From: Candidatus Hadarchaeales archaeon
GTDB taxonomy: Archaea; Hadarchaeota; Hadarchaeia; Hadarchaeales; Hadarchaeaceae
Length of the DNA stretch: 24,444 nt
Reading direction: 5' to 3'
Assembly: GCA_038851075.1 (NCBI GenBank)
Contig: JAWCLG010000013.1
Location: 1 to 24,444 of the forward strand
This document shows positions 1-24,444 of this stretch, piece after piece. Within the stretch, counting starts at the first letter, position 1. Every line of letters starts with the position of its first letter. The notes beneath the pieces were generated by a model. That model was not told the origin of the DNA. It searched no databases and was given only the letters and a program-made list of their open reading frames with translations. The position numbers were made by a program, and so were the translations under genes.

Positions 1-102
1 GAACTTTGGGGACGGCACAACGGGAAGCGGAGTAACAACGTCTCACACCTATCAAACCTCCGGGAACTACAACGTGACTCTGACCGTTACTGATAATGAC
101 GG
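1..102 (+). repeat. Left copy of a perfect inverted repeat, at least 102 bp, running off the window edge
   Basis: Positions 1-102 are the exact reverse complement of 1391-1492. Identity ends at 103 vs 1390 (Gly codon GGG vs GGA). Confidence 0.97.
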
Positions 103-331
103 GCTGACCGACACATATTCGGCGATTTTGGCAGTGTTGGGACAGACTTCTGGTGATAATCAACCTGGCGGTGGACAGCCTGGGACCGATAATCAACCAG
201 GTGGGGGCACCGGGATAATTATATCAACAAATGAGTTGATAATCGGTATAGTGATTTTAGTCGTGATAGTGATTATCGTGGCTTTCTTGATCTCAAGGAG
301 AAAAACTAGCGGCGGACCATCGGGCTGGTAA
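2..331 (+). CDS. 5'-truncated surface protein: end of a PKD domain, Gly/Gln/Pro linker, C-terminal TM anchor
   Basis: The frame is open from position 2 and reads NFGDGTTGSGVTTSHTYQTSGNYNVTLTVTDNDG (PKD signature). It continues through DNQPGGG repeats, the hydrophobic helix ELIIGIVILVVIVIIVAFLI and the basic cluster SRRK to SGW-stop. The ORF-track start at 74 is an internal GTG. Confidence 0.9.
   Translation, partial: NFGDGTTGSGVTTSHTYQTSGNYNVTLTVTDNDGLTDTYSAILAVLGQTSGDNQPGGGQPGTDNQPGGGTGIIISTNELIIGIVILVVIVIIVAFLISRRKTSGGPSGW
155..207 (+). repeat. Short direct repeat in the linker (DNQPGGG x2, 33-bp period)
   Basis: gataatcaacctggcggtgg at 155 and gataatcaaccaggtggggg at 188. Confidence 0.8.
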
Positions 332-350
332 AACCTTCACAAGTATCAGA

Positions 351-382
351 ATCAAAGCATCTGCTTGATAAATGCTTAAAAT
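351..382 (+). promoter_or_regulatory. Putative BRE/TATA promoter of the wHTH gene, with overlapping imperfect palindromes
   Basis: TTAAAA at 376-381 lies about 28 nt before ATG 409, preceded by A-rich GATAAATGC. Palindromes: ATCAAAGCA-TC-TGCTTGAT (351-369) and AAGCAT-N11-ATGCTT (355-377). Confidence 0.5.
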
Positions 383-408
383 TACCATTCCTAGATTTAT
401 TTGGGAGA

Positions 409-1056
409 ATGGGCAGAAAAAACATAGTATTTCGCGAGATACTATATAGAGTAATTGAAAAAGACGAATGGTATATGACACAGAAATCCATAGCAGAAAC
501 TTGTAAAGTTTCTCTTGACACCGCCAATAAGGTTGTAAAGACTCTGCATAATTTTAAGGCGGTTGAAAAAAAGCCACTTGGTTTTCGTGTGGTTAATCTG
601 CAAAAGTTGTTGACTTACTGGGCCTGCACCAGAAATATGTATAAGGATATAACCTACGTGACCTACTCCCCTGATCCGGCGAGTAAAATTGAACGTGACT
701 TACCGAAGGATGCGATATTCACAGCGTTCTCTGGTTATGCCAGAAAGTTCGCCGAAGCTCCGGCGTACAATGAGGTTTACATTTACGCAGATTCCGGCGC
801 TGTAAAAAGAATGTATCCAAAAAAAGATGTGTCACGCCCGAACATCATTGTGCTGGCTCCAGATCCGCATCTCAGGGCGCTCAGTGAGGATGGAGTTGCA
901 CCGCTGCCTCAGATTTATGTCGATCTCTGGCAAATCGGAAGCCCAAAAGCTGAGAGAATCTTGGTGGATCTGGATCGTGTTCTCAAAACAAAGCCGATTG
1001 AGAAGTTCCGCGAGATGGTCTTGCAATGGCGTGCTGAAAAACAAAAGAAGACATGA
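409..1056 (+). CDS. Winged-helix DNA-binding protein with a C-terminal AbiEi-like (type IV TA antitoxin-like) domain
   Basis: N-terminal HTH pattern TQKSIAETCKVSLDTANKVVKTL, then LLTYW, TAFSG and VYIYA. The C-terminal PLPQIYVDLWQIG motif recalls AbiEi_2/DUF2186-type proteins (recognised from memory). Confidence 0.6.
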   Translation: MGRKNIVFREILYRVIEKDEWYMTQKSIAETCKVSLDTANKVVKTLHNFKAVEKKPLGFRVVNLQKLLTYWACTRNMYKDITYVTYSPDPASKIERDLPKDAIFTAFSGYARKFAEAPAYNEVYIYADSGAVKRMYPKKDVSRPNIIVLAPDPHLRALSEDGVAPLPQIYVDLWQIGSPKAERILVDLDRVLKTKPIEKFREMVLQWRAEKQKKT

Positions 1057-1074
1057 CGGCGTGGTGCGGCACGT

Positions 1075-2238
1075 CTATGCCCAGCCAGAATTTATTGTGG
1101 CTTTGTTTCTTTTTCGGATAATGTACGCTATAACCGATGCGATAGCCCCCACGATAAAAACGCCCATGATTGTCATTCCTCCCGGCACGATAACGGTTCC
1201 ATTCGTTGAATCGCTACCTCCAGCATATATGTTGTCCCCAGTTGCGCCACCTTGTGAACCACCGGAGCCGCCTTCAACCCCTTCTTCAGTACCCCCTTCG
1301 GCGCCTCCCTGGTCTCCCATATTCTCCTGATTGCCCGTGTTTTCAATTCTTTGTCCCACGCTTATGGTTCTCGTCAGTCCGCTGCTTAATCCGTCATTAT
1401 CAGTAACGGTCAGAGTCACGTTGTAGTTCCCGGAGGTTTGATAGGTGTGAGACGTTGTTACTCCGCTTCCCGTTGTGCCGTCCCCAAAGTTCCAGGAATA
1501 CGAGACGATGGTGCCGTCCTCATCTGAAGAGCCAGATGCATTGAATGTAATCGAATCCCCTGCCCTTGGGGATGCTGGAGAGTAGGTGAAGCTCGCGGTC
1601 GGGTTCTGCAGAGCAGAGGTGCCGCCAGTGAAGCGTATGTAATCGAGGTAAACGGTGCTGCTGTATGGTGATCTGTCGAAGACTATGTTGATCTGGCGCA
1701 ACCTAGAAAGATCAACCGGTGCAGCCACCCAAGGAACCTTTGAAAAACTGGAAAGAGGAACAACTATTTCCCCCCAGCTCGTTCCCGGGACCGTGACGTA
1801 CGTATAGCTGACTTCACTAGAACTGCTATTAATTTCTATCTTCATCTGCTCATTACCAGACGTGCCTCTGGCATACATCCTCAGCTCATTGTACCCGCTG
1901 ACATCAATTGTGCTGTTTGGCTGAGCGGCTGGGTCAATATCATTCGCATAGCTCCAGTAACCGCACCACTGCCCTGATGGAAACGAATATGAGATGGAAA
2001 GAGCGTAATTGCCCTCATATTTATCTGTCGAAAAGGTTAACGTGGGGTCATAGTCTCCAGCCCCATCAGAATTTGTATCGGGAGACATTGCTCCCACCAT
2101 CCCGCCGAGATTAGTGCCCAAATTTCCATCATTGAAATCATCGTAAACGAGGTCTGCAGCTGCTACAAAATTGGATGATGTTGCTAATAGGAGAACAAGG
2201 CACGTACAAATTAACGGTACCGATAGAATCTTGCGCAT
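1075..2238 (-). CDS. Secreted, membrane-anchored carbohydrate-binding (CBM11/CIA30-like) + PKD domain protein
   Basis: Signal peptide MRKILSVPLICTCLVLLLA...AAA. Galactose-binding-like beta-sandwich motifs (YDDFNDG, DVSGYNELRMYARG, WGEIVVPLSSF, VYLDYIRF). PKD domain (PTASFTYSP...FNASGSSDEDGTIVSYSWNFGDG). Gly/Glu-rich linker, TM helix, RKRNK, then SGWA-stop. Confidence 0.85.
   Translation of the reverse strand: MRKILSVPLICTCLVLLLATSSNFVAAADLVYDDFNDGNLGTNLGGMVGAMSPDTNSDGAGDYDPTLTFSTDKYEGNYALSISYSFPSGQWCGYWSYANDIDPAAQPNSTIDVSGYNELRMYARGTSGNEQMKIEINSSSSEVSYTYVTVPGTSWGEIVVPLSSFSKVPWVAAPVDLSRLRQINIVFDRSPYSSTVYLDYIRFTGGTSALQNPTASFTYSPASPRAGDSITFNASGSSDEDGTIVSYSWNFGDGTTGSGVTTSHTYQTSGNYNVTLTVTDNDGLSSGLTRTISVGQRIENTGNQENMGDQGGAEGGTEEGVEGGSGGSQGGATGDNIYAGGSDSTNGTVIVPGGMTIMGVFIVGAIASVIAYIIRKRNKATINSGWA
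1391..1492 (-). repeat. Right copy of the perfect inverted repeat, within the PKD-coding sequence
   Basis: Exact reverse complement of 1-102. Both copies are read in the same codon frame in their genes. Confidence 0.97.
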
Positions 2239-2263
2239 ACATTATTGTATTTTCCACCATTTC

Positions 2264-2279
2264 TTTATAAATATTTTGT
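2264..2279 (-). promoter_or_regulatory. BRE/TATA promoter of the CBM-PKD gene
   Basis: The minus strand reads ACAAAATA-TTTATAAA, about 25 nt upstream of the ATG at 2238, consistent with a leaderless or short-leader transcript. Confidence 0.65.
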
Positions 2280-2294
2280 AAAAATTGCGGATTT

Positions 2295-5288
2295 TTAGTC
2301 TGCAGTATTTTCCCATGCACCGCTGTTCTTTCTGTTGCCAGCACCGTAGGAATTACCTGATCCATCATCCGTTATAACTCCGCCTCCGAAAAGGTCATTA
2401 TTTGATATGAGGTTGTTCTCCGAACTCCCGTCCATATAAATACCCTTGCTGGAGTTGTTATAGAACTTGTTGGACAATATCGCGTTGTTGTCGCCTCCCC
2501 ACATTCCTAGGCCAAAATCGTGAGATCCGATGTAGTTGCCGCTGATTACGTTGTAGGTTCCGTTGACCACAACTCCTGTCCCGGAACCGGATCCATATAT
2601 CGTACAGCCGCTGACGACATTATGAGAACCGGAGTTTATATCAATCCCATTCACACCGCTGCCAAAAATCACTGCCGAGGATATCGCGATTCTGGAGGAA
2701 TTGGTCAGATATACGCCATTGTCATTGCTGACGAAGCTGTTACCAGCGACAGTGTGCTCGTAACTGGTTGACATATAAAGTCCGTAACCGGCGTTGTAGC
2801 AGCACGAATTTCCCGCGATCGTGAACTGGCTTGTCTGCCAGAGATAAATTCCGCTTGCTTCATTATGGCTGAAAACGTTGTTCGCGATCACATTGCGCAC
2901 TGAGTACGAATCCCCGCCCGCATACAGCCCGTTCTGGGCGTTTATTTCGCTGAGATTTCCTGAGATGGTATTATATCTTGAGTTCCAGAGAACAATTCCC
3001 GTTGCTCCTGAATACCTGACGATATTGTTGACAACCATGCTGTTCTCCGAACTATCAAGCTTTATCCCGTCACCGCTCACACCCTCAACCGTGCACCCCA
3101 CAATTCTGGAGTTCACAACGCTGCTGAACGATATACCGTTTGTGCCTCCCCTCACCCTAATATTCGCCACCACGACGTTCTCCACCCCGGAGACATAAAT
3201 CACATTTATTGCTGAGGTGGTCACAATGGTGGTCCCGAGTCCAGATCCTACCAGCATCACGTTAGACTTTGAGATGGTGATCGCCGAGCCGATCGAATAG
3301 GTCCCCTCCCTTATGTAAACTGAACCGCCTTCATTCGGAAGCGCGTTGATTGCCTGCTGTATATCCGTAAAGTCACCGTTATCCAGAGATGTCGCAACCA
3401 CGAAAGTGGCTGCCCCAGGAGAAAAGGTTACATTGCTGGGGCTCACGCTGCCACCGGGCATCTGAATGCTGTTTGTCACCGTCAGATTTTCCACAACAAC
3501 ATTATCCATGCTGATGTTTTCAGAACCGGGCTTCCTGAATATGCTTGTCACATAGAGGTTCTCCATTACCACGTTCTCCATCGTTACTTGAGATGAGCCG
3601 CTCTTCACGTATATGCTGGTCACGTATAGATTATCCAGCTCTATATTGTCCGCAAGTTTGGCGCTGGTTATCGCTCCGTTCTCTATGTCTTCAGTCCAGA
3701 TATATCTGGTCCCTAAACCTCCATCAACAACGTCTCCGCCAGCGTTTCCATATGCCTGATTCCCGTTCAGCCTGTTGTTGCTGCTGTTGGCGTCTATTTC
3801 AATGCCTTTCCACTCCCAAGCTCCGCTCGAGAAATTACCTATAAGAAGATTGTTGTCTGAGTTCTCAATTTTTATGTTCCCCCTGTTTCCGTGAGCTCTG
3901 TTTGAGGATACAATGTTGTTGTCAGCCTGTTTCAGCAAAATCCCAAAAAGTCCATTGCTCGCACACTGGTTGCCCGATACAGTGTTGCCATGGGAGTTCT
4001 CCAGCCGTATGCCGTCGGTGTTCAAGTTACCCGAACACTGATTTCCGGATATAGAGTTGTAATCTGACCCTCCCCACAGGTAAATTCCATAGTTGGTGTT
4101 TCCCGAACACTGATTTCCAGATATCACGTTATGGGTGGATCTCTTGGTTTCATAATTCTCCAGCTTTATTCCGTCATATGTATTCCCGGTGACTATGTTG
4201 TTTGCAACGGTGTTATTCGCCGCCCCTGCCACAAGAATACCTATTCCAGTGTTGGACTCCACGATGTTGCCGGAAACCACGTTGTAGTTTGAGCTGTACA
4301 TGACTCTGATCCCATGTTCTCCATTTCCACGCACCACATTGCCCGTGATCACGTTGTTTGAAGCCTCCCAAAGGGTGATTCCTCTGAGCGTGTTTCCTTC
4401 GCATATATTTCCGGAGATAATGTTGAACCTCGGCTCAGAGCCAGACACTGAGTAAAGGGTTATCCCGTCCTTCACGCTTCCGGTGACGACGCAATTTCCG
4501 ATTACATTGTTCTCCGACAGTCCTCCAATGTTTATTCCGTCACCGCCTGCACCTCTTATCCATACCTCGAGCACCTTCGAGTTCCTCACGTGGCTGAAAT
4601 ATACCCCGTTAAGCCCGCTTCCGCAATCTATGGTAATTCTGCCAAGGATGATGTTCTCATCTGACGCATTTTTGTTCTTAATCGCGTCAACCGCTGCGGA
4701 GACTCTTATCACGGTAGCCGCGCCCGAGCCTATCAGTGACACGTTTGATGGAATCTGTATGCTCGATGTGATCGTGTATATTCCCTCCTTGATCAGTATC
4801 TTCCCACCGGAGGAAGGAAGCGCGTCTATGGCATCCTGAATGCTGGTATAGTTCCCATTCTCAGGTGATGTTGCAACGACGAAAGTTGCTGACCCAGGCG
4901 TTATATCCAGATCCGAGAGAGTAATCGCTCCCGGGGCCAGCTTTTCACGCGTTATGGAATAATCTGAAATATCTTCTGCCGTTATCGAACCATCCGCTAT
5001 CTTGGCACCGGTCACCGCGCCGTCAGCTATCTTGCTTGATGTGACTGCTCCGTCAGCTATCTTATCCGTCGTCACGGCACCTCCTGCTATCTTCGCCGAG
5101 GTAACCGCACCGTTCGCTATCTTGCTGGTTGTTACTGCGGAATCTGCTATGTTCCGGGTGTTGACCTCTTCTATTCCAACTCCTGAAACCGGAGGCACAA
5201 CACTGGGGATGGTTCTGACAGTCAGCACTCCAAGTAAGACTCCAACAAAAAGGGTCCCAATCAGCAGTATTTTAAGCGCCTTTGCCAC
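2295..5288 (-). CDS. N-terminally anchored or secreted right-handed parallel beta-helix protein (NosD/pectate-lyase-like, tailspike-like) with two beta-helix modules
   Basis: GTG start with SD GGGTGA (5295-5300) and a hydrophobic N-terminus. KIAxGAVT 10-aa repeats follow. There are two copies of the cap ATFVVATS..NG..T.IQ.AI.ALP..GG...I.EG.Y, each followed by many GI.L..S..N.ISGN rungs. Confidence 0.9.
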   Translation of the reverse strand: MAKALKILLIGTLFVGVLLGVLTVRTIPSVVPPVSGVGIEEVNTRNIADSAVTTSKIANGAVTSAKIAGGAVTTDKIADGAVTSSKIADGAVTGAKIADGSITAEDISDYSITREKLAPGAITLSDLDITPGSATFVVATSPENGNYTSIQDAIDALPSSGGKILIKEGIYTITSSIQIPSNVSLIGSGAATVIRVSAAVDAIKNKNASDENIILGRITIDCGSGLNGVYFSHVRNSKVLEVWIRGAGGDGINIGGLSENNVIGNCVVTGSVKDGITLYSVSGSEPRFNIISGNICEGNTLRGITLWEASNNVITGNVVRGNGEHGIRVMYSSNYNVVSGNIVESNTGIGILVAGAANNTVANNIVTGNTYDGIKLENYETKRSTHNVISGNQCSGNTNYGIYLWGGSDYNSISGNQCSGNLNTDGIRLENSHGNTVSGNQCASNGLFGILLKQADNNIVSSNRAHGNRGNIKIENSDNNLLIGNFSSGAWEWKGIEIDANSSNNRLNGNQAYGNAGGDVVDGGLGTRYIWTEDIENGAITSAKLADNIELDNLYVTSIYVKSGSSQVTMENVVMENLYVTSIFRKPGSENISMDNVVVENLTVTNSIQMPGGSVSPSNVTFSPGAATFVVATSLDNGDFTDIQQAINALPNEGGSVYIREGTYSIGSAITISKSNVMLVGSGLGTTIVTTSAINVIYVSGVENVVVANIRVRGGTNGISFSSVVNSRIVGCTVEGVSGDGIKLDSSENSMVVNNIVRYSGATGIVLWNSRYNTISGNLSEINAQNGLYAGGDSYSVRNVIANNVFSHNEASGIYLWQTSQFTIAGNSCCYNAGYGLYMSTSYEHTVAGNSFVSNDNGVYLTNSSRIAISSAVIFGSGVNGIDINSGSHNVVSGCTIYGSGSGTGVVVNGTYNVISGNYIGSHDFGLGMWGGDNNAILSNKFYNNSSKGIYMDGSSENNLISNNDLFGGGVITDDGSGNSYGAGNRKNSGAWENTAD
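3451..3638 (-). repeat. 24-aa (72-bp) degenerate tandem repeat, about 2.6 copies, between the two beta-helix modules
   Basis: LDNLYVTSIYVKSGSSQVTMENVV / MENLYVTSIFRKPGSENISMDNVV / VENLTVTNSIQMPGG. DNA matches at 3541 and 3613 are 72 bp apart. Confidence 0.75.
4981..5160 (-). repeat. 30-bp coding tandem repeat, about 6 copies, encoding KIA(D/N/G)GAVT(S/T/G)x
   Basis: GCTATCTT recurs at 4996, 5026, 5056, 5086 and 5116, with GCTATGTT at 5146. Confidence 0.9.
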
Positions 5289-5407
5289 GGTTAATCACCC
5301 GACAGGCGCGCACACATCTCTCATCCGATCACATTTCATTTAACTTGGGAGCACATCTTTTTAAAAGTATCATCCAAACTTCTGTTGGTCATGAATGGAG
5401 GTCTAGA
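5289..5407. promoter_or_regulatory. Divergent promoter region with a palindromic TATA box and an SD on each side
   Basis: TTTTAAAA at 5359-5366, minus-strand SD GGGTGA at 5295-5300, plus-strand SD GGAGGT at 5397-5402. Confidence 0.55.
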
Positions 5408-6172
5408 ATGCCCCGTGTCGGACAAACGCTATCCGCATTGGCGATCTTTGTCTTTGCGGTTTTTCTGCTGATAATTGGAATGGGGTTGATTTCTAAACAG
5501 GACCTGCTCCCGATAAAAGACGATGAAAACCTGGTTTACGGGATATATTCGGGAGGAGAGAGAATGGGAGAGCTGAAACTGTGGGTTGAAGGCAGGGAAA
5601 CCGTTGACAACGTGGAGTGCTTTGTGGTCAGATACTCGATATATATCCCGAATGATGACAGGGCGAGGTCTGGCGTGATGAAATTCGACTCACGAGGAAC
5701 GCTGAGGCGCGTCAGAATCGCTGAGGCTGAGCAGAACGTCCTGAAGTGGGCCACCGAGATAGGGTATTTCAAGCAGGGTTTGATGAGGGTTGTTGTGGAG
5801 GACAACAGAATTCCTGAAGCCTTCTCGGAAAAGGATGAAACCATCCTCACGCCGCCCGACGCCACGGTAGGGGAGTACGTCTGGTACCTGATACGTTTCG
5901 ATGATGTCGGAGAAGGCTACAGCAGGAGGTTCGGTATGAGCCTGATGCCAGATGCCACAACAATCGTTTCATCTCGCATCTCAGTTTCTGGAGAGGAGAA
6001 CGTGGAATCTCCGGCTGGTACATTTGAATGCTGGGCGATGGAAGGAGAGAACACGGAATCGGTCCCATGGCCGGTTGACAGGATGTGGGTTTCCAAGAAG
6101 GACGGAATTGTTATCAAGGCGTCTGAACTAATCGGCGGTGGAGAAACGACTTATCTGTTGGAGCGGGCGTAA
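5408..6172 (+). CDS. Membrane-anchored or secreted beta-rich protein, DUF3108-like
   Basis: ATG 5408 has SD GGAGGT; the track start at 5282 overlaps the divergent gene. N-terminal TM helix LAIFVFAVFLLIIGMGLI. C-terminal motif GEENVESPAGTFECW...MWVSKKDGIVIK is typical of DUF3108-like proteins. Confidence 0.65.
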   Translation: MPRVGQTLSALAIFVFAVFLLIIGMGLISKQDLLPIKDDENLVYGIYSGGERMGELKLWVEGRETVDNVECFVVRYSIYIPNDDRARSGVMKFDSRGTLRRVRIAEAEQNVLKWATEIGYFKQGLMRVVVEDNRIPEAFSEKDETILTPPDATVGEYVWYLIRFDDVGEGYSRRFGMSLMPDATTIVSSRISVSGEENVESPAGTFECWAMEGENTESVPWPVDRMWVSKKDGIVIKASELIGGGETTYLLERA

Positions 6173-6173
6173 C

Positions 6174-6221
6174 AAAAGATATAAATCTAACCTTATACCT
6201 CACCTATTCAAAAGGTGGTGA
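6174..6221 (+). promoter_or_regulatory. BRE/TATA promoter and SD of the HAD gene
   Basis: AAAAGATATAAAT at 6174-6186 and GGTGGTGA at 6214-6221. Confidence 0.65.
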
Positions 6222-6227
6222 ACGAAT

Positions 6228-7025
6228 ACGACGGAATATCTGTTCGTCACGGACTTTGACAAGACGCTGAGCGTGGACGACGCTGGATTACTGATGAGTC
6301 TAAAGCTCGGCATTACCAGGGAAGAATTTGACGATAAGATAAAGTCCCTCAAGGAAAAGAGTCTGACGAAGTTCGGGGCCGAGGTGCCATACCTAATCCT
6401 TCACGACCAGGACTTCAAGGGAAAGGTTACTAAAGAGGTGCTGCTCAACGTTGGAAAGGAGATAAGGCTGAAAAAACACCTTCCCGAGCTGGCGGGTATT
6501 TTAAACAGAGGGATAAACGGAAACAGGTTCTCATTTCACGTCATATCTGCCGCACCTCAGGAGGTCCTAGAGATGTCCCTGAAAGGGATAGTTCCCCCTG
6601 AAAACGTTCACGGCACCATCTTCGAGTATGACGAAAAAGGAACAGTAAAAGGTGTGAAAAAAGCAATAGCTGGCGCGGCCAAGGTTGAGGCGCTGGATGT
6701 TGTGCGGAGAAAGGAAAAGATCCCATTGGACAGGACCATATACGTCGGAGACGGGTTCTCCGACATGTACATAATAATGTATGTCAGGGCATATCACGGA
6801 TACACAATCGCGGTAACTCCGACATCATTCCTTGGGCACATCTGCAGAAAGACCGTTATCTCAAACGACGCGCTGAGCCTTCTTGCCCCAATACTTGAAG
6901 ATATACTGGGTTTCTCGCATGACGAGGTCAGAAAATTCTACGAAAAAATAGGCCATCCGCTGCAGACCTGGGAAAAGGCGAAAGTGGAATGGTTCGACTT
7001 CGGCAGCGAAACAAAATACCCCTGA
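6228..7025 (+). CDS. HAD-superfamily hydrolase (phosphoserine-phosphatase-like, HAD-IB); start codon uncertain, ACG 6228 proposed
   Basis: Motif I YLFVTDFDKTL (6237-6269) is in frame upstream of the track's GTG at 6273. Motif II VISAA, motif III K in GAAKVEAL, motif IV IYVGDGFSD. There is an in-frame TGA at 6219-6221. Confidence 0.85.
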   Translation, partial: TTEYLFVTDFDKTLSVDDAGLLMSLKLGITREEFDDKIKSLKEKSLTKFGAEVPYLILHDQDFKGKVTKEVLLNVGKEIRLKKHLPELAGILNRGINGNRFSFHVISAAPQEVLEMSLKGIVPPENVHGTIFEYDEKGTVKGVKKAIAGAAKVEALDVVRRKEKIPLDRTIYVGDGFSDMYIIMYVRAYHGYTIAVTPTSFLGHICRKTVISNDALSLLAPILEDILGFSHDEVRKFYEKIGHPLQTWEKAKVEWFDFGSETKYP

Positions 7026-7096
7026 GAACCGAGGTATCCTTACTAGACCACCAAAATATCTTTTAATTGTCAGTGCGAGATATGCACGGTGAACGG

Positions 7097-7672
7097 TTGG
7101 ACGATATAATAGCGGTGCTATTTGTAATCACGGCCGTGCTGCTGTTTGTTTTCATCCTGATGACGAACAGGAAGCTGAGCAGATATCAGAAACTTAAGCA
7201 GGAAAACGAAACGCTTAGAAATGAGGTCGCGAAGCTTAAAACCGTCAACAGGACCCTGATGAGCAACGCCGGAATCGGACCTCTCTCCCGGGCCAAGAGA
7301 AATCAGGTCCTGTTCGAGTTCATCAGGGACCTGGAGGCAGTGAGGGCTGCCGTGGCAGGGGCAAAGGTCGCTCAGGAAACACTGGAGAGGAAATACGGGC
7401 TTAAACCGGGGGAAGAGCTACTGAACCGCATACTCGCAAACCCGGAAATAGAAACCTCGGTGAAGAACGGCATCGCGGACGAGATCCTGGTGGGAGAAGT
7501 CGGCAGAACTCTCATGAAATGCCTGGAAAAAGGGATGACGATAGATGAGGCTTCGGAGAAGGCAGGCGTCCCGCTGTCAGTGGCCAGGGGACAGGTGATA
7601 AGGCTCCAGCTTCTCGGATATATAGATTCCAGGCTGAAGCCGACCGAGAAAGGAAATCAGTCAATAATCTGA
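7097..7672 (+). CDS. Hypothetical protein: N-terminal TM helix, coiled coil, C-terminal winged HTH
   Basis: TM IIAVLFVITAVLLFVFILM; heptads YQKLKQENETLRNEVAKLKTVN; wHTH GMTIDEASEKAGVPLSVARGQVIRLQLLGYIDSRLKPTEKG. The start is TTG 7097 (SD GGTGA 7088-7092) or ATG 7082. Confidence 0.7.
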   Translation: MDDIIAVLFVITAVLLFVFILMTNRKLSRYQKLKQENETLRNEVAKLKTVNRTLMSNAGIGPLSRAKRNQVLFEFIRDLEAVRAAVAGAKVAQETLERKYGLKPGEELLNRILANPEIETSVKNGIADEILVGEVGRTLMKCLEKGMTIDEASEKAGVPLSVARGQVIRLQLLGYIDSRLKPTEKGNQSII

Positions 7673-7686
7673 AATCGGGTGGACTG

Positions 7687-8217
7687 ATGAACCACAGTGC
7701 GTTAGAGGGTGGGCTGATCATGCCAGAGGAACTCAGGGCTGTGCTCAGGCGTCCTTTGGGAAGGCTCTTTCCAAGCCCGGTTAAACTCGTGGAATTTCTG
7801 TCGGAGAAACGTCCAATTTCAATAATTACTGTAGGGGACAGGACCAGCGTGGAGATGATAAAAAGCGGGATTAAGCCGGATATTACTGTGGTTGATTTCA
7901 AGGAGATGAGAGAACCCGTAGAGAAAAAAGCGCGAAAGTTGCTGATGTCGTTTGGAAAACGTGAAAAGATGGTCACGAATCCCCCGGGGACAATCACCCC
8001 CGGACTCATTGCTGCAATCGCTGATGCGGAAAAGGGCACTAGAATAATCGTTAATGGAGAGGAGGATCTGGCGGTTCTCCCAGCGGTGCTCCTGTCAAAA
8101 GAGGGAACTGTTGTGATATATGGCCAGCCGAAGGAGGGGATCGTTCTGATCGAGGTAACCGTAAAGAAAAAGGAAGAAGTTGCCGGAATCCTAAAGAAAT
8201 TTAAACGGATACCATGA
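7687..8217 (+). CDS. GTP-dependent dephospho-CoA kinase (DUF359/COG1909)
   Basis: Motifs LRRPLG, ITVGDRTS, VVDFK, NPPGTIT, VNGEEDLAVLP and YGQPKEG. It sits in its usual position upstream of rps24e. Confidence 0.92.
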   Translation: MNHSALEGGLIMPEELRAVLRRPLGRLFPSPVKLVEFLSEKRPISIITVGDRTSVEMIKSGIKPDITVVDFKEMREPVEKKARKLLMSFGKREKMVTNPPGTITPGLIAAIADAEKGTRIIVNGEEDLAVLPAVLLSKEGTVVIYGQPKEGIVLIEVTVKKKEEVAGILKKFKRIP

Positions 8218-8239
8218 AGAGATAGAGGCGGGTGACAGG

Positions 8240-8575
8240 ATGAAACTGGAGATAATCGAGAAAAAAGAAAACAAGCTGCTCAAAAGAACCGAGGTCAAAT
8301 TTCGGGTGGAGCACCCGGGTGCCCCTACCCCGCCCAGAAAGGAAGTGCTTTCCGGGTTATCCCAGTCCCTGGGAGTTTCCGAGGAACTCATAGCGCTCGA
8401 GCGAATATCGGGCTCCCATGGAAGTCACATATCCAACGGGATTGCCAGACTGTACCAGAGCAGAGAGGATCTCGTAAAGTCTGAAAGGGATTATCTCCTG
8501 AAAAGGGGCATGCCAAAAGAAGCCGAAAAGCCGAAGGAGGAGCCAAAAAAAGAAAAGGGTGAGAAGAGTGGGTGA
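8240..8575 (+). CDS. rps24e: 30S ribosomal protein S24e (eS24)
   Basis: [36 protein letters not shown]...GIARLY; SD GGGTGA. Confidence 0.96.
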
Positions 8576-8726
8576 AAAGAAAAAGACGAGCCTATACTCC
8601 GTGGAAGGGAACACTGTGAAGCGGACGCATCCGGGCTGTCCCAGATGCGGTCCTGGGATTTTCATGGCAGATCACGGGAACCGCTGGTCGTGCGGAAAAT
8701 GTGGATACACGGAATTTAAGAAGTGA
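8568..8726 (+). CDS. rps27ae: 30S ribosomal protein S27ae (eS31), 52 aa; not in the ORF track
   Basis: GTG 8568 with SD GGGTGA translates to [52 protein letters not shown], a CPRC/CGKC Zn ribbon. It follows rps24e. Confidence 0.96.
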
Positions 8727-9990
8727 TCTTGATCGCCTTTTCGAAAAGAAACGCGCTTTCGCTGGCTAACTCCTGGATGGATTTGGCGTACTCCCCTTCA
8801 GCCTTTCTTATAGATTCCCTGAGAGCCTCAATCTCCCTGACCGTTTTCTCCTTTTTCTCCATCAACTCGCGAATGTTTTGCTCGATTGAACGCTCCGCTT
8901 TCTCCGCCGGATGCTCAAGTCCGCTGTAGCTCCCCGACCTGCTGGCCAGACCATCGAACCTTGATTTCATATCGCCCAGAGAGACCGCCAGCTTCCTGAC
9001 CTTATCCAGTTTTTTCTTCCTGTCCGTCTCCTCGAGCTCGATCTTTCGCTCCTCGATAAGCCTCGCAATGTCCGTCAGAAGCTCCTTTGCTGCGTTCACA
9101 AGTGATCCGTCAGAAAACAGGTCAAGAGGATTATCCATGCAGACCCTCAGAACCTTTATCCGATCACCATCCATAGGGTGAGTTCCAGAGTCAACAAGCT
9201 TCCATGCTTTTCTCAACGGTCTGGCTATCTCCGAAAACGCGGCGGAAACCTCGTTTCTGAATCTCCTGAGCTCGTTCTCAACCGCCCCAGCCTCGGCCTT
9301 TATCCCTGCCTCGGCGACATACTCCTCACTCTTTCTCAGTTCCTCCAGCTTTTTCCCCTCATCAGCGATTCCTGAATCGAGCAATGGAACCGATGCCTCA
9401 AGCTCGGCCAGCTTCTTTCTCCGTTCTGAAATGGCGGACCTCAAAGATATCACGGAGTTTATCTTCAACCGGAGGGAATCTATTCTATCCACCTCAGACA
9501 GCAACCTGCTGCCGAGTTCGTGCATCTGTCTCAGCAGATACTGCATACGATCAATCCTTAGCCGAAGCCTGGCGAATTCCCTTTCAAAAACGGCCCCCAC
9601 GTACCTGCCGTGTGCCACCATGGCGTCCGTCGTTAGGTTCACGGACTTCACGAGCCTCTGCTCAAAATCCCTCAGCGAGTCCGCGGAGATGTCCTGCGGA
9701 GCCTTCAGCTCCGAAAGGGCACGCCTGATTTTATCTATGAGGAGTTTCCTGCCGCTCTCCCCTGCCTTCAGCAGCCCGGGATAAATCTCCGACACAGGCT
9801 TCGACACGGTTAGTTCTTCAAGAGCGCCGAGCACCTCGTCCCTGCACCCAATTATCTCGGAGATTGTGGTTCTGAATGTGCTTTGATAGGATATTATCTT
9901 TTCATTTCTGAGCTCAGACAGCCTCTTCTCCAAGTCATCCACAGAAAGTGTTTCGATTTTCTCCCTGCCCATTCCGAATATCCTTCTCAA
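8716..9990 (-). CDS. Hypothetical long coiled-coil protein
   Basis: A 424-aa charged, helical ORF with heptad-rich segments. TTG start with SD-like GGGGGT; ATG 9972 is an alternative. No Walker A or TM segment seen. Confidence 0.8.
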
Positions 9991-10004
9991 TTTACCCCCG
10001 ATAG

Positions 10005-11042
<1,038 letters not shown>

Positions 11043-11043
11043 A

Positions 11044-11709
11044 ATGCTGCTGAAGAAAGGAGCCGAAGCCGATATTTTTAAAGAGCGGTTTTCTAGAACA
11101 GTGCACCCCGCCGGAAAGGGGAACGTGGTCATAAAGCTCAGAAAGATAAAAAAATATCGCATACCTGAAATAGACGTGGTCCTGAGAGAGTCCAGAACTG
11201 CTTTAGAGGCAAAGCTCATTTCTGACGCCAAGAGAGCCGGCGTCCCGACTCCCGCGATCTACCATGTTGACAGAAAAAACACGAAAATCATTATGCAGTA
11301 CGTGAAGGGAAAACAGGTCAAGCACTTTATGAATGAGGCGAAACCTGAAGAGAGAAAAAGGATATGCAGGGAGATAGGAAAAATCGTGGCACGGCTTCAC
11401 AGGTCAGGGATTGCGCACGGTGACCTTACGACGTCCAACATGATTCTGGCAGGAGATGACAAGGTATACCTGATCGACTTCGGTTTGGGGGAGTACAACA
11501 GCTCCACCGAGGCACGGGGGGTGGACCTGCACCTGCTCAGGAGAGCTCTGGAAAGCGTCCACTTCAGGTTCTCCAAGAGCGCATACGTGGAGGTGTTAAA
11601 GGGGTACGCCATGGAGTTCGGGAAAGGTGCCGAGGAGATAATAAACAGGGCGGAGGAGATAAGCAGGAGGGGGAGATACGTGGAGAGGGAGGAGAGACCG
11701 TGGCGTTGA
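11044..11709 (+). CDS. bud32: KEOPS kinase/ATPase Bud32
   Basis: KKGAEA, KKYR.PEID..LR..RT..EA, HGDLTTSN, LIDFGL, VDLHLL and RGRY. ATG 11044 is 1 nt after the kae1 stop, with SD GGAGG. Confidence 0.95.
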   Translation: MLLKKGAEADIFKERFSRTVHPAGKGNVVIKLRKIKKYRIPEIDVVLRESRTALEAKLISDAKRAGVPTPAIYHVDRKNTKIIMQYVKGKQVKHFMNEAKPEERKRICREIGKIVARLHRSGIAHGDLTTSNMILAGDDKVYLIDFGLGEYNSSTEARGVDLHLLRRALESVHFRFSKSAYVEVLKGYAMEFGKGAEEIINRAEEISRRGRYVEREERPWR

Positions 11710-12260
11710 ACTTTGTCACGACGAATTCTCACAAGTTTCATGAGGTCGAGAGGATCGCCAGAGAATACGGAATCGAGGTCATACACAGAAACCTCCCCTA
11801 CACAGAAATACAGAGCGACACGATAGAGGACGTGGCCAGGGCCGGAGCGCGGGAAGCGTGCGGATCGCTCGGCGTTCCATGCTTCGTGGAGGACTCAGGA
11901 CTGTTCATCAAAGCTCTTGGCGGTTTTCCAGGCCCCTATTCAAAATTCGTTTTCAAGACAATAGGCAACAGAGGTATCCTCAAGCTGATGCGGGGTGAGA
12001 CCGACAGAAGGGCTGAGTTCATGTCATCTGTCGGTTACTGCGAACCTGGAAAAGATCCCGTCGTTTTTACCGCCAGCGCTCCGGGACGAATAGCCGATTC
12101 GGCAATGGGCTCACATGGATTTGGCTACGATCCAATCTTCATACCCGACGCCGGAGACGGGCGCACCTTCGGCGAAATGACAATCGATGAAAAAAACCTG
12201 TTCTCCCACAGAAACATGGCAATCAGAAAATTTATGACTTGGCTGTCCGGCAGCGCGTGA
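11700..12260 (+). CDS. rdgB: Non-canonical purine NTP pyrophosphatase (RdgB/HAM1; dITP/XTP)
   Basis: FVTTNSHKFHE, EIQ, VEDSGLFIKALGGFPGPYS, GFGYDPIF and EKNLFSHR. Confidence 0.96.
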   Translation: MALNFVTTNSHKFHEVERIAREYGIEVIHRNLPYTEIQSDTIEDVARAGAREACGSLGVPCFVEDSGLFIKALGGFPGPYSKFVFKTIGNRGILKLMRGETDRRAEFMSSVGYCEPGKDPVVFTASAPGRIADSAMGSHGFGYDPIFIPDAGDGRTFGEMTIDEKNLFSHRNMAIRKFMTWLSGSA

Positions 12261-12362
12261 AGGCAGATCCCAGCAATTCCAGAACAAGTGGGGGTAATTT
12301 CCATGCTCCAAAAACGACTTAAATCCGTAAAGCCCTAAGCCTCTTTGACGGAGGACGTGAAA

Positions 12363-12785
12363 ATGGCTGATAACGTGAGGGAGAAAAACTGGGAAGGACA
12401 GGTCACCCTTTCTCCTGAGGAGGTGGAGGAGAAGGTGATCTCGCTGGCCAAGAGAGGAAATACGCCAAGCATGATAGGTATGATCCTGAGAGACCAGTAC
12501 GGCGTGCCAAATGTGAAAGCGATCACCAAAAAAAGCATCTCCGAGATACTGAAGGAAAAGGGATTGAAACCGGAAATACCTGAAGACATGAAAAGTGTGA
12601 TATCGAAGGCAGTAAAGCTTTACAGTCATCTCGAGAAAAACCCGAAGGATTTTAAAACAAAAAGGGCGCTTGAAACGGTTGAATCGAGGATAAACCGCCT
12701 TGCGAGGTACTACAGAGAAAAAGGTGTTCTTCCATCCAACTGGAGATACGACAGAGAACGCGCTGCACTGATTGCAAAGTCATGA
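12363..12785 (+). CDS. rps15: 30S ribosomal protein S15 (uS15/S13e family)
   Basis: SPEEVEEKVISLAKRG..PSMIGMILRDQYGVP, IPEDM, HLEKNPKD and ESRINRLARYY...LP.NWRY. ATG 12363 has SD GGAGG. Confidence 0.96.
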   Translation: MADNVREKNWEGQVTLSPEEVEEKVISLAKRGNTPSMIGMILRDQYGVPNVKAITKKSISEILKEKGLKPEIPEDMKSVISKAVKLYSHLEKNPKDFKTKRALETVESRINRLARYYREKGVLPSNWRYDRERAALIAKS

Positions 12786-12980
12786 CCGATCTAATCCTGG
12801 ACTCCCAATGTACCATACTTTGCCCCCACAAATCGACTGCCACATGACAGCTCCATTCCGTGACCCGTTATACAAATGCCTTATAAAACACCTCTTTCAT
12901 AGAGAAAAAGGTCAAAACGGGGGCGAACATCCAATTGTCTGATTTAAAACCTGTCTGCAGCGACAAATGAGGTATTTAAC

Positions 12981-14396
12981 ATGTCTAGGGATGAGGTTAA
13001 ACTTTTCTACCGAGAAGCTGACGAGGCTGCGTCAGTTATCAGAGAAAGGATAGAGGGTGGCGAAAAAAGAGTATGGATTACCTCGCACTGGGATGCCGAC
13101 GGAATCGCATCTGCGGCCATCATGGCAAAATGTCTGCACGCGATGAATGTGCCTTTTACCTTCAGGTTCACAAAACCTGTCGGACCTGGCGATGTGGAGG
13201 AACTTGCGAAAAGCGAATATGAAATTTACGTTTTTTTGGACCAGGGCGGCAGTCAGCTTGAGGCCATACGCAGGCACATTTTGGGGAAGGGCGCGGAAGC
13301 CATAGTAGTCGATCATCACCCTGGTCCTCCAATCGAACATCAAAACCTCGTCTACTTCAACCCGCACCTGTACGGGCTGAATGGTGGAAGAGACATAAGC
13401 GCCAGCGGGGCAACTTATTCGATCGTTGAAAGAATAAATGTGAAATTCAGATCGCTAATAAGCCTTGCAATAGTCGGAGCGATCGGAGACCGTCAGGAGT
13501 TTCCCTCAGGGTTCATGGGAGTGAACTCAGAACTGTTGAAGAGGGCAACGGATCTTGGGCTCATATACAGGGGGGAAGGGATCAGGCTGGTGGGAAGAAC
13601 CATCTGGCCGGCATGTGAGTGCATCAGGCTTTCAACCAGACCGTATGTCACCGGACTCTCCGGAAACGTGGTTGAGTGCATGTCAATCCTGGAGTCGCTA
13701 GACATAGCACCAAAAAAACTCCTGTGTGAGATAGGAGAGGAAAAAGAAGCCGCCCTCGCGGCCGCCATATCAAAAAAAGCTGGGAGAGTTTCAGAAAAGG
13801 ATGAATTCAAACACGCCCTCTGGGGCGCCACATACTCAAGAACAGAAAGCGAAATCGCGGGACCCATAGACATAAGGGACTATGCAACCGTCCTCGATGC
13901 ATGTGGAAGCATGAAAAAACCGGAAGCCGGATTTGCCATGGCTATAGGCAGCGCGCAGCAGGATGCCACCAATGTGCTGAAGGAGTACCAAGAGGAGATG
14001 CTCGGTGTAATAAGGTGGGCCATTGGAAAGCTGCCGCACTTCAAAACAGCAGAAAACTTCAGGTACCTGCTCGCCGGGCAGGAGATAAGGCCCGCGCTCA
14101 TAGGGGAGGCGATCTCGCTGCTGATAGAGTCCGGACTGGTTCCTGTGGACAGACCTCTGATAGCGGTCGCGGAAAAGGATGGAAAAAACGTGAAGGTTTC
14201 CGCCAGAAGCACCATTGCCCTGAGCGACAGGGGATACGATCTCGGAAGAGCGCTTGCAAGTTCTGCTCAGGAGGTGGGGGGACACGGAAGCGGACACGAT
14301 GTTGCAGCGGCGGCGACGATACCAAAGGACCGCATCGAAGAGTTTCTTGGAAAATTGGATGTCAACCTGAAGTCCGCCAGGGGGGCGACTGCTTGA
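12981..14396 (+). CDS. recJ: DHH-family phosphoesterase, archaeal RecJ/Cdc45-like (GAN-like) nuclease with DHHA1 domain
   Basis: HWDADG, FLDQG, VVDHH, SASG, GAIGD, KVSAR and GSGHDVAA. It occupies the conserved position after rps15. Confidence 0.9.
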   Translation: MSRDEVKLFYREADEAASVIRERIEGGEKRVWITSHWDADGIASAAIMAKCLHAMNVPFTFRFTKPVGPGDVEELAKSEYEIYVFLDQGGSQLEAIRRHILGKGAEAIVVDHHPGPPIEHQNLVYFNPHLYGLNGGRDISASGATYSIVERINVKFRSLISLAIVGAIGDRQEFPSGFMGVNSELLKRATDLGLIYRGEGIRLVGRTIWPACECIRLSTRPYVTGLSGNVVECMSILESLDIAPKKLLCEIGEEKEAALAAAISKKAGRVSEKDEFKHALWGATYSRTESEIAGPIDIRDYATVLDACGSMKKPEAGFAMAIGSAQQDATNVLKEYQEEMLGVIRWAIGKLPHFKTAENFRYLLAGQEIRPALIGEAISLLIESGLVPVDRPLIAVAEKDGKNVKVSARSTIALSDRGYDLGRALASSAQEVGGHGSGHDVAAAATIPKDRIEEFLGKLDVNLKSARGATA

Positions 14397-14632
14397 GGAT
14401 GAGTGCGAGAATTGAACTTACCTATCGAAACAGGAGAACGGCCGCATCAATAGCTAGGGCGCTTCAACCGGACAACAGCAGACTGCCTGAGGGCGTGACC
14501 GTTTCCACCGTTCACTCTGGAAGAACGGTGTTCAACGAGGTGAAGATTGAAGGAAAAATAGGCACCATGCTGTCAACCCTGGACGACATCCTAGCATGTA
14601 CCGCATCGGCTGAAAACGTAATACTCGGGTAG
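14393..14632 (+). CDS. pcc1: KEOPS complex subunit Pcc1
   Basis: 3' part of track ORF 13901-14632: ARIELTY...AASIARALQPDN...TMLSTLDDILAC...AE. TTG 14393 overlaps the recJ stop (TTGA); ATG 14399 is an alternative. Conserved recJ-pcc1 synteny. Confidence 0.85.
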   Translation: MRMSARIELTYRNRRTAASIARALQPDNSRLPEGVTVSTVHSGRTVFNEVKIEGKIGTMLSTLDDILACTASAENVILG

Positions 14633-14668
14633 TTTCCTCAGATTCAAACAACATCAGTTTAATACTAA

Positions 14669-15145
14669 ATGAGTGAACACTATATGCCTGAAAAGATGCC
14701 TAAATATGAAAAGGTCGATCCGAGAGCTCTGATCTCGGTTCCCAACATCCTCTGCCCAAAGTGCCAGAATCTCATGAAAATCGCTGGAAGAATAGAGGTC
14801 AAAACTCCCGGCGGCAGGTTCAGGAAAGGGGGCAGCACACCGCACCTGAGATACCGCTGTGCAAAATGCAGGACCGAATTTGACCTTGATCTGACAAGGA
14901 GAGGAGGATGCTTCATAGCCACCGCTGCGTACGGAACCGGAGCGGCCCATGACATAAACCTGCTCAGATCTTTCAGGGACAACTATCTCCACAGGGCTTC
15001 CGCAGGACGGGCCTTTATTTCATTCTACTACGCTGTTTCTCCGGCGGTTGCAGGCGCCATCGCAAAGTCCGCTCAGCTCAGACTCATCACGAGAGCCATC
15101 CTAAAGCCCATCCTGGTCATTGCCAGGAGAAAGGTTCTGCTGTAG
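14669..15145 (+). CDS. Zn-ribbon protein fused to a CFI-box-CTERM domain
   Basis: CPKC...YRCAKC followed by GGCFIATAAYGT...LRSFRDNYL...GRAFISFYYAVSPAVA..IA....LR...R.ILKP. Several in-frame ATGs make the start uncertain. Confidence 0.85.
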   Translation: MSEHYMPEKMPKYEKVDPRALISVPNILCPKCQNLMKIAGRIEVKTPGGRFRKGGSTPHLRYRCAKCRTEFDLDLTRRGGCFIATAAYGTGAAHDINLLRSFRDNYLHRASAGRAFISFYYAVSPAVAGAIAKSAQLRLITRAILKPILVIARRKVLL

Positions 15146-15202
15146 GCGACGTATAAAGAATAACCTTTTCAAATACCCGGACCATTCAATTTTGGCGGTA
15201 AA

Positions 15203-16696
15203 ATGAAATTCGAGCTCAGGGGAAGAATAAAATTCAGCGATGATCTCAATCAGGCTGCCGCAGATGTTGGATCAATCCTGAAGGAAGCGGGAGGCCTGCT
15301 GGAAAAGGGAGTTCCGAAAGGTGAGGCAGGAGCAAAGCTGGAGAGCTGGAGGATAGACGGAAGAGATATAGAGGTTGAGATAAAGTCCGGGAGGCATGTC
15401 AGAGCGCATGATGCCATGCTGAGGGTAGCAAAACTCCTTGGAACCGAACTCGGAAAGAGGAGGAAGATAGGGCTGAGAGGGGTTCTGATATCTGAAGAAA
15501 AGGTCACGATTCCAGGGTGTCTGGACAAAGAAGCGCTTGAATCGATGGCTGAACATCCGTTCACTGTGAAAAACACGCCAGATGGAGTGGAGCTGAACTT
15601 CAGGGAAATATGCGAGTCTGAGATCAGGAACAGGGTAATCGACAGGGCTGTGAGCTCCGTTCAGGATGCGCTTACCAGAAAGAAAACACGTGCGACGGAG
15701 CCTGAAGTGGTGAAAAGCGGCGGCAGGGTTCAGCACACATACAAAAAAGATCCCTTTGAGGAATGTCTGAAACGCGGATGGATAGTGGAATTTCCGGGAA
15801 GGGGCCAGTGGATATTATCCGAGCCCTACGCCGCCCTCGTACGGGCAATAGAAGGTCTAGTGGTCGAGAGAATCGCAGGGAAGATGGGATTTAAGGAGGT
15901 TATGCTGCCCAAGCTTATACCCCTGCAGGTCATGAAAAAAATGCCTGGCTATCTTGACTCGGTTCCTGAGGGCATGTATTACGTCTGCCCGCCTCCCAGG
16001 GATCCGGAATCTTTCTCTAAATTCAAAAGCCGCCTCAAGCTCACCGGGAAGATACCTGTAGACGAACTCGACAAAATCCTCAAGGAGCCATCATACGTGC
16101 TCGCTCCGGCGCAGTGCGAGCCGTTTTATCAGGCATTTTCCGGAAAACGGGTGAGGCTCGAGGACCTCCCGGTGAAGATGTACGACAGGAGCGGATGGAC
16201 CTACAGGTGGGAAGGAGGAGGTGTCGAGGGCTTGGTTAGAACACAGGAGTTCGTTCGCACAGAGTTTGTTTTCATGGGATCGCCTTCTGACGTTGTTTCC
16301 CTGAGGGATGAGGTGGTTGAGAAAAGTGTGAAGCTCATCGAAGATCTGGGAGTAGAGTGGAGGCTGCTCGTGGCCACACCATTTTACCTCAGAGAAAGCG
16401 ACGCAGGATCTAACGCAGGGTCAGGAGTTGCAACATATGACTTGGAGGCTTTTCTGCCTTACAGTGAAAAATGGCTCGAGGTCGGCTCGTACAACGTCCA
16501 CAGGGACCGGTTCACTAAGAGTTTTAAGATAAAAGAGGTCAAGGATAGAGAGATCTGGACGGGGTGCTGCGGCTTCGGGATAAGCAGGTGGGCAGTTGCC
16601 TTCCTGGCACAGCACGGAATGGAACAGGACTCGTGGCCGTCCCCTGTGAGGGATAAAATCGAGGCGCTCAGGTCCGGATTCAGGGTAGTTGAGTAA
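15203..16696 (+). CDS. serS: Serine--tRNA ligase, methanogen-type (type 2)
   Basis: N-terminal domain MKFELRGRIKFS...SGRHVRAHDAMLR...ELGK..KIGLRG, plus FPGRGQW, PEGMYYVCPP.RDPE, LAPAQCEPFY, DRSGWTYRWEGGG, EFVRTE and IWTGCCGFG.SRW. Confidence 0.95.
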   Translation: MKFELRGRIKFSDDLNQAAADVGSILKEAGGLLEKGVPKGEAGAKLESWRIDGRDIEVEIKSGRHVRAHDAMLRVAKLLGTELGKRRKIGLRGVLISEEKVTIPGCLDKEALESMAEHPFTVKNTPDGVELNFREICESEIRNRVIDRAVSSVQDALTRKKTRATEPEVVKSGGRVQHTYKKDPFEECLKRGWIVEFPGRGQWILSEPYAALVRAIEGLVVERIAGKMGFKEVMLPKLIPLQVMKKMPGYLDSVPEGMYYVCPPPRDPESFSKFKSRLKLTGKIPVDELDKILKEPSYVLAPAQCEPFYQAFSGKRVRLEDLPVKMYDRSGWTYRWEGGGVEGLVRTQEFVRTEFVFMGSPSDVVSLRDEVVEKSVKLIEDLGVEWRLLVATPFYLRESDAGSNAGSGVATYDLEAFLPYSEKWLEVGSYNVHRDRFTKSFKIKEVKDREIWTGCCGFGISRWAVAFLAQHGMEQDSWPSPVRDKIEALRSGFRVVE

Positions 16697-17305
16697 ATGT
16701 CTGAAGAAAAGAAGAGGCTTGCGAAGAGAACGTGGCGCGATAAGAGATGGTTCGAGGTAGTTGCTCCCCCCATATTTGCGGGGAGAGTTATAGGAGAAAC
16801 TCCTGCAATGGACCAGTCCCAGCTCCTCGGAAGGATATTCGAAACCACGCTGGGCGACATGATAGATGACTTTTCAAAATCTCACATCAAGCTCTACTTT
16901 CAGATAACCGGCATGGACGGTGAAAAAGCGGTAACATCGTTCGCAGGACATGAGATGGTAAAGGACTACGTCAGGAGCATAGTGAGAAGGAGGTCCAGTA
17001 AGATCGAGGAGACGATAAACGTCACGACAAAAGACGGCTACAGGATGAAAATAAGCGCTATGGTGACGACATTGAGATCAATACAGTCGACCAGGCTAAC
17101 AATGATCAGAAACGAAATGAAGGCCGTTATAAAGTCCAAGGCGGAGGAAAGAAATCTAGACGAATTTGCACTCGAGGTGGTGCTGGGAAAGCTATCTGCC
17201 GATATATACAAACGTTGCAAGGTTTACTGCCCCATTCACAAGGTTGAGGTTTTCAAGAGTAAAGTGCTGTCCGGACCATCTCGAACCACCGAGTCCTCCG
17301 GATGA
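16697..17305 (+). CDS. rps3ae: 30S ribosomal protein S3Ae (eS1)
   Basis: WRDKRWFEVVAP..F...IGETPA, LLGRIFETTLGD, FAGHE...DYVRSIVRRRSSKI, TKDGY and PIHKVEVFKSKVL. Confidence 0.96.
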   Translation: MSEEKKRLAKRTWRDKRWFEVVAPPIFAGRVIGETPAMDQSQLLGRIFETTLGDMIDDFSKSHIKLYFQITGMDGEKAVTSFAGHEMVKDYVRSIVRRRSSKIEETINVTTKDGYRMKISAMVTTLRSIQSTRLTMIRNEMKAVIKSKAEERNLDEFALEVVLGKLSADIYKRCKVYCPIHKVEVFKSKVLSGPSRTTESSG

Positions 17306-17311
17306 GCTCAC

Positions 17312-18676
17312 ATGAAGGCCGCCAGACTTTTCGGAACATCAGGAGTGCGCGGCGTCTTCAGGGAAGAGCTGCATCCTAGGATATTTCTTGATCTATCAAT
17401 CTCTCTCTCAAATTACCTCGAGAACATGGGGGAGGTCATAGTTGGCAGAGATACCAGAATAACGGGTGAAATTATCGAGGGATGCGTGGTGTCAGGACTC
17501 ATCTCAGGCGGATGTGATGTGCTGAGGGCCGGAGTGGTCCCAACTCCCGCACTGAGCTTCGGTGTGAACAGGACCGGATGTTCCGCCGGGGTGATGATAA
17601 CTGCCTCACATAACCCTCCCGAATATAACGGAATTAAGCTGTGGAGCGGAGATGGCTCAGCATTTGATGAAGATGCGGAGAGAAAAATTGAGGAGATATG
17701 CCAGCGCGGAAGTGAACACAGGGTTGACTGGAAAGGAATCGGAACCGTATCGAGCTGCGATATCATCGGCGAATATGTGGAGCACATTGTTTCGAGAACA
17801 AAGCTCGAGACCAGCCACAACGTGGTGGTCGACTGCGGCAACGGTGCTGCATCCGGAGTGACTCCGCTCTTGCTGAGAAAGATGAACTGCAGGATCAGGA
17901 CGCTGAACTCAAACCCTGACGGTCATTTCCCGGGACGGTCTCCGGAGCCATCAGCCGGGAGCTTAGCTGACCTGGCAGATACTGTGAGGAGAACTGGGGC
18001 TGAGTTGGGGATCGCACACGATGGAGACGCTGACAGGGTCGCTATTGTGGATGACCGGGGCCGCATCGCCCCGCCGGACAAAATGCTCGCCCTTGTGGCC
18101 TCTCACATGATCAGAAAAAAAGGAGACATTGTGGTCACCACCGTTGATGCATCCAGCGTTGTGGAAAAAGCCGTTTGCTCCAGGGGAGGAAAGGTTGTAC
18201 GCACGGGGGTCGGGGACGTAAACGTGGGCAGGGAAATAAGAAAAAACGGGGCCGTGTTCGGAGGCGAACCCAGCGGCGCTTGGATATTCCCGGACATCGG
18301 ACGCGCGCCAGATGGTCCAGCCGGAGCGATGGTGGTAATGGAGCTGATTGAGCAGCACGGAAAACTTTCATCTCTGCTTGACTCGCTGCCGGACTTCACA
18401 ACGCTGAGAGAGAAGATACCCTGCCCAGCCGACAGAAAGAACTATCTCATGGAGGCCGTGAGAGAGCCGCTTGAAACAGAATTTAAAGAAAGGAGAGAGA
18501 CGCTGTCAATTGACGGTCTGAGAGTATCCCTAGATGAGGGATGGGTGCTCGTAAGACCATCCGGCACAGAAGCGTGCATAAGGGTGACGGTTGAGGGCAA
18601 AAATAGGGGAGTCGCCGAGGAAATAATGGAGAGAGCCCGCTCGTGCGTGAAAAAGGCGCTGGATGCCATAAGTTAA
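17312..18676 (+). CDS. glmM: Phosphoglucosamine mutase / alpha-D-phosphohexomutase (PMM/PGM family)
   Basis: LFGTSGVRG, ITASHNPPEYNGIK (phosphoserine loop), HDGDADR (metal site), GGEPSG and VRPSGTE. It is adjacent to a glmU-like gene; substrate specificity is inferred. Confidence 0.88.
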   Translation: MKAARLFGTSGVRGVFREELHPRIFLDLSISLSNYLENMGEVIVGRDTRITGEIIEGCVVSGLISGGCDVLRAGVVPTPALSFGVNRTGCSAGVMITASHNPPEYNGIKLWSGDGSAFDEDAERKIEEICQRGSEHRVDWKGIGTVSSCDIIGEYVEHIVSRTKLETSHNVVVDCGNGAASGVTPLLLRKMNCRIRTLNSNPDGHFPGRSPEPSAGSLADLADTVRRTGAELGIAHDGDADRVAIVDDRGRIAPPDKMLALVASHMIRKKGDIVVTTVDASSVVEKAVCSRGGKVVRTGVGDVNVGREIRKNGAVFGGEPSGAWIFPDIGRAPDGPAGAMVVMELIEQHGKLSSLLDSLPDFTTLREKIPCPADRKNYLMEAVREPLETEFKERRETLSIDGLRVSLDEGWVLVRPSGTEACIRVTVEGKNRGVAEEIMERARSCVKKALDAIS

Positions 18677-18713
18677 CTTTTATGTTTATGCAACAGATTA
18701 TGGTGCGGATAAC

Positions 18714-19994
18714 ATGAAAGCTGTCGTGCTGGCCGCCGGACTCGGAACGAGGATGCGCCCGCTGACTTTCACAAAGCCAAAGTTCCTGCTCCCGGTGGCA
18801 GGAAAACCGGCACTCGACCATGTGTTCAACATGCTGGAAAAATCCGGAGTGGATGAAGTCGGGATAGTCGTAGGGTTCGGTAAGGAACAGATAATGGAAA
18901 GATACGGAAACGGCTCGGCGATGGGACTGAAGATCGAGTACCTCCATCAAAAAGAGCTGCTTGGGACAGCAAACGCTGTGTCTCTGGCCGAGGAACTTGT
19001 GGGCGACGATGACTTTGTGGTGATGAACGGGGACACGCTCGTGGACCTTGAGTCAATGAAGTCCGTTATCGAGAGATACAGGGAAAAAAGGTCTGAGAAA
19101 AACTTCGGAGGAGTCATGGGGACGATAGAGGTGGACGAGCCAGAACAGTTCGGTATAGTCACTATGAAGGGAGAAACCGTAAGAAAAATTGTGGAAAAAC
19201 CGAAGGGGATGAAAAGCGGGCTCGCGAACGCCGGACTCTACGTGCTGACGCCCGACGTGTTCAGCGCGATAAAAAAGACCGGTAAGTCGAAAAGAGGGGA
19301 GTACGAGCTCACCTCCTCGCTGCAGATAATGGTTGACGAAGGGCTATCGATATACACCGCACCCCTCAAACTATGGACTGATATCGGAAGACCGTGGGAT
19401 CTGCTTGTCGCAAACGAATACTTCCTCAGGGGGATGAAGGGAGAGATACACGGAAAGATAGAGCCGGGCGCAAACGTCGGAGACAACGTCTACGTGGGAC
19501 AGGGCACCGTGATAAGGTCCGGATCCTACATAACCGGTCCCGCATACATAGGAGAAAACTGCGACATAGGGCCGAACTGCTTCATAAGGCCGTCCACAAG
19601 CATAGGCGACCGGGTTCGCATAGGTAACGCCGTGGAGATAAAGAACTCGATAATTATGGACGGCACGCACGTGGGTCACCTCTCATACGTCGGGGACAGC
19701 GTGATAGGGGTAAACTGTAACCTGGGCGCGGGGACGACCATAGCAAACCTGCGCCTCGACGGGAAACCCGTGAAGATGGAGGTGGGAGGCAAGGTGATCA
19801 GCAGCGGTAGGCGAAAGCTGGGAACAATAATCGCCGATAACGTGAAAACTGGGATAAACTGCAGCATAAACGTCGGTGTGAAGATAGGTCCGGACTCAGC
19901 CGTGGGGCCCGGGGCGGTGGTGACAGAGGACATCCCACCGAACACATTCGTTTACGTGGAACCAACCGTGAAAATGAAAAAGTGGAACCCCTGA
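18714..19994 (+). CDS. glmU: Archaeal bifunctional sugar-1-phosphate nucleotidylyltransferase / N-acetyltransferase (GlmU-like)
   Basis: LAAGLGTRMRPLT..KPK, VMNGD, IVEKP, SKRGEYELT and WTDIGRPWDLL. C-terminal hexapeptide left-handed beta-helix with GNAVEIKNS, HLSYVGDS and ANLR.D. Confidence 0.9.
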   Translation: MKAVVLAAGLGTRMRPLTFTKPKFLLPVAGKPALDHVFNMLEKSGVDEVGIVVGFGKEQIMERYGNGSAMGLKIEYLHQKELLGTANAVSLAEELVGDDDFVVMNGDTLVDLESMKSVIERYREKRSEKNFGGVMGTIEVDEPEQFGIVTMKGETVRKIVEKPKGMKSGLANAGLYVLTPDVFSAIKKTGKSKRGEYELTSSLQIMVDEGLSIYTAPLKLWTDIGRPWDLLVANEYFLRGMKGEIHGKIEPGANVGDNVYVGQGTVIRSGSYITGPAYIGENCDIGPNCFIRPSTSIGDRVRIGNAVEIKNSIIMDGTHVGHLSYVGDSVIGVNCNLGAGTTIANLRLDGKPVKMEVGGKVISSGRRKLGTIIADNVKTGINCSINVGVKIGPDSAVGPGAVVTEDIPPNTFVYVEPTVKMKKWNP

Positions 19995-20137
19995 ATTCAG
20001 CGGGCCATCCTTATAATTCCAATTTAAAAGCATTGCAAAAACAAGAGAATATTTTAACCCAGCACGTGGCCAAAGGATAAGCTTATAGGGTGGCGGTGCC
20101 AGTGCGCACCGAGATATAAAACCGAGGAGGCGAAAAA

Positions 20138-21697
20138 ATGAAGAAATTGCCAATAGCCCTTTGCATAGCGCTGGTTTTCACAGCCATGGCTACACCTGTA
20201 TTTGTGCAAGCGGATGGTCAGGCCGGAACAACTCTCGGCGCAACAGTGGACGTTACACCTCACTGGACGATCACCTATGAATGGACAATCGATAAATCTG
20301 TGGACATCGACAGCTGGGAGTTATACCCGGGGGAATCCGGTGTTTCCACTTACACGATCACCGTGACAAAGGATGATGGCACCGAAGAGGCATGGGTTGA
20401 AGGGACGGTCTGCGTGACTAATGGTGGTGACCGGGCAACAGAGGGGCTCCAGATAAAAGTGGTACTAAAAAATGGATATGAACCGCCGAACGACTATCTC
20501 GCCGAAGCGGATGTTGATGTGAGTTCAAACCCGGTATTAGACCCCGGAGAGACAGGATGCTACCCCTACAGGATTAACATAAACATCACCGGCGGGGCAT
20601 ATCCGCAGCCACACGCCGGAGGCACATACAAAGTAACCGCCAATGTCACAATCACAAATCATTCCGGGCATCTGGGAGAACCTTTTGGACCGAGCCCGAG
20701 CGCAACCACAACATGGCCGGCCAGTCAGACCCTGATAAACGATGCTATCCATGTAGAAGACACAAACGGAAGTTCATGGGAATTCAATGAGAGCGGCTCT
20801 GTGACCTATGAAAAGACATTCACGTGCGAGGATGAGGGAGTGAACGTTAACACGGCGACAATCAGAGAAACCGAACAGTCGGATTCCGCAACTGTAACCG
20901 TGATCTGTATCAAAAATCCCGATCCCCGGATAAGCGGAGTAAAATTCTACGACGCAAACCTAAACGGTGAACGTGACGATGGTGAAAGCTTAATCGCCGG
21001 ATGGAGAATTCAGCTGTGGAAGATGGAAGACTGCGAATCGTGGACACTGATGGAAGAGACCGAAACAAACAGCGAGGGTGAGTACGCGTTTTATTTCGCG
21101 GCTGACTCGGGAACATACAAGGTCGTGGAGGTCATGCCATCAGGAATGTGGGTCCAAACAGCACCGACAGGCGGGGAGTATATCTTCAGTTTTCCAAATG
21201 GAGAGACATATACGGGTATAGACTTTGGAAATGTATGTTTGATTCCTGGCACAGGTGGAAAAACAATAGGCTTCTGGAGCAACAGGAATGGTCAGGCTCT
21301 GATAACCTCAAGCGATGTAACCGTGCTCAACACGCTCAACCTGTACAGACCCAGCGGATGGTCGTATCCGCCATTTAGCAGCGTTATCACAACTGCAAAA
21401 TCTCAGATTAAGAACTACCTGCTCAACGCAACCGCCAAGGAAATGCGCTGGATGCTATCCGCTCAGCTAATTGCCACCCAGCTGAACGTTCTCCACAGCT
21501 TTCTTGACGCTTCAACAGTTGTTTACTCCGATGCGACCGGTTTCATAACTATAGGTGAGATCATGGACGGTGCAAAAACGGCATTGACCGGGTCAGACAG
21601 GCCCACGCAGGGGCACTGGAAAAATCTGCTGGACGGGCTAAACAACAACAGGCTGCCTTTTGTGTGTCCTGAACCATGCGAAGTGGAATATCCGTAG
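20138..21697 (+). CDS. Secreted Thr-rich multi-domain protein with an SdrD-B/CnaB-like domain and a C-terminal helical domain
   Basis: Signal peptide MKKLPIALCIALVFTAMATPVFVQA and SD GAGGAGG. SdrD-B-like stretch ISGVKFYDANLNGERDDGESLIAGWRIQL...TNSEGEYAF...GTYKVVE...IDFGN, then GKTIGFWSN...LSAQLIATQLN. Confidence 0.8.
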   Translation: MKKLPIALCIALVFTAMATPVFVQADGQAGTTLGATVDVTPHWTITYEWTIDKSVDIDSWELYPGESGVSTYTITVTKDDGTEEAWVEGTVCVTNGGDRATEGLQIKVVLKNGYEPPNDYLAEADVDVSSNPVLDPGETGCYPYRININITGGAYPQPHAGGTYKVTANVTITNHSGHLGEPFGPSPSATTTWPASQTLINDAIHVEDTNGSSWEFNESGSVTYEKTFTCEDEGVNVNTATIRETEQSDSATVTVICIKNPDPRISGVKFYDANLNGERDDGESLIAGWRIQLWKMEDCESWTLMEETETNSEGEYAFYFAADSGTYKVVEVMPSGMWVQTAPTGGEYIFSFPNGETYTGIDFGNVCLIPGTGGKTIGFWSNRNGQALITSSDVTVLNTLNLYRPSGWSYPPFSSVITTAKSQIKNYLLNATAKEMRWMLSAQLIATQLNVLHSFLDASTVVYSDATGFITIGEIMDGAKTALTGSDRPTQGHWKNLLDGLNNNRLPFVCPEPCEVEYP

Positions 21698-21715
21698 TCA
21701 AACGGTAAAAGGGAA

Positions 21716-21737
21716 ATTTTGTTTTTTATTATTTTTA
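21716..21737 (+). terminator. T-rich putative archaeal terminator
   Basis: ATTTTGTTTTTTATTATTTTTA begins about 20 nt after the stop at 21697. Confidence 0.55.
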
Positions 21738-21836
21738 TAACAACCATCACGATATGCGCTTTATATCAGGTCAAGTTCTCGTGCGAACACAGTAAAACCT
21801 TAATTTTTATAGAGAGAATATGTTATTGGGTATGCA

Positions 21837-22172
21837 ATGGGCAAACCCGATGACGACGGGCTCAGAAAAAAATACCCTGCGATTTACAGCGAAATCAACG
21901 ATGGAAACGCTGTACAGATCATGTCGGTCAGAAGTGACGTTGAAGAGGGAGAAAAGGCTGCCAAGGGATCTGATTACCCGACCGCTGTGGACTATATCAG
22001 ACTCTGCAAAAACGATGCCGAGGCAAGGGAGATAATAGACTATCTCGAGAAAAGGGGTGAAATAAGCTCTGACTATGCAAAACAGCTGAGAGACCAGCTT
22101 GCGAAAAAAGGACTGCGCAGTTTCGGCAAGAAGAGAAAGCCTGGTGTTCAAGAAAGCGGGGAAAAGGTCTGA
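21837..22172 (+). CDS. DUF2095 family archaeal protein
   Basis: LRKKYPAIYSEI...YPTAVDYIRLC....EAREIIDYLEKRGEIS..YA..LR..L.KKGLRSFG.KR.PG. Confidence 0.8.
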   Translation: MGKPDDDGLRKKYPAIYSEINDGNAVQIMSVRSDVEEGEKAAKGSDYPTAVDYIRLCKNDAEAREIIDYLEKRGEISSDYAKQLRDQLAKKGLRSFGKKRKPGVQESGEKV

Positions 22173-22174
22173 AG

Positions 22175-23377
22175 ATGCTTGAAATAGGACTCGTCGGCAA
22201 GCCGAACACTGGAAAAACCACTCTTTTCAACGCGATGACGCTGGCAAATGCTCCCGTTGCCGGATATCCGTTCACGACGATTGACCCCAATGTTGGAGTC
22301 ACGCACGTGAGAAGCAGGTGCCCGTGCGTGTACTTTAAGGTGAAGTGCAACCCCCAGAACTCGACCTGCGTGAACGGCACAAGATATGTTCCGGTCAGGG
22401 TCATAGACGTGGCGGGACTTGTTGAAGGCGCCCACGCCGGAAGAGGGCTTGGAAATCGTTTTCTCGATAGCCTCAGAATGGCCTCCGTGCTCATACATGT
22501 GGTCGATGCCGCAGGATCGACCGACGGGGAGGGAAAGCCCTGCTCTCCGGGAAGCCACGACCCGATGAATGACGTCAAATTTCTGGAATTTGAGATAGAG
22601 ATGTGGTTCAAGGGACTTCTTGATAAGGACTGGTCCAGATTCGCGAAGAGGGCAAAATATGAAAAGCTCGATCTGGTTAAGGAGATAAAGCAGAAGATGA
22701 GCGGGTTGGGCATCAATGAGGGGCACGTTCTGGAAGCGATGAAAAACTCGTGCGTGGACCGGGACAACCCGGACTCATGGACTGATGATGACCTGTTGAG
22801 GTTCGCAGGAGAGCTCAGAAAAGCCAGCAAGCCCATCATAATCGCGGCAAACAAGGCTGACATGCCTGAGGCCGAGGCGAACATTGAGAGAATGAAAAAC
22901 GCAGGATATGCAGTTGTTCCGACGTCAGCAGAAGCTGAGCTCGCCCTGAGGCGCGCGGCTGAGAAGAGGATAGTCAGATACGTACCGGGCGGAGGAGAAT
23001 TTGAAATAGTGAAGGGAGAGGCCCTGAACGAGGGGCAGAGAGAGGCTCTCAACAGGATATCCTCATTTCTAAAAAAGTGGGGATCAACCGGAGTACAGGC
23101 GCTTATCGACAAGGCGATCTCGGAAACTCTTAAACTGATAGTGGTCTATCCGGTCGACGACGAGCACAGGCTGACCGACAAAAAGGGCAACGTTCTCCCT
23201 GATGCTCTTCTGGTGCCATCAGAAACAACCGCGCGGGAATTCGCATACATGATACACTCAGAGCTGGGCGAAACATTCGTGCACGGAATAGACGCCAAGA
23301 CGAAGCGCAGGATCGGTGAGGAGCACGTTCTCAAGGATGGAGATGTTATAAGGATAGTTTCCGGAAAAGGCAGATGA
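22175..23377 (+). CDS. ychF: Obg-family ATPase/GTPase YchF (archaeal type, TGS domain)
   Basis: GLVGKPNTGKTT, YPFTTIDPN, archaeal Cys-rich insert CPC....KCNP, DVAGLV.GAH.GRGLGN.FL, ANKAD and C-terminal TGS (A..IHSELG...LKDGDVI). Confidence 0.93.
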   Translation: MLEIGLVGKPNTGKTTLFNAMTLANAPVAGYPFTTIDPNVGVTHVRSRCPCVYFKVKCNPQNSTCVNGTRYVPVRVIDVAGLVEGAHAGRGLGNRFLDSLRMASVLIHVVDAAGSTDGEGKPCSPGSHDPMNDVKFLEFEIEMWFKGLLDKDWSRFAKRAKYEKLDLVKEIKQKMSGLGINEGHVLEAMKNSCVDRDNPDSWTDDDLLRFAGELRKASKPIIIAANKADMPEAEANIERMKNAGYAVVPTSAEAELALRRAAEKRIVRYVPGGGEFEIVKGEALNEGQREALNRISSFLKKWGSTGVQALIDKAISETLKLIVVYPVDDEHRLTDKKGNVLPDALLVPSETTAREFAYMIHSELGETFVHGIDAKTKRRIGEEHVLKDGDVIRIVSGKGR

Positions 23378-23379
23378 GA

Positions 23380-23387
23380 TTTATAAA
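23380..23387 (+). promoter_or_regulatory. TATA box of the dehydrogenase gene
   Basis: TTTATAAA about 28 nt upstream of ATG 23415. Confidence 0.55.
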
Positions 23388-23414
23388 CCTTGGGATTTAG
23401 TTTAAGTGATTCAA

Positions 23415-24332
23415 ATGGTGCGGATACTGGTAAGCGATAAAATCCACGAAGACGGGCTAGAAATACTGCGGGAGTTTGCCGAGGTTGACGTACTGACAGG
23501 ACTCACTCCTGAACAGCTCATAGCTAAAATAGGAGATTATGATGCAATCGTGGTTCGCAGCGCTACAAAGGTCACTGCAGATGTGATAGCTGCAGGACGA
23601 AGGCTAAAAGCCATCGGGCGAGCCGGCGTCGGGCTGGACAACATAGATGCGAAGGCCGCAGAATCCCGCGGCATCGCGGTCATGAATTCACCTGAGGCCT
23701 CGACAGTTGCTGTTGCGGAGCTGACCATCGGACTCATGCTTTCGTATGCCAGAAAAATACCAAGGGCCGACTCCGGAACAAAACTCGGTAAGTGGGAGAA
23801 AAAGGAGCTGATGGGAACCGAGCTGCGCGGCAAAGTGCTGGGCATAATCGGGACGGGGAAAATAGGAAAAAGTGTGGGGCGTATAGCAGCAGCTTTCAGG
23901 ATGAAACTCCTGCTGTACGATGCCGTGAGGGATGAGGAATTTGCAAGGGAGGTCGGTGGAAAGTACGTTGATTTGGAGACTCTGCTCAAAGACTCGGACT
24001 ACGTAACCATCCATGTTCCACTAACGCCGGAGACAAGGCACATGATCGGCAGGGGGGAACTGAGCCTGATGAAACCAACGGCGGTTCTGGTGAACACCTC
24101 CCGCGGGGCTATCGTCGACGAAAAAGAGCTGGTGGCCGCGCTTTCCGAGAAGCGCATCGGGGGTGCATGTCTCGATGTATTTGAGAAAGAGCCCCTGACA
24201 GAGAGCCCCCTGTTTTCCATGCAGAACACCGTTCTCACACCACACATAGCAGCATCCACCGTGGAAGCCCAGAAGGAAGCCGCCATAGTTGTGGCCCAGA
24301 AGATGAAGAAATTTTTTGAGGGAAAAACATGA
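23415..24332 (+). CDS. serA: D-isomer-specific 2-hydroxyacid dehydrogenase, likely D-3-phosphoglycerate dehydrogenase without ACT domain
   Basis: VVRSATKVT, IGRAGVGLDNID, AVAELT, GIIGTGKIG (Rossmann), IHVPLT, NTSRG, LDVFEKEP and TPHIAAST.EAQ. At about 305 aa it has no regulatory tail. GTG 23406 is an alternative start. Confidence 0.8.
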   Translation: MVRILVSDKIHEDGLEILREFAEVDVLTGLTPEQLIAKIGDYDAIVVRSATKVTADVIAAGRRLKAIGRAGVGLDNIDAKAAESRGIAVMNSPEASTVAVAELTIGLMLSYARKIPRADSGTKLGKWEKKELMGTELRGKVLGIIGTGKIGKSVGRIAAAFRMKLLLYDAVRDEEFAREVGGKYVDLETLLKDSDYVTIHVPLTPETRHMIGRGELSLMKPTAVLVNTSRGAIVDEKELVAALSEKRIGGACLDVFEKEPLTESPLFSMQNTVLTPHIAASTVEAQKEAAIVVAQKMKKFFEGKT

Positions 24333-24444
24333 ACCCGCCACAAAAAAACAGCGCCCTGTTGAAATCCGAACGCGCTATTATTCGCGTTGACAGGCCGAGC
24401 AAGTTAAACCGCGCGCGGGCGCTTGGCTACCGCGCCAAGCAGGG

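Follow-up and report, generated by a model that had tools for sequence, protein, structure and literature searches.

Two convergent surface-protein genes of a Hadarchaeales archaeon share an identical 287-bp tract: probable gene conversion with at least one past inversion

Two convergent paralogues and the winged-helix gene between them

The window, a stretch of 24,444 nt (G000:C13:1-24444), is the whole of contig C13 of a metagenome-assembled genome (MAG) of roughly 1 Mb and 88% completeness, so that its position 1 is a contig end. Close to this end two convergent paralogues, genes X and Y, face each other across a gene for a winged-helix-like protein (wHTH; Table 1). Gene X is divided between the start of C13 and the end of a second contig, C7; joined conceptually, its parts make up 1116 nt and translate into 371 aa, the only stop being the terminal one. 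The two genes have the same domain order, and their N-terminal domains are 70% identical over 157 aa. PKD_4 scored 86.2 bits in gene Y (E = 1.6e-24, aa 212-292) and 48.1 bits in the gene X fragment, the cut-off being 27; a CBM_11 match in gene Y (E = 1.7e-4) lay below the cut-off. With the hydrophobic N- and C-terminal segments, read by eye from the translations, both products are predicted to be PKD-domain cell-surface proteins carrying a signal peptide and a membrane anchor.

Past the PKD domain the proteins continue into tails A and B, each composed of a Gly/Asn/Gln-rich linker, one TM helix and a basic stretch ending SGW. The first-pass annotation had called these linkers and anchors unrelated; they are indeed strongly diverged, but the common layout and a local alignment at z = 6.8 against shuffles speak against complete unrelatedness. 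Tails from relatives (the small TM protein of the same-genus genome G001, tails from G022, a C7 cohesin-anchor protein, and proteins P0004 and P0008) gave z = 1.4-7.3 with A and B, values that refer to short low-complexity segments. Among the best 120 of 1421 matches to gene Y in a collection of 5.8 billion proteins, screened for swapped-tail variants, nothing lay between 71% and 100% identity to gene Y, and the nearest full-length relatives were 57% and 51% identical.

The wHTH protein had a weak RepL match only in Pfam (E = 0.003, below cut-off), no NCBIfam match and no PDB sequence match; homologues were present in 33 of 41 genomes searched, the present one included. The spacer upstream of its gene, with an A/T-rich box, is presumed to be an archaeal promoter that would travel with the inverted segment discussed below. 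On the far side of gene Y, the NosD-type protein had no tblastn match in eight fetched genome loci (L018-L025) and is absent from the same-genus locus; further on, the genes at 7067-8217 are collinear with G001.

Table 1. Features of the locus (positions on C13 unless C7 is given; MinD, archaeal MinD; TM, transmembrane)
Feature	Position	Strand	Basis or remark
Gene X, 3' fragment (109 aa): end of PKD domain and tail A	2..331	+	ORF; PKD_4 E = 1.2e-12
Tail A: linker, TM helix, basic C-terminus ending SGW	104-331	+	Read from translation
Gene X, 5' part	C7:45920-46630	+	C7 end encodes N-terminal 237 aa of the paralogue
Gene Y (387 aa): predicted signal peptide, CBM11/CIA30-like domain, PKD domain, tail B	1075..2238	-	ORF list and Pfam
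Tail B: linker, TM helix, basic C-terminus	1075-1390	-	Part of gene Y
Diverged N-part of gene Y (U2)	1678..2238	-	64% nt / 64% aa identity to gene X over 187 codons
Repeat copy 1, inner assembled 102 nt, in gene X	1..102	+	Reverse complement of 1391-1492; C13 starts here
Repeat copy 2, full 287 nt, gene Y aa 188-283	1391..1677	-	Matches 1-102, C7 end and X1 contig
Segment between copies: the two tails, A and B, on either side of the wHTH gene and its upstream spacer of 77 nt	103..1390		1288 nt
Spacer upstream of wHTH gene	332..408	+	A/T-rich TTAAAATT box ~30 nt before ATG
wHTH gene, 215-aa winged-helix-like protein	409..1056	+	Family conserved in the archaeal order, usually beside MinD gene
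NosD/right-handed beta-helix surface protein, 997 aa	2295..5288	-	NosD E = 2.5e-57
HAD-like hydrolase, synteny anchor	6273..7025	+	79% aa identity to G001 gene beside wHTH 5' end

The 287-nt repeat and the opposite orientation of the winged-helix gene

The first-pass annotation rested on a perfect inverted repeat whose arms, 1-102 and 1391-1492, encode the same PKD segment in the same frame of two convergent genes (ORF 2..331 on the plus strand, ORF 1075..2238 on the minus strand), and each of these points holds. The arms are 102 nt long, 100% complementary and separated by 1288 nt, the second-best inverted repeat of the window being 34 nt at 71%. Identity stops, as had been described, at the motif DNDG, where the wobble base of the Gly codon differs (GGG versus GGA). 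The length given, 102 nt, was too short. The final 111 nt of contig C7 are the exact reverse complement of C13:1567-1677, and the C7 end encodes the N-part of the same paralogue as ORF 2..331, so that the full repeat is 1391-1677, i.e., 287 nt or 95 codons plus 2 nt at 100% identity, a length also found as a contig in a public sequencing run (X1, below). Copy 1 is split between the C7 end (111 nt) and the C13 start (102 nt), and its middle 74 nt, equivalent to 1493-1566, are missing from the assembly. In the protein the repeat corresponds to the last part of the CBM-like domain, followed by the linker and by the PKD domain as far as DNDG, and both of its edges sit on synonymous wobble differences. 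Degenerate codons for the same residue are identical in 55 of 114 cases outside the tract and in 37 of 37 within its C7 part; in its C13 part all 102 nt are the same in both copies. Across the 1.0-Mb assembly the 102-mer occurs twice only, with no third copy of the repeat.

The suspicion that the assembler had broken at a repeat where the window starts was well founded: 13 of the 58 contig ends in the assembly finish in sequence (≥25 nt) that recurs exactly at another place, and in 10 of these 13 the copy measures 89-127 nt. Contig ends inside such repeats can be joined by synteny, as is the case for C7 and C13, whose junction is backed by the shared repeat and by gene order in G001. The MAG also holds intein-plus and intein-minus duplicates of NrdD, RtcB and DegT at contig ends, which suggest a strain mixture.

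Further evidence on the repeat came from four public runs (Logan) of one study of hot-spring metagenomes, in the form of k=31 contigs, a word size too small to span 287 nt of repeat. Run X1 contains a 287-nt contig that is exactly 1391-1677, at a depth of 12.9, about double that of its flanks (tail A 5.44, spacer plus tail B 5.36, U2 4.0-4.7, and 6.9 for U1-type sequence, U1 being the gene X part at the C7 end); these depths fit two repeat copies and no variant is listed. X2 record 11 and X3 record 14 join C7-type upstream sequence to all 287 nt with 0 differences and so fill the 74-nt gap in copy 1. X3 record 14 runs from the U1-type N-part through the repeat and 13 nt into tail A, in agreement with the assembled orientation. 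In the four runs no contig crossed a repeat copy and reached more than 13 nt into both flanks; for the source sample, the orientation is therefore that given by the assembler and by this X3 contig. No other letters were seen within 1391-1677 in the run contigs, which can hide rare variants. X1 contains an additional allele, splitting off at 2126, which the assembly lacks. In X2 (depth ~3), 1-480 and 1681-2160 are uncovered save for a short U1-type match, and a contig begins exactly at 1391, its repeat continuing into U1-type sequence unbroken at 1677.

Comparison with related genomes revealed that the wHTH gene is oriented differently here. In G001 the order is SBP(+), MinD(+), small TM protein(+), wHTH(-), HAD(+), with the following genes (+). 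The present genome has SBP(+), MinD(+) ... gene X(+) on C7, and wHTH(+), gene Y(-), NosD(-), DUF3108(+), HAD(+) and following genes (+) on C13. The wHTH gene accordingly shares the strand of MinD and HAD here, and is opposite to both in G001, in which both flanks are conserved. It is convergent with MinD in 6/6 SBP-MinD-wHTH loci of relatives (G001, G010, G022, L026, L028, L029) and co-directional in the present genome alone, which indicates that the segment has been inverted at least once. The comparators are distant, with wHTH identities of 62% in G001 and 54-60% in the others. Two more relatives have MinD in the fetched stretch in other layouts, 6 kb away and divergent in L021 and with wHTH upstream of MinD in L022; these may involve wHTH paralogues. 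In metagenome contigs the closest wHTH relative was 60% identical in protein, in a search from which records very near the window may have been left out.

A finer feature of the locus also bears on the breakpoints. An anchor tail followed convergently by the wHTH 3' end recurs with a gap of 2 nt in G001, 17 nt in G022 and 18 nt in the present genome (tail B), in the last of which the anchor tail beside the wHTH 3' end is now part of the HAD-side gene, as would be predicted for a breakpoint inside the surface gene.

Origin of the repeat and of the inversion

We consider the most probable explanation to be gene conversion together with at least one past inversion, both by homologous recombination between inverted paralogues, rather than a dedicated switch. 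Recombination by the RadA pathway between genes X and Y would have left the 287-bp identical tract as a sharp-edged gene-conversion tract in genes otherwise ~64% identical. A crossover inside the tract would have inverted the 1288 bp between the copies. Each protein would thereby have received the linker and anchor of the other, and the wHTH gene, with its own upstream spacer, would have been turned round against the ancestral order kept in relatives. That recombination between the copies would flip the wHTH gene and leave both ORFs intact, as the first-pass annotation had reasoned, is supported by the in-frame repeat and the convergent genes; recent gene conversion, which it had offered as an alternative, enters the present explanation as one part, with inversion accepted alongside. 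From the conserved micro-synteny of tail and wHTH gene we infer that the breakpoints were the repeat copies; an inversion with other breakpoints, followed later by conversion, is also conceivable.

The recombination was presumably performed by RadA. A Rad51/RadA family match is encoded on contig C5 (E = 1.9e-93), and no tyrosine or serine recombinase (PF00589 Phage_integrase, PF00239 Resolvase) was found in the 88%-complete genome, searches that returned matches in 14/14 and 12/14 control genomes, respectively. Pfam scans of five window ORFs and five C7-end ORFs likewise contained no recombinase family. The earlier statement that no recombinase lies in the window thus extends to the assembled genome, although the incompleteness of the latter means that one could lie in the missing part. 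We read the inversion as a by-product of recombination between inverted paralogues. CBM/PKD paralogues lie beside the wHTH gene in only 1 of 73 related wHTH loci, and that one lacks a high-identity inverted repeat (best 71 nt at 73%). This lack of conservation makes a programmed switch unlikely, and nothing shows the candidate cassette of the first-pass annotation to be a dedicated one.

That gene conversion occurred without a linked inversion, the wHTH orientation going back to some earlier, separate rearrangement or having been picked arbitrarily during assembly, seems to us a rather unlikely reading. It would suit the mosaic identity profile of the paralogues, in which two more stretches, of 38 and 32 nt, match exactly beyond the tract, and the difficulty of orienting a 287-nt repeat with short reads. 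The surface-gene locus also changes fast, with strong differences between genera (G022 carries different genes of the cohesin/dockerin type, and G001 is without gene Y, NosD and DUF3108). Tail look-alikes in other organisms agree with it as well: the tail of P0004 begins LTDT like tail A and that of P0008 LSS like tail B, and the N-part of P0004 is nearer U2 (65.0%) than U1 (60.5%), so the tails may be older than the current similarity of U1 and U2. Against conversion alone, however, the region's one long repeat coincides exactly with the limits of the inverted unit, the conserved convergent tail/wHTH arrangement moved with the segment, and the X3 contig backs the assembled link from U1 through the repeat to tail A.

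It is doubtful that the segment is an active reversible inverton, giving shufflon-like phase variation through frequent RadA recombination or an unfound trans-acting invertase; just as doubtful is the corollary that cells carry either anchor/linker combination with the wHTH gene in either orientation. The geometry is right, with an in-frame inverted repeat in convergent genes whose ORFs stay intact in either state; one flip has already happened in evolution, the perfect identity suggests recent or repeated exchange, and the assembler left one repeat copy unclosed. In Streptococcus pneumoniae, inversions in hsdS (cod/Spn556II) at repeats of 298 bp (IR2) and 85 bp (IR3) persisted in a psrA deletion mutant, which lacks the PsrA recombinase (PMC4948785). 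Chanin et al. (Intragenic DNA inversions expand bacterial coding capacity) list 12 putative invertons for the 42 long-read data sets from archaea that they surveyed, and report one archaeal inverton of the 'partial intergenic' class (bioRxiv 10.1101/2023.03.11.532203). Set against this are the lack of a recombinase match, the near-absence of the layout from the other wHTH loci, and the finding that breaks at ~100-nt repeats are general in this assembly. An inversion would moreover swap similar tails while each gene keeps its own promoter and N-terminus, so that no obvious on/off or specificity change would result.

That no single genome carries the repeat, which would then stem from a contig end formed as a hairpin or chimera, from repeat collapse or from stitched strain alleles, is very improbable, and we reject a hairpin or chimera: the repeat does reach a contig end, and the intein duplicates and the X1 allele do hint at strain mixture, but both arms lie on one contig with different, coherently coding flanks and complete tails A and B, a hairpin would have duplicated the flanks too (they are not mirror images), the flanks and the 287-nt unit are reproduced in independent contigs of three runs, and from the gene order of G001 one would expect C7 to adjoin C13 exactly as the shared repeat implies.

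Significance and comparison with known inversion systems

Conversion with past inversion has a bacterial parallel in the inverted paralogues tufA and tufB of Salmonella, in which RecA-type recombination keeps tracts identical and crossovers invert the DNA between them. Those genes are near-identical over their full length and far apart, whereas here one short tract is shared by diverged genes 1.3 kb apart in an archaeon. In the G-segment tail-fibre switches of phages Mu (Gin) and P1 (Cin), a constant N-terminal part is joined to one or another C-terminal part by inversion; a single promoter, a single constant part and a serine invertase next to the segment characterize these switches, and none of this applies here.

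To our knowledge, DNA inversions in archaea are little documented, and this locus offers a clean, testable case, combining a 287-bp identical tract, convergent surface-protein genes and comparative evidence of a flip. A static arrangement would be a textbook example of the trace left by gene conversion and inversion. If flipping is ongoing, general recombination alone would produce phase-variation-like heterogeneity in a reduced genome in which no site-specific recombinase was found. In its strongest and improbable form, this would be a recombinase-free, RadA-driven reversible inverton of an uncultivated hot-spring archaeon, reshuffling the linker and anchor of two glycan-binding-type surface proteins; the conserved wHTH gene would be reversed relative to its MinD partner, and the population would become heterogeneous in its cell envelope, or in the expression of segregation genes, without a dedicated enzyme.

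The type I restriction-modification hsdS locus of S. pneumoniae is alike in that inverted repeats, of comparable length, lie inside opposed paralogues whose 3' coding parts are exchanged in frame. There, only one copy is expressed and the exchange alters enzyme specificity, whereas here each gene is complete and has a start of its own, and it is anchors that would be exchanged. The hsdS locus also has a tyrosine recombinase gene and mixed orientations demonstrated by PCR; the present locus, in which no recombinase was found, is known from assembled contigs. The 'partial intergenic' invertons and shufflons are similar in that the segment overlaps coding sequence and flips homologous protein parts. 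They were recognized from long reads with both orientations and are generally invertase-driven at short repeats, whereas the archaeal locus described here has a 287-nt coding tract and shows only a fixed difference from its relatives.

Extent of the inverted repeat and the split surface-protein gene

The first 102 nt of the window are fully complementary to positions 1391-1492, as the first-pass annotation had claimed; the runner-up inverted repeat within the window is 34 nt at 71%. Both arms encode the same PKD segment in frame, in two oppositely oriented ORFs, which also agrees with that annotation, but 102 nt proved not to be the full extent. The final 111 nt of C7, another contig of the assembly (1.0 Mb, 29 contigs, 88% complete), are the exact reverse complement of C13:1567-1677 (the window spans all of C13), and beyond 1677 on the upstream side the two genes share 64% DNA identity, with an abrupt change to 100% at 1677, so that the repeat is 287 nt long. 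The suggestion that the assembler broke at the repeat fits: the start of C13 is one of 13 contig ends, out of 58, whose sequence (≥25 nt) recurs exactly at another place in the assembly; for 10 of the 13 the shared stretch is 89-127 nt long.

Features of the repeat locus and the adjoining cluster
Feature	Coordinates	Strand	Remarks
Gene X, 3' part	2..331	+	ORF open at contig end
Gene Y	1075..2238	-	ORF, 387 aa
Full repeat	1391-1677	-	287 nt, gene Y residues 188-283
Cohesin/dockerin surface-protein cluster	C7:38867-46630 (= L091:2237-10000)		adjoins GH94 phosphorylase and sugar-binding protein

Coding sequence for the first 237 residues of a gene Y paralogue lies at the C7 end; this part comprises a signal peptide plus a CBM11/CIA30-like domain and continues into FDRSPYSSTVYLDYIRF...SPASP. 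The paralogue, gene X, is split across two contigs, running from the C7 end through 74 unassembled nt into C13:1-331; joined conceptually, the parts stay in frame over 1116 nt and give 371 aa with a single terminal stop. Gene Y matched PKD_4 (E = 1.6e-24), and CBM_11/CIA30 below threshold. The linker and anchor parts, tail A of gene X and tail B of gene Y, are alike in build: a Gly/Asn/Gln-rich linker leads into a single hydrophobic helix, after which comes a basic, SGW-containing end. The two tails had been called unrelated after DNDG; they are indeed diverged, but still alignable (z = 6.8).

The stretch is present in four hot-spring metagenome runs from one study, in all cases as k=31 contigs, which are too short-range to bridge 287 nt. 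In run X1 a 287-nt contig spans exactly 1391-1677 at depth 12.9, against 5.44 for tail A, 5.36 for spacer plus tail B, 4.0-4.7 for the upstream part of gene Y and 6.9 for gene X-type upstream sequence. This profile is consistent with two identical repeat copies, although X1 may be the source sample and is therefore not independent support. Contigs from two other runs (X2 record 11, X3 record 14) join C7-type upstream sequence to all 287 nt with 0 differences, so the 74 unassembled nt are identical in the gene X copy; X3 record 14 continues 13 nt into tail A, and the link from upstream part through repeat to tail A is thus seen independently of the assembly. A further X1 contig follows the window at positions from 2126 up; the 143 nt on its lower side belong to neither gene, have no match in the assembly at up to 4 mismatches, and are a further N-domain allele in the community.

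The assembly has a second case of this kind, two inverted GLUG-motif surface-protein genes ~33 kb apart (C6:1-160 and C6:33023-33179), with a 121-nt exact inverted repeat at the contig start and a further 269-nt tract at 92% (1601-1869 vs 31962-32230). NrdD, RtcB and a DegT-type aminotransferase are each present in two copies, one bearing a LAGLIDADG-domain intein and the other intein-free (duplicated housekeeping genes at C24:580-4755 vs C25:6808-8160, C3:103338-104972 vs C8:40403-41944, and C20:4384-6816 vs C23:7884-8651). The copies have exact tracts of 99-123 nt in common at contig ends; they could reflect an intein presence/absence polymorphism between co-binned strains, or be true paralogues.

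Gene order in relatives and the enclosed winged-helix gene

In the same-genus genome G001 the order is solute-binding protein (+), MinD (+), a small signal-plus-anchor ORF (+), the winged-helix-like gene (wHTH; -), HAD (+) and three more collinear genes. Here the first two lie on C7 (+), and HAD with the same following genes on C13 (+). Because the G001 synteny spans both, the C7 end joins the C13 start, in agreement with the shared repeat.

The wHTH gene itself is on the + strand, reversed against G001 relative to both flanks. The orientation comparison proposed earlier bears this out more widely: wHTH is convergent with MinD in all six loci that keep the solute-binding protein-MinD-wHTH order (G001, G010, G022, L026, L028, L029; 54-62% wHTH identity by tblastn). 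Loci L021 and L022 have MinD within the fetched stretch but other layouts, and layouts vary among several remoter loci (40-50% identical); these may involve wHTH paralogues. The tight convergent pairing of an anchor tail with the wHTH 3' end is kept, with gaps of 2 nt in G001, 17 nt in G022 and 18 nt here. The tail facing wHTH here is tail B, part of the far gene towards HAD, which an inversion breaking within the surface gene would predict and a flip of wHTH alone would not. Gene order and orientation provide good comparative evidence, pointing to one past inversion of the segment between the repeats. At the gene X position in G001 (L018:6952-7763) there are weak CBM-like remnants that no long ORF covers, together with a 107-aa ORF with signal peptide and anchor; this looks like a decayed surface-protein gene.

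The wHTH protein (215 aa) matched RepL, a winged-helix family, below threshold, with no NCBIfam or PDB sequence match; its family occurs in 33 of the 41 genomes searched (this one included), often in several copies. MinD/ParA-like ATPase genes are repeatedly found beside wHTH-family genes throughout the order, the pairs being of several paralogous kinds and differing in orientation (C22:6147-7768 in this assembly; many related loci, e.g., L074, L079, L085), which suggests a two-gene module, perhaps with a role in segregation. The C7 side has genes for a GH94 phosphorylase, solute-binding protein, archaeal MinD, a 572-aa cohesin/dockerin protein bearing two CBM11-like domains and a membrane-anchored cohesin protein, with gene X last. 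G022 has a similar set, and the cluster resembles a cellulosome-like display system, here in an archaeal genome of 1 Mb. Genes for a NosD-like beta-helix protein of 997 aa and for a DUF3108 protein follow downstream of gene Y; the former protein has at least five tandem 30-nt units near its N-terminus (4945-5153, -), encoding a 10-residue repeat, about xAVTSxKIAD/G.

Probable recombination between paralogues and comparison with known systems

No synonymous site differs between the two copies of the repeat, whose edges both fall at wobble positions. Such a pattern is the signature of gene conversion, which the first-pass annotation had offered as an alternative to an invertible cassette. The 287-nt repeat is explained by recombination between the convergent paralogues. 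In the simplest account, homologous recombination between them would leave the 287-nt conversion tract, and a crossover, at least once, would invert 103-1390, swap the two tails between gene X and gene Y, and turn wHTH round along with its 77-nt upstream spacer. RadA is present in the assembly.

A dedicated switch is unlikely. The absence of a recombinase nearby extends to the whole 88%-complete assembly, in which Phage_integrase and Resolvase profiles had no match while positive controls did. Nor is the architecture conserved: CBM/PKD paralogues surround wHTH in 1 of 73 related wHTH loci (G022), where the best inverted repeat is 71 nt at 73%. On these two grounds the locus does not fit a recombinase-driven inverton. 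Gene X and gene Y each keep their own start and signal peptide, the swap trades one anchor for another of similar function, and close swapped-tail variants were not found. Among the best 120 of 1421 protein-collection matches to gene Y, none lay between 71% and 100% identity, and same-species loci were not found in metagenome contigs (best match 60%). There is no evidence of programmed switching at the locus, and an active archaeal inverton working without a recombinase is an improbable reading of it.

Systems for comparison include tufA/tufB and Gin/Cin, besides the pneumococcal hsdS locus, which is the closest analogue traced in the literature. In that locus, inverted paralogues contain repeats of 298 bp and 85 bp at which inversions swap 3' coding parts, and these inversions continued without the PsrA recombinase (PMC4948785). 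A class of 'partial intergenic invertons / shufflons' is described as including one archaeal case in 42 archaeal data sets (bioRxiv 10.1101/2023.03.11.532203). The C13 locus resembles the recombinase-independent part of hsdS- and shufflon-type systems.
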